Assembly: GCA_963820485.1 (NCBI GenBank)
Contig: CAWFZW010000003.1
Location: forward strand, 567-64,566
Length of the DNA: 64,000 nt
Source of the DNA: Candidatus Nealsonbacteria bacterium
GTDB taxonomy: Bacteria > Patescibacteriota > Minisyncoccia > Minisyncoccales > JBGOYX01
Direction of reading: 5' to 3'
Shown: piece after piece, positions 1 to 64,000 of the stretch
How positions within the stretch are numbered: the first letter of the stretch is position 1
Layout: every line of letters begins with the position of its first letter
The notes under the pieces: model-generated
The model's input: only the letters and a program-made list of their open reading frames with translations
Databases searched by the model: none
Told to the model about the DNA's origin: nothing
Position numbers and translations under genes: made by a program

Positions 1-376
1 CGTCTGATTTTTGAGCACTGATTACGTTAAGATTCGCCTCAGCTTCTTTAAATTGAATATAAAGTTGAGAAGTATCTAGTTTAGCTAAACCTTGGTTAGC
101 TGTAACGTTATCACCAACTTTGACGTAAATTTTTTCAATTTTTCCGGAATTCTTAAAATTAAGGTCTATTTCTTCTCCTTTTTTAATCCTTCCAGTTTCT
201 GAAACTTCTTGAGTAATTGTTCCCCGTCCAACTTCGGCCAAATTAAGTCCATTTTTACTCTTTTTGAAAAAAGCCTGATAAATACTGAAAATCAACAAAA
301 CAATAAGAATTGGAACGACTATTTTCTTTTTATTCTTTATTGAATTTAGAACTTGAGAAAAATTTATTTTTATCAT
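1..376 (-). CDS. HlyD/MacA-type efflux adaptor (membrane-fusion) protein, N-terminal part, runs off the left edge
   Basis: Not in the ORF track because it is truncated. Minus-strand ATG at 374-376 gives MIKINFSQVLNSIKNKKKIVVPILIVLLIFSIYQAFFKK...GRGTITQEVSETGRIKKGEEIDLNFKNSGKIEKIYVKVGDNVTANQGLAKLD: a TM anchor followed by a lipoyl-like hairpin. Confidence 0.45.
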   Translation of the reverse strand, partial: MIKINFSQVLNSIKNKKKIVVPILIVLLIFSIYQAFFKKSKNGLNLAEVGRGTITQEVSETGRIKKGEEIDLNFKNSGKIEKIYVKVGDNVTANQGLAKLDTSQLYIQFKEAEANLNVISAQKSD

Positions 377-425
377 ATTTTTATTTTTTAATTTCGGAAT
401 TTATATATAATTTTACTATACCGAA

Positions 426-457
426 ATCAAGGTTCTTGCCGAAGGCAAGGTTCTTAT
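426..457 (-). repeat. Family-A palindromic element, copy A1 (ATAAGAACCTTGCCTTCGGCAAGAACCTTGAT in gene sense)
   Basis: Matches 9 other copies. Its TAA (454-456) is the stop codon of ORF 454..804. Confidence 0.75.
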
Positions 458-804
458 ATTTTTCTAATTAAAATTTTGTGCCAGTCGGAATAATCGTAAA
501 TTCCCTGAAAGACCCAACCACCTAAAATTCCGAAGGAGAAAGGAGCAAGTGGAAGAGAAAATTTAAAAATTAATACTGAAATTAAAATTCCTAAACCAAA
601 TATCCAATGATGTAAATGCAATCGCCGATCTCCAATATTAAAAACCCTTGATTTAATTATTCCTAATTGGCCAGTTTTCTTTCCAGAAAGAATTTTTGAA
701 ATGATATAACCAAAAATTATTCCAAAATAAATTTCTAAAGAAATTAATGCGACAGGTATAGTGAAAAAAATAATTTTTGACTTTATTAATCTGAATTTTA
801 TCAT
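454..804 (-). CDS. small integral membrane protein, function unknown
   Basis: 116-aa ORF with about 3 hydrophobic helices. I recognise no family. Confidence 0.5.
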   Translation of the reverse strand: MIKFRLIKSKIIFFTIPVALISLEIYFGIIFGYIISKILSGKKTGQLGIIKSRVFNIGDRRLHLHHWIFGLGILISVLIFKFSLPLAPFSFGILGGWVFQGIYDYSDWHKILIRKI

Positions 805-806
805 AG

Positions 807-877
807 CGGGTCTGCCTCGATTCGAACGAGGAACATCGCTTTTGGAGAGCGAAATTATACCATTTAACTACAGACCC
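807..877 (-). tRNA. tRNA-Trp (anticodon CCA), CCA tail not encoded
   Basis: Reverse complement GGGTCTGTAGTTAAATGGTATAATTTCGCTCTCCAAAAGCGATGTTCCTCGTTCGAATCGAGGCAGACCCG folds as a cloverleaf. Anticodon loop is CTCCAAA. Confidence 0.85.
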
Positions 878-930
878 TCTAAACAAAGATTTTCAAATCT
901 TTGTCGAGCCCGACCCTTTGGGTGTAGGGC
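878..930 (-). promoter_or_regulatory. conserved module directly 5' of a tRNA gene (GGGTCGGGCTCGAC, covarying hairpin, T[T/A]TAGA); second copy at 38356-38411
   Basis: Alignment of the two copies. Hairpin CAAAGATTT..AAATCTTTG versus CGAAGATTT..TAATCTTCG carries compensatory changes. Confidence 0.4.
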
Positions 931-1092
931 TTACCTTTTTGCTTCTTTGTGCACCGTATGTTTCCGGCACCATTTGCAGAATTTTTTCAACTCCAATTTC
1001 TTCTCGGCCATTAGCTTTGATTTACGAGTAAAATAATTTATTCTTTTGCATTGCGTACATTGAAGTTTTATAAAAGGTTTTTTTGTTGCCAT
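931..1092 (-). CDS. rpmG: 50S ribosomal protein L33
   Basis: Not in the ORF track. Minus-strand ORF MATKKPFIKLQCTQCKRINYFTRKSKLMAEKKLELKKFCKWCRKHTVHKEAKR (53 aa) has the CxxC...CxxC zinc ribbon typical of L33. Confidence 0.85.
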   Translation of the reverse strand: MATKKPFIKLQCTQCKRINYFTRKSKLMAEKKLELKKFCKWCRKHTVHKEAKR

Positions 1093-1111
1093 AATTTTAA
1101 ATTTATATTTG

Positions 1112-1184
1112 AGCCAGGAACGAGATTCGAACTCGTGACCTTTCCCTTACCATGGGAATGCTCTACCAACTGAGCTATCCTGGC
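1112..1184 (-). tRNA. tRNA-Thr (anticodon GGT)
   Basis: Reverse complement GCCAGGATAGCTCAGTTGGTAGAGCATTCCCATGGTAAGGGAAAGGTCACGAGTTCGAATCTCGTTCCTGGCT is a canonical 73-nt cloverleaf. Confidence 0.9.
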
Positions 1185-1192
1185 ATTTATTG

Positions 1193-1275
1193 TGGGTAGG
1201 GAGGGACTTGCACCCCCGAAGGCCAGTGGCCGCCAGATTTACAGTCTGGTGCGTTAGCTACTCCGCCACCTACCC
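1193..1275 (-). tRNA. tRNA-Tyr (anticodon GTA), class II with long variable arm
   Basis: Reverse complement GGGTAGGTGGCGGAGTAGCTAACGCACCAGACTGTAAATCTGGCGGCCACTGGCCTTCGGGGGTGCAAGTCCCTCCCTACCCA. Anticodon loop is CTGTAAA. Confidence 0.85.
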
Positions 1276-1438
1276 AGGTGGTAATACTTTGTTAATCGCG
1301 GCACGTCCCGACTTCGTCGGGACTAACACCACTCTTTAGAAACCCTCTGTTTCTAACATTTTCGCCCTCGGCGAAAGCCTGTTTTCCTATACTGGGAAAC
1401 CGAATGGTTTCCCCGACCCCTTTCCGATATCTGATGTC
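1276..1438 (-). ncRNA. E-family structured element, copy 1 (ends at +1 of tRNA-Tyr)
   Basis: Aligns with 8280-8436 and 53167-53326. Shared core: CATCGGAAGGGGGTCGGGGAAACC-ATTC-GGTTTCCCCGTGTAGGAAAA, TTAGAAAC-AGAGG-GTTTCTAA, GCGATTAAC...TTACCAC. Confidence 0.5.
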
Positions 1439-1458
1439 TTAATTATATACTATTTTAT

Positions 1459-2143
1459 CTATTTTTCAATGGTTTTTTGGCGTTTTTTCCTCCATTCTTT
1501 GATTTTTTTATGATGGCCAGATAATAAAACTTTTGGTACCTTCCAATAAATTCCTTTTCTGGGGAAGAAAACTTCCGGCCTGGTATATTGCGGATATTCA
1601 ATAAATCCTTTTTCTTTAGTAATTCTTTCTTTCAATAATTCTGCTTTCCCTAAAACTCCGGGAATCAATCTGGAAATCGTTTCCATAACTATCATTGCCG
1701 GCAATTCTCCGCCCATTAAATCGTAATGTCCTATTGATAATTCCATATCGGCGATATGTTTTGCCACTCTTTCATCTACTCCTTCATACCTGCCGCAAAT
1801 TAAAATTATTTGATTAAGTTTAGAAAGTTTATAAGCTATTTTTTGATTAAATTGCTTTCCCCTCGGCGTAAATAAAATTATTTTTGATTTTAGATTTTTG
1901 ATTTTTGATTTTGAATTTTAAAAATTGAATCGCTTTGAAAATAGGTTCAATTTTCAGAACCATTCCCAATCCCCCGCCATAGGGCCTGTCGTCAACTGTT
2001 TTATGTCGGTCATTCGTCCATTTTCTTAAATTATGAACGTTAATTTTAATTAATTTCTTTTTTTGTGCCCGCGAAATCAAACTCTCTTTTAAATAAGAGT
2101 TGAACATTTCGGGAAAAATAGTAATAATATCAAAATTTAACAT
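1459..2143 (-). pseudogene. trmD: tRNA (guanine37-N1)-methyltransferase TrmD, interrupted by one +1 frameshift (possibly an assembly indel)
   Basis: The two ORF-track fragments join as ...KSKIK|IILFTPRGKQFNQKIAYKLSKLNQIILICGRYEGVDERV... The shift is in the A5 run at about 1881-1885. Confidence 0.8.
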
Positions 2144-2202
2144 AGGATAAGAAATGAAAACCGCGCTACAAATAATGATAGCACGGTTTTCGGTTTTGTA
2201 AA

Positions 2203-2280
2203 ACCCCGTTAGAGAGCTTTTCTCTAAAGAAGTTTACTCAATATTTGTCCCGTTAAAAATTAAGTAATCTCTAACGGGGT
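2203..2280 (-). promoter_or_regulatory. F-family intergenic structure (ACCCCGTTAGAGA ... TCTCTAACGGGGT inverted repeat with an internal competing CCCGTTAA)
   Basis: 13-bp inverted repeat seen directly. A related element lies at 31805-31937. Confidence 0.35.
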
Positions 2281-2306
2281 AAACAGACTTTAAGAGTTCT
2301 CGTCGT

Positions 2307-2618
2307 TTACAGCTTTAAATCTTCGAGATCTTCAGCTTTTCTTCCTCGAGACGGTCTTCCGCCTTCTGGCTCTTCAATCTTCAAATTCACGCTAGCGTGA
2401 TTTTTAAGACCGACGATTCTGACCAGAGATCTTATGGATCTGGCGGTAGAACCTTCTTTTCCTATGATCTGACCCATGTCTTCAGGGTTTACTTTCAAAG
2501 AAAGTAAAACTCCCATTTCATCAACCTTGCGGTCGATTTTGACATCTTCCGGGTGATCAACTAAACCTTTCACCAAATACTCAAGGAAATCCTGATCGCT
2601 TGATTTTTTCTCAGCCAT
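2307..2618 (-). CDS. KH-domain RNA-binding protein (UPF0109/YlqC-like)
   Basis: KH motif IIGKEGSTARSIRSLV. Conserved position between rpsP and trmD. Confidence 0.75.
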   Translation of the reverse strand: MAEKKSSDQDFLEYLVKGLVDHPEDVKIDRKVDEMGVLLSLKVNPEDMGQIIGKEGSTARSIRSLVRIVGLKNHASVNLKIEEPEGGRPSRGRKAEDLEDLKL

Positions 2619-2663
2619 AGTTCTTTCAGTAATTTAACTGATTAAATCATTAATTAATTCCTA

Positions 2664-2767
2664 ACAGTAGCCCGACCTTCTTGCCCCGTTAAATTTGTTT
2701 CACAACTATTTAATGGGGTCTGCGATTCTCTCCTACAACATAACGGGAGAATCTGAAAAGCTACTAT
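2664..2767 (-). promoter_or_regulatory. structured 5' leader (three-way junction) of the KH-protein/trmD transcript
   Basis: Closing stem ATAGTAGC/GCTACTGT, hairpin GATTCTC..GAGAATC and hairpin CCCCATTAAAT..ATTTAACGGGG. It begins at the predicted transcription start. Confidence 0.35.
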
Positions 2768-2772
2768 TTGAC

Positions 2773-2828
2773 ATTTTATCTTTTTTAAAAAATTTGTCAA
2801 CCCTTCACCTTTGGCTAAAGGTGAAGTG
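2773..2828 (-). promoter_or_regulatory. sigma70-type promoter (TTGACA-16-TAAAAT) abutted by GC-rich hairpin CTTCACCTTT/AAAGGTGAAG
   Basis: -35 at 2795-2800 and -10 at 2773-2778 (minus strand). Hairpin at 2801-2828. Confidence 0.55.
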
Positions 2829-2908
2829 TCAATAGAACCCATCTTTCAGCCCAAAAATTTATTTTGAGCTAAAAAATGGAAGGGAATAAAAATATCATTT
2901 GAGTATCT

Positions 2909-3421
2909 TTATCCCCTTCGTTCCAAGCTGATTAAGTGCAACGAAACGCGAAATCCCATTCCTTCCAGTTTTTTATTAATAATCGTCTGTTCGCTTTCTG
3001 GAAGACATTTTCCATCTTCTTCCCAAGTCATAATCTCTCCAGGAGTTACGATTTTTTTGCATTTTACTACAAGAATAGTAACTTTCCTGTCTTTCCTATT
3101 TAATTGCCCAATCATCATTGTCTTATAGTGCAACGCAAAAATGTCGTTTTTCCGCCACTTAGCAAGATGTAACAGGTCGTTTTTTGTAGGGATTATCGCA
3201 CCTTCAATGATATGAAAGTGAAAGGTTGCATATCTTTCCTCTTTTTTAGGAATAGGCGGAGGAAACACTATTTTATCAGCCGTTCCTTTAAAAAGAGGTG
3301 TGATTTTTAGAGTTTTTGGTTTACGTAAAACTCTAAAGCCAACCTCGATACCTTCCTCTTTTAAGACCTGCGCTGCTTCCTCAATCCTTGCTCGGAACAT
3401 AGGATTTTGGAAAAGTTTCAT
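2909..3421 (-). CDS. hypothetical protein, 170 aa (start moved to MKLFQNPMF)
   Basis: GAAAGGAGGG Shine-Dalgarno lies 8 nt upstream of the ATG at 3421. The ORF-track extension reads through a 14-bp hairpin. Confidence 0.55.
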   Translation of the reverse strand: MKLFQNPMFRARIEEAAQVLKEEGIEVGFRVLRKPKTLKITPLFKGTADKIVFPPPIPKKEERYATFHFHIIEGAIIPTKNDLLHLAKWRKNDIFALHYKTMMIGQLNRKDRKVTILVVKCKKIVTPGEIMTWEEDGKCLPESEQTIINKKLEGMGFRVSLHLISLERRG

Positions 3422-3448
3422 TTTTACTTTTCCCTCCTTTCTGCCGTC

Positions 3449-3527
3449 ATAGCGGCGAGATGCCCTCCTGCTGTAGAATACTACCGAAGGACATCTCGCC
3501 GCTATGAAATTTTTTAAAAAGAACTGT
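3449..3527 (-). repeat. conserved 5' module ACAGTTCTTTTTAAAAAATTTCATAGCGGCGAG plus 14-bp hairpin; second copy at 4404-4499
   Basis: Direct comparison of the two loci. Hairpin arms at 3449-3462 and 3492-3505. Confidence 0.6.
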
Positions 3528-3655
3528 CCCCCAATAAGCTGCCAAGGAAAACAAGGAGAGAGATTTTTAATGTCCTTCCCTGGCAACTTGTTAGGGGCGA
3601 GATCGAGATGTGCTAATGTTTAAAACTCTCCCTCGCTCCATACAGATAGAAGGTT

Positions 3656-3856
3656 TTATTTTTCCGATAACAGAGCAGCTACCTTCTTAAGCCGCTCCTC
3701 GCTTCCGGGATTACAAACCATCTCTATCTCGTTTTTCTCTATCCTCATCCCCAAAATGACATCTGCTTCGCGTCTTGCTTCATCAATCTTGGGAAATATC
3801 TCTCGCCACGTCACGCCTCGAAGAGTAAGTTTGTTCCCTTTAAGTAAAATTTCCAT
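3656..3856 (-). CDS. hypothetical protein, 66 aa
   Basis: ORF preceded by CAAGGAGGTGATAACTAAATG (strong SD). Confidence 0.5.
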   Translation of the reverse strand: MEILLKGNKLTLRGVTWREIFPKIDEARREADVILGMRIEKNEIEMVCNPGSEERLKKVAALLSEK

Positions 3857-4032
3857 TTAGTTATCACCTCCTTGGAAATTTCCCTTTGAGAAACTGCTAA
3901 TTTTTAGTAATCTCTCAAAGGGAGGAAGGTTGAAGTTTGTGCGAGTGTCCCCAACCTCCCTTATTGATACGCTTTTTTGTATCAGTGGAGCGTATCTACT
4001 CCCTGACAACCAGTTTCATGAACTCTGGAAAA

Positions 4033-4320
4033 CTATTCAATTATCCTCCCCGCGATCTCCTTGATGACCTTTCTTACGGCGACTTTTCTTTTGGAGAGAA
4101 ATCCTTTTTTAACGAGAACTTCTTCAAAAATCGTCAGCCGATCCTTACTGATTTCTACTATGTCCCCGATGAACTCATCGGGCCCAAATAAATCAATAAG
4201 ACGCCCCATTCCAGGAGACTTAAGGGTTTTTAGATGAAATTTATCATCTGTTCCCCTTGTTAGTTCGTACTCCGCAGGCTTAAAACACGGGTGATATTGC
4301 ATCTTGATGATCATTTTCAT
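4033..4320 (-). CDS. hypothetical protein, 95 aa
   Basis: ORF preceded by GAAGGAGAAAAAAATG. Confidence 0.5.
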   Translation of the reverse strand: MKMIIKMQYHPCFKPAEYELTRGTDDKFHLKTLKSPGMGRLIDLFGPDEFIGDIVEISKDRLTIFEEVLVKKGFLSKRKVAVRKVIKEIAGRIIE

Positions 4321-4403
4321 TTTTTTCTCCTTCTTCCCGAAAGAAAAATTTTTATGCCAGTCTCCAAGATCCCCTTGAACCGCTGACTCGGACCACTATT
4401 TTC

Positions 4404-4499
4404 CATAGCGGCGAGCTGGTTACAAAAATTATAACGACTAATAAAATTTCGTTTTTTATAACCATTTCGCCGCCATGAAAGTTTTTAAAAAGAACTGTT
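4404..4499 (-). repeat. second copy of the ACAGTTCTTTTTAAAAACTTTCATGGCGGCGA module plus long hairpin
   Basis: See 3449-3527. Confidence 0.6.
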
Positions 4500-4589
4500 T
4501 TACGCCTTAATTCATAAATATTTTTACGAACTAAGGAGTAAAGTGGGCAGAATTTTTATCGCGGTGCCCACATCACCGCCCAGGGCAAA

Positions 4590-4685
4590 TTATTTGTTAT
4601 TTTTGCGCTGTTCTGCCCAAAAGGTCTCCGAAGCATGAATCTTTGCCATAACTTCGTTAAGAGTCCTTTTTTCTTCGTCTGACAT
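4590..4685 (-). CDS. candidate 31-aa peptide MSDEEKRTLNEVMAKIHASETFWAEQRKNNK
   Basis: Not in the ORF track. AAGAAGGAGGTGATATAAAATG. The SD is buried in a 17-bp hairpin (4692-4739). Confidence 0.4.
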   Translation of the reverse strand: MSDEEKRTLNEVMAKIHASETFWAEQRKNNK

Positions 4686-4988
4686 TTTATATCACCTCCT
4701 TCTTGGGTGATAGCACACACTGACCCAAGAAAGAGGTGATTTTTATTTAAGGTGCAATTTCACTTTCAAATTCGTAAAATTTTTTATGAACTTGAAAATG
4801 CGGTGGAAACGTATAGAATAAGGGCGCATTTCACGCGGCTCCTTATAGTATAGGCCGGTACGTTTCCACACTATTTTTTTATTTTTTGCCCCCGACCTGG
4901 TGGGCCCCCGGGTTCGGCTTTTTTTTATATCAGCTTTAGCCTGCCGGGTCTAATGCGTTCAGTACCTCATGATAAAAATCTCCTTTCA

Positions 4989-5258
4989 CTACTCTTTCAC
5001 TATTCTTTCAATCTCATCATACTTGAAAAGCTCAAGTACCCTACTGACACGGGCATCGGCTGACCTTAGCCCCTCAGCGGCACTCTGGCAATACGTAATG
5101 GCGCCGTTCAGAGCCATTACCTTCCGCGTCCTCTGATGTGAATTTACGTCGTCTACCTTTTTTCTCTTTTCTTCGACGACTTTAGCCACCTCACTAACAG
5201 CAACCTGAGCCCTTGCAATCGCCTCCCTTACTGCTTGTATATCTTCAACATTAATCAT
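4989..5258 (-). CDS. hypothetical helical protein, 89 aa
   Basis: ORF preceded by AAGGGGGAATTATATG. Confidence 0.5.
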   Translation of the reverse strand: MINVEDIQAVREAIARAQVAVSEVAKVVEEKRKKVDDVNSHQRTRKVMALNGAITYCQSAAEGLRSADARVSRVLELFKYDEIERIVKE

Positions 5259-5495
5259 ATAATTCCCCCTTATTAGTGTAGTATTTATTTCAATCCATTC
5301 AGGAATTATTTGTTTAAAGAACTATATCAACTTCTCATTTCCGCGATTACGAATTTGAGAAGATGTTTTCCATCTTTCAGCCCACCTGTTTTACTTGTCC
5401 TCCGTAGTTTTAACGAAGGATGGATGAGTTGAAGAATGGAACGGAAGCTTATATTATGCGAATACTAGCTTCCGTCCGCTTGCCCAGCGTCAGGC

Positions 5496-5645
5496 CTAAA
5501 GTACTACATGAAGTAGAGCTGCTGATATCGCTAAACCGGCTAGCAGCCCGAGGAGGTACAAGTGCCTCCTTTTGAAAATGACTGGTAAAAAAGTCATTCC
5601 CAAGACTACAACCACACTTCCCCCTACTACTAGAATCTCTTTCAT
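5496..5645 (-). CDS. 49-aa hydrophobic two-helix peptide (start moved to MKEILVVGG)
   Basis: AAAGGAGGAATTATG precedes the internal Met. The upstream ATG at 5690 lies in the hairpin TTCGGTCA-GTAA-TGACCGAA. Confidence 0.5.
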   Translation of the reverse strand: MKEILVVGGSVVVVLGMTFLPVIFKRRHLYLLGLLAGLAISAALLHVVL

Positions 5646-5774
5646 AATTCCTCCTTTGCTTACTGATATATTATATGTGTATTCGGTCATTACTGACCGA
5701 AATTGTTTCCTTTGGCGGGGCGGTCGATTCCCCGCCGAACTTAGGAAATAGGTATGAAAACGAAATGTAATGTG

Positions 5775-6136
5775 CTATTAAACTAACAAGTGGCTCTCGG
5801 AGAGAGCCACTTGGTCAAATGTCTATTTTTTCTCTCTCCTTTGATTTTTGATTTTTCCTGTAAATTGTCTCCAAATTTCTTTGAAGAAAATTTACAGAAG
5901 AGGGGAAGCAGTAAGGAGGTGGCTGCTGGGATTCTCGGTGGTGGTAGGGTCGTGACTAACTATATCTACCAACTTCACCGAGAACCCAGCAAACCATTCC
6001 TTACTATCTTTCGCTTCCCCTCAGAACTTTCTTTTTTTAATGTATAGGTGCAAATCCCTCTTCTCTAGCTTATTTAAGGAGAAGGATTTGAACCTGTTTT
6101 TATATCGTTTTCAATGTTCTTTCTTTACCCTCTTAC
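5775..6136 (-). ncRNA. candidate ~360-nt non-coding transcript or long structured leader
   Basis: Lies downstream of a perfect consensus promoter and has no plausible ORF. Contains a 119-nt rod hairpin (5902-6020) and a hairpin at 6047-6095. A 12-bp stem at 5787-5813 is followed by TTAGTTT. Confidence 0.35.
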
Positions 6137-6142
6137 AGCTTA

Positions 6143-6197
6143 ATTATAGCATATTATTTTATATTTGTCAATACCCCACACCTTTCGGGTGTGGGGT
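6143..6197 (-). promoter_or_regulatory. consensus sigma70 promoter TTGACA-17-TATAAT abutted by hairpin ACCCCACACC/GGTGTGGGGT
   Basis: -35 at 6166-6171 and -10 at 6143-6148 (minus strand). Hairpin at 6173-6197, just after the rpsP stop. Confidence 0.6.
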
Positions 6198-6227
6198 CTT
6201 TAATAAGCGATCCAAATCTCTTTTTGA

Positions 6228-6734
6228 TTATTTTTTCTCTTCATTCGCCGAAGGTTCTTTAGTTTCTTCTTTGATTTCCGGCTCTTTTTCTTCTTTTACC
6301 TCCTCTTTTGGTTTTTCTTTTATTTTCGGTTCCTCTTTTTTTTCTTCAACTGGTTTTTTTGGGACTAATTCTTTTTTCGGAGCTTCCTCTTTCGGTTTTT
6401 CCTGCGGCACAGCAGCTTCAGTTGGTTTCACCTCAGTCTCTACAGTTTTAGCGTCGGAGGATTTTTTAGATTTTTTATGTTTCGGAATTTTTTTCCCTTC
6501 AACAATTTTTTCTGAAACTAATAAATTAAAAACTGTCGGAGAAGGTTTAGCTCCACTAGATAACCAATATTTAATCCTGTCTTCTTTTAAAACTTTTTCT
6601 TTTGTCAGAGGATTATAAAAACCAACCTCCTCCACAAAACGACCAGCCCGAGGCTTACTTTTCTTATCGGTAATCACAATTTTGAAAGATGGTTGATTTT
6701 TTTTACCTACTCTGAATAAACGTATTACTAACAT
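6228..6734 (-). CDS. rpsP: 30S ribosomal protein S16 with long Lys/Glu-rich C-terminal extension
   Basis: N-terminus MLVIRLFRVGKKNQPSFKIVITD...GFYNPL. Confidence 0.9.
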   Translation of the reverse strand: MLVIRLFRVGKKNQPSFKIVITDKKSKPRAGRFVEEVGFYNPLTKEKVLKEDRIKYWLSSGAKPSPTVFNLLVSEKIVEGKKIPKHKKSKKSSDAKTVETEVKPTEAAVPQEKPKEEAPKKELVPKKPVEEKKEEPKIKEKPKEEVKEEKEPEIKEETKEPSANEEKK

Positions 6735-6781
6735 ATGGTTTAATTTTACCGGAGCACATAAATTATTATGTGCTCGGTTTA

Positions 6782-7468
6782 TTAATGTTTAATTGCCAGG
6801 GCGTTTTCGGCGGCTTTTTCTTCGGCTTCTTGTTTTGAAGAACCTTCTCCTTTGGCAACCAATTCTTTATTCAAAAAAACGCCTACTATAAAATGTTTTG
6901 CGTGGTCTGGTCCCCATTCTTTCATAACTTTATAAATCGGAGTAATCCCTGTTTTTTCCTGGGCTATTTCCTGGAAAAGGGATTTGGCGTCTTTGAAAAG
7001 GCCTTTCTCAAGAATTTCCGGTAATTTTACGATTAATTTTTTTTCAATAAGATTTTGACAGATTTTATACCCCTGGTCAAGATAAAGCGCTCCGATTAAT
7101 GATTCAAAGGTGTTAGCCAAAATATATTGTCTTGCTTTTCCAAGTTCCTTTGCTTCTCCGCGGGAAAGCAATAAAAAATCATTTAAACCCAATTCTTTTG
7201 CCATTTCCGAAAGCATTTTAGCATTGACTAAAGCTGCCCGCCAATTGGTTAATTCTCCTTCCGCTTTTTGGGGATAATTTTTGTAAAGATATTCCGTCAC
7301 AACCAATTCCAGAACGGCATCTCCCAGAAATTCCAATCTTTCGTTATGTTCCAAATAAAAGTCCGGGTTTTCATTCAAATAAGACCTATGGCAGAAAGCT
7401 TGAATCAATAAGTCTTTATTTTTAAAAGAGATATTTAATTCTTTTTCAAGTTTGGAAAAATCTTTCAT
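6782..7468 (-). CDS. rnc: ribonuclease III
   Basis: Signature NERLEFLGDAVLE plus a C-terminal dsRBD. Confidence 0.9.
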   Translation of the reverse strand: MKDFSKLEKELNISFKNKDLLIQAFCHRSYLNENPDFYLEHNERLEFLGDAVLELVVTEYLYKNYPQKAEGELTNWRAALVNAKMLSEMAKELGLNDFLLLSRGEAKELGKARQYILANTFESLIGALYLDQGYKICQNLIEKKLIVKLPEILEKGLFKDAKSLFQEIAQEKTGITPIYKVMKEWGPDHAKHFIVGVFLNKELVAKGEGSSKQEAEEKAAENALAIKH

Positions 7469-7567
7469 TAAAAATCAGCAATGAACAATGAGCAATGAGC
7501 AAAAAATTTGATCATTAGTCACTATCCATTACTCCTTATTTTTATTATTATTTTTTTGTTCTTTATT

Positions 7568-7993
7568 TTATTCCCCGCCAATTTCTTTGAATACCGTTCC
7601 CAAGACGCCGTTGACGAATTTTCCCGAGCTTTCTCCCCCGAAATTTTTAGCCAATTCAATGGCCTCGTTAATGGCTACTTTTGGAGGCACCTCTTCTTTT
7701 TTGGCATACAATAATTCAAAAAGTCCGATTCTTAAAACATTCCTGTCAACCAAGCTGATTTGGGAAATTGGCCATTGGGGAGCGGCTTTTGAAATAATTT
7801 GGTCAATCTCAGAAAGATGCTCAACTACTCCCGTAATCAACTGCCAGACGAAGCTCGAATCTTCCAGTCCCGGCCCGAATTCTTTGATATTTCTTTCAAC
7901 GATTTCAGACAATTCATCGGGTTTTTTGCCGGAAAAATCCCACTCATAAAGGGACTGCATTACGATTGACCTTGAAAGATGTCGTGAAGCCAT
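7568..7993 (-). CDS. nusB: transcription antitermination factor NusB
   Basis: [26 protein letters not shown] motif. Confidence 0.85.
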
Positions 7994-7994
7994 G

Positions 7995-8279
7995 TTACTT
8001 TCGAGAAAGTTCTTCCATTGTTAACGGTTTTGCCTTGCCTCCTTCTTTTTCTTTTGACTTCATTTCTTTTTCTCTTTTCTTTCTTTCTTTTTTTGTTAAT
8101 TTTTTCAAAACGTCAATTATTTCCACTCCTTTATAATACCCGCAATTCCAGCAAATGGTATGGGGCAAAACCGGTTTTTTACATTTCGGGCACAATGATA
8201 AAGTTGGCGCTTTGGCGAAAAGGTGCATTCTTCTTTTGTTTCTTCTTGATTTGGTGTGTTTTTGTTTTGGAACAGCCAT
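7995..8279 (-). CDS. rpmF: 50S ribosomal protein L32 with Lys-rich C-terminal extension
   Basis: [17 protein letters not shown] plus CPKC...CWNC zinc ribbon. Confidence 0.85.
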
Positions 8280-8436
8280 TGTGGTAACACAAAATTAGTC
8301 GCGGCACGTCCCGCTTTCGGCGGGACTAACACCGCTCTTTAGAAACCCTCTGTTTCTAACGTCCCGATTTCATCGGGACTGTTTTCCTACACGGGGAAAC
8401 CGAATGGTTTCCCCGACCCCCTTCCGATGTGGAATG
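8280..8436 (-). ncRNA. E-family structured element, copy 2 (ends 2 nt before the rpmF ATG)
   Basis: Four hairpins: GGGGAAACC/GGTTTCCCC, GTCCCGAT/ATCGGGAC, TTAGAAAC/GTTTCTAA and GTCCCGC/GCGGGAC. Homologous to 1276-1438 and 53167-53326. Confidence 0.5.
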
Positions 8437-8479
8437 TTATTTAAAAAATAATTACAACTGAATTTTATGTTAGCAGAAA

Positions 8480-9151
8480 TTATTTTATTTTGCAACCCCT
8501 GATTGGCCGAAATGATTTTCGGTGAATTTTACAGGGACCGTATTTTTTTAGCATTTTGAAATGGTATTTTGTCGGATATCCTTTATGATTATTAAAACCG
8601 TATTTAGGATATTTTTTATGGTATTTTTGCATTATTCTGTCTCTGGTCACTTTAGCTAAAATGGAAGCTGCAGCGCAGGAAAAAACTTTTTCATCGGCTT
8701 TAATTATGGACTTTTGAGGAATATTTATTTTTAATCTCATGTTTCCGTCAAGAATAAGAAAATCAGGTTTTGATTTTATTTTTTTTATCGCCTTTTCCAT
8801 TGCTAATTTCGTTGCTTCTAAAATATTTATTTTATCAATCACTTTTTCAGAAACTATTCCTATCCCCCATTTAATTTTTAGTCCGCCAGGCGGCGGATTT
8901 ATTATAAGTTTAAAAAATATCTCTCTTTTTTGAGAAGAGAGTTTTTTTGAGTCTTTAATTTTTGAAAATTGGTCCGCCAGCTGGCGGATTAATTTTTGAT
9001 TTTTTAACATTACTGCTGCGGCAGTCACCGGACCTGCCAAAGGTCCTCTTCCTGCCTCATCCAGACAAGCTACTCTTTTGAATCCTTTTTTCCACAATCT
9101 TTTTTCTTCATTTAAGTTCGGGTGTTTCATAAAATTAGTAAATTTTATCAA
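8480..9151 (-). CDS. rnhB: ribonuclease HII
   Basis: CLDEAGRGPLAGPV active-site motif. Confidence 0.85.
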   Translation of the reverse strand: MIKFTNFMKHPNLNEEKRLWKKGFKRVACLDEAGRGPLAGPVTAAAVMLKNQKLIRQLADQFSKIKDSKKLSSQKREIFFKLIINPPPGGLKIKWGIGIVSEKVIDKINILEATKLAMEKAIKKIKSKPDFLILDGNMRLKINIPQKSIIKADEKVFSCAAASILAKVTRDRIMQKYHKKYPKYGFNNHKGYPTKYHFKMLKKYGPCKIHRKSFRPIRGCKIK

Positions 9152-9222
9152 AATAAAAAGGGTTTGGAAAATTCCACGTCCCTTTTAAAAATATTATTGT
9201 TTTTTTATTAAAATCGTACTTC

Positions 9223-11409
9223 TTAGGGCCAAGAGCAATTATCCGGTTGCCAAGGTGGACATTTTCCTAATAACATATAACCCCAAACGCCATAAGTGTG
9301 AGGAGGGCATCTTCCACTTAAAATGCACTCTACCATTGCTCGATGGATTTTTAATTCATTATAAGAATGCATCACTAATTTTAAATCTAATGCTTTTAGC
9401 GGTTCTTCACTTATAAGTTTTCTAATTAAATCACAAATACCACTTCCTTCGCAGATTCCTCCGCTGGGACTACTCAAAATCGATAAAATTTCATTAAGAT
9501 TGGGATGGTCAGCGCCATATTTCATTCGATATCTTAACCGATTGTTAATAAAAGAAAGTTGATACCATTTATCTAAAATACCTTTAACGTCATCGGTAGC
9601 AGTAAGTTTTGAGGGGAAACCAGCTGTTACCATCCATTCGTAAGGAATGGCGATATGCGAAGCCATTGAAGGAAAACCAGGAATAACTTTTCCATTCCAC
9701 ATAAAGTTGCACCCTCCTCCGGCGGTATCCCAACTAAATCCTGAAATAGTAATTCCGGGAGCTGTTAAACCATCTAAAGAAGGACAAGTACCAGGAGCTG
9801 GAGCACTGGTACAACCCGAAGTATCGTAAGTACAATTTTGAGTACATTCTAATTCACCGTCTGTGAAATTTGTGGAAAGATCTTTACAGTATTTTTTACC
9901 TGCTAAATCTGTTCCATCGCATTGTTCTCCAAACTCTGCTTTATTATTATGGTTACAAGTAGTCGAAGCGGCAACACATTTACCGTTACTACAAGTGCCA
10001 GGACTACAGTCATGAGTAGTTAATTTACAACTCGTTCCATCACAATACCACTCAGTTAAAGTTTTGCCATCAGTAGAACAGGAATCGGTTCCTTTAGTGG
10101 TTAAACCAGCACAAGTTGAACCTTCTTTACAAGTTCCTTTTACGTCCCAAATTTGACCGCTATCACTGTCATCACAACGTAAAGCACAACCTGATACGCA
10201 GTTAGTTACTGAAGGACAACATTCTGTACAATCAGAAGCACCTGAAATTCTACCAGAAATGCAAACCTTAGCACCGGTACAACAGCTCCCTCCTAATTGG
10301 GAGCAGGTTTTAGTTGGGGCAGCACATTCAGCAGTAGTGGTGCAGGTGTTAATCCCACAAGTATTTAGTGAGACGCAATTACCACTTATACATTCTTTAT
10401 GGGGTTTAGTTTGACCGTTAGGACAGGTAGTAGAAGGAGGAACTCCAGCAACGCATTTCCCTCCTTCACAACGGCCGGAACTGCAGCTGCGGTTCACCGA
10501 CGTACAAAATCCTGTACTTCCAACAATACATTCGTTTATGGTGGTTCCGTCGCTCCCGCATTTATCTTCACATTTCACGACGCCGCCCATGGTACATCGC
10601 CCAAATATATCCAATTTTTCACCGCCATCACTATCCTGACCCATGCACCGAGAATCATTAGACGTACACTTAGCACACCAACATTCCAAGGGAAAAATAC
10701 AGCCAGTCCCCCAAACTCCAACGCTTTGCCACTCTCTCCATTGAGAAGCACTGCAAAAAGCCCACTCGCCATTGTCGGGACTATTACAAGCGCCATTACT
10801 GGGATTGCCAATATTACATTTTCCCCCGACAAATCCTTTTGATTGGCAGTACGCCTTACATTGACCGTTATTACTTTGGGGAGCCTGACAATAATTCTTA
10901 GTACAACAAATTTGGTTTGAATGTGAATTTTTGTCGGTTGGATCGGTTACTTGAGAAGTATAATTATTTAAACCGCAAGTATAATTCTGCTGGCACCATT
11001 CCGCACCTAATTGAGCGCAGGTTTTAGTCTGAGTACTGCTGGTATTGCAGCTACCACCAAAACAGCCGTATCCTTTTGAGCAATTCCAACTTGCACATCC
11101 TCCAGAACAAACCTCATATCCACCGCTAGCAGTATCACAATCACAAAAAGCCCCCATTAATCCGCCACTCTTACAGCTAAATCTATAATGATAATTTCCA
11201 TCGCAAAAATCATAAGGACCGTCTGGGCAATCAGTACACCAATCGTTAGCACTTGCAGTTACACCCCCGGAGGTAAACGTGCGACCGCAGACATTTGAAG
11301 AAGTTAGAGCGGTTGCTGAATTATTGCCTATCAAATAAAATAAAACTCCTCCTGAAACTCCAAGGCCGATAATTCCGCTAAATAATATTATAAAAAATTT
11401 TCTTTTCAT
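9223..11409 (-). CDS. secreted or anchored hyper-cysteine-rich protein, 728 aa, with a distinct ~190-aa C-terminal domain
   Basis: N-terminal hydrophobic anchor. Cysteine-dense repeats. One stretch (FGEQCDGTD...CTQNC) resembles Myxococcus-type Cys-rich repeats. Confidence 0.6.
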   Translation of the reverse strand: MKRKFFIILFSGIIGLGVSGGVLFYLIGNNSATALTSSNVCGRTFTSGGVTASANDWCTDCPDGPYDFCDGNYHYRFSCKSGGLMGAFCDCDTASGGYEVCSGGCASWNCSKGYGCFGGSCNTSSTQTKTCAQLGAEWCQQNYTCGLNNYTSQVTDPTDKNSHSNQICCTKNYCQAPQSNNGQCKAYCQSKGFVGGKCNIGNPSNGACNSPDNGEWAFCSASQWREWQSVGVWGTGCIFPLECWCAKCTSNDSRCMGQDSDGGEKLDIFGRCTMGGVVKCEDKCGSDGTTINECIVGSTGFCTSVNRSCSSGRCEGGKCVAGVPPSTTCPNGQTKPHKECISGNCVSLNTCGINTCTTTAECAAPTKTCSQLGGSCCTGAKVCISGRISGASDCTECCPSVTNCVSGCALRCDDSDSGQIWDVKGTCKEGSTCAGLTTKGTDSCSTDGKTLTEWYCDGTSCKLTTHDCSPGTCSNGKCVAASTTCNHNNKAEFGEQCDGTDLAGKKYCKDLSTNFTDGELECTQNCTYDTSGCTSAPAPGTCPSLDGLTAPGITISGFSWDTAGGGCNFMWNGKVIPGFPSMASHIAIPYEWMVTAGFPSKLTATDDVKGILDKWYQLSFINNRLRYRMKYGADHPNLNEILSILSSPSGGICEGSGICDLIRKLISEEPLKALDLKLVMHSYNELKIHRAMVECILSGRCPPHTYGVWGYMLLGKCPPWQPDNCSWP

Positions 11410-11411
11410 AA

Positions 11412-12056
11412 TTAAAAACCGAATAAACTATCTATTTCGCCTTTTATCTTCGATCCAGTCTGAAGCGTAGAATCACCTATTTGAGCCATCATGCCGGGAT
11501 TTGATAAAAGTTGGGAAAGGGAAACAGCCGGATCGTGTGGCCAGTCCGTAGGAGGTTGAGTTATTTCTTGACAATCGGTGACAGAAAAACAACAATCAAT
11601 ACAGTCAGAAGCGCCTGAAATTCTACTGACAGGATTGCAAATTTTATCTGAAGGACAACAAGTTCCGTTTAATTGAGAACAGGTTTTAGTGGCAACGGGG
11701 GTGCCGTTCTGAGCAATCGGTTTCTCTATCCCCATAACATTCATCAAAATAGTCGGGATGGCGGCCGCAAAAATCACGACTGCAATCCCAATCACTCCAT
11801 AAAATAGGGTTTGTTTAGCTTTAGCTATTTTATCAGGTGCACCAGCCGAAGTTAAAAATTGAAAAGCCCCTACCAATACCACGATTATAGCAATAGGAGC
11901 TAAAAATAAATAAGCAAATTTTCTAATTGAATCGAAAATCTCAAAAAGACTTTGAAATTTGGTATATGGCCCAAACTCTATTGCATTAGTTAAAAAGGGA
12001 ATTAAAAAAAGAAAAAGTAAAACTAAGATTAAATTAAATACTGGAAATTTTCTCAT
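11412..12056 (-). CDS. TrbC/VirB2-like (T4SS-pilin-like) membrane protein with a Cys-rich C-terminal extension
   Basis: Signal peptide plus two helices flanking FLTSAGAPDKIAKAKQTLFYGVIGIAVVIF, then TKTCSQLNGTCC...DCIDCCFSVTDC. Confidence 0.55.
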   Translation of the reverse strand: MRKFPVFNLILVLLFLFLIPFLTNAIEFGPYTKFQSLFEIFDSIRKFAYLFLAPIAIIVVLVGAFQFLTSAGAPDKIAKAKQTLFYGVIGIAVVIFAAAIPTILMNVMGIEKPIAQNGTPVATKTCSQLNGTCCPSDKICNPVSRISGASDCIDCCFSVTDCQEITQPPTDWPHDPAVSLSQLLSNPGMMAQIGDSTLQTGSKIKGEIDSLFGF

Positions 12057-12092
12057 TATCTAATTATACCAAAAACAATTGTCAAGGAAAGT

Positions 12093-12101
12093 TGTGGATA
12101 A
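12093..12101 (-). promoter_or_regulatory. perfect DnaA-box consensus TTATCCACA (an imperfect second box TTATCCCTT lies at 12125-12133, plus strand)
   Basis: Exact 9-mer match in the divergent intergenic region. Confidence 0.3.
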
Positions 12102-12138
12102 ATATTTTATTCTTGTTGAGCGGTTTATCCCTTCCTTT

Positions 12139-12168
12139 TTGATAAAAAATTCTGTAGAATGATATAAT
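12139..12168 (+). promoter_or_regulatory. dnaE promoter TTGATA-18-TATAAT
   Basis: Hexamers at 12139-12144 and 12163-12168. Confidence 0.5.
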
Positions 12169-12192
12169 CACTTAAACTAAGGTTTTTTAATT

Positions 12193-15100
12193 ATGGCGAA
12201 TTTTACCCATTTACACGTTCATTCGCACTATTCCCTTTTAGACGGTCTGCCAAAAATTGATGAAATTTTAGATTATTGCCAGAAATTAGGAATGGATTCA
12301 GTGGCTTTGACTGACCACGGGGTTATCTATGGAGCAGTAGAATTTTATAAAAAAGCAAAAGAAAAAGGAATTAAACCCATAATCGGAGCTGAAATGTACC
12401 TGGCTTTTGAGAAAATGACTCAAGAAAGGCCGAACATTGATGATAAAAGATACCATTTGATTTTGTTGGTTAAAAATGAGTTGGGTTATAAGAATTTAGT
12501 AAAATTAATTACCAAAGCTCATTTAGAAGGATTTTATTACAAACCGAGAATTGATGAAGAATTATTGGCCCAGCATTCGGAAGGCTTAATTTGTTTGTCG
12601 GCTTGTTTTGCGGGAAAAGTTCCCCAATTGATTTTGGCGAATAAAATAGAAGAGGCAGAAAAAACTGCTCTTTTTTATAGGGAAATTTTTGGCAAAGATA
12701 ATTTTTATTTGGAAATTCAGCATCATCCAAACATAGAAGAACAGAAAAAAATCAACAAAGGATTAGTTTCTCTTTCTAAAAAATTAAAAATTCCGTTGGT
12801 CGCCACCAACGACTGTCATTATTTAAAGTCGGGAGACGCTGCGGCCCAGGATATTTTGATGCTAATTAATACGGGGGCTAAACCAGACGACCCGGAAAGA
12901 TTGACAATGGAAGCTGATGATTTTTCAATGAAAAGTCCCGAGCAAATGATAAAAGATTTTAAAGATTATCCAGAAGCGATTGAGAACAGCCAAAAGATTG
13001 TTGAGGCGTGTAATTTTCAGTTAAAACTCGGCGATATAAAACTGCCGAAATTTGAAACTCCGAATGGAAAAACAACTGATGAATATTTAAAAGACCTTTG
13101 CTTTGAAGGAATTAAAAAAAGGTACGGCCAAAATCCAACTAAAGAAGTTATTGATAGATTGAATTATGAATTGGGAGTTATTACCCAAACCGGCTTTGCG
13201 TCTTATTTTTTAATCGTCCAGGATTTTGTTAATTGGGCAAAAGAAAACAGAATCGTAGTCGGGCCTGGTCGAGGTTCAGCCGGTGGGTCTTTAGTCGCCT
13301 ATTTACTTAATATCACCAATGTTGACCCTCTCAAATATAATCTTTTATTTGAGAGGTTTTTAAATCCAGAAAGAATTTCTCTCCCTGACATTGACCTTGA
13401 TTTTGCTGACCGCAGAAGAGATGAAGTTATAGAATACGTTGCCCAAAAATACGGCAAAAACAGAGTAGCTCAAATTATTACTTTTGGGACAATGGCGGCC
13501 AGAGCCGTGGTCAGAGACGTTGGCAGAGCTTTAAGTTATCCTTACAGCGATTGCGACAAAATTGCCAAAATGATTCCTTTCGGCTTAACCTTAGACCAAA
13601 CTTTAGCTCAAGTTTCGGAATTCCGGCAGGCTTATTTATCTGACCCAAAAATTCAAAAATTAATTGATTTTGCCAAAAAACTGGAGGGTTGCGCCCGCCA
13701 TGCTTCAACTCATGCTTGTGGCGTGGTAATTTCGGCAGAACCCTTAGATAATATTGTTCCTTTCCAACATCCCACCCAAGATGATGAAGTAATAGTCACC
13801 CAATACGAGATGAAATCAATTGAAGATTTGGGACTTTTAAAAATGGACTTTCTTGGTCTCAAAAATTTAACCATCATTGAAGATACTTTATCCAGAATCT
13901 ATAAAGTCCAAGGCAAGAAAATTGACATTGAAAATATTCCTTTAGACGACAAAGAGGTTTACAAATTATTTCAAAAAGGAGAAACAATCGGCGTCTTCCA
14001 ACTGGAATCGGACGGAATGAGAAGATATTTGAAGCAATTAAAACCAACCGAATTTGAAGACATTGTCGCCATGGTGGCTTTGTATCGTCCCGGTCCCATG
14101 GCTTTAATCCCTGATTACATTGAGGGAAAATATAAGAAAAAAAGAATAGAATACTTGCATCCGAAATTAAAGCCAATTTTGGAATCAACTTACGGAATTT
14201 GCGTTTATCAAGAACAGGTGATGAAAATCGCCCAAGAGTTAGCCGGTTTTTCTTTAGCTGAAGCTGATATTTTAAGAAAAGCTATCGGTAAAAAAATCAG
14301 AAAGCTATTGATGGACCAAAAAGAAAAATTTATTGGAGGTATGGTAAAAAACGGAATTCAAGACGATATCGCCCAAAAAATTTGGAATTGGATTGAGCCT
14401 TTTGCCAAATACTCTTTTAACCGCTCTCACGCCGCAGCTTATGCTTTAATTGCTTATCAAACCGCCTATCTTAAAGCTCATTTTCCGGTTGAATTTATGG
14501 CTTCCCTTTTAACGTCGGAAAAAGCCGACGTAGAGAGAGCCGGATTTTTAATATCAGAATGCAAGAAAATGGGACTTGAAGTTTTACCTCCGGACGTTAA
14601 CGAGAGCTTGGCAAATTTCACAGTGGTTGGGCCCAGAAATATCCGTTTTGGACTTACGGCCATAAAAAATGTCGGCTGGAACGTGGTGGAAGCGATTGTA
14701 AAAGAAAGAAAAAACACAGGCCCATATCAATCTATATTTGATTTTATCAGCCGAGTGAACTCAAAAGATTTAAATAAAAAATCCCTTGAAAGCTTGATTA
14801 GAGCTGGGGTTTTTGATAAATTAGCCGAGAGAAGGCAGCTGTTAGATAACTTAGAAAGGTTGCTGGAAACAGCCAGAGAAACCCAAAAGACAAAATCTAA
14901 CGGACAGAAAGGTCTTTTTGATGAAACAACCCATAATACAAATTTCCAACTTGTTTCAGTTAAACCAGCGACTGAAGCTGAAAAATTAAATTGGGAAAAA
15001 GAATTACTGGGTCTTTTTGTCACTTCTCATCCTTTGGAAAATTTTAAAAATGTCATCGCCAAGAAATCATTAACCATCGATAAAGTAAAAAATAGTTTTA

Positions 15101-15357
15101 TAAATCGGAACGTTAAAATCTGCGGAATTGTCTCTTCAATCAAAAAAATTATTACCAAAAACGGAAGGCCGATGCTTTTCGTCGGACTGGAAGACCTTAA
15201 TGATAAAATTGAAGTGATTGTTTTTCCAGGGGTAATTGAAAGAAATCCGGCCGCTTTCCAGGAAAATAAAATTGTCTTTGTTTCCGGAAGAGTTGACAAC
15301 CGAGACGGCGTCCCGAAATTAATTTGCGAAAATATTGAAGAAATTAAAGAAATATGA
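12193..15357 (+). CDS. dnaE: DNA polymerase III alpha subunit
   Basis: PHP domain HLHVHSHYSLLDG, polymerase core and C-terminal OB fold. 1054 aa, intact. Confidence 0.95.
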   Translation: MANFTHLHVHSHYSLLDGLPKIDEILDYCQKLGMDSVALTDHGVIYGAVEFYKKAKEKGIKPIIGAEMYLAFEKMTQERPNIDDKRYHLILLVKNELGYKNLVKLITKAHLEGFYYKPRIDEELLAQHSEGLICLSACFAGKVPQLILANKIEEAEKTALFYREIFGKDNFYLEIQHHPNIEEQKKINKGLVSLSKKLKIPLVATNDCHYLKSGDAAAQDILMLINTGAKPDDPERLTMEADDFSMKSPEQMIKDFKDYPEAIENSQKIVEACNFQLKLGDIKLPKFETPNGKTTDEYLKDLCFEGIKKRYGQNPTKEVIDRLNYELGVITQTGFASYFLIVQDFVNWAKENRIVVGPGRGSAGGSLVAYLLNITNVDPLKYNLLFERFLNPERISLPDIDLDFADRRRDEVIEYVAQKYGKNRVAQIITFGTMAARAVVRDVGRALSYPYSDCDKIAKMIPFGLTLDQTLAQVSEFRQAYLSDPKIQKLIDFAKKLEGCARHASTHACGVVISAEPLDNIVPFQHPTQDDEVIVTQYEMKSIEDLGLLKMDFLGLKNLTIIEDTLSRIYKVQGKKIDIENIPLDDKEVYKLFQKGETIGVFQLESDGMRRYLKQLKPTEFEDIVAMVALYRPGPMALIPDYIEGKYKKKRIEYLHPKLKPILESTYGICVYQEQVMKIAQELAGFSLAEADILRKAIGKKIRKLLMDQKEKFIGGMVKNGIQDDIAQKIWNWIEPFAKYSFNRSHAAAYALIAYQTAYLKAHFPVEFMASLLTSEKADVERAGFLISECKKMGLEVLPPDVNESLANFTVVGPRNIRFGLTAIKNVGWNVVEAIVKERKNTGPYQSIFDFISRVNSKDLNKKSLESLIRAGVFDKLAERRQLLDNLERLLETARETQKTKSNGQKGLFDETTHNTNFQLVSVKPATEAEKLNWEKELLGLFVTSHPLENFKNVIAKKSLTIDKVKNSFINRNVKICGIVSSIKKIITKNGRPMLFVGLEDLNDKIEVIVFPGVIERNPAAFQENKIVFVSGRVDNRDGVPKLICENIEEIKEI

Positions 15358-17066
15358 TTGAAAAAGTTCGCCATTCGTTGTCTCATATTTTAGCTGCTGC
15401 AGTTCAGGAATTATATCCCGGAACTCGTTTTGGCATGGGACCGGCAATTAATAATGGTTTTTATTATGATTTTGAATTTAAAACTCCTTTAACACAAGGA
15501 GGTTTACCGAAAATCGAAGAAAAAATGAGAGAAATTATTAGAAAAAATTTAGAATTTAAGTTTAGAAATTTAGAGAAAAATAAAGTAAAAATATTATTTA
15601 AAGAACAACCTTTTAAATTGGAATTGATTGATGAGTTAAAAGAAAAAAAAGCTAAGATTTATGAAACCGGATATTTTGTTGATCTTTGTAAAGGACCTCA
15701 CGTCAAATCAACAAAAGAAATTCCCCTTGATGGTTTCAAACTTACCAGAATTGCTGGCGCCTATTGGAAAGGCGATGAAAAAAAACCAATGCTGACCAGA
15801 ATTTATGGATTGGCTTTTAAATCAAAAAAAGAATTAGATGTTTTTCTTTTAAAAGAAGCTGAAATCGAAAAAAGAGACCACCGCGCTTTAGGCCAAAAAT
15901 TAGAATTATTTTTATTTGATGAAGAAGTTGGAGCAGGCCTTCCTTTATGGATACCAAAGGGTGAAATTATGAGAAATATAATTGAAGATTATCTACGAAA
16001 AGAATTGATTTCGCAAGGATATCAATTTATTACCACTCCTCACATTGGAAAATTGGCTCTTTGGAAAACCTCCGGTCACTGGGAGCTTTATCGAGAAAAC
16101 ATCTATTCTCCCATTGATATTGAAGGTGAAAAATACTTATTAAAACCGATGAATTGTCCTTTTCATGCAAAAATTTATCAGTTAAAAATCCGCTCTTATA
16201 AAGATTTACCTTTTAAATTAGCTGAGTTTGGAACGGTTTACAGACATGAAAGGTCGGGAACCCTTCATGGTTTGTTTAGAGTGAGAGGATTTACCCAAGA
16301 CGATGCCCATGTCTGGTGCGCTCCCGACCAATTAAGTTTGGAATTAACTAAACTTTTAAAAGAAGGCTTAAAAATTTTAAGAACATTCGGCTTTAAAGAT
16401 TTTAATATTTATCTTTCTACCAGACCAGAAAAATATGCCGGCACAGAAAGAGGATGGATTAAGGCCACTAATTCTCTCAAATATGTCTTAAAAAAGCTAA
16501 AATTAAAATTTCAAATTGACCCAGGGGGAGGTGTATTTTATGGCCCAAAAATTGATATCAAAATTAAAGATAGTTTAGGAAGAGAGTGGCAATGCACTAC
16601 CATTCAAGTTGATTTTAATCTGCCCGATAGATTTAATATTACTTTTGTCAATAAAAAAGGAAAAAAGGAAAAACCCTATATGATTCACCGGGCATTGATT
16701 GGTTCTATGGAAAGATTTATTGGAGTTATGATTGAACATTACGGCGGAGCTTTTCCATTATGGCTTTCTCCCGTTCAAATTTGGATAATACCGATCGGCT
16801 CCCGCCACGAAAAATATGCTAAAAAAATTGTTGAATTTTTAAAAGAAAATAATCTAAGAGTTGAATTAAAAGATGAAAACGAAACTGTTTCAAAAAAAAT
16901 CAGGGAAGGCGAATTACAAAAAATTCCCTATTTATTAGTTGTCGGCGATAAAGAAATAAAATCAAAATCAATCAGAGTAAGAGAAAGAGGAAAAGGCGAC
17001 ATCGGACAGATAAGATTAACTAAATTCTTAAAAAAGGTTAAAATAAGATTACAGCAAAAATTGTAA
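15354..17066 (+). CDS. thrS: threonyl-tRNA synthetase lacking the N-terminal TGS domain
   Basis: Starts at the editing-domain motif RHSLSHILAAAV. Class II core and anticodon-binding domain present. ATGA overlap with dnaE. Confidence 0.9.
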   Translation: MIEKVRHSLSHILAAAVQELYPGTRFGMGPAINNGFYYDFEFKTPLTQGGLPKIEEKMREIIRKNLEFKFRNLEKNKVKILFKEQPFKLELIDELKEKKAKIYETGYFVDLCKGPHVKSTKEIPLDGFKLTRIAGAYWKGDEKKPMLTRIYGLAFKSKKELDVFLLKEAEIEKRDHRALGQKLELFLFDEEVGAGLPLWIPKGEIMRNIIEDYLRKELISQGYQFITTPHIGKLALWKTSGHWELYRENIYSPIDIEGEKYLLKPMNCPFHAKIYQLKIRSYKDLPFKLAEFGTVYRHERSGTLHGLFRVRGFTQDDAHVWCAPDQLSLELTKLLKEGLKILRTFGFKDFNIYLSTRPEKYAGTERGWIKATNSLKYVLKKLKLKFQIDPGGGVFYGPKIDIKIKDSLGREWQCTTIQVDFNLPDRFNITFVNKKGKKEKPYMIHRALIGSMERFIGVMIEHYGGAFPLWLSPVQIWIIPIGSRHEKYAKKIVEFLKENNLRVELKDENETVSKKIREGELQKIPYLLVVGDKEIKSKSIRVRERGKGDIGQIRLTKFLKKVKIRLQQKL

Positions 17067-17131
17067 TCTTGGATGCTTCGCATATTTTAAGATTACAGCA
17101 AAAATTGTAATCTTGGATGCTTCGCATATTG
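17044..17131 (+). repeat. 44-bp tandem duplication (2 copies) covering the thrS stop codon and a GATTACA..TGTAATC hairpin
   Basis: TAAGATTACAGCAAAAATTGTAATCTTGGATGCTTCGCATATT occurs at 17044 and 17088. Confidence 0.9.
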
Positions 17132-17137
17132 TAGAAA

Positions 17138-18748
17138 GTGAGGGTAAAAAATAATATGTCAGAACTATCTCAACCAACGCGAAAATTAATCTCCCGCTAT
17201 CAGGTTTGGCACCAATCTTTACAGCCAAAAGGAAATTCAGCCACAATTCACGTGGATGAGGTCGCGTCAAGGGTGGCTGCTTTTTATGAAAAAATAAGGG
17301 GGGTTGTCGATTGGCGGGAAGAGCATCTGATGAGAAAAGCGGCAATTGAAAGAAATTTAAAAAGAAGATTACTTTTAAAGCAAAACGGAGATGATATTGC
17401 CACCCACTTAGTGTCAGAACTAATCCGAGGAGGTCATTTTCCGAATGATAAAATTGAAGAATCTAAAATTTTAGAGGTTCAAAAAGCGATTGATAAATAT
17501 ATTTTTATTCTTGAAAATGCTCCCTCTCCTTCGGTTGAAAAATTAAAATTTCAGCTTTATGACTGGATTTTAGGAGTGGCTGCCTGTGAAGTTGAAGCAA
17601 TTTTAGACCCTCCCCAGAGAGAAATTGCTTTAATTGAATATATGGAAGAGATAATGAAAGAAAGAATTAAATTAAGTGCTGTAATTAAAATTTCAGAAGC
17701 TGAAAAAGAAACTCAAATTTATGTCGCTATTCAAAAAGCTCTTTTCAAATTTGACCCGCCTTTAATTTATTACAACCTCCTAAAAAGAGAATATATTGAT
17801 TGGAAAAATCTTCCTTCCTCACTCTTGGAAGAAATAACAAAAAACATTTATCAAATCTGGGAAAAACTTGAAAAAACAGTTTTTCATCCTTTGGCTGAAA
17901 AATTTTATAGAATTTGCGAAAAATACGACACTCCCTTTTTAATTCTAAACGATATAATTTCAGCCAATCCTTCAGAAAGCCAGAAAAATTTAGATAATCC
18001 TGAAATTTTAGAAAGTCAAATTCAAACCGCCTATAACAAAAGGTTGGGAACGCTCAAAGAAAGATTAAGCCGGGCAGCTCTTTACGCAACACTATCTATT
18101 TTCATTACCAAAATGTTATTGGCTTTAGCGATTGAAATTCCTTTTGATAAGTATGTAACCGGCCAATTTTCTTATCCCGCTTTGGGGTTTAATATTGTAA
18201 TTCCACCACTTTTAATGTTTTTCATTGTTTTATCTATCAGACCTCCCAAAAAAGAAAATTTCCAAGTGGTTATAATGGAGGTAATGAAAAATGTCTACAC
18301 AACTGAAAGAAAAGATGTTTATGAGATAAAACCGCGCTCAAAAAGAGGATTTATTATAAATACTATCATTACTATTTTTTATCTTTCAGCTTTCGTTGTC
18401 TCTTTTGGTTTGATTTTCTGGGGGCTTCAAAAAATAGAATTTGGAATTCTTTCCATAATAATCTTTCTTATTTTTATTTCTTTAATTTCTTTTGCCGGCG
18501 TGAGAATTAGGGAAAGGTCTAAAGAATTAGATATTATAGAAGAAAAAGAAACTATTTTTACCTTTTTCTTTGACCTTTTTGCTTTGCCTATTATTAGAGT
18601 CGGCAAATGGCTGTCGGGTCAATGGGCGAAATATAACGTAATCGTTGTTTTTATGAATTTTTTAATTGATATGCCTTTCCAGGTTTTCGTGGAATTTTTA
18701 GAGCAATGGAGATATTTTTTGAAAGAGAAAAAAGAAGAAATACATTAA
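17138..18748 (+). CDS. large membrane protein of unknown function (soluble N-terminal half, about 5 TM in the C-terminal half)
   Basis: 536-aa ORF. I recognise no family. Confidence 0.5.
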   Translation: MRVKNNMSELSQPTRKLISRYQVWHQSLQPKGNSATIHVDEVASRVAAFYEKIRGVVDWREEHLMRKAAIERNLKRRLLLKQNGDDIATHLVSELIRGGHFPNDKIEESKILEVQKAIDKYIFILENAPSPSVEKLKFQLYDWILGVAACEVEAILDPPQREIALIEYMEEIMKERIKLSAVIKISEAEKETQIYVAIQKALFKFDPPLIYYNLLKREYIDWKNLPSSLLEEITKNIYQIWEKLEKTVFHPLAEKFYRICEKYDTPFLILNDIISANPSESQKNLDNPEILESQIQTAYNKRLGTLKERLSRAALYATLSIFITKMLLALAIEIPFDKYVTGQFSYPALGFNIVIPPLLMFFIVLSIRPPKKENFQVVIMEVMKNVYTTERKDVYEIKPRSKRGFIINTIITIFYLSAFVVSFGLIFWGLQKIEFGILSIIIFLIFISLISFAGVRIRERSKELDIIEEKETIFTFFFDLFALPIIRVGKWLSGQWAKYNVIVVFMNFLIDMPFQVFVEFLEQWRYFLKEKKEEIH

Positions 18749-18753
18749 ATTCA

Positions 18754-18791
18754 CAAAAAAACAGCCTCGACTTGTCGGGGCTGTTTTTTTG
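18754..18791 (+). terminator. Rho-independent terminator
   Basis: ACAGCCTCGA-CTTG-TCGGGGCTGT followed by T7. Confidence 0.8.
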
Positions 18792-18811
18792 TGATAATCT
18801 GAAAAAGTTAA

Positions 18812-19839
18812 ATGAAAAAATATTACATTATTACATTTGGCTGTCAGATGAATAAAACGTGATTCGGAAAGGATTGCTGCGGTTTTAGAAAAAGAAGGAT
18901 ATAAGCCTGTTTCAAAAATAGAAAAGGCGGATTTAATTGTGGTTAATATGTGTTCGGTCAGACAATCGGCAGTTGACAGGGTTTACGGCAAAATCAGAGA
19001 TTTTGCCAAGCTCAAAGCTCAAAACTTCAAAACTCAAAACCGTTTTGACGGGTTGCATTTTAAAAAAAGATAAAATAAAATTCAGAAAAAAATTTGATGA
19101 AATTTGGGAAAATAAAAATTATTTCAATAATCCGCCTAAGTGTAAAAATAAATCTTTAGCTTTTGTTCCCATTTCTAATGGTTGTAATAATTTTTGCACT
19201 TATTGTGTTGTTCCTTATGCCAGAGGTTATTTGTTTTGTCGTGACCACAAATCAGTTTTAAAAGAAGTTAAAAATGCTATTTCTAATGGGGCAAGGGAGA
19301 TTTGGCTTTTGGGTCAAAATGTAAATGACTATCACTCCCCCGCTGATTCTTTAATTAATTTTCCTAAATTACTGAAAATGGTTAATAATATTCTCGGCGA
19401 TTTTGTAATAAGATTTATGAGTCCTCATCCTAAGAATTTTTCAGATGAATTAATCGAAGTTATGGCTAAATCAAAAAAAGTCGCCAAGTACTTAAATTTG
19501 CCAGTTCAGTCCGGAGATAATAAAGTTTTAAAAAGAATGAACAGGCCTTATACGGTAGAACAATATAAGGGTTTGGTTAAAAAAATCCGCAAAAAAATCC
19601 CCGATATTAATTTATCAACCGATGTTATAGTCGGTTTTCCGAGAGAAAACAAAAAACAATTTGAAAATACGGTAAAATTATTCAAAGAAATTAAATTTAA
19701 TTTAGCTTATATCTCTAAATATTCACCCCGTTCAGGAACCGCCGCTTTTAAATTAAAAGATAATGTATTACTTAAGGAAAAACAAAGGCGCTGGAAAATA
19801 TTGAATAATATTATTTTAAAAAATAAAAGAAAAAAATGA
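18812..19839 (+). pseudogene. miaB: radical-SAM methylthiotransferase MiaB-like, two +1 frameshifts
   Basis: MKKYYIITFGCQMNK, then a shift at about 18858. The second shift lies in the CTCAAAA repeats at 19011-19040. CNNFCTYCVVP radical-SAM motif is present. Confidence 0.75.
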
Positions 19840-20750
19840 AAAATAAAAAACTCATTGTTATTTTGGGTCCTACGGCTTCGGGAAAGTCGGAATTAGCCGT
19901 TAAATTAGCTAAAAAATTCAATGGCGAGATTGTTTCTGCTGATTCAAGGCAAGTTTATAAAGGAATGGATATTGGCACGGCAAAACCGACGAAAAAAAAA
20001 CAAAGATTAATTAAACATTATTTAATTGATATTAAAAAACCGAGCCAGCATTACACGGTTGCTGAATATAAAAAAGAGGCAATTAAAGTAATTAATAAAA
20101 TCATCAAATCCGGAAAAATTCCCTTTTTGGTCGGCGGAACCGGCTTATATATTAAAGCCGTTGTTGATAATTTGGAAATTCCCGAAGTAAAACCGGACTG
20201 GAAATTAAGAAAGAAATTAGAGTCAAAAATCGAAAAGGAGGGATTAAAAAGCGTTTATGAAGAGCTTATCAAGGCCGACTCTGAAGCAGCTTATATTATT
20301 GACCAAAATAATCCTCGTCGGGTTATTCGCGCTCTTGAAATAGCCATAAAAACTAAAAAACCTTTCTCTCAACAAAGAAAAAAAGGAGAAACTCTCTTTG
20401 ATATTTTGGAAATCGGTTTAAATCCCGATAAGAAAATTTTAATAGAAAATATAAAGAAGAGAACGACTAAAATGATTAAAATAGGATTAGTGAAAGAGGT
20501 TAAAAATTTAATCAAAAAATATAATAAAAATTTATCAACTTTTGATGCTATTGGCTACCGGGAGATAATTGAGTATTTAGACGGAAGAATTACCTTAGCT
20601 GAAGCTATTGAAAATATAAATAAAAACACCTGGCATTTTGCCAGACGCCAAATGACTTGGTTTAAAAAAGACAAAAGGATAAATTGGATTAAAAATTATA
20701 AAAGAACCAAAAAATTAGTCAAAAGTTTTTTAAAAAAAGAAAGAGGATAA
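19836..20750 (+). CDS. miaA: tRNA dimethylallyltransferase
   Basis: GPTASGKS P-loop and DSRQVYKGMDIGTAKP. Confidence 0.9.
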   Translation: MKNKKLIVILGPTASGKSELAVKLAKKFNGEIVSADSRQVYKGMDIGTAKPTKKKQRLIKHYLIDIKKPSQHYTVAEYKKEAIKVINKIIKSGKIPFLVGGTGLYIKAVVDNLEIPEVKPDWKLRKKLESKIEKEGLKSVYEELIKADSEAAYIIDQNNPRRVIRALEIAIKTKKPFSQQRKKGETLFDILEIGLNPDKKILIENIKKRTTKMIKIGLVKEVKNLIKKYNKNLSTFDAIGYREIIEYLDGRITLAEAIENINKNTWHFARRQMTWFKKDKRINWIKNYKRTKKLVKSFLKKERG

Positions 20751-20760
20751 TTTTCCTCTT

Positions 20761-21027
20761 TTATTTTTTTTGATATTCTAACCAACAGGCAAATTGAAGT
20801 AACGTTAATATTTTTATTGGCGTTTCGGTGTCTACATAAAAGAAACCTGTTCCAAGACAACGAAAAGCAATAAAAATACCCTTTTTTCTTAAAAAAGACC
20901 TTATTTCTTTCCGAAAATCTGTCCTTCTCCTGCTTCCTTTTTTAAACCACAATATGATTCTCGCCGGCTTTCCGATACTACCAATAGTTATTTCTAAAAC
21001 TCGTTTCCCGCTAAGATTAATTTTCAA
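20761..21027 (-). CDS. hypothetical basic protein, 88 aa, TTG start
   Basis: AAAGGAGATAATTAATTTG. Has its own consensus promoter. Confidence 0.45.
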   Translation of the reverse strand: MKINLSGKRVLEITIGSIGKPARIILWFKKGSRRRTDFRKEIRSFLRKKGIFIAFRCLGTGFFYVDTETPIKILTLLQFACWLEYQKK

Positions 21028-21065
21028 ATTAATTATCTCCTTTAAAAGTACTTTTTGAATCCTAA

Positions 21066-21094
21066 ATTATAATATCAAATTATTTTTCTGTCAA
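21066..21094 (-). promoter_or_regulatory. consensus promoter TTGACA-17-TATAAT overlapping the last codons of gatB
   Basis: -35 at 21089-21094 and -10 at 21066-21071. Confidence 0.55.
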
Positions 21095-22537
21095 TATCTT
21101 CTTCAAAATATCTCTAGCTATTTGAGGATTTGCTCTTCCTTTGGTTTGAGCCATTATTTGACCGATTAAAAATTGGAAAGAGGCAACTTTTCCTTTTTTA
21201 TAATTTTCAACAACCTTAGGGTTATTTTTTATAACTTCTTTTATTATTTTTTCTAATTCTCCAGTGTCGCTTATCTGCTCTAATTTCTTTTCTTTAATTA
21301 CGTCCAGGGGATTTTTACTAATTATATCCTGTAAAATCGTTTTTGCCACCGTGCTAGATATCCTTCCATCGGCAATTATCGTCACAAGTTGAAAAAAATT
21401 ATTAGGTGGAATATTATAATCTTTCGCTTTGGTATTTATTAAAAGATCAGAAGATAATTTAATTAAATTTAATTTTTTTTCTTCTGGTTTTACTTTATCT
21501 AAATAAGATTTTAAATTTTCGAAACGCTCGCCCAAATCTTTATTATAGACAAAGATTTCAACACTTTTTTTGTCTAATTGATACTCTCTTTTTAATCTTT
21601 CTCTTTTTTGCTGGGGAAGTTCAGGAATTTCGGCTCTGATAGCGTCAATAACAAACGGACGGTTTGATATATCGGAACTTCGTTCCGTTATAAATTCTTT
21701 TAAATGATGAAGCGGCGGCAAATCGGGTTCAGGGAAATAGCGATAATCATGAGCTTCTTCTTTTTCTCGCTGGCTAACTGTTATCTCTTTTGCGTCGTCC
21801 CAACCCCGAGTTTCCTGGATAATTTTTTCTCCTTTTTCCAATAATTCGGTTTGTCTTTGAATTTCATATTCAATCCCTCGCTCTACCGACCGAAAAGAAT
21901 TCAAGTTTTTAATTTCTACTTTAGTCCCTAATTCCCTTTCCTTTTTACTAAGCGAAATATTTACTTCCACTCTCATTTGACCTTTTTCCATATCAGCGTC
22001 AGAAACATCTAAATAATGCATAATTAAATGAAGTTCTTGGGCGAATTCTCTTGCCTCTTTTGCCGAAGTTATATCGGGTTCAGTAACTAATTCCATTAAA
22101 GGAATTCCAGCTCGGTTAAAATCAACTAAAGAATGGTCTGTACCTTCGGGATGAACCAATCTGGCAGTATCTTCTTCTAAATGGACTCTCATGAACCTAA
22201 TTTTCTTACCGTCTAATTCTAGAAAACCTCCAACACATAGAGGTTTGTCATACTGACTTATTTGATATCCTTTTGGCAAATCAGGATAAAAATAATTTTT
22301 TCTGTCAAATTTTGAATATTCTGAAATCTGGCAATTCAAAGCTAAACCCGTCTTTATTGCTTTTCTAATACCTTCTTTATTTATAACCGGCAAAGTTCCG
22401 GGCTGAGCCGTACAAATAGGACAAATATTAATATTTGGTTGTCTTTCATCGGAGTCATTCTTACAAGAACAAAACATCTTTGATTTGGTATTAAGCTCAA
22501 TATGTATCTCTAAACCTATTGTGGGTATATAAGGCAT
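21080..22537 (-). CDS. gatB: Asp/Glu-tRNA(Asn/Gln) amidotransferase subunit B
   Basis: IGLEIHIELNT N-terminus and YqeY-like tail. Confidence 0.9.
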   Translation of the reverse strand: MPYIPTIGLEIHIELNTKSKMFCSCKNDSDERQPNINICPICTAQPGTLPVINKEGIRKAIKTGLALNCQISEYSKFDRKNYFYPDLPKGYQISQYDKPLCVGGFLELDGKKIRFMRVHLEEDTARLVHPEGTDHSLVDFNRAGIPLMELVTEPDITSAKEAREFAQELHLIMHYLDVSDADMEKGQMRVEVNISLSKKERELGTKVEIKNLNSFRSVERGIEYEIQRQTELLEKGEKIIQETRGWDDAKEITVSQREKEEAHDYRYFPEPDLPPLHHLKEFITERSSDISNRPFVIDAIRAEIPELPQQKRERLKREYQLDKKSVEIFVYNKDLGERFENLKSYLDKVKPEEKKLNLIKLSSDLLINTKAKDYNIPPNNFFQLVTIIADGRISSTVAKTILQDIISKNPLDVIKEKKLEQISDTGELEKIIKEVIKNNPKVVENYKKGKVASFQFLIGQIMAQTKGRANPQIARDILKKILTEK

Positions 22538-22563
22538 AAATAATAATTTCTAATTTTTAAACC

Positions 22564-23277
22564 CTACTCTATTTTTTTCCAATCTTCTATATTGGAAATT
22601 TTTTCTCCTTGTGCTTCTTTGACAATTTCTACTCCGGAACTCGTTCCAATAATATCAGCTCCAGATTCAACCATCATTTTAAAATCAGAGAAAGTCCTGA
22701 TTGAACCCGCAGCTTTAATTAATAATCCTGGCGCTGATTCTCTCATTATTCTCACATGTTTGGCTTTCTCAGTTAACTCCGAATGGTCTAAAGGATCATC
22801 TATGGTCGCGGTTTTAACGCAAATTGCCCCCGCCCCTTTGACAATTTCTGAAGCTTTTTTAATTTCTTCATCAGTTAAATAGCCTGAACCAATAATTACT
22901 TTTGTCGGTAAAATCTTAGCAATTTCTTTCAAATCACTTAAAACTTCTCCATATTTTCCGTTTTTAAAAGCGTCTATTTTCATTACCACATCAACCTCAT
23001 CAGAACCATCTTCTTTGGCTTTTTGAACTATTTTTATTCTATCTTTGTGGGAACTCGCACCGGTTGGTTCATCAACCAAAGTGGTAACCTTAATATCGGT
23101 ATCTTTTAATAATTCTTTTGTCAATTTAGTATATTTCGGAAAAACGCAAAGCCCCCGAAAATTATATTTCTTTGTTTCTTCACAAACCTTGTTTATCTCC
23201 TCGTCAGAAGCATCCTTTTTTAAAAACGTTTGGTCAATGAGTTTCTCTATATTCATATTTATATTTAATCTTATCAA
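22564..23277 (-). CDS. deoC: DeoC-type class I aldolase (deoxyribose-phosphate aldolase-like)
   Basis: TIM-barrel aldolase pattern with ICVKTAT lysine region. Confidence 0.55.
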   Translation of the reverse strand: MIRLNINMNIEKLIDQTFLKKDASDEEINKVCEETKKYNFRGLCVFPKYTKLTKELLKDTDIKVTTLVDEPTGASSHKDRIKIVQKAKEDGSDEVDVVMKIDAFKNGKYGEVLSDLKEIAKILPTKVIIGSGYLTDEEIKKASEIVKGAGAICVKTATIDDPLDHSELTEKAKHVRIMRESAPGLLIKAAGSIRTFSDFKMMVESGADIIGTSSGVEIVKEAQGEKISNIEDWKKIE

Positions 23278-23284
23278 AATTTCT

Positions 23285-23317
23285 CCAAAATAAAAAGCTC
23301 TCGAAAAAACGAGAGCT
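23285..23317 (-). terminator. Rho-independent terminator after the Nudix gene
   Basis: AGCTCTCG-TTTTTT-CGAGAGCT followed by TTTTTATTTT on the minus strand. Confidence 0.7.
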
Positions 23318-23358
23318 ATCTATACATTAAACCATCTTCTCAAATTACTATTTTCATC

Positions 23359-23754
23359 TTATATCTCTTTTCCCTGTAATTTCTTAACAAAATAGATGTC
23401 AGCTTCGCAGAAATCGTAGTTATTCATCTCATCAGGAGTAACCCAGCGGTAATTTATACCTTCTTTAATCTCTCCTGGGACAAATTCGCACAAGTAAGCT
23501 AACAAGATTACATGCCTTGCTTCGTCATATATATGAGATGACACTCCAAAAAGCTCACCTACTATAATTGCTATATTCAACTCTTCCATTATTTCCCGCC
23601 TTAAACAAAATCGGGGCGTCTCGCCGAATTTAAGCTCTCCTCCGGGAAATTCCCACTTTAGAGGTAAATGTGTGCCTGTTGGCCTTTGGGTAATTAAATA
23701 TCTCTCGCCTTCTCGAACAATTGCTGCAACGACTACCATTTGCTTCTTTTTCAT
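23359..23754 (-). CDS. Nudix hydrolase (MutT/NudG-like)
   Basis: Nudix box GGELKFGETPRFCLRREIMEELN. Start moved to MKKKQMVVV, which sits behind AAAGGAGGAATAG. Confidence 0.75.
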   Translation of the reverse strand: MKKKQMVVVAAIVREGERYLITQRPTGTHLPLKWEFPGGELKFGETPRFCLRREIMEELNIAIIVGELFGVSSHIYDEARHVILLAYLCEFVPGEIKEGINYRWVTPDEMNNYDFCEADIYFVKKLQGKEI

Positions 23755-23894
23755 TCTTTCTATTCCTCCTTTCAAAAATTTACCAAGCATATAAGGATTT
23801 TTGTGCTTCGGTTTAATTTATAATATAAAAGATCTTTTATTTAAGAAAACTCCTCCTCAATTTATTTTTCTATTTTTTAAAAATAAAATTTATT

Positions 23895-25544
23895 TTAATT
23901 GTTTTTTTTATTAGTTCCTAAATTTTTTAAATTTTCTTCGAATTTTCTCTTTAATTCTTTCTGCATTTCTTGATGAAACTTTTCGTTATAATGTTTCACG
24001 GCAGGCAGGATTAAACCGCAGTTTTTTTCCTCTGGACAAAAACCAATAATGTGGCATTTTGGCCCAACCAATTCGCTTAAAAAACTGGCATTTTTCTTTT
24101 TTAAAACGTCTTTAATTTGAACCAATTCTCGCCAGCTGTTCCTATGTATTTCCTCTTCTGCAGTTTTACAAAGCCTTAAAGGATAATAGCCGGTTAAAAA
24201 GTTATATAAATCGTATTCTTGCAGGATATCAATTTTTACAGCTCTGGGCACTAAAAAGACGGCTTCGCGAGGTTTAATACCTATCCTAATAAGATTTTTA
24301 TAAGCCATAAATGCTTTTAGAGCAACCGAAAGATATTTTTCAAGATATTCTTTATTACTCTTAATCGAAGGAGGAATGGAAAAAATTTCTTCAATCCCCT
24401 CGATTACAGCCCTGTTGATCTTTTTTGATTTAATCTGTTTCTCAAATTTTTGGAATATTCCTGCAGCTCTATCGACGCAGAAATAAAGAGATTCTATAAC
24501 TTGGTGACAAGTTCTATGCCTTTTTTTCTCTGTCCAAATGCAAACAGGAACAGTTGAAAGAATTTTTAAACACAGGCTGGAATTGTAATCGCGGAAGATT
24601 TCCTGATTTAATTTCAAAAGATCCAGCCAGCTTTTTTTAATTTTTTTTGATGAAGCAAAAACTGTTTTTCTTTTTTCTTTAAGCTCTTTTATTTTTTTCT
24701 TCAATCCTTTAGTTATTAAAATTTCAGCTGATATTATTTTTGACCAATTTTTTAATTTTTCTTTTTTTCTTAATTCCCTCACTATATTTAAATTTGATGG
24801 GTCTTTGAAAATGTTCGGATAAGGATAAATATTCCGGGGAGCTGCTTCCCTAGTAGGAAAAAGAAGATCAATTCCCAAATTTTTTGAGTTTTTTTCAATT
24901 TCTCTCAATAAAAGGCCTATTTCTTCTGGCATCCATTCTTTTTCCGCTTCGTATTCTCTTTTTACTCCGACAATTGATTCAACCGGCAACTGAATTATGC
25001 CTGTTCCGTATATGCCCTGCTGCAAAATCTTTCGCGCCTCGTCTTTACCAATACCTTCTGATAAAAAATAATTATGGAGCTCGATGTTTTCTTCCGAAGC
25101 GCGACGATATATTTCCCTTGCCTTCTTATTTCTATAAATTTCTTTCGTGTAGACCATATCTTTTTCTGTAGTATTTGTTCTTCTTCCTGAAGAAACCAAG
25201 GAAGAAGAAAAATAGAGACCGGTTAAAGCCCAGTCTATAAATTTGCTGCCTTCATAAGTTATTGAAATAACGGGGGTAGTAGCGATTGAAGCGTGACCTC
25301 TTAGGGAAGAACGTAGTAAAATTGTCTTAACTTTATCGTTTACTTTTTGCCCTTTTTTAAGAGTTTCTTTTACTAAATTATTTACCGATTTCCCTTTGAA
25401 AGTTAACAAGGCTGAAAAAGCAGCTATTTCTTGAGGAGTTAAAAATCCGGTTCTGTCTTTCAGAACCGGAGTAATTCCTAAAAATTTCACTTTTAAATCA
25501 GAAGTTAAAAGGGGTTTCATTTTATAGGGAATAATAGATCCCAT
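23895..25544 (-). CDS. thyX: tandem-domain flavin-dependent thymidylate synthase ThyX-like
   Basis: Second half has RHRTCHQVIES (ThyX RHRxxxxxxxS-type motif), FSIPPSI and RLCKTAEEEIHR. First half is a degenerate copy (SLRGHASIAT). Confidence 0.6.
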   Translation of the reverse strand: MGSIIPYKMKPLLTSDLKVKFLGITPVLKDRTGFLTPQEIAAFSALLTFKGKSVNNLVKETLKKGQKVNDKVKTILLRSSLRGHASIATTPVISITYEGSKFIDWALTGLYFSSSLVSSGRRTNTTEKDMVYTKEIYRNKKAREIYRRASEENIELHNYFLSEGIGKDEARKILQQGIYGTGIIQLPVESIVGVKREYEAEKEWMPEEIGLLLREIEKNSKNLGIDLLFPTREAAPRNIYPYPNIFKDPSNLNIVRELRKKEKLKNWSKIISAEILITKGLKKKIKELKEKRKTVFASSKKIKKSWLDLLKLNQEIFRDYNSSLCLKILSTVPVCIWTEKKRHRTCHQVIESLYFCVDRAAGIFQKFEKQIKSKKINRAVIEGIEEIFSIPPSIKSNKEYLEKYLSVALKAFMAYKNLIRIGIKPREAVFLVPRAVKIDILQEYDLYNFLTGYYPLRLCKTAEEEIHRNSWRELVQIKDVLKKKNASFLSELVGPKCHIIGFCPEEKNCGLILPAVKHYNEKFHQEMQKELKRKFEENLKNLGTNKKNN

Positions 25545-25600
25545 ATATCGAGCGGCGTACCGCTCGCTATAAAATCTGTCAAAAAATTTATCCTAAGATA

Positions 25601-26173
25601 TTATTTGGGTTCTTCGTTTAATCTGCTGGCTGTGGAGTTGTTTTGACCCGCATATTTATGATCTTTGTGTTTTAAATAAGGAATTTCAGCCGGAGAAGAA
25701 AGCGTCTCAAAAGTCAAAGCGCAAACTCTCATTCCTTCATATAAAATAATCGGCATAATACCAAGATTGCCCAATTCCATCACTGCTTTTCCTTTCCAGC
25801 CAGGATCAAATCTCGCGGCCGTTGAATGTACCACCAAACCCAATCTCCCCAAAGAACTTCTGCCATCAAGCCGAGCCATTATATCATCAGGTAAAATAAA
25901 TTCTTCTTTAGTGACTGCGATAACAAATTCTTTGGGTTGAAGAATAAAAGGCGCTCCCTCATCTACAATAACTTCTTCCATCACTTCCTCAAAACTTGTT
26001 TTTCTTTTCAAATCCAAATAAGGGTATTGGGTGGGTCTAAAAGTTTTAAAATTATTGCCAAGTCTTAAATCCAAAGAACAAGGACCTAATTGTTCATCAA
26101 AATTTGGTTCGGGGAAAATTAAAATTTTCCTTTCCTGTAAGTACTTCTTAATGTCTCTGTCTGAAAGTATCAT
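25601..26173 (-). CDS. dcd: dCTP deaminase
   Basis: ARLDGRSSLGRLGLVVHSTAARFDPGWKG. Confidence 0.85.
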   Translation of the reverse strand: MILSDRDIKKYLQERKILIFPEPNFDEQLGPCSLDLRLGNNFKTFRPTQYPYLDLKRKTSFEEVMEEVIVDEGAPFILQPKEFVIAVTKEEFILPDDIMARLDGRSSLGRLGLVVHSTAARFDPGWKGKAVMELGNLGIMPIILYEGMRVCALTFETLSSPAEIPYLKHKDHKYAGQNNSTASRLNEEPK

Positions 26174-26183
26174 ACTTTAATTT

Positions 26184-26215
26184 ATTATAGCAAACTTTAC
26201 TTTGATATATCAAAG
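26184..26215 (-). promoter_or_regulatory. dcd promoter (TTGATA-18-TATAAT) overlapped by the perfect 16-nt palindrome CTTTGATATATCAAAG
   Basis: Palindrome at 26200-26215. -10 at 26184-26189. Confidence 0.45.
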
Positions 26216-26232
26216 TTTCACTTTGCTATACC

Positions 26233-26655
26233 TTATTCAATTTCAATTCCCATTTGTTTAGCTGTACCCATAATTATTCTTTCTGCTGCTTCAATATTGT
26301 CGCAGTTTAAATCCACCATTTTTTGCTCGGCAATTTTTCTCAATTCCGCTTTAGTGATTTTACCAACTTTGGTCTTTTGCGGCTCGCCAGAACCTTTTTC
26401 AATTGCAGCTGCTTTTTTTAATAATTCAGAAGCTGGGGGTTGCTTTACTATAAAATCATAAGTTCTATCTTCGTAAACCGTAATCTCAACTGGCAAAGTC
26501 CAACCTGTTTGACTCTTTGTTGCCTCATTAAATTTTTGGCAAAAATCCATAATATTTAAACTATGTTGAGCCAAAGATGGGCCGATTGGTGGAGCGGGAG
26601 TTGCTTGACCGGCTGGAACTTGAAGTTTCACAATTGCTTTAATTTTCTTTGCCAT
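26233..26655 (-). CDS. rplK: 50S ribosomal protein L11
   Basis: [19 protein letters not shown]. Confidence 0.9.
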
Positions 26656-26756
26656 ACGAGAATTTGTTATAATTAATTATAATTAATTCGAGCACCCCGC
26701 CCTCTAAGCTTGATAAATTATAACGCGTGTATAGAGGGCGGGGTTTTCGTTTTTAC

Positions 26757-27518
26757 TTAAACTTTTTTAATTTGTAACGAATCTAATTCTACAGGAGTAT
26801 CTCGACCGAAAATATTGACCAAAACTTTTACTTTTCCCTTCTCTTCGTCAATTTCAGAAATTTTTCCGTCAAAATCTTTAAAGGGACCATCGGTAATTTT
26901 CACCAAATCCCCTATTTTAGCCTCAATCTTATATTGAGGCTCTTCTACTCCCATTCTTTTTTTCAAATTTTCAATCTCTTCTTTTGAAACCGGAACTGGG
27001 GTCGTGCCGGCTCCAACAAAACCGGTAACATTTGGAGTATTTCTAACCACATACCAAGAATCATCTGTGACAACCATTTCCACTAAAACATATCCCGGAT
27101 AAATTTTTTCTTCGATTACTTTTCTTTTTCCATCTTTTATTTTAATCTTTTTTTCCTTTGGGACAATAACATTAAAGATTTTATCTTCCATACCCAATGA
27201 TTCAATGCGCTGTCGCAAATTATTCGCTACAGCGTCTTCATAACCAGAATAAGTGTGAATGACATACCAGTTTTTTTCTTGGGTGAAGTTCTTGTTTTCG
27301 GCATACTTATTATTTATTAGTAAAAATTTTTCGTTTAATATTCTTGTAAATGCAAAATCTAAAGAACCTAAAAACATGGCAATAGCTACTGAGATACCAA
27401 GAATAATTAAAGTATACCTTATCGTTTCTTGTCTGGTTGGCCAATTAACTTTTTTCATCTCTAATCTAACTTCTTTTAAAAAAGTGATAATTTTAAATGG
27501 TATATTTTTAAAATTCAT
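26757..27518 (-). CDS. nusG: SecE-NusG in one reading frame as assembled (either a real fusion or an indel artefact)
   Basis: Residues 1-60 resemble SecE (KEVRLEMKKVNWPTRQE plus a TM). From KNWYVIHTYSGYE onward it is NusG, with NGN and KOW domains. Confidence 0.7.
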   Translation of the reverse strand: MNFKNIPFKIITFLKEVRLEMKKVNWPTRQETIRYTLIILGISVAIAMFLGSLDFAFTRILNEKFLLINNKYAENKNFTQEKNWYVIHTYSGYEDAVANNLRQRIESLGMEDKIFNVIVPKEKKIKIKDGKRKVIEEKIYPGYVLVEMVVTDDSWYVVRNTPNVTGFVGAGTTPVPVSKEEIENLKKRMGVEEPQYKIEAKIGDLVKITDGPFKDFDGKISEIDEEKGKVKVLVNIFGRDTPVELDSLQIKKV

Positions 27519-27630
27519 ATGTATTTAAAATTATCAGGGTCCCACCGAAGATGGGAATCATAATTTTGGTAAAAAATTTCATATTTTGATATTGATGATT
27601 TAAAAAACGGCCTGACGGCCTTCGGTTTTT

Positions 27631-27686
27631 ATATTACCCGAAGGAAATTAGATGTCAACCCTTCACCTTTAATTAAAGGTGAAGGG
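27631..27686 (-). promoter_or_regulatory. promoter TTGACA-16-TAATAT abutted by hairpin CCCTTCACCTTT/AAAGGTGAAGGG
   Basis: -35 at 27653-27658 and -10 at 27631-27636. The hairpin is nearly identical to the one at 2801-2828. Confidence 0.55.
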
Positions 27687-27695
27687 TAAGATTTT

Positions 27696-29634
27696 TTAAA
27701 TATCTAAATTCTTTACTTTTTTAGCGTGGGTTTGGATAAATTTCTTTCTTGGCAAGACTTCATCTCCCATCAGAATATCAAAAATTTTATCTGCCTCTCT
27801 GGCATTTTCAATATTCACTTGAAGTAATACCCTATTTTCTGGACTAATGGTTGTTTCCCACAATTCTATAGGATTCATTTCTCCCAAACCCTTATAGCGT
27901 TGGATATTTATTTCCGAAGATCTTTCTTTTTTGAAAGAATCTACAACTTCGGCTTTATCTCCTTCGGTATAGGCATATTCAATTCTTTTTCCGGCCTGAA
28001 TTTTGTAAAGCGGAGGCTGAGCAATATATAAATATCCTCCTTCAATAATGGGTTTAAAATAGCGATAAAAAAGCGTTAAAATTAAAGTTCGGATATGATT
28101 TCCATCTGAATCCGCATCAGCCATTATAATAATTTTATGATATCTTAATTTATCCAAATTAAAATCTTCAGCAATAGCAGTGCCCAAAGCAATAATTAGA
28201 GATTTAATTTCTTTTGAGGATAAAATTTTATCAAGTCTCGCTCGCTCAACATTTAAAATTTTACCTCTTAATGGCAAAATGGCCTGAAACTTTCTGTCTC
28301 TCGCTCCTTTGCAAGAACCGCCGGCTGACTCACCTTCAACGATGAATAATTCCGATTCTTCGGGGTTCCTGGAAGAGCAATCAGCTAATTTCCCCGGCAA
28401 AGCCAATCCTTCCAAAATCCCTTTTCTTAAAACTGTTTCTTTCGCTGCTTTAGCTGCTTTTCTGGCTTTCTGGGAAAGAACGCATTTTTCAATAACAGCT
28501 CTGGCATCCTGGGGATTTCTTTCCAAAAAATCGGTTAAGGTTTCGGAAATTACTGTTTCAACCGCTGATTTCGCTTCCGGATTTCCTAATTTTGCTTTGG
28601 TTTGTCCTTCAAATTGAGGCTCTTTTATTTTTACAGATACTACCCCAGTTAGCCCTTCCCTAATATCTTCTCCAGTTAAGTTTTCATCATTTTCTTTTAA
28701 AAACCCGTTTTTTCTGGCATAATCATTAAAGGTTTTTGTCAAAGCTGTTCTGAAACCGGTCAGATGAGTGCCTCCTTCTTGGGTATTTATATTATTGGCG
28801 AAACTTTCTTCGAAACATTCGTATTCTTCAGTATATTGAAAAGCGCCTTCAACTAAAATTCCATTTTTTTCGCCAAATCCATAAAAAATATTTTGATGTC
28901 GTGGGGTAACGCCCCGAGTTAAATATTTAACATATGAAGCTAATCCCCCCTCAAAATAGAAACTGTAGCTTTTTGTTGGATTTCTCTCTTTCATCAATGA
29001 GGGTTATTCTAATTTCTTTAGTCAAATAAGCCTGTTGTCTAAGGTGATTTAATATTTTTTTAAAATCAAATTTAATCTCTTCAAAAATTTCAGTGTCGGG
29101 CTCAAAAATAACCGTAGTGCCGCTGCTTTTGCATTTGCCTATTTTTTTTACTTTATTTTTCGCTTTTCCTTTGGAATATTCTTGATAAAATTTTTCTCCC
29201 TTACGGCAAACTTCGGTTCTCATCCAAGAAGATAAAGCACAAACCACCGAAACTCCTACGCCGTGTAAACCCCCTGCCACCTGATAGGCCTTCCCGCCGA
29301 ATTTCGCTCCGGCATGCAAAGTGGTCATTACTGTTTCCAAAGCTGATTTTTTTGTCTGAGGGTGTTTGTCAACCGGAATGCCGCGACCGTCATCCGTAGT
29401 TTTTACTTTGTTCCCCGGTAAAAGAATAAGTTCAATATTTTTACAAAAACCGGCCATTGCTTCATCTAATGAATTATCAACGCATTCCCAAACCAAGTGG
29501 TGTAAACCTTCAGAACCAGTAGACCCTATATACATTCCCGGCCTCTTTCTGACGGGTTCCAACCCCTCCAAAACATAAATATCTTTAGCTGTATAAGATT
29601 CTTCAGCTTTAACTTTTTTAGATTTTTTTGGCAT
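27696..29634 (-). pseudogene. gyrB: DNA gyrase subunit B, one +1 frameshift
   Basis: GHKL motif HHLVWECVDNSLDEA and TOPRIM motif LFIVEGESAGGS. Fragments join near 28978-28990 (..LIDERE|NPTKSYSFYFEGG..). Confidence 0.85.
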
Positions 29635-29650
29635 ATTATTAAATTATTTA

Positions 29651-29684
29651 TCCAAGGTTCTTGAGCGAAGCGAGAGGTTTTTAT
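29651..29684 (-). repeat. Family-A element, copy A2 (degenerate)
   Basis: TCCAAGGTTCTTGAGCGAAGCGAGAGGTTTTTAT. Confidence 0.6.
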
Positions 29685-29691
29685 ATTTATA

Positions 29692-29719
29692 TTCAAGGTT
29701 CTCGCCGAGAGGTTCTTAT
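29692..29719 (-). repeat. Family-A element, copy A3; supplies the pheT stop codon
   Basis: TTCAAGGTTCTCGCCGAGAGGTTCTTAT. The TAA at 29716-29718 is the pheT stop. Confidence 0.7.
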
Positions 29720-31806
29720 TTTCTCACTTGCCACTCTGGGATTTTTTCCAGAGTTTTAATTATTTTGTTTTGAATTTCGTCTATTTCTTCAGAAGACAAG
29801 GTTTTATCTTCGGCTTGATAAATTATGTGAAAAGCTAAATTCTTTTTTCCCTCGGGCAACTCTTCACCCTCATAAATATCAAAAAGGTCAATATCGCGAA
29901 TGATTTTGCCGCCAATCCTCTTAATTTTATTTAAAACTTCCTCTACTTTCACAAATTGGGGCACCAAAACAGCAATATCTCTGACTGCTGCCGGATACCG
30001 AGAAATTGGCTGATATTCATGTTCTTCCGAGGCTAATTTTGTTAATTTTTCAAAAAAGAGCTCAAAATAGATTATTTTTGATTTTATCTGAAATTTATCC
30101 AAAATATGGGGAGAAATTTCTCCTAAAAATCCTATTCTTTCTTGATTAATTTTTATTTCCGCTATTTTTTTTGCCTTCCACCAGAAAATTTCTTTTTCTT
30201 TGTTTTTGGTCAAATATTCATCATACCAAACATCATTAATTCCCAATCTGTTTAAAAGTAAATCAATAACTCCTTTAGCTTGATAGAACACTTCTCCAGT
30301 CATTACGCCGGCGAGCATTCTTTCTTCTGTTTTGGGAGATTGAAAAATCTTTCCCAGCTCAAATATTTTTATTTCACCGAAATTTCTGAAATTTCTTTCA
30401 ATATTTTTCAATAAATTAGGAATTAAGCTCGGCCTTAGATATTGGAAATCGGAGCTTATTGGATTTTCTATTTCAATTAAATCTCTTTTATTTCGAGCGG
30501 AGCGAGAATCAAGGTTCTCGCCCTTTGCGAGGTTCTTATTGTATTTAAAAATTTCAGCATCTTTTTCAGAAATAAAAGAGTAATTATAAACTTCGGTAAA
30601 CCAGCTTCTTTTAAAATATTTTTTGTAATGTCTTTCCAAAAAATATCAAGGTTTCTTTTTGGCGGAATTAAAGCTTCAATCGGAAAAATAACGGGGATAT
30701 TTTGATAGCCGTAAATTCTGCTGATTTCTTCAATTAAATCTTCGGGCAGTACAACGTCTAATCTTTTAGTGGGAACCTGAACTTTTAAAATCTTTTTACC
30801 CGAAATTTTAACTTTGAAATCCAAATTTTTAAGAATTCTTATTATTTCTTTTTTTGGAATTTCTATCCCAAGTAAACTTTTAACATAATTTAAATCTAAA
30901 TTAATTTTTTTTGGCGAAAACTTTTTTAGGATAAGTATCAATTAAACCTTGGGCTATTTTACCACCGGCTATTTTCTGAATTAAATAAGCCGCTCTATTT
31001 ACGGCGAATTCGGTAAGGTTCGGCGAAATTCCGTGTTCAAACCTTAAAGAGGCATCTGTTTTTAAGTCTATCATTTTAGAACCCCGACGAATAATCTTGG
31101 GGTTAAAGTTTGCCGACTCAAGGATAATGGTTTTTGTTTTTGAATCAATTTCGGCGCTCAAACCTCCTTTTATCCCGGCAATGGCTATTGGTTTTTCGGC
31201 ATCAGCAATTACTAAAATATCATTAAACAGATTGTATCTTTCTCCGTCCAAAGTAATAATTTTTTCACCCTCTTTAGCAAATCTAACGACGATTTTCTGA
31301 CCCTCCAGCTTTCCCCCATCAAAAGCATGGAGAGGCTGACCTGTTTCCAACATTACATAATTCGCAATATCAACAATATTATTAATTGGTCTTAACCCGC
31401 AAGCTTTTAATTTATCTATTATATATTTTGGTGAAAGTCCGACTTTTACATTAACAACTACTCTGGCTGTATATCTTGGGCAGGCATTTTTATCTTTTAC
31501 TTCAATACTGACAAAATCTTTTGCTTTTAAATTTTTATCCTCTTGAATGATAAATGTCGGGTCCTGAAATTTCAAATTGGTAATAGCTGCGATTTCTCTG
31601 GCAACCCCAATGTGGGAAAAACAATCCCCGGCCCTATTCGGCCTAACATCAATATCTAAAATAAAATCTTCTCCTTCCTGTGTGGGAACAGTGGGTTTTT
31701 TTATTTCTTCTACTTCGGCAAAATGCATAGTTAAAATTTCTGCCAACTTTTCTGGCTTCAATCTTGTCTTTGATAATTCTTTTAGCCAATTATATGAGTA
31801 TTTCAC
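29716..31806 (-). pseudogene. pheT: phenylalanyl-tRNA synthetase beta subunit, two frameshifts, plus an in-frame Family-A insertion
   Basis: Three ORF-track fragments. A +1 shift lies in the A8 run at about 30905-30912 and a -1 shift at about 30598-30600. GTG start. Confidence 0.85.
30493..30539 (-). repeat. Family-A element, copy A4, inserted in frame in pheT (encodes ..NKNLAKGENLDSRSAR..)
   Basis: GAGCGGAGCGAGAATCAAGGTTCTCGCCCTTTGCGAGGTTCTTAT. Confidence 0.75.
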
Positions 31807-31937
31807 CCCGTTAGAAGTCTGTCCTTATATAATAAAATTAATTTCAGACAGCTTTCTTTTTTATTTTATATACCCCGTTCATCCTGAAGTAGAAAAGTTT
31901 TAAATAAAATTTTTCTACCGAGGACTTCTAACGGGGT
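31805..31937 (-). promoter_or_regulatory. F-family structured intergenic element between pheS and pheT
   Basis: 15-bp inverted repeat ACCCCGTTAGAAGTC/GACTTCTAACGGGGT with an internal competing ACCCCGTT copy at about 31872. Confidence 0.4.
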
Positions 31938-31944
31938 TCACGAT

Positions 31945-32959
31945 TTAAAATTGATTCAAAAATCTTAGATCCCCTGAACGAAATAATCTGATATCCCCAA
32001 TTTTATATTTCATCATCGCTAATCTGTCCAAACCAAAACCGAAAGCCCAGCCCTGCCAACCATTGCCTCTGCTATTTTGAGGCATTATGCCCGAATTCTT
32101 TAAAACGTTCGGATGAACCATTCCTGCTCCCGCTACTTCCACCCAGCCGGTTTCTTTACAAACCTGACAACCTTTACCCTCACAAACAAAACAACTCATG
32201 CTGACATCAAAAGAGGGTTCGGTAAAAGGAAAAAAGTCTGGCCTCAGCCTGATTTTTATTTCTTTACCGAAAAATCTTCTTAAAAATTCCTGAATTGTGG
32301 CTTTGAAATTGGCGACTGAAATATATTTTCCCACCATTAATCCTTCAAGCTGATAAAGTTGGAATTCATGGGAAGGATCAGTAGCTTCTTTTCTATAAAC
32401 GTTTCCAGGAACTATAATTCTCAATGGCGGATTATTTTTTTCCATATATCTGATTTGAACGGGAGAGGTATGAGTTCTTAAGTAATAATTTTTCTTTCTC
32501 GTTTTTCAACCATAAAGTGTCCCACAAATCGCGAGCCGGATGGTCTTTTGGAATATTTAAAGCATCAAAATTATACCACTCGGTTTCTATATCTGGTCCT
32601 TCAATAATTGAAAATCCCATATTTTGGAAAATTTCCTCAACCTTTCTCTTCACTTGGGTTAAAGGATGTAAATGCCCCGAAATAGGTTTCTTTCCGGGAA
32701 TAGTAATATCAAACCACTCTGCTTCTCCGGCGGATGCACCGGCGAGGCGCATCTTTTTTGATTTCATTTCTATTTTTATTTTCAAAAAATTTTTAAGCTC
32801 GTTTGCTTTTTTGCCTATTTTTGCTCTTTTTTTCTTTGGTAATTTTTCCAAAGAACGTAAAATCTGGGTAAGCTTTCCTTTCTTCCCTAAATATTGGTTA
32901 AAAACGTCGTTCAATTCTTTTGAATCTTTAGCTTTTTCTATTTCCTTTTTTGCCCGCAT
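31945..32959 (-). pseudogene. pheS: phenylalanyl-tRNA synthetase alpha subunit, one +1 frameshift
   Basis: ..LLL|RTHTSPVQIRYMEKNNPPL.. restored across about 32478-32481. FPFTEPS and GWAFGFGLDRLAMM motifs. Start assigned to MRAKKEIEK. Confidence 0.85.
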
Positions 32960-32968
32960 TCTCACAGA

Positions 32969-33000
32969 ATCAAGGTTCTTGCCGAAGGTAAGGTTCTTAT
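32969..33000 (-). repeat. Family-A element, copy A5, just upstream of the pheS start
   Basis: ATCAAGGTTCTTGCCGAAGGTAAGGTTCTTAT. Confidence 0.75.
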
Positions 33001-33137
33001 TTTTGAGCAAATTTAGGTTAACTTTGACTACCTTCATTCTTTAATTTTACCTTAAAATTAAGCAAAAATCAAGTCAAAAACTGGGGATAACTTAAGGAGC
33101 GTAGCGACGAAACCCGCCCTACAAAGTGGGGTGAGGG

Positions 33138-33175
33138 AAATAAAAAATCGCTGGAATCTTGCTGACCCCAGCGAT
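33138..33175 (-). terminator. Rho-independent terminator after the PRTase gene
   Basis: ATCGCTGG-13 nt-CCAGCGAT followed by TTTTTATTT on the minus strand. Confidence 0.7.
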
Positions 33176-33192
33176 CATATTAGAATCGTATT

Positions 33193-33954
33193 TCACGCGC
33201 GTTGAGAGGTGGTAATTAGATGCCAGTTCTCATCCGTTGCCTTAGGCTTGATTGGCGTTGAACCTTTTTGACAAAGCGGACATTCTTCCGGTTTCCAGTC
33301 ATTAATCCGGTGTTCAGCAACCGCTACAATCTGGAACGGCCTTTCAACTCCCTCTACTTTTATTTCCTTAAGGCCTCCTCTATTGAGGATAACTCCTTCA
33401 ATGGGCAAGAATCTTGCATCTGGCTGTTTTGATAAAATATCTGAAACAGCCTCTATAAAACCGGTGCCCCTTGTGCAAAAATCCTCAATCCCCAACAGAG
33501 TCTCTTTGGGTCCGATTTGGCTCTCCAGAATTATCTTACCGTCCACTTTTTTCATCTCGGCATTTTTCACGCCCATTATTCCAGCCACATCCTTGCCAAG
33601 TTCGGTTGCTCCGTCAGGAATACCAGCCACACAATCGGGCTTAAAGAAATTTCCCAATCGCTTGAACCTGAACACAAGCTGATCAGCAAATATCAATCTT
33701 ATGTTCCAATGTTCCAAAAGAATTCTGGAAATGAAGAATCCGTCGCTGTGAAGTTCTGACTTAAGGATAGCATGCATCCCCACTCTGCCTTTCTCAGCGG
33801 CTTTATAATTGTATTGCCAAAAAGCACCAAGAACAGTTGCTATGTAAACAACCTCTTCTTCTGCCAGTAATCTATGAGGATTATCAGGCCTAGTAAGACT
33901 ATCCGGACTAAGCCCTAACAACTCGTCTTTACTCATTCCCATTATTCTAAGCAT
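33193..33954 (-). CDS. phosphoribosyltransferase, orotate-PRTase-like
   Basis: PRPP-binding motif LLGIEDFCTRGTGF. Adjacent to pyrF. Strong SD AAGGAGGTGAAAAATG. Confidence 0.55.
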   Translation of the reverse strand: MLRIMGMSKDELLGLSPDSLTRPDNPHRLLAEEEVVYIATVLGAFWQYNYKAAEKGRVGMHAILKSELHSDGFFISRILLEHWNIRLIFADQLVFRFKRLGNFFKPDCVAGIPDGATELGKDVAGIMGVKNAEMKKVDGKIILESQIGPKETLLGIEDFCTRGTGFIEAVSDILSKQPDARFLPIEGVILNRGGLKEIKVEGVERPFQIVAVAEHRINDWKPEECPLCQKGSTPIKPKATDENWHLITTSQRA

Positions 33955-33965
33955 TTTTCACCTCC

Positions 33966-34751
33966 TTACATTGCTGCGGTAATTTCTTCAGCGATCTTTT
34001 TGGCTGCCTCTACCGGGCCACCGATTTCGGCTGGTGGCTGAGTGATTGGTCGGCCGATAACTAAATAATTCGCACCAGCTTTAATAGCTTCGCCAGGTGT
34101 CATCACTCTTTTTTGATCGCCGGTTGCGGCCCAAAGAGGCCGTACACCCGGGGTTACTACCAAGAAATTTGGCTCCGTATAACTCCGGATGACTTGAATC
34201 TCCTGGGGCGATGCGATTACACCGTCGAGCTTAGCGTCCTGGGCAAGCCAAGCCAATTGATGACCAACCAGTCTCTCGATTCGCTTCCGCTTTATCTCCG
34301 CTAATTCTTTCGGATCGGAGATGTTGAGATCCTCGTAGATTCCCAGCAGGACCAAATCGTTGTAATTGAGACTGGTGAGCAATGTTACTCCCAATATAAT
34401 AGGAGATTTTTTGCCTAGCGTCTTAGCGGTTTCGTCAGCTGCTTTTCGGGCGGCCTTCATCATTTCTAGCCCTCCGAAGCAATGGACATTGAACATATCA
34501 ACGCCCAGCTTGGTTACTGCGCTGGAAGCGCCGGCAACAGTATTGGGGATGTCCTTGAACTTCCCATCAAAAAAAATCTTTCCACCAGCTTCCTGGAGAT
34601 CCTTGACGACTGCCGGAGCTCCTACGCTTGTCAGAAGCTCAAGGCCGGCCTTAAAGTAGCCAACGTACGGAGAGAGAAGCTCCACCAAAGTCCTTGCTTT
34701 TTCCCGGCTGTCCACGTCTAGTGCCACAATGATTCGTTCTTTTGCCAACAT
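33966..34751 (-). CDS. pyrF: orotidine-5'-phosphate decarboxylase
   Basis: IVALDV..., FFDGKFKDIPNTV, VVTPGVR, DQKRVMTPGEAIKAGANYLVIGRPI. Confidence 0.85.
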   Translation of the reverse strand: MLAKERIIVALDVDSREKARTLVELLSPYVGYFKAGLELLTSVGAPAVVKDLQEAGGKIFFDGKFKDIPNTVAGASSAVTKLGVDMFNVHCFGGLEMMKAARKAADETAKTLGKKSPIILGVTLLTSLNYNDLVLLGIYEDLNISDPKELAEIKRKRIERLVGHQLAWLAQDAKLDGVIASPQEIQVIRSYTEPNFLVVTPGVRPLWAATGDQKRVMTPGEAIKAGANYLVIGRPITQPPAEIGGPVEAAKKIAEEITAAM

Positions 34752-34806
34752 TTTCCTTGTTTTCCTCCTTTTCAGTTTTTTGTTTTGCCTTTCTGTTAGT
34801 TGTTGT

Positions 34807-35019
34807 TTACTTTTTACCTGTTTTCACCTCCTTTTTCTTCCGACGCCAAATCACCTGTGTGTTCGGCGCAAATGATTTTTTGGGAGAACGATGAGTAATA
34901 AAGTGTTTTTCACCTTTAATCTCCACTACTTTCCCTTTTAGCCTTCTTAATTCCCCGCTATTCCTTAAACAAATAGTCAGCGTGTATTTTCCCGTCGAAA
35001 GATCCTTTACTACTTTCAT
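34807..35019 (-). CDS. hypothetical basic protein, 70 aa
   Basis: ORF preceded by GAAGGAGAAAATG. Confidence 0.4.
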   Translation of the reverse strand: MKVVKDLSTGKYTLTICLRNSGELRRLKGKVVEIKGEKHFITHRSPKKSFAPNTQVIWRRKKKEVKTGKK

Positions 35020-35206
35020 TTTCTCCTTCTTCTTTTTTACTTTATCAGGATATTTTCCATGTTCAATTGTTAAAAAAACTACGTCACTTTCGCCTCCTTT
35101 TTATCTTATTCAATAAGACAAATAGTAAAGAAGGGAATTAACCCTCCTCTGATTTCTTTTCTATCAAATACAAAAACTTTGTCAAGAAAAATAAATAAGG
35201 GCATCT

Positions 35207-43607: not shown

Positions 43608-44687
43608 TTAAAATAATCTGGCGACGTCTTTTATTGTTACTAAAACCATTAATAAAATTAATGCCATAAAAAATACTGCGGTAACTCTTTCTTCAATTTT
43701 CGGGGAAATCGGTCTTCTTCTTAAGGCTTCTATTCCGAGAAAAAGAAGTTTGCCTCCGTCAACCGCCGGAATCGGTAAAATATTGAAAATGGCAATATAA
43801 ATAGCTATCATTCCAACGAATTGCAAAAAATAACTTACTCCCAATTTACTGACTTGGGTAAATAAGTGAAATACTCCGACCGGCCCCATCAGTTCAACTC
43901 CCGAGGGCTTTCCTCCAATTATATTTTTTATTGCCTGGCCGTAGCCCTCAATTACGGCTCCAGTCATATTAACCGTTGCTAAAATCCCCTGCCAAGGAGA
44001 TAAATACCAAGGATAAGATTTTATGGTTGTTCTGATTAAAGCAACGCCCATCGGTCCTTCACCTGTTGGAGGAGACGAACGGGGTGTAATTTTCGCTTCA
44101 AAAACTTCCTTTCCCCTCTCAATTGTCAAAGTAATTTCTTTCCCTAGATTATTATTGGTGATTTCTTGAATTTCTTTTATTTTATTAACCGCAATTTTTT
44201 GATTGTCAATTATTAATTCTTTTATTGCGTCTCCGGGATTCAATCCCGCAATTTGAGCGGGAGAGCCGGCTGAAATACTGGTGATTTGAACTTTAGTATC
44301 TGCTAAATTTGAGTTGACTTCGTCCCCGATAGCAACCGAAGTTCCCAAATTAAAAACAACACTGAAAAGAATCGCCGCTATTATCCAGAAAGAAAGTACT
44401 CCGCCAAAAGCGATTAAAGCTCTTTTTGGAACCGACTGATTGGAAAAACTCCGAGGGTCTTCTGTTTTTCCGATTTCTCCCGGCATTTTAACAAAAGCTC
44501 CGAGGGGTAAAAGATTCAAAGAATAAATAGTTTCTCCTATTTTTTTCCCAAAAATTCTTGGCGGAAAACCAATACCGAATTCCTCCACTTTCACTCCGAA
44601 TTTTTTAGCTATAATAAAATGGCCGAATTCGTGAAGTGTTACTAACCCTATTAAACTAAATAAAGCAATTAAAATAGTTAAAAACAT
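43608..44687 (-). CDS. rseP: site-2 (M50) zinc metalloprotease RseP with PDZ domain
   Basis: HEFGHF, PDZ domain and NILPIPAVDGG. Confidence 0.9.
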   Translation of the reverse strand: MFLTILIALFSLIGLVTLHEFGHFIIAKKFGVKVEEFGIGFPPRIFGKKIGETIYSLNLLPLGAFVKMPGEIGKTEDPRSFSNQSVPKRALIAFGGVLSFWIIAAILFSVVFNLGTSVAIGDEVNSNLADTKVQITSISAGSPAQIAGLNPGDAIKELIIDNQKIAVNKIKEIQEITNNNLGKEITLTIERGKEVFEAKITPRSSPPTGEGPMGVALIRTTIKSYPWYLSPWQGILATVNMTGAVIEGYGQAIKNIIGGKPSGVELMGPVGVFHLFTQVSKLGVSYFLQFVGMIAIYIAIFNILPIPAVDGGKLLFLGIEALRRRPISPKIEERVTAVFFMALILLMVLVTIKDVARLF

Positions 44688-44691
44688 AAGA

Positions 44692-45267
44692 TCACTCCAT
44701 TATTTCTTTTTTCTTTTTTTCGCCTATTTTTTCAATTTTTTCCCCATATTCGTCAATCAAATCCTGGAGTTCGTCTTTCGCCCTGAATTTATCGTCTTCT
44801 CTCACCTTTCCCTCCCTGAATTTATTTTGAACTTCCTCCCAAACATCATCTCTCCAGTGCCTCATGGTTTTTCTCGCTTCTTCTTGTTTTTCAGAGATTA
44901 AACGAAGTAAATTTTTTCTGTATTCCTCGCTCAATGGGGGTAAATTTATTCTAACTACATCTTTATCAACGATGGGATTCGCCCCAGTGCCGGTTTTTTC
45001 TAAAGATTTTACAATTCCTTCCATGTATGATTTGTCCCAAGGCTGGATTAAAATCTGCTTTGGCTCCGGAATAGAAATCGCCGCTAACTGCTTCAAAGGA
45101 AAGCGCTGGCCGAAACAATCAACAACGACATCTTCAACTAAAGAAGGAGTCGCTCTTCCCGTCCTGATTTTTGCCAATTCCCTTTCTAAAAATGAAAAAA
45201 CTTTATCTAATTCGGGCTTTATTTTATTAATAAAATCTTTGTAATTTATAATCTCTTTATCTTGCAT
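44692..45267 (-). CDS. frr: ribosome recycling factor
   Basis: Typical RRF length, with RTGRATPSLVEDVVVD. Confidence 0.9.
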   Translation of the reverse strand: MQDKEIINYKDFINKIKPELDKVFSFLERELAKIRTGRATPSLVEDVVVDCFGQRFPLKQLAAISIPEPKQILIQPWDKSYMEGIVKSLEKTGTGANPIVDKDVVRINLPPLSEEYRKNLLRLISEKQEEARKTMRHWRDDVWEEVQNKFREGKVREDDKFRAKDELQDLIDEYGEKIEKIGEKKKKEIME

Positions 45268-45273
45268 ATTTAG

Positions 45274-46137
45274 CTACAATTCCAACATTAATATTTCCAA
45301 AACTAACCTTTGATTGATATTGGTTGTTGAAAGTAAAAAGTTGGTTTCTTGGATTTTTTCAATTATTTTCTTTATTTTATTTAAAGAATCTAAGTTTTTT
45401 TGATTAATTTTTTCAAATAAAATATTTCTAAAATAAGACAGCCAAACTTCTAAAATTTCTTTTAAATTATTTTTTTGAGCCAATTCTTTGGCGTATTGAA
45501 ACTTATCAGCTAAATCTAGGCTTAAAATCTTATCGGCTGTTTTTATATTTTTTTGCCATTCTTCTAATTTTTCTGAACTAGAAATAAAATCTATTGCCCT
45601 GCCGGGTCTCCCCATAGAAATTTTTAATATTTCCTGGATTTTTCCCTCATTTATTTTTTCTTTTTTTAAATAATTTTCAATTTCTTTTTGGGAAACGGGA
45701 TAAAACTTAATACTTTGGCAACGGGAAAGAATAGTTGAAAGTAAAGAATCGGGATGCTCGGTAATCAAAACCAGATAAGTGTTTTCTTTTGGCTCCTCAA
45801 GTGTTTTTAAAAAACAATTCTGCGCTTCTTGATTCATCAAGTGCGATTTATCTATTATCGCCACTTTTAAAGGAGCAGCATAGGGTTTTAAGGACAATTT
45901 CCAGATTAGTTCCCTAATTTGAGAAATCTTAATTTCTTTTTCTTCGGGTTCAATTAAGATTAAATCGGGATTTTTTTCTAATTTAACATTTTCTCCAAAT
46001 AATAATTGAATCCATTCCAAAGCGACTTTTCTTTTACCCACTTTTTCCGGACCGGAAAACAAATAAGCATGGGATATTTTTCCGAGTTCAGCTGATTTTT
46101 TTAAAAACTGCCACTGTTTTTGATGCCCCACTATCAT
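45274..46137 (-). CDS. holB: DNA polymerase III delta-prime subunit
   Basis: HAYLFSGPEKVGKRK, and the SRC-like LSRCQSIKF. Confidence 0.75.
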   Translation of the reverse strand: MIVGHQKQWQFLKKSAELGKISHAYLFSGPEKVGKRKVALEWIQLLFGENVKLEKNPDLILIEPEEKEIKISQIRELIWKLSLKPYAAPLKVAIIDKSHLMNQEAQNCFLKTLEEPKENTYLVLITEHPDSLLSTILSRCQSIKFYPVSQKEIENYLKKEKINEGKIQEILKISMGRPGRAIDFISSSEKLEEWQKNIKTADKILSLDLADKFQYAKELAQKNNLKEILEVWLSYFRNILFEKINQKNLDSLNKIKKIIEKIQETNFLLSTTNINQRLVLEILMLEL

Positions 46138-47145
46138 TTACTTTTTAGACATTATACTTTTTTTATATACTTCTAAGTTCTCCAGAACTACTCCCGTTCC
46201 TTTTGCGACGCAAAGCAATGGTTCATCGGCTAAAAAACAAGGAACACCGGTATACTGAGAAATTCTTTCGTCAATATTCCTTAAAAGCGCTCCCCCTCCA
46301 GAAATAACCATTCCTTTATCCATAATATCAGCCGATAATTCGGGAGGAGTATCTCTTAAAACTAATTTAATAACCTGGGTAATTTCATCTAAAACATCCG
46401 AAATTGCTTGGCAAACTTCGTTGGATGAAATTTTGATTGTCCGCGGCAGTCCTAAAATCAAATCTCTTCCTCTGATTTCCAAAAATTTCTCTTCTTTTTC
46501 AGGAAGAGCCGTGCCAATTTTTATTTTTATTTCTTCAGCGGTCTGTTCTCCCATTGCTAAATTATATTTTTTTCTGATATATTCTGAAATTGCCAAATCA
46601 ATTTTATCTCCAGCCACTCTGGCAGATTTAGCGCAAACTATTCCTCCCAAAGAAATTACTGCTACTTCTGCCGTTCCCCCGCCAATATCTACAATCATAT
46701 GGCCAGAACAAGAATTAATGGGAATACCAGCGCCAATAGCAGCCAAAATTGGTTCTTTGGCGATATAAACCGCTTTAGCGCCGGCTGAAATTCCGGCTTC
46801 AATCACCGCTCTCCTTTCAGTTGAAGTAGCTCCGGCTGGAATTCCAATCATTAATTCTGGTTTCAAAAAGCGAAATCTCCCTGAAACTTTCTCAATAAAA
46901 TATTTCAGCATTGCCTGGGTGACCCTGAAATCAGCGATTACTCCGTCTTTCAAAGGTCGGTAAACCCTGATAGTATCGGGAGTTCTTCCTGTCATTTCTT
47001 TTGCTGCTTCTCCTACAGCTAAAATTTTATTTTCAGAAATAGCCACTGCCACAACTGACGGTTCTTGCAAAACCGGCCCCTTTTTAGGAAGAAAAACAAC
47101 TGAATTACAAGTCCCTAAATCAATTCCAATTTTTGTTACGGGCAT
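46138..47145 (-). CDS. mreB: MreB paralogue 2
   Basis: IDLGTCNSVVF and DIGGGTAEVAVISLGG. Confidence 0.85.
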   Translation of the reverse strand: MPVTKIGIDLGTCNSVVFLPKKGPVLQEPSVVAVAISENKILAVGEAAKEMTGRTPDTIRVYRPLKDGVIADFRVTQAMLKYFIEKVSGRFRFLKPELMIGIPAGATSTERRAVIEAGISAGAKAVYIAKEPILAAIGAGIPINSCSGHMIVDIGGGTAEVAVISLGGIVCAKSARVAGDKIDLAISEYIRKKYNLAMGEQTAEEIKIKIGTALPEKEEKFLEIRGRDLILGLPRTIKISSNEVCQAISDVLDEITQVIKLVLRDTPPELSADIMDKGMVISGGGALLRNIDERISQYTGVPCFLADEPLLCVAKGTGVVLENLEVYKKSIMSKK

Positions 47146-47186
47146 AATTTTTTAAGATTTTTAACTCTTTTATCTTAACTTAAAAT

Positions 47187-48395
47187 TTAATTTTTAGCAA
47201 CCTTTTTAGCGGAATCAACATTGGGGGCAAACCTTTTTCCAAAAATTCCTCCACCAAGAATAAAAATACCGCCGAGAATAAATATCAAAGGATAGCCAAG
47301 AGGACCAATTATTAAACCGCCGATTATTGAACCTACGGCAATGGCTAAAGGCGCAAAAACCGTATCAACGGCAGCTGATTCTTCTGGATATTCCTTTAAT
47401 TTGGCGGTTAACAACCCCGACCTGCCCGATCCCGCCATTAATCCCCCGATATACTGTCCGAGTAATATGAAAAACGCAAAATAAAAATTCAGAATACTAA
47501 CTAATCCTCCTAATAAAACCGAGAAAATACCCGTAATTTGACTGCCGCGGGAAACATTTATCTCGCTTTTGAATTTAGCGACTTGTTTTATTACCCAAAT
47601 GGAAATTGGCAAAAACACCAAAGATAATAGTGAATTAAAAAATAAAATTTTGTTTTGCGACCAGCCAAGATTTTTCAAAAATAAAACAAAAAATGTATTA
47701 TTGAACCCCGCCAGCATCAAAACTAAAAAGGAAAGAGAAATAAAAAATGAAATATCTTTTTTCTTTATACCGCTTAAAACTTTCAAGTAATTATTGTTTG
47801 ATTCTTTAATCGTAATATTTTCAGTTAAATTAGTTGTTTGTTTTCTTAATTTGGTAAAGCAGAAAATAGCATTAAAAACCTGTAAAACCAAACTTAAAAC
47901 GAAAACGCCGATGAAATCAAATTTCCAGATAAAAAGAGCTCCGACTGCCGGCGCTATTGCATCAGCATAAGAGGGAGCTGAATAATACCAGGCGAAACTT
48001 CTATCTGGGTTTTCTAATTTGGAACCCATTAAAATTGCCCGAGAAGAAACAAAAAACAGAGACGCTGAAATGCCCAAAATTATCTGAAATAAATAAAAAA
48101 CAAAAAGATTCGGGAAAAAAATCATTCCCAATGCATAAATTCCATATCCGAAAATTCCGACAGCCGTTAAAACAGCGGGATTTATTCTGTGATTTAAAAA
48201 TCCGATTATTGGGGCAAAAAGAGCGATTGGTAAATAAATCAAAAAATTAGTGTAGCCGATTTGGGGTAAAGAAAAATTTTTCGCCACCAAAAATAAAGGA
48301 AAATAAAGAGAAAAAAGCTTATAGCCGAACATTAAAAGAAAATGCGATATCGTCGCATCTCTGGTAATTTTTTCAATTTTCGGAAAAATGGACAT
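47187..48395 (-). CDS. MFS-type transporter
   Basis: About 12 TM, 402 aa. Confidence 0.6.
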   Translation of the reverse strand: MSIFPKIEKITRDATISHFLLMFGYKLFSLYFPLFLVAKNFSLPQIGYTNFLIYLPIALFAPIIGFLNHRINPAVLTAVGIFGYGIYALGMIFFPNLFVFYLFQIILGISASLFFVSSRAILMGSKLENPDRSFAWYYSAPSYADAIAPAVGALFIWKFDFIGVFVLSLVLQVFNAIFCFTKLRKQTTNLTENITIKESNNNYLKVLSGIKKKDISFFISLSFLVLMLAGFNNTFFVLFLKNLGWSQNKILFFNSLLSLVFLPISIWVIKQVAKFKSEINVSRGSQITGIFSVLLGGLVSILNFYFAFFILLGQYIGGLMAGSGRSGLLTAKLKEYPEESAAVDTVFAPLAIAVGSIIGGLIIGPLGYPLIFILGGIFILGGGIFGKRFAPNVDSAKKVAKN

Positions 48396-48516
48396 ATATA
48401 ATATTTTAGCAGTTTTTGAATTTATTTAAAATTAAAATGTGCTCAGCCTCCAAATATAATTCACCATTTGGTCTACGGCTTCAAATTGAGGTATAATAAA
48501 TATTGATAATAATTTT

Positions 48517-49950
48517 ATGACTAAACGCACTCGGACGATTTTATTTTACATTTGTGTTTTTTTATTTCTCTTGGTTTCTCCCCTGATAATTCTTTATTCT
48601 CAAGGCTATAGGATTGATTTTAATCCGCCAGCTGAAGGTAAGATATTAACTAAAACCGGTGGATTTTTTTTGAAAATTGAACCGAAACAAACCGAAATTT
48701 ATATTAATAAAAATTTGGTAAAAAAGACTGATTTTTTCTTTGGCTCGGTCTTGATTGAAAATCTTCTGCCTAAAAAATACGATGTTTCAATAAAAAAGGA
48801 TGGTTATCAGGATTGGGAGAAAAACTTGGAGGTGAAAGAAAATTTGGTAACCGAAGCGAAAAACATTGTTTTAATCCCAAAAAACCTGAATTTTCAAATT
48901 TTGGCTAAGGAAGTAAAAGATTTATTTTTAGCGCCAGATGAAAGAAAAATGATTCTTAAAAAAGAAAACGAAGAAGGCTGGTATCTAACTTTATTTGATT
49001 TGGAAAAAAATACGGGGTCGGTTCTATTGGAAGAGAAAAATCTTTCGCAAAAAAAAATTGATTTTTTGAGTCTACAATGGTCGTCTGATTCAAAAAAAAT
49101 TATTTTAGAAAGCGTAGTTAGTAAGGTTAAAAAATACTTTATTTTTGAACTTGAAAACCCCCTACCTATTTCGCCAATCCCTATAGATTTTTTAAGGATA
49201 CCTGAAAAAATTTCTTTTAATTCCAGAGATTCTCAAAAATTATTTTCTTCAAAAGAGAAGGCTCTCTTTTTGAAATTGATTACAAAACAAAAGTAATTTC
49301 TGAACCAATTTTAACCGATTTGATAACTTACGAGGTTTCTGGAATTAGTATTTTCGGCTTAGACGCTTCGGGCTTATTTTTTACTTATAATTCTGATTAA
49401 TAAGGCTCAAAGAAATATTAAATATAGAGCCGTTTTCTATCAAAAAAGATGCGTCTTATCAGGTTTTTCTGAATTTGCCGGAAATTTTCTTGAAAGAAGA
49501 CAACGTTCTTTTCAAATTTAATTACGATTCAAAAATTTTTGAAAAAGTTTTTGAACCAGTAAAAGATTTAAAATTTTCTCAAGACAAAAAAAAGTTGATG
49601 TTTTTTAACGATTATGAAGTTTGGGTTTTATATTTAAAAGATATTTTAATTGAATCTCCCAAAAAAGCTGGCGACCTTCAGTTAATTTCCCGTTTTTCGG
49701 AAAAGATTAACCAAGTTTTTTGGTTAACCGACTATTATTTAATTTTTAATCTTGGAGATAAATTTAAAATTACTGAAATTGATGACAGGGATAGAATCCA
49801 AATTTGGGACCTTGGTTCATTTAAAGACCCCTAAGGATAGCGAGAGTCGGAACCTACGGGGCAGGCTGAAATTTTCTGGAATCAAAATAATAAAGAATTA
49901 TATATTTTAAGCGAAGGAAATTTTTATAAATCAGAAGAACTAATTAAATA
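48517..49950 (+). pseudogene. PEGA-domain / beta-propeller-like envelope protein, several frameshifts, plus a Family-A element carrying in-frame stops
   Basis: N-terminal TM and PEGA-like YDVSIKKDGYQDWEKNLEV. The reading frame changes at about 49296-49475. TAA GGA TAG at 49832-49840. Confidence 0.5.
49831..49861 (+). repeat. Family-A element, copy A10 (degenerate, same orientation relative to its host gene as the others)
   Basis: CTAAGGATAGCGAGAGTCGGAACCTACGGGG. Confidence 0.45.
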
Positions 49951-49976
49951 ATTAGTAAATATCCCTGTTGTCCAAT

Positions 49977-50004
49977 TAAAAAACAGCTTTAAAATAGCTG
50001 TTTT
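49977..50004. terminator. bidirectional terminator between convergent genes
   Basis: AAAAAACAGCT-TTAAAAT-AGCTGTTTT. Confidence 0.7.
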
Positions 50005-50018
50005 AATATGTCAAAAAA

Positions 50019-50705
50019 TTATTCTGTTTTTTCTATTTTTTTCTTAAACTCTTCCCAATTCACTTCGCCGCCATTTGCGATATTACAAACTTCTCTAAAA
50101 GCACAATACTTACATTGCCAGTCGTCTGGATAAGTCGGGATTCTCGCTGGGATTATATTTGAATCAATTTTTGTTTTAAGTTCGGAAAGGCTTTTCAAAA
50201 GCGACTGAACAAGATTAGGATTATAATTAACTAAAAACTCTTTTAACTCCAAGCTGTCTTTGTTTACATAAAGTAAGATACCTCTTGGTATTTTGAAAAA
50301 GTGCAAATAAAGCTGGAGCTGATTAATATTGTCTTCTTTAGCTTCTTCCAAGTTCTTAAAAATCATACTGTTCATACTTTTAATATCCAAAACATACAAA
50401 TCTTTACCGTCTGAAATTATGGCGTCGGCTCGGCCGGATATTAATTCTTGAGGGCCGATTTTTACTTCTGAAGCCACCACATGAATTTCTCTTATACTTA
50501 ACAAGGGCCTCATTATCAACTGGTGAACCTGGTCGCCGTGGTCAAACATTCTTAAAACTCTAGCTTCCATTTCAGCTCTTGGAGCGTTTTTAAATTTAAA
50601 GAAAACTGCCCTTGGACATTTTCCCGCATCAGTAATATAAAAACGGCTTTGTTCTCTATCTTTTTGTTTATCCAAATAAAATTTGTCAATAAATTCTTTT
50701 AACAT
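50019..50705 (-). CDS. PD-(D/E)xK nuclease with Cas4/RecB-type cysteine cluster
   Basis: N-terminal DAGKCPR, VLDIKS (D-x-K), QLQLY and C-terminal CKYCAFREVC. Start moved to MLKEFIDKF, downstream of a TATAAT box. Confidence 0.6.
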   Translation of the reverse strand: MLKEFIDKFYLDKQKDREQSRFYITDAGKCPRAVFFKFKNAPRAEMEARVLRMFDHGDQVHQLIMRPLLSIREIHVVASEVKIGPQELISGRADAIISDGKDLYVLDIKSMNSMIFKNLEEAKEDNINQLQLYLHFFKIPRGILLYVNKDSLELKEFLVNYNPNLVQSLLKSLSELKTKIDSNIIPARIPTYPDDWQCKYCAFREVCNIANGGEVNWEEFKKKIEKTE

Positions 50706-50772
50706 ATGATATATTTTAACAAAAAAGAGTATTATAAGCAATACTCTCTTTTCTTTTTTTTTAATAATAATT

Positions 50773-51324
50773 TTATCTCTTCGCCCATTGAGGGGCTTTC
50801 CTGGCTCTTTTTAAGCCGAATTTCTTTCTTTCCCGCATTCTGGAATCACGGGTTAAGTAACCCGCTCTTTTTAATCTTTTTCTGAAATCAGGGTTAAAAA
50901 GAGTAAGAGCTCTGGAAATTCCGTGTCTTAGAGCTTCAGCTTGAGCGTGCAAACCGCCACCTTTTATAATAGCTGATACATGAAATTTATCAGCGCATTT
51001 CATTTTTTGCAAAGGAGCTTGAATAATCTGTTGAAGTTCCAGATTTGAAAAATAAATATTGTAGGGTTTACTATTGATTAAAATTGTTTTTTCTCCCCGG
51101 GTTAAAAGCCGAACCCTGGCAACCGCCGTTTTTCTCCTTCCTACCGTTTCCCAATATTTATCTGGCTGCGTAATAGATGGTTTTATTTTAACTTCTTTTT
51201 TAGCTTTTTTGGAAGCTATTTTTTTTACCTTTTCTGTTTTTTTGACTCTGCCTCTTCGGCGAGTCGCCGATGAGGCGACTTTTTTTATCTCTTTTTTGGT
51301 TTTAGCAGTTTTAGTTTTTACCAT
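50773..51324 (-). CDS. rpsI: 30S ribosomal protein S9 with Lys-rich N-terminal extension
   Basis: GRRKTAVARVRL ... YLTRDSRMRERKKFGLKRARKAPQWAKR. Confidence 0.9.
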   Translation of the reverse strand: MVKTKTAKTKKEIKKVASSATRRRGRVKKTEKVKKIASKKAKKEVKIKPSITQPDKYWETVGRRKTAVARVRLLTRGEKTILINSKPYNIYFSNLELQQIIQAPLQKMKCADKFHVSAIIKGGGLHAQAEALRHGISRALTLFNPDFRKRLKRAGYLTRDSRMRERKKFGLKRARKAPQWAKR

Positions 51325-51356
51325 AAATTATTCAAATTTAGCCGCTACGCAGAAAT

Positions 51357-51716
51357 TTACTGCGTAAATTTTAATCTTTTTATCATCTTCGCTCTTAATT
51401 TATTCTTGGGCAACATTCCAAAAACGGCTTTTTTCAAAATTAGGGTCGGGTCTTTCTCAAAAATTTTCTTAAATGTTGTTTCTTTAAGGCCGCCGGGATA
51501 TCCTGAATGCCTATAATATTTTTTTTGCTCGGCTTTTTTCCCCGTTACTTTAATTTTATTGACATTTTTAATAACCACAAAATCTCCCCTGTCCAAATAA
51601 GGAACAAAATTGGGTTTGTTTTTGCCGCGCAATAAAACCGCTATTTCACTGGCCAAGCGGCCGAGTACTTTACCTGCGGCGTCAATTGTATGGGTTTTTC
51701 GCTGAACTTTTTCCAT
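51357..51716 (-). CDS. rplM: 50S ribosomal protein L13
   Basis: DAAGKVLGRLASEIAVLLRGKNKP. Confidence 0.9.
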   Translation of the reverse strand: MEKVQRKTHTIDAAGKVLGRLASEIAVLLRGKNKPNFVPYLDRGDFVVIKNVNKIKVTGKKAEQKKYYRHSGYPGGLKETTFKKIFEKDPTLILKKAVFGMLPKNKLRAKMIKRLKFTQ

Positions 51717-51756
51717 AATTTAGAACGAAGTGATAAATTAGAATACGCCCTAGGCG

Positions 51757-51786
51757 TTCAAGGTTCTCGCGAAGCGAGATTCTTAA
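51757..51786 (-). repeat. Family-A element, copy A6
   Basis: TTCAAGGTTCTCGCGAAGCGAGATTCTTAA. Confidence 0.7.
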
Positions 51787-51795
51787 TCCGTTAGG

Positions 51796-51827
51796 ATCAA
51801 GGTTCTCGCTGAAAGCGAGGTTCTTAT
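51796..51827 (-). repeat. Family-A element, copy A7
   Basis: ATCAAGGTTCTCGCTGAAAGCGAGGTTCTTAT. Confidence 0.75.
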
Positions 51828-51847
51828 ATCAACGAAGTCGCTATTTT

Positions 51848-52198
51848 TTATTTTATCAATTCAATAATCGCCATTTTCGCCCCGTCGGTTTTCCTTTGAC
51901 CGAGTTTTATTATTCTGGTATAACCGCCCTTTCTTTCTTTATACCGCGGAGCAATTTCGCTGAATAGTTTTTTAACTGTTCCGGGAGAAAAAAACTTCGC
52001 CAATAATCTTTTTGAAGCCAAATTTCCTTTTTTGGCTCTGGTGATAAATTTTTCAGCTAATCTTGAAATTTCTTTTGCTTTGGCTTCGGTGGTTTTAATT
52101 CTGTCTTTCAAAATTATAGCAGAAATCAAGCTCTTTAACAGAGCTTTTCTTTGGTCGCGCATTCTTCCGAATTTTCTTTCTTTTTTGAAATGCTTCAT
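51848..52198 (-). CDS. rplQ: 50S ribosomal protein L17
   Basis: MKHFKKERKFGRMRDQRKALLKSL. Confidence 0.9.
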   Translation of the reverse strand: MKHFKKERKFGRMRDQRKALLKSLISAIILKDRIKTTEAKAKEISRLAEKFITRAKKGNLASKRLLAKFFSPGTVKKLFSEIAPRYKERKGGYTRIIKLGQRKTDGAKMAIIELIK

Positions 52199-52214
52199 AG
52201 GTTAATCCATTAGG

Positions 52215-52246
52215 ATCAAGGTCCTCGCCGAAGGCGAGGTTCTTAC
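52215..52246 (-). repeat. Family-A element, copy A8; supplies the rpoA stop codon
   Basis: ATCAAGGTCCTCGCCGAAGGCGAGGTTCTTAC. The TAA at 52243-52245 is the rpoA stop. Confidence 0.75.
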
Positions 52247-53166
52247 TCTTTTAACTCAAATCCGAATTTTTTCAATATTTTTTTAATTTCTTTTATTCCC
52301 TTTTCTCCCATACCTTCCAATTCCAAAAGACTCTTCTCGCTTCTTCTTATAATTACGCCGAGTGTTTGAATACCGTTATTTTGAAGAGCATGAAGTGTCC
52401 TTTTTGAAAATTTTAAGTTTTCAATTTTTGTTTTTAAAACGTCTTCTCCTGGAACCGCTTTTATTTCCGGTTTTTTTTCTTTTACTTTAAAAGCTTCGCC
52501 AATTAAAGAAAAATGTTTAGCTAATATTTCCGAGGCCTGAGAAAAAGCCGTTTCCGGGGTAGTTGTTCCGTCGGTTTCAATCTCTAAAAATAATTTGTCA
52601 AAATCCGTTCTTTCACCTACCCGCATATTCTCCACTCGAAAAGCTATTCTTTTTATTGGAGTAAAAATAGCGTCAATGGCAATTACTCCAACTTCTAATT
52701 TCTCTTTTTTTCTTCTTTCAACGGTTTCATATCCTAATCCTTTTTCAACGAGAATTTCCATTTCAAGCTCCGATTTTTTATCGGTTAAGGTGGCAATATG
52801 GGCATTTTTGTTTATTAATTCTAATTGAGCGGGCAACTCAAAATCAGACGCTTTTACTTCTTTTTCGCCTTTTACCTTAAGGTTGGCTCTTTGAGATTCA
52901 TCAGAATAAATTTTAAATCTAAGCTGTTTCAAATTTAATAAAATTGTAATCACATCTTCTAAAATCCCGGGAACTGTTGAAAATTCATGGGGTACTCCCT
53001 TAATTTTTACCTGAGTAATAGCTGCTCCCGGTAAAGAAGAAAGTAAAACTCTTCGCAGTGAATTTCCAATTGTTACTCCATATCCGGGATACAATGCTTC
53101 TATCTCAAAGACGACAGTGTTTCCCTTTTTTTCAATAATTTTTGGTTGAAGTGGTAATGGTATCAT
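52243..53166 (-). CDS. rpoA: DNA-directed RNA polymerase alpha subunit
   Basis: N-terminal domain GNSLRRVLLSSLPGAAIT and C-terminal domain. Confidence 0.9.
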   Translation of the reverse strand: MIPLPLQPKIIEKKGNTVVFEIEALYPGYGVTIGNSLRRVLLSSLPGAAITQVKIKGVPHEFSTVPGILEDVITILLNLKQLRFKIYSDESQRANLKVKGEKEVKASDFELPAQLELINKNAHIATLTDKKSELEMEILVEKGLGYETVERRKKEKLEVGVIAIDAIFTPIKRIAFRVENMRVGERTDFDKLFLEIETDGTTTPETAFSQASEILAKHFSLIGEAFKVKEKKPEIKAVPGEDVLKTKIENLKFSKRTLHALQNNGIQTLGVIIRRSEKSLLELEGMGEKGIKEIKKILKKFGFELKE

Positions 53167-53326
53167 AGTAGTAATATAAAGTTAATCGCTCGCCCTCATC
53201 CAGCCTTACGGCTGGCGGTTGCCTGAGGTAACCTTCGGGCTCGCTCTTTAAAAACTCTCTGTTTTTAATATTTTCCTACACGGGAAAACCGAATGGTTTT
53301 CCCGACCTCCTTCCGATGTGGGATTT
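53167..53326 (-). ncRNA. E-family structured element, copy 3 (ends 1 nt before the rpoA ATG, starts just after the rpsD stop)
   Basis: The core is conserved, with compensatory changes (GGGAAAACC/GGTTTTCCC; TTAAAAAC/GTTTTTAA). The variable 3' domain is replaced. Confidence 0.5.
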
Positions 53327-53327
53327 A

Positions 53328-64000: not shown

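Follow-up and report, generated by a model that had tools for sequence, protein, structure and literature searches.

Structured leaders that lack a Shine-Dalgarno (SD) sequence, such as that of Escherichia coli rpsA, and split sites, such as that of T4 gene 38, combine hairpins with conserved single-stranded GGA or GAGG linkers. Self-cleaving ribozymes and the lariat-capping ribozyme GIR1 set the 5' end of the mRNA that follows them, and the known small ribozymes mostly cleave at their own 5' side or internally. STAB-SD is an SD-like stretch located well upstream within a 5' untranslated region (UTR); by binding the 30S subunit, it blocks RNase J1 (PMC4113751). The repeats known as BOX (pneumococcal), ERIC, and Correia are reported to influence the expression of downstream genes or the processing of transcripts (PMC3049150).

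The E element analyzed here is a modular, multi-hairpin RNA fold of about 160 to 190 nt, present in three co-oriented copies, all on the minus strand, in a 64-kb stretch of DNA (the whole stretch that was analyzed, termed the window). With the rpsA and gene 38 leaders it shares the lack of an SD adjoining the AUG, highly expressed targets, and hairpins with GGA or GAGG linkers. Those leaders differ in being single-gene and unrepeated, while E also stands before a tRNA, and its recruitment of ribosomes is putative. Like GIR1, E is a complex fold of similar size (about 160 to 190 nt) immediately 5' of an RNA, but it has no Rfam ribozyme match and no recognizable catalytic core. Its likeness to STAB-SD, as in the cry3A leader, lies in an SD-like polypurine tract more than 100 nt upstream of the start and unable to direct initiation (PMC4113751). 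The polypurine stabilizer of katG mRNA (PMC2358910) is likewise SD-like and far upstream. As with these 5' stabilizers, the tract in E is adjacent to structure at the 5' side of the RNA that would be protected. STAB-SD differs in being a short sequence, as against a 160-nt modular fold, and in not being dispersed as a repeat. Its distance from the start codon is not fixed, and it is not known before tRNAs; in E, both binding and stabilization are putative. BOX, ERIC, and Correia resemble E as multicopy elements of transcribed spacers. Like E, they are modular, their middle modules being optional, they have a predicted RNA fold, and their presence varies between strains. However, they are palindromic or bounded by terminal inverted repeats, occur in both orientations, and lie at variable distances from genes, whereas E has no terminal inverted repeats, is in sense orientation in 18 of 18 full copies, and stops at the gene's first base. 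By analogy, E would work most like the 5' stabilizers and the modular cotranscribed repeats (BOX, ERIC, and Correia; PMC3049150). It is distinct from them in its multi-hairpin nonpalindromic fold, its strict sense orientation, and its end at the gene's first base.

Copies in the window and their shared fold

An earlier note, made from the sequence of the window, had reported three minus-strand copies. A search with a 25-nt core word, GGTCGGGRAAACCATTCGGTTTYCC, returned three occurrences, with none expected from 100 shuffles, and a covariance model built later than this search found exactly the same three copies and none besides. Copy 1 (1276 to 1436, minus strand) is the leader of a transcription unit of tRNA-Tyr, tRNA-Thr, rpmG, and tRNA-Trp, and has orthologues in the relatives L029 and L030. 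Copy 2 (8280 to 8436, minus strand), a full cassette, lies between the rnhB stop codon (8480 to 8482) and the rpmF ATG (8279), and it scored 148 bits (E value of 7e-34) against the covariance model. Copy 3 (53167 to 53325, minus strand) occupies the entire rpsD-rpoA spacer. The mean column identity of the three aligned copies was 76%, and folding compared to dinucleotide shuffles gave z scores of −5.3, −3.9, and −3.8. Pfam searches confirmed L32, RpoA, S4, RNase HII, and TrmD as neighbors of the window copies. The split trmD is a local frameshift. Split-looking open reading frames had prompted us to consider an alternative genetic code, which was rejected, as table 11 yields dense coding.

All three copies end at the edge of the gene that they serve. 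In copy 1, TTACCAC is followed by CT and then by the +1 base of tRNA-Tyr (GUA; 1192 to 1275, minus strand) at 1275, 2 nt past the TTACCAC. Copy 2 ends in TTACCAC and a single A before the ATG of rpmF (L32; 7995 to 8279, minus strand), which is followed by nusB, rnc, and rpsP. Copy 3 ends in TTACTAC and a T before the ATG of rpoA (52243 to 53166, minus strand) at 53166. The distances of 0 to 2 nt claimed in the earlier note for these three ends are thus exact, and its quoted core words are correct. The distance to the upstream stop codon, put there at 10 to 25 nt, was found to be 2, 22, and 43 nt.

From 5' to 3', the modules are a C-rich word, a polypurine tract, hairpin P2, a linker, hairpins P3 and P4, the variable domain P5, and the tail. 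We give their positions for copy 2, all on the minus strand. The 5' word CAUUCCAC (8429 to 8436) contains a C-run that can pair with the G-run of the polypurine tract CGGAAGGGGGUC (8415 to 8426), forming a hairpin, P0. The tract is also complementary to a canonical anti-SD sequence, assumed from a generic 16S 3' end (−15.6 kcal/mol). Hairpin P2 (CGGGGAAACC-AUUC-GGUUUCCCCG; 8392 to 8415) is followed by a conserved single-stranded linker, UGUAGGAAAACA (8380 to 8391), the optional hairpin P3 (8361 to 8379), and hairpin P4 (UUAGAAAC-AGAGG-GUUUCUAA; 8339 to 8359). Across the family, the linkers GUAUAGGAAAA and AGAGC, which join the invariant hairpins P2 and P4, are conserved. Domain P5 of copy 2 (8301 to 8335) is of type B (GCGGUGUUAG...GUGCCGC; its inner hairpin is capped by GAAA). 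The family has two or more unrelated types of P5, with GNRA-capped sub-hairpins, and many of the exchangeable or optional hairpins (P3 and P5) end in GNRA loops. The base of P5 has tandem G.A pairs in type A where type B has G-C pairs. The unpaired, G-poor tail GACUAAUUUUGUGUUACCACA (8280 to 8300) places 19 nt between GCGA and the A of the ATG and contains no SD.

Copy 3 differs by whole modules and by paired substitutions. It lacks P3 and carries a type A P5, as expected from the peripheral hairpins that had been described as swapped or absent, and its purine tract includes a perfect AAGGAGGU. Both compensatory changes that the earlier note had seen in this copy are real: GGGGAAACC/GGTTTCCCC becomes GGGAAAACC/GGTTTTCCC, and TTAGAAAC/GTTTCTAA becomes TTAAAAAC/GTTTTTAA. 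Modules also recombine between copies of E; for example, the P3 sequence of copy 2 recurs in the tRNA-Tyr copy of L030.

Covariation, already claimed from three copies, persisted when further copies were added. P2 (10 bp) was paired in 98.9% of cells, with two-sided changes at four pairs, and P4 (8 bp) in 97.7%, with two-sided changes at three pairs. Covariation in P2, P4, and the base of P5 exceeded 500 of 500 column shuffles and all slid controls, in an alignment that was fitted to the model and among copies that are related to one another. P5 type B contains three consecutive G.U pairs, which fix the strand, as these pairs are possible on this strand only. Taken together, these data support E as a genuine sense-strand structured RNA element with covariation. 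P0 was paired in 83.5% of cells with zero two-sided changes; this pairing of C-run and G-run may form and is compatible with the data. A long-range closing helix, P1, between CGGAAGGGGGUC and a strand 3' of GCGA looked plausible by eye and appeared in some minimum free energy folds. We dropped it as a family feature, as its duplex energies were no better than those of random 13-mers in 13 of 15 copies; a helix of this type is strong solely in copies L010b and L011.

Comparison with known RNA families

The earlier note could match E to no known RNA family, and our searches agree. Rfam 15 (4,227 models) at gathering thresholds returned only six tRNAs from the whole window. A scan of copy 2 at an E value of 10 or less gave a best E value of 0.7, at 17 bits compared to a gathering score of 80. 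A permissive scan of the four copies at locus L005 gave no common match at the element core. Apart from the tRNAs, window, copy 2, and the four-copy locus yielded noise only. The models covered include RNase P, SRP, 6S, tmRNA, T-box, riboswitches, r-protein leaders, HEARO, ROOL, GOLLD, and raiA. None of the hammerhead, twister, twister-sister, pistol, hatchet, HDV-like, hairpin, or glmS ribozyme models matched copy 2 or the L005 copies at an E value of 10 or less. In full-text literature searches we found no description of the element.

Several resemblances were considered and set aside, because they gave neither a model match nor consistent pairing: the CR-I and CR-V words of RNase P RNA, loop E of 5S rRNA, the rRNA boxA, a tRNA-like 3' ACCA, and the hammerhead core. 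For the last, CUAAAGAG...CGA looks like the hammerhead CUGAUGA...GAAA but lacks that core's invariant G5 and A14. In a check for IS200/IS605 elements or a TnpB omega RNA, the genes flanking all three window copies were housekeeping genes. Homology between copies reaches 5' of the CCAC word, which is therefore not a flank. An integron attC site was rejected on account of the multi-hairpin fold and of neighbors that are core genes in conserved order. A non-autonomous transposon of the MITE type was rejected as well, with no terminal inverted repeats, no target duplication, and no simple filled and empty sites. E thus lies outside all curated RNA families and the MITE and attC kinds tested. What sets it apart is a covariation-supported complex RNA of about 160 nt, absent from Rfam, with an unusually strict positional rule.

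Served genes, the 3' boundary, and start signals

A degenerate pattern matched three metagenome-assembled genomes (MAGs) among 185,579 species representatives; all three are apparently Paceibacteria-like, and two of them bear other labels. The same pattern found eight true metagenome loci. With profile and covariance-model searches of the retrieved loci, the count rose to 18 full copies, all distinct. By its RpoA and SecY homologues, the window belongs to Nealsonbacteria-like Paceibacteria, and E was found as a lineage-restricted cassette of this group of the Candidate Phyla Radiation, in MAGs and metagenomes. Bacteria of this radiation are uncultured, and their gene expression signals are almost unknown. 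Other spacer-filling repeats also occur in these genomes, including a hairpin element nested in two copies of E.

Fifteen of the 18 full copies lie upstream of protein genes and three upstream of tRNA-Tyr. In addition to rpmF, rpoA, and tRNA-Tyr in the window, copies serve rpoA in L012, rplP and rplN in L022, rpsR in L007, groEL (after groES) in L011, and tRNA-Tyr in L029 and L030. Four copies within 8.4 kb of the S10-spc operon in L005 serve rpsC, rplF, rplO, and secY. In L010, copies serve frr, mreB, and a PD-(D/E)XK gene, the three genes being assigned by their N termini and synteny, and in L003 a copy serves a small open reading frame, the two being preceded by a perfect TTGACA-17-TAAAAT promoter. 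Most of the served genes are highly expressed: r-protein genes, rpoA, secY, groEL, and the tRNA operon, along with frr and mreB as assigned above.

This gene set, mainly translation machinery, is one ground for considering a regulatory aptamer, in which the core would bind a metabolite or a protein (an r-protein or another RNA-binding regulator) and coordinate genes of the translation apparatus. The multi-hairpin core with conserved unpaired linkers and GGA or GAGG words, the tandem G.A pairs in P5, and a G-run with alternative partners (P0 or, in L010b and L011, a 3' strand) would suit such a role. We nonetheless regard it as quite improbable. The core is conserved, but we found no expression platform and no terminator, and neither tail nor AUG is consistently sequestered by an alternative helix. 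The targets also include a tRNA operon, groEL, mreB, and a PD-(D/E)XK gene, the very narrow distribution and fast turnover would be unusual for a core regulatory circuit, and the Rfam riboswitch and r-protein leader models went unmatched.

All 18 full copies are in sense orientation with respect to the downstream gene and directly adjoin it. The distance from GCGA, at the end of P5, to the first base of the gene is 19 to 20 nt in 17 of the 18, the sole exception being the rplF copy (11 nt), and it holds at secY despite a different tail sequence. Across the family, the tail is 19 to 20 nt long and unpaired, with the consensus YYWAAYUUUGUAUUACCACU, and it usually ends ...UUUGUAUUACCACU before the AUG. 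Position −1 is U in most copies. At tRNA-Tyr, the tails read ACCACU|GGG in L030 and AUCAAU|GGG in L029 and end directly at GGG, so that the tRNA +1 base takes the place of the A of AUG. The positional rule is thus the same for protein and tRNA genes: the spacer is filled, and the element ends at the first base. Words of the TTACCAC type joined to ATG were found only at copies of E and at one tail-only remnant, for which reason we rejected the tail as a general ribosome-binding motif. The tail as a DNA promoter for leaderless transcription was also rejected, as its TATTAC, without the final T, is only 4 nt from the ATG; the leaderless-type promoters of this genome are TGnTAnAAT, 6 to 7 nt before the ATG.

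The shared boundary would suit a processing element that defines 5' ends, a further candidate of the earlier note. The transcript would be cut at the 3' edge of E, by self-cleavage or by a nuclease measuring about 20 nt from the core, releasing leaderless, AUG-first mRNAs and freeing the mature 5' end of tRNA-Tyr. The first base of the gene stands in the same place in mRNAs (the A of AUG) and in tRNA-Tyr (the +1 G), as in ACCACU|AUG compared to ACCACU|GGG in L030. The 19- to 20-nt ruler in 17 of 18 copies, the U at −1 in most copies, and a tail that is conserved in tRNA copies, where translation is irrelevant, all speak for such a cut, as does the ribozyme-like complexity of the fold, with its many GNRA loops and conserved linkers. 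The many leaderless-type promoters of the genome imply that ribosomes probably accept a 5'-terminal AUG. As the element would remove itself from the transcript, it could be tolerated before essential genes. Of the readings, processing at the 3' edge accounts best for AUG and tRNA +1 standing at the same place and for the conserved tail of the tRNA copies.

Against a cut stand the Rfam ribozyme models, RNase P included, none of which matched, and the failure to find a pairing through which the end of the tail could dock with the core. RNase P alone accounts for a cut at the tRNA. Giliberti et al. (2012) reportedly found that, in E. coli, 5'-OH ends made by ribozymes serve leaderless initiation poorly. 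Lineages that hold only the tail or the 3' half keep the gene behind an SD-less leader, which implies that cleavage is not required. On balance, we hold a processing element to be unlikely, if the strongest of the alternatives. A shade less likely still is its most specific form, a self-removing leader in which a new ribozyme or a structure-guided nuclease ruler would cut exactly at the element's own 3' edge, converting leadered or polycistronic transcripts into leaderless mRNAs. A genuine cut at the 3' edge would amount to a new ribozyme or a new principle of processing, and to a natural means of producing leaderless mRNAs. Insertion of a self-removing leader would have no effect on phenotype, making it the counterpart, for 5' leaders and at the level of RNA, of an intron or intein, and this would explain how the element colonizes spacers ahead of essential genes.

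A tract complementary to the anti-SD sequence lies at the 5' end of every copy tested, with energies of −11.8 to −16.5 kcal/mol (15 copies), assuming a generic canonical 16S 3' end that may not be the organism's own. It is 10 to 12 nt long across the family, ranks in the top 0.15 to 0.8% of window 12-mers, and varies among copies exclusively by changes between A and G. In all 15 copies tested, it lies 125 to 290 nt upstream of the AUG, which is the STAB-SD arrangement of an SD-like tract too far away for initiation and complementary to the assumed canonical 16S 3' end. Within the last 15 nt before the gene, no SD was present among the copies tested, bar one secondary case. The genome has AAGGAGG ahead of some genes and SD-less or leaderless-type starts ahead of many others.

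The transcription context points to an element read as part of longer RNAs. A TATAAT −10 box (1442 to 1447, minus strand), identical in three genomes, stands at a position from which transcription would be initiated within the first bases of copy 1. Upstream of copy 2, a promoter-like TTGCAA-17-TAACAT (8467 to 8495, minus strand) overlaps the 3' end of rnhB and is conserved in L029 and L030. From it, the rpmF leader would begin about 24 nt upstream of copy 2, although a stricter consensus scan flagged no promoter there. With this site about 30 nt further upstream, copy 2 would be an internal part of the 5' UTR. Many copies lie within the S10-spc operon, 2 to 12 nt past a stop codon, and in L022 the S17 open reading frame enters the element by 50 nt and stops at a conserved UAG. 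Copies behind promoters and inside operons suggest, from their placement in the sequence, that the element is read within longer sense transcripts. The −10-like box that the earlier note had placed before each copy is convincing only at the tRNA-Tyr copy of the window, and it holds neither for the rpmF copy nor for the operon copies in general. We rejected an own −10 box at the 5' edge of each copy, as A/T-rich ATAA words are common and many derive from stop codons.

The same context bears on whether E could be a multicopy gene for a stable, trans-acting small RNA that rides on strong promoters and operons and whose 3' end is processed at the gene start. The core is compact and conserved, and the tRNA-Tyr copy begins at the predicted transcription start, where RNase P would free a discrete RNA. 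However, there is no terminator, most copies have no promoter of their own, copies differ by whole modules, and operon sites right after stop codons, together with an open reading frame that reads in, suit a cis element better. A trans-acting small RNA is the least fitting of the readings, and we consider it very improbable.

Any reading must explain six facts: the sense-strand fold; the abutment on the gene with its ruler, including at the tRNA; the bias toward highly expressed genes; the promoter and operon sites; the 5' SD-like tract without an SD at the ATG; and the rapid gain and loss with remnants that keep the tail. We favor, tentatively and short of an even chance, a cis-acting leader or intercistronic cassette that would stabilize the downstream RNA and present an unstructured, SD-less start. 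In this model, E would be transcribed in sense as a 5' leader or intercistronic spacer and act in cis on the RNA downstream. The folded core with its SD-like tract would hold a 30S subunit, block 5'-end-dependent decay, or both, in the manner of STAB-SD, and the core would shield the start region from sequence and translation further upstream. The tail would serve as the minimum spacer with which an SD-less AUG stays accessible, just beyond the folded core. Against this model, the 5' C-run may mask part of the purine tract by forming P0. A stabilizer alone needs no tail that ends at the gene's first base, and the same tail and 19- to 20-nt spacing in the tRNA-Tyr copies are not explained. If E is a stabilizer or start-site cassette, a streamlined genome would be reusing a portable RNA module for its top-expressed genes without an SD. 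Whether as such a cassette or as a processing element, E is a compact, testable candidate.

Gain and loss among relatives

The presence of E changes between close relatives. The rpoA copies of the window and L012 are 89% identical, in two hosts whose RpoA proteins are about 68% identical over the aligned N-terminal part and whose rpoA third codon positions are 53% identical. Such high similarity in distant hosts may stem from recent spread and not from purifying selection. No E was found before rpoA in relatives with 90% and with 75 to 79% RpoA identity. Three relatives (L025, L026, and L027) have an unrelated A/T-rich spacer of 94 to 101 nt from stop codon to ATG, and the remaining E-less rpoA relatives have different short spacers. 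In the relative with 92% RpoA identity (L031), the joining segment J4/5, P5, and the tail are kept, the 5' half having been deleted at a TAA microhomology. Before rpmF, the relative with 80% RNase HII identity has a plain 26-nt leader, and in the relative with 84% (L029) only TTGTATTACCACT|ATG is left. The 5' half alone occurs in L002, where it is not ahead of a gene. Relatives that lack E or hold remnants of it (tail, 3' half, or 5' half) imply a dynamic dispersed repeat.

A mobile structured repeat, one of the candidates raised in the earlier note, fits these data loosely. E is dispersed and is gained and lost between close relatives, but it has no terminal inverted repeats: the best terminal match was no better than in shuffles in 14 of 15 copies, and the exception, L011, reflects its private closing helix. 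No target-site duplication was seen at rpoA or rpmF, where the spacer of the relatives is replaced rather than interrupted. A relaxed pattern had no matches in viral contigs, and a phage origin was rejected on this ground.

A repeat of this kind could be purely selfish, a small non-autonomous mobile element without benefit to the host, folding for its own propagation and surviving only where expression is undisturbed, that is, filling spacers in sense orientation. Patchy presence among close relatives before both rpoA and rpmF, decaying copies (L002, L031, and the L029 remnant), 89% identical copies in hosts with 68% RpoA identity, and modules shuffled between copies agree with this, and the genomes hold other spacer-filling repeats, one nested in two copies of E. 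We still judge it improbable, slightly more so than a self-removing leader. Terminal inverted repeats and target duplication are lacking, with the spacer replaced at rpoA and rpmF, neither a transposase nor a reverse transcriptase was seen near the copies examined, and viral contigs gave no matches. The orientation bias of 18 of 18, the exact 3' boundary, helices that are kept in orthologous copies, and strand-specific G.U pairs also argue against a purely selfish repeat.

Under the favored model of a cis-acting leader cassette, E would spread among spacers by copy-and-paste or by recombination that swaps modules between copies. It would easily be lost by deletion, with deletions that spare the tail beside the ATG being tolerated. 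The remnants without a core imply that some lineages express rpmF and rpoA in its absence. The remnants in L029 (tail) and L031 (P5 and tail) still adjoin the ATG, and three genomes, with RNase HII proteins 80 to 84% identical, retain the tRNA-Tyr copy and its helices intact. The RNA fold of this dynamic repeat is nevertheless maintained in place, and the tail tends to survive deletions.

Start-site annotation and a second repeat nested in E

In L005, an S10-spc operon locus with four copies of E (the ~160-nt structured RNA element that abuts gene starts), public gene calls add 41 residues to SecY (P0121, 6994-8397), giving a protein of 467 rather than 426 amino acids. The extended call begins at a TTG within E. 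The presence of the element thus leads to mis-annotation of the start site.

We also observed a second small repeat family, a long hairpin with the termini CUUGCCCCGUUA...UAACGGGGUGAAG. It occurs at 4413-4523 and 6859-6969 of L005, nested in the E copies before rplF and secY, and in both copies it replaces the conserved GUAUAGG linker of E. A short relative lies between tRNA-Tyr and tRNA-Thr (about 17680-17730) in L029.

Other repeats in ribosomal protein operons

Among relatives without E, other repeats fill the spacers of the same r-protein operons (L018 7702-8042, 8995-9281, and 9907-10000; L016 8705-8826; L021 1055-1120). In these repeats, short words specific to each locus (CGCUGAU, UUCGCU, UACGAAU, and UCCGAAU) form arrays. 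L021 has a hairpin pair 5' of secY, with the E-like word CCGUCCCAUAUC at its beginning. Upstream of rpsE in L005, there are three tandem 48-nt units (5611-5760), and ORF callers extend the rpsE N terminus through them (ARTLFLATLEIRTLPS three times). These units are probably another intergenic repeat as opposed to coding sequence. The spacer 5' of rpsC in L023 (4198-4376) contains CUUAGAAUUUAUUUCUAAGAGAGG, which weakly resembles hairpin P4 of E plus the linker from P4 to P5 (covariance model score of 8.8 bits, E value of 4). This match may be a decayed remnant or chance.

Transcription signals and neighboring genes in the window

On the plus strand at 8361-8379, antisense to E, hairpin P3 and the TGTTTTCC that comes after it receive a score as a terminator-like site. 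Since no convergent gene is present there, this site is probably incidental. Several window ORFs have extended -10 boxes (TGnTAnAAT) 6 to 10 nt 5' of ATG, e.g., those at 11412-12056, 25601-26173, 47187-48395, and 57016-57636 (all minus strand). The position of these boxes suggests that the transcripts of many genes in this organism are leaderless mRNAs. Canonical AAGGAGG is found at other genes.

Pfam returned no match for two minus-strand ORFs, one of 728 amino acids adjoining rnhB (9223-11409) and one of 116 amino acids (454-804) that follows tRNA-Trp, where secE would be expected. Two overlapping ORFs make up trmD (1459-2233, minus strand), with positions 56-186 and 2-53 of Pfam tRNA_m1G_MT on separate frames. 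This split reflects a frameshift or an assembly error, or it marks a pseudogene; trmD is intact in the relatives L029 and L030.

Follow-up and report, generated by a model that had tools for sequence, protein, structure and literature searches.

A short two-hairpin palindromic repeat family, probably mobile, in the genomes of Patescibacteria

Several kinds of small bacterial repeats combine hairpins, intergenic positions and the capacity to spread. Rickettsia palindromic elements (RPEs) are palindromes that occur both between genes and in frame within housekeeping genes, where they are translated as insertions in surface loops, and they have no linked transposase. The REP, BIME and REPIN-RAYT systems of Enterobacteria and Pseudomonas are built on imperfect palindromes of ~30 nt, in which the flanks are conserved and the stems vary in a compensatory way; they lie at 3' gene ends, in operons and in clusters, and are likely transcribed as stabilising hairpins. 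MIRUs are direct tandem repeats of 40-100 bp that sit between the genes of operons, in one orientation relative to transcription, and overlap the stop and start codons of their neighbors. The Correia elements of Neisseria, which are MITEs, and the BOX and RUP elements of Streptococcus are small and non-autonomous, and they bring promoters, hairpins and processing sites with them; BOX is also built from modules, with internal units that vary in number.

Here, we describe a repeat from Patescibacteria that resembles each of these systems in the respects just named. We consider it quite probable that it represents a short, non-autonomous and evolutionarily mobile family of palindromic repeats that is widespread in this phylum.

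Copies in the window and anatomy of the unit

The window, that is, the whole stretch of DNA analyzed, comprises 64,000 nt of a Candidatus Nealsonbacteria contig. Its base composition is 35% GC, and its minus strand holds nearly all of its genes. We find nine copies of the repeat in the window, all nine of them on the minus strand. In the list below, flanking genes are named by Pfam annotation, and bit scores refer to a covariance model (R1) built on 40 distinct copies, 37 of those from other genomes.

388..456, minus strand: copy 1 (core 427-456; 58.2 bits, E = 7e-10), between a 116-aa ORF (454-804) that adjoins tRNA-Trp and the next gene; second hairpin at 388-430, TTGATTTCGG...CCGAAATTAA, with an AT-rich, promoter-like loop.
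29648..29718, minus strand: tandem pair at the pheT/gyrB junction; the first copy (core 29693-29718; 26.8 bits) has a TAA that is the pheT stop codon, and the other (core 29652-29683; 10.7 bits) is a variant with a hairpin of the TCGCTTCGCTC type.
30488..30538, minus strand: copy within pheT (core 30509-30538; 52.1 bits), in-frame NKNLAKGENLDSRSAR, a 16-aa insertion.
32958..32999, minus strand: copy within the 5' part of pheS (core 32970-32999; 56.8 bits), in-frame KNLTFGKNLDSVRMRA.
51738..51785, minus strand: second copy of the rplQ/rplM pair (core 51758-51785; 21.3 bits, E = 0.02); the hairpin ACGCCTAGGGCGT comes after the core.
51783..51826, minus strand: first copy of the rplQ/rplM pair (core 51797-51826; 54.8 bits); second hairpin TTGATCC-TAAC-GGATTAA.
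52202..52245, minus strand: copy at the rpoA/rplQ junction (core 52216-52245; 47.6 bits).
60531..60588, minus strand: copy within tpiA (core 60555-60588; 29.7 bits), in-frame IRTRSLRSQNLDSSLRSEF, an 18-aa insertion; the core hairpin is degenerate.

These copies stand out clearly from chance. The pattern AAGAACC-N8-20-GAACCTTG matches the window six times, compared with 0.00 across 100 shuffles, and a stricter pattern matches twice where 0 are expected. In an unfiltered search of both window strands, R1 recovers eight copies at E <= 0.02, on the minus strand only. The ninth, which has the variant hairpin, is found at 29653-29685 on the minus strand with E = 2.8, and nothing convincing beyond the nine copies appears on either window strand. 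The original prediction had listed ten copies, with coordinates accurate to within 1-3 nt for the nine that stand. The window cores are 76-95% alike, a range that does not suggest a very recent burst in the source genome.

The tenth proposed copy, described as degenerate (49831-49861), belongs elsewhere. R1 gives no match at this site (49828-49861, minus strand), which carries a member of a different hairpin repeat family with the motif tgCCCCGTAGG...CCTTAGGGGt (CCCCGTAGG...CCTTAGGGG). This second motif recurs in three other Patescibacteria loci (L020, L023 and L069) and within the TIM gene of L113/L114. At one site, it is present in L020 and absent in L031.

Several copies are closely fitted to their neighboring genes. 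Copy 1 provides, with its TAA (454-456), the stop codon for the 116-aa ORF upstream, and its RNA folds into two hairpins (z -4.0). Likewise, the TAA of the rpoA/rplQ copy (52243-52245) is the rpoA stop codon, only 3 nt separate the end of its second hairpin from the rplQ ATG, and its RNA fold has an energy of -19.3 kcal/mol (z -3.9). As first noticed, three copies surround rplQ: this one and the two at the junction with rplM, the downstream gene, which encodes L13.

The repeat unit is ~45-70 nt long and has two modules. Module 1 consists of (A)TAAGAACCT, a variable GC stem of 4-8 bp, a loop that is mostly TTC, and then AGAACCTTGA. There is hardly any variation at positions -1 to +8 (TAAGAACCT) or in the 3' AGAACCTTGA, which is partly forced by the search pattern, and upstream conservation fades by 4-5 nt. 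The direct repeat GAACCT was correctly predicted to frame the hairpin, and the 3' flank does come in two kinds.

Covariation in the core hairpin is strong. At least four consecutive pairs form in 66 of 109 distinct inner segments (~1.7 expected), and the segments with at least five pairs have 22 different stem arms; among distinct versions, the loop is TTC in 23 and TTT in 11. In an ungapped alignment of 40 distinct copies of equal length, 95% of cells pair. Double changes occur in four of the six stem pairs and total 44 cells, compared with 11.5 after shuffling, and none of 500 shuffles reaches 44. Pairing collapses to 32-43% in all controls in which the arms were slid. This bears out the claim that stem changes are paired. 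Mismatches within the core stem are 10 C.A and 10 T.G, and thus do not indicate the strand of folding. A second class of core hairpin has N-TCGCTTCGCTC-N' in place of the perfect stem. In the predicted structure, a symmetric internal loop made of the two opposed GAACC flanks would separate the GC stem from a short lower stem, UAAG/CUUG. The CUUG bases of this putative lower stem also serve the stem of module 2.

Module 2 adds another hairpin. Its stem, TTGATTC.../...GAATTAA, begins within the end of module 1 (the shared TTGA). A stem score of at least 6 is reached by 92 of 188 copies, compared with 16 of 188 shuffled controls. Paired changes preserve the stem in variants such as TTGATCC/GGATTAA, TTGGTCCG/TGGACTAA and TTGCTTCG/TGAAGTAG. 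A fixed G.T wobble allows pairing on the sense strand only, the opposite strand having an A.C mismatch at this position. RNA folding of whole units yields two hairpins. The loop of module 2 is interchangeable, and can be a few nucleotides, the 11-mer TCGCTTCGCTC, or a sigma-70-type promoter sequence. At some loci, identical units of 41-61 nt are arranged in head-to-tail arrays.

Copies with the promoter sequence form a subfamily. This subfamily comprises 52 of 191 distinct copies, with TTGATT-N16-TATAAT-CTTGAATTAA in the module 2 loop; the spacer is 16 nt in 35 of the 52, and the -10 box is TATAAT in 35 of the 52. In eight independent genes, the ATG lies 11 nt past the -10 box. More generally, the distance from the end of hairpin 2 to the ATG is -1 to +4 nt in 12 of 69 copies. 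The native promoter of pheS, which the window and L088 have in common, likewise combines a TTGATT -35 box with a leaderless layout. Judged by this consensus match, it is credible that the subfamily acts as a promoter. The window copies are without a -10 box, copy 1 possibly excepted.

Distribution, gene context and orientation

The repeat is found far beyond the window. An exact scan of species-representative genomes with TAAGAACCT-N8-14-AGAACCTTGAT (20 fixed bases) matched more than 111 stretches in at least 68 assemblies, where a hand estimate of chance gives ~8 matches; among the matches listed, nearly all are Patescibacteria. The repeat is thus confined neither to this window nor to one operon; by the original prediction, such confinement would have spoken against a mobile repeat. 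Occupied junctions differ by species. Labels among the matches listed include Nealsonbacteria, Gribaldobacteria, Paceibacteria, Minisyncoccales and Parcubacteria, together with a single Curtissbacteria and a single Daviesbacteria. A Saccharibacteria label is carried by many 'binchicken' genomes among these matches, but in at least one of them (L078) RpoA is 68% identical to the window RpoA. A relaxed pattern detects 195 copies in 0.83 Mb of retrieved loci.

The host genomes are metagenome-assembled. Repeat flanks are near-identical across species whose RpoA is 56-71% identical to that of the window, a conservation that could equally reflect a host function. By its TIM homologues, the source belongs to Patescibacteria/Parcubacteria; the closest TIM relative, an identical protein aside, is 63% identical.

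Searches of known families returned nothing comparable. No Rfam family matches at gathering thresholds, and hits with E up to 10 are only noise. A literature search, with incomplete coverage, found no earlier description in Patescibacteria. Thus, this REP/RPE/MIRU-like repeat family is apparently new for the phylum. Carriage by phage was also considered and rejected: the single match in a viral contig is a chance match to GC-rich coding sequence that lacks the hairpin.

Copies lean toward the direction of transcription. With genes taken as crude stop-to-stop ORFs, both flanking genes are in sense for 51 copies and both antisense for 18, while 13 copies lie between divergent genes with the downstream one in sense and 4 between convergent genes. 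Counting each array once, 67 upstream genes run in sense and 28 in antisense. In 31 of 76 cases, the ORF upstream ends on the TAA of the element. The uniform orientation first noted holds in the window, where every copy is on the minus strand, but not across genomes, where the sense bias is 70-80% and ~25-30% of intergenic copies are antisense. One antisense copy lies within an operon, directly upstream of rplC in L010. Ribosomal-protein operon junctions are frequent repeat sites. GC skew tracks the coding strand only, and hence no replication-strand signal can be read from it.

The bias is also seen inside genes. Thirteen copies lie in sense and in frame within long ORFs, and three clear copies lie antisense within ORFs (LepA, DegT and MurB). 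Beyond the window, the sense hosts include TatD (with a site shared by two species), MurB, a Mur ligase, L18, PGM/PMM (in two species) and GvpL/F. By a hand calculation, the 13:3 ratio has a binomial P of ~1e-3 if the chance of sense insertion is <=0.4. The antisense strand of the element contains zero stop codons in any frame, and so the ratio is not due to frame constraints.

On the antisense strand, TTCTTAT comes directly after a GC hairpin, and a terminator scan flags this strand in every case examined. Our preferred explanation for the sense bias is selection against this antisense form, whose hairpin followed by UUCUUAU would be terminator-like, within genes and operons. The alternative is a strand-specific insertion mechanism.

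Units are gained and lost at gene junctions and within genes

Comparisons of orthologous loci show that units are gained and lost both at gene junctions and within genes, and that they form tandem arrays. The window and L051 both have a copy at the rpoA/rplQ junction, which is empty in L106. At the rplQ/rplM junction, the window has two copies and L106 has three, while L051 has none. The rpsK/rpsD junction holds three copies in L078, one in L092 and 0 in the window.

The closest comparison is between L020 and L031, which are ~90% identical over 5 kb and ~90-95% identical around the site at which they differ. At this intergenic site, L031 holds a complete unit with a promoter (~86 extra nt) and L020 holds none. 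The CTCACC-stem subtype of the L031 unit is also present in L020, at a different locus. Differences in presence and absence, which the original prediction had proposed to look for, are seen between genomes that are ~90% identical and differ by one copy, as well as in the three gene insertions described below.

Signs of a target-site duplication are mixed. An 8-nt direct repeat, ATACGAAT, flanks the L031 insertion, but the empty L020 site does not match it. Lengths from TAA to TAA, partly counted by hand, agree with a duplicated TAA for pheT and several other copies and disagree with it for tpiA and L025. Among aligned copies, the element ends have no terminal inverted repeats. A cognate transposase had been suggested as something to look for, and none emerged from the flanking DNA. 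When the 1009 ORFs that border the elements, in ~0.9 Mb of DNA, were clustered, only housekeeping families and no transposase were recovered, and tblastn of the flanking DNA with approximate IS200 TnpA and E. coli RAYT query sequences gave no matches.

The copies noticed within coding sequence are indeed in-frame insertions in pheS, pheT and tpiA, and orthologues occur without the insert. In pheS, KNLTFGKNLDSVRMRA follows residue 13, where the L088 orthologue, which has no insert, reads MKMPKINLRVLKNQTQKEIEKAE. The pheT insertion NKNLAKGENLDSRSAR is missing from the PheT orthologues in L088 and L095. The tpiA insertion is missing in 12 of 14 aligned homologues and falls in the loop that joins helix 1 to strand 2. 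In an AlphaFold model of the tpiA product, made from a shallow alignment of 15 sequences, mean pLDDT is 74.7 and residues 29-45 are below 50.

All 13 sense intragenic copies lie in stop-free frames and keep the reading frame, which would be expected only if they are translated. Evidently, to judge from their reading frames, intragenic copies persist only in open frames and would be translated as loop insertions of 14-18 aa.

Interpretation and comparison with known systems

We propose that copies would arise in trans, through an enzyme or other process able to recognize the hairpin and the conserved flanks. Flank conservation across the phylum, set against the free variation of the stem, is consistent with such recognition. 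The sense transcript would fold into two hairpins, intergenic copies would supply the TAA stop codon to the upstream gene, and copies of the promoter subfamily may start the next gene with a leader of only a few nucleotides. The repeat may plausibly serve its host, either in RNA processing or as a portable promoter.

The repeat might mainly be a host-selected RNA signal rather than a selfish repeat, an intercistronic 'punctuation' that is read by a conserved Patescibacteria protein or RNase, sets mRNA ends or stability, and spreads because it is useful. The flanks kept in at least 68 assemblies while stems vary, the fixed G.T wobble that pairs on the sense strand only, the sense-leaning orientation, the frequent positions at ribosomal-protein operon junctions, and the tight geometry with the upstream stop codon (31 of 76) and downstream ATG all argue for this. 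However, copies also lie within essential coding sequences, and a signal placed there would cut or destabilize the mRNA; ~25-30% of intergenic copies are antisense, as upstream of rplC in L010; and orthologous junctions are often empty. We regard a mainly host-selected signal as possible, though not the likelier reading, and it does not exclude mobility. The strong conservation of flanks across species leaves some limited room for a host function in general. A bolder form of the idea is a domesticated, phylum-wide 'plug-in' expression module that carries a stop codon, two RNA hairpins that a conserved Patescibacteria factor would recognize and, in the subfamily, a promoter for near-leaderless mRNAs. 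Such a module would rewire the operons of these minimal genomes by moving, and its conserved GAACC/GAACC internal loop would be a protein binding site; we view this as speculative and rather unlikely. It is improbable that the core hairpin is simply the intrinsic terminator of the upstream gene. The hairpin is GC-rich and frequently begins at the stop codon, but its sense tail is AGAACCUUGAUU, which has no U tract, and the terminator scan flags the antisense strand only. Furthermore, sense copies lie within pheS, pheT, tpiA, L18 and other genes, as well as in the middle of operons.

Three other readings have little to recommend them. A short conserved motif common to related species, sometimes in hairpins as in Neisseria, recalls the DNA uptake signals (DUS/USS-like) of naturally competent bacteria. 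Yet AGAACC occurs 26 times on the sense strand, with ~15 of these within elements and the other 11 close to the 11.8 expected; hairpin-less forms make up only 3 of 47; and density is ~1 per 7 kb instead of 1 per kb. An uptake signal is thus very unlikely. Regular tandem copies with a 41-61-nt period at some loci could suggest a CRISPR-like or TIGR-like guide array or its remnant, and TIGR arrays are known from these bacteria (PMC12045711). But the units have identical or near-identical 'spacers', which are module 2 itself, most copies are solitary, and no cas or tas family is present among the flanking ORFs, which makes a guide array extremely unlikely. The intragenic copies could also be bypassed or spliced out, by a translational hop or as a mini-intron, and so escape translation. 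This was suggested when the first alignments to PDB sequences pointed to a frame change in pheT at the element. Alignment with orthologues instead places the frame change ~60 nt upstream, at GGTTT(T)ACC, and shows the element itself to be in frame; together with the stop-free, frame-keeping state of all 13 sense copies, this leaves bypass with scarcely any credibility.

A family of mobile palindromic repeats, the reading we prefer, has several consequences. It indicates that the tiny, usually 'streamlined' genomes of Patescibacteria still tolerate, and may use, mobile DNA. The repeat puts 14-18 residues into essential enzymes (PheS, PheT, TIM, MurB and L18), splits operon junctions and sometimes brings a promoter, and thus accounts for odd insertions in conserved proteins and for unexpectedly long intergenic spacers. 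It can also serve as a sequence marker for contigs that are possibly misbinned, for which the matches labeled Gammaproteobacteria and Nanoarchaeota are candidates. For organisms nearly without genetic tools, the repeats are candidate native promoter and RNA-hairpin parts, and their conserved flanks point to a putative recognizing protein.

The original prediction had likened the repeat to REP/MITE-type elements and particularly to RPEs. The likeness is real; membership in REP or RPE is not supported by their defining features. RPEs are 100-150 bp long, restricted to Rickettsiales and made of their own sequence families, whereas the Patescibacteria repeat is 45-70 nt long, has two hairpins, forms tandem arrays, occurs in many species phylum-wide and includes a promoter subfamily. 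REPs are extragenic, begin with a 5' GTAG, occur as inverted doublets and flank RAYT genes. In contrast, the Patescibacteria repeat is also intragenic, is flanked by AAGAACC/AGAACC, forms head-to-tail arrays and has no RAYT found in the flanking DNA. MIRUs differ in that they are not hairpin-based, do not lie in frame within conserved enzymes and are limited to one genus. Correia elements are set apart by terminal inverted repeats and a duplicated TA, neither of which is demonstrable here. Thus, the repeat is like REP in form, like RPE in how it behaves within coding sequence, and like MIRU and BOX in its arrays and operon positions, but it lacks defining features of each, which points to a new family of small palindromic mobile repeats.

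A second hairpin repeat family

We find a second repeat family, distinct from family A, with the form tgCCCCGTAGG-hairpin-CCTTyGGGGt. It is present in the window and in loci from other genomes:

Window 49828-49861, minus strand: second-family copy
L020 2963-2998: second-family copy
L023 7611-7642: second-family copy
L069 652-683: second-family copy
L113 2757-2788: second-family copy

The L020 copy is missing from the related locus L031, which is ~90% identical. In the TIM (tpiA) of L113 and L114, the second-family copy forms a 12-aa in-frame insertion (ACPVGSRRLSFG), placed in the very loop that holds the family-A copy in the window TIM.

Sequence changes and promoters near family-A sites

The window TIM carries an additional glycine-rich insertion of three residues (tpiA residues ~85-97; 60400-60440), reading DPPAGGGAY where homologues have EEK-GAF; the confidence of the structure model is low here too. 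In L085 (labeled Curtissbacteria), four tandem repeats encoding SFSANKQ (~4280-4345) directly precede an in-frame intragenic family-A copy in the PGM/PMM gene. In L088, microsatellite-like runs (ATCCAAT x4 and CCCAAA x6) are found between pheT and gyrB and in the first part of gyrB (2480-2700); the matching position in the window holds two family-A copies.

Upstream of pheS, a promoter is conserved between the window (33038-33080) and L088 (~5830-5870). It comprises TTGATT, 17 nt, and TAAAAT, with the ATG ~6 nt further on, a layout which implies that the pheS mRNA is leaderless and that these bacteria use a -35 box of the TTGATT type. On the minus strand of L020 (4110-4300), ~140 nt of structured non-coding sequence with a T run at its end comes after a family-A unit that bears a promoter. 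Transcription from the promoter of the element may yield a small RNA from this stretch. At this position, the related locus L031 instead carries 1.2 kb of dissimilar sequence.

Other repeats and broken reading frames in the window

A GC-rich repeat of ~160 nt, with hairpins including GTCCCGACTTCGTCGGGAC and GGGAAACCGAATGGTTTCCC, has no Rfam match at gathering thresholds. Its two full copies are 88% identical, and the copies lie directly upstream of a tRNA-Tyr/Thr cluster, a 94-aa ORF, and rpoA. A 44-nt unit containing the inverted repeat TAAGATTACAG...TGTAATCTT is tandemly duplicated between a thrS-like gene and a 536-aa ORF without a Pfam match. Within 5 kb, the reading frames of essential genes are broken four times.

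1278-1437: GC-rich repeat, full copy
8281-8437: GC-rich repeat, full copy
53268-53326: GC-rich repeat, partial copy
17044-17131: 44-nt tandem duplication, 98% identity
~30600 and ~30910: frame breaks, pheT
~32480: frame break, pheS
28951-28997: frame break, gyrB, visible solely as two overlapping ORFs

Short homopolymer runs (GGTTT/ACC, A8, and A5) are found at three of the four breaks, which look like indels introduced during sequencing or assembly and not like a biological feature. Alternatively, they may be real pseudogenes or slippage.

Family-A copies on contigs labeled as other phyla

Contigs placed in unrelated phyla also carry typical family-A copies:

L037, L050, L062: labeled Gammaproteobacteria
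L038: labeled Nanoarchaeota

GC content is ~35% in three of these loci and 45% in L050. All four are probably wrongly binned Patescibacteria contigs; thus, the family-A repeat could be used as a binning marker.
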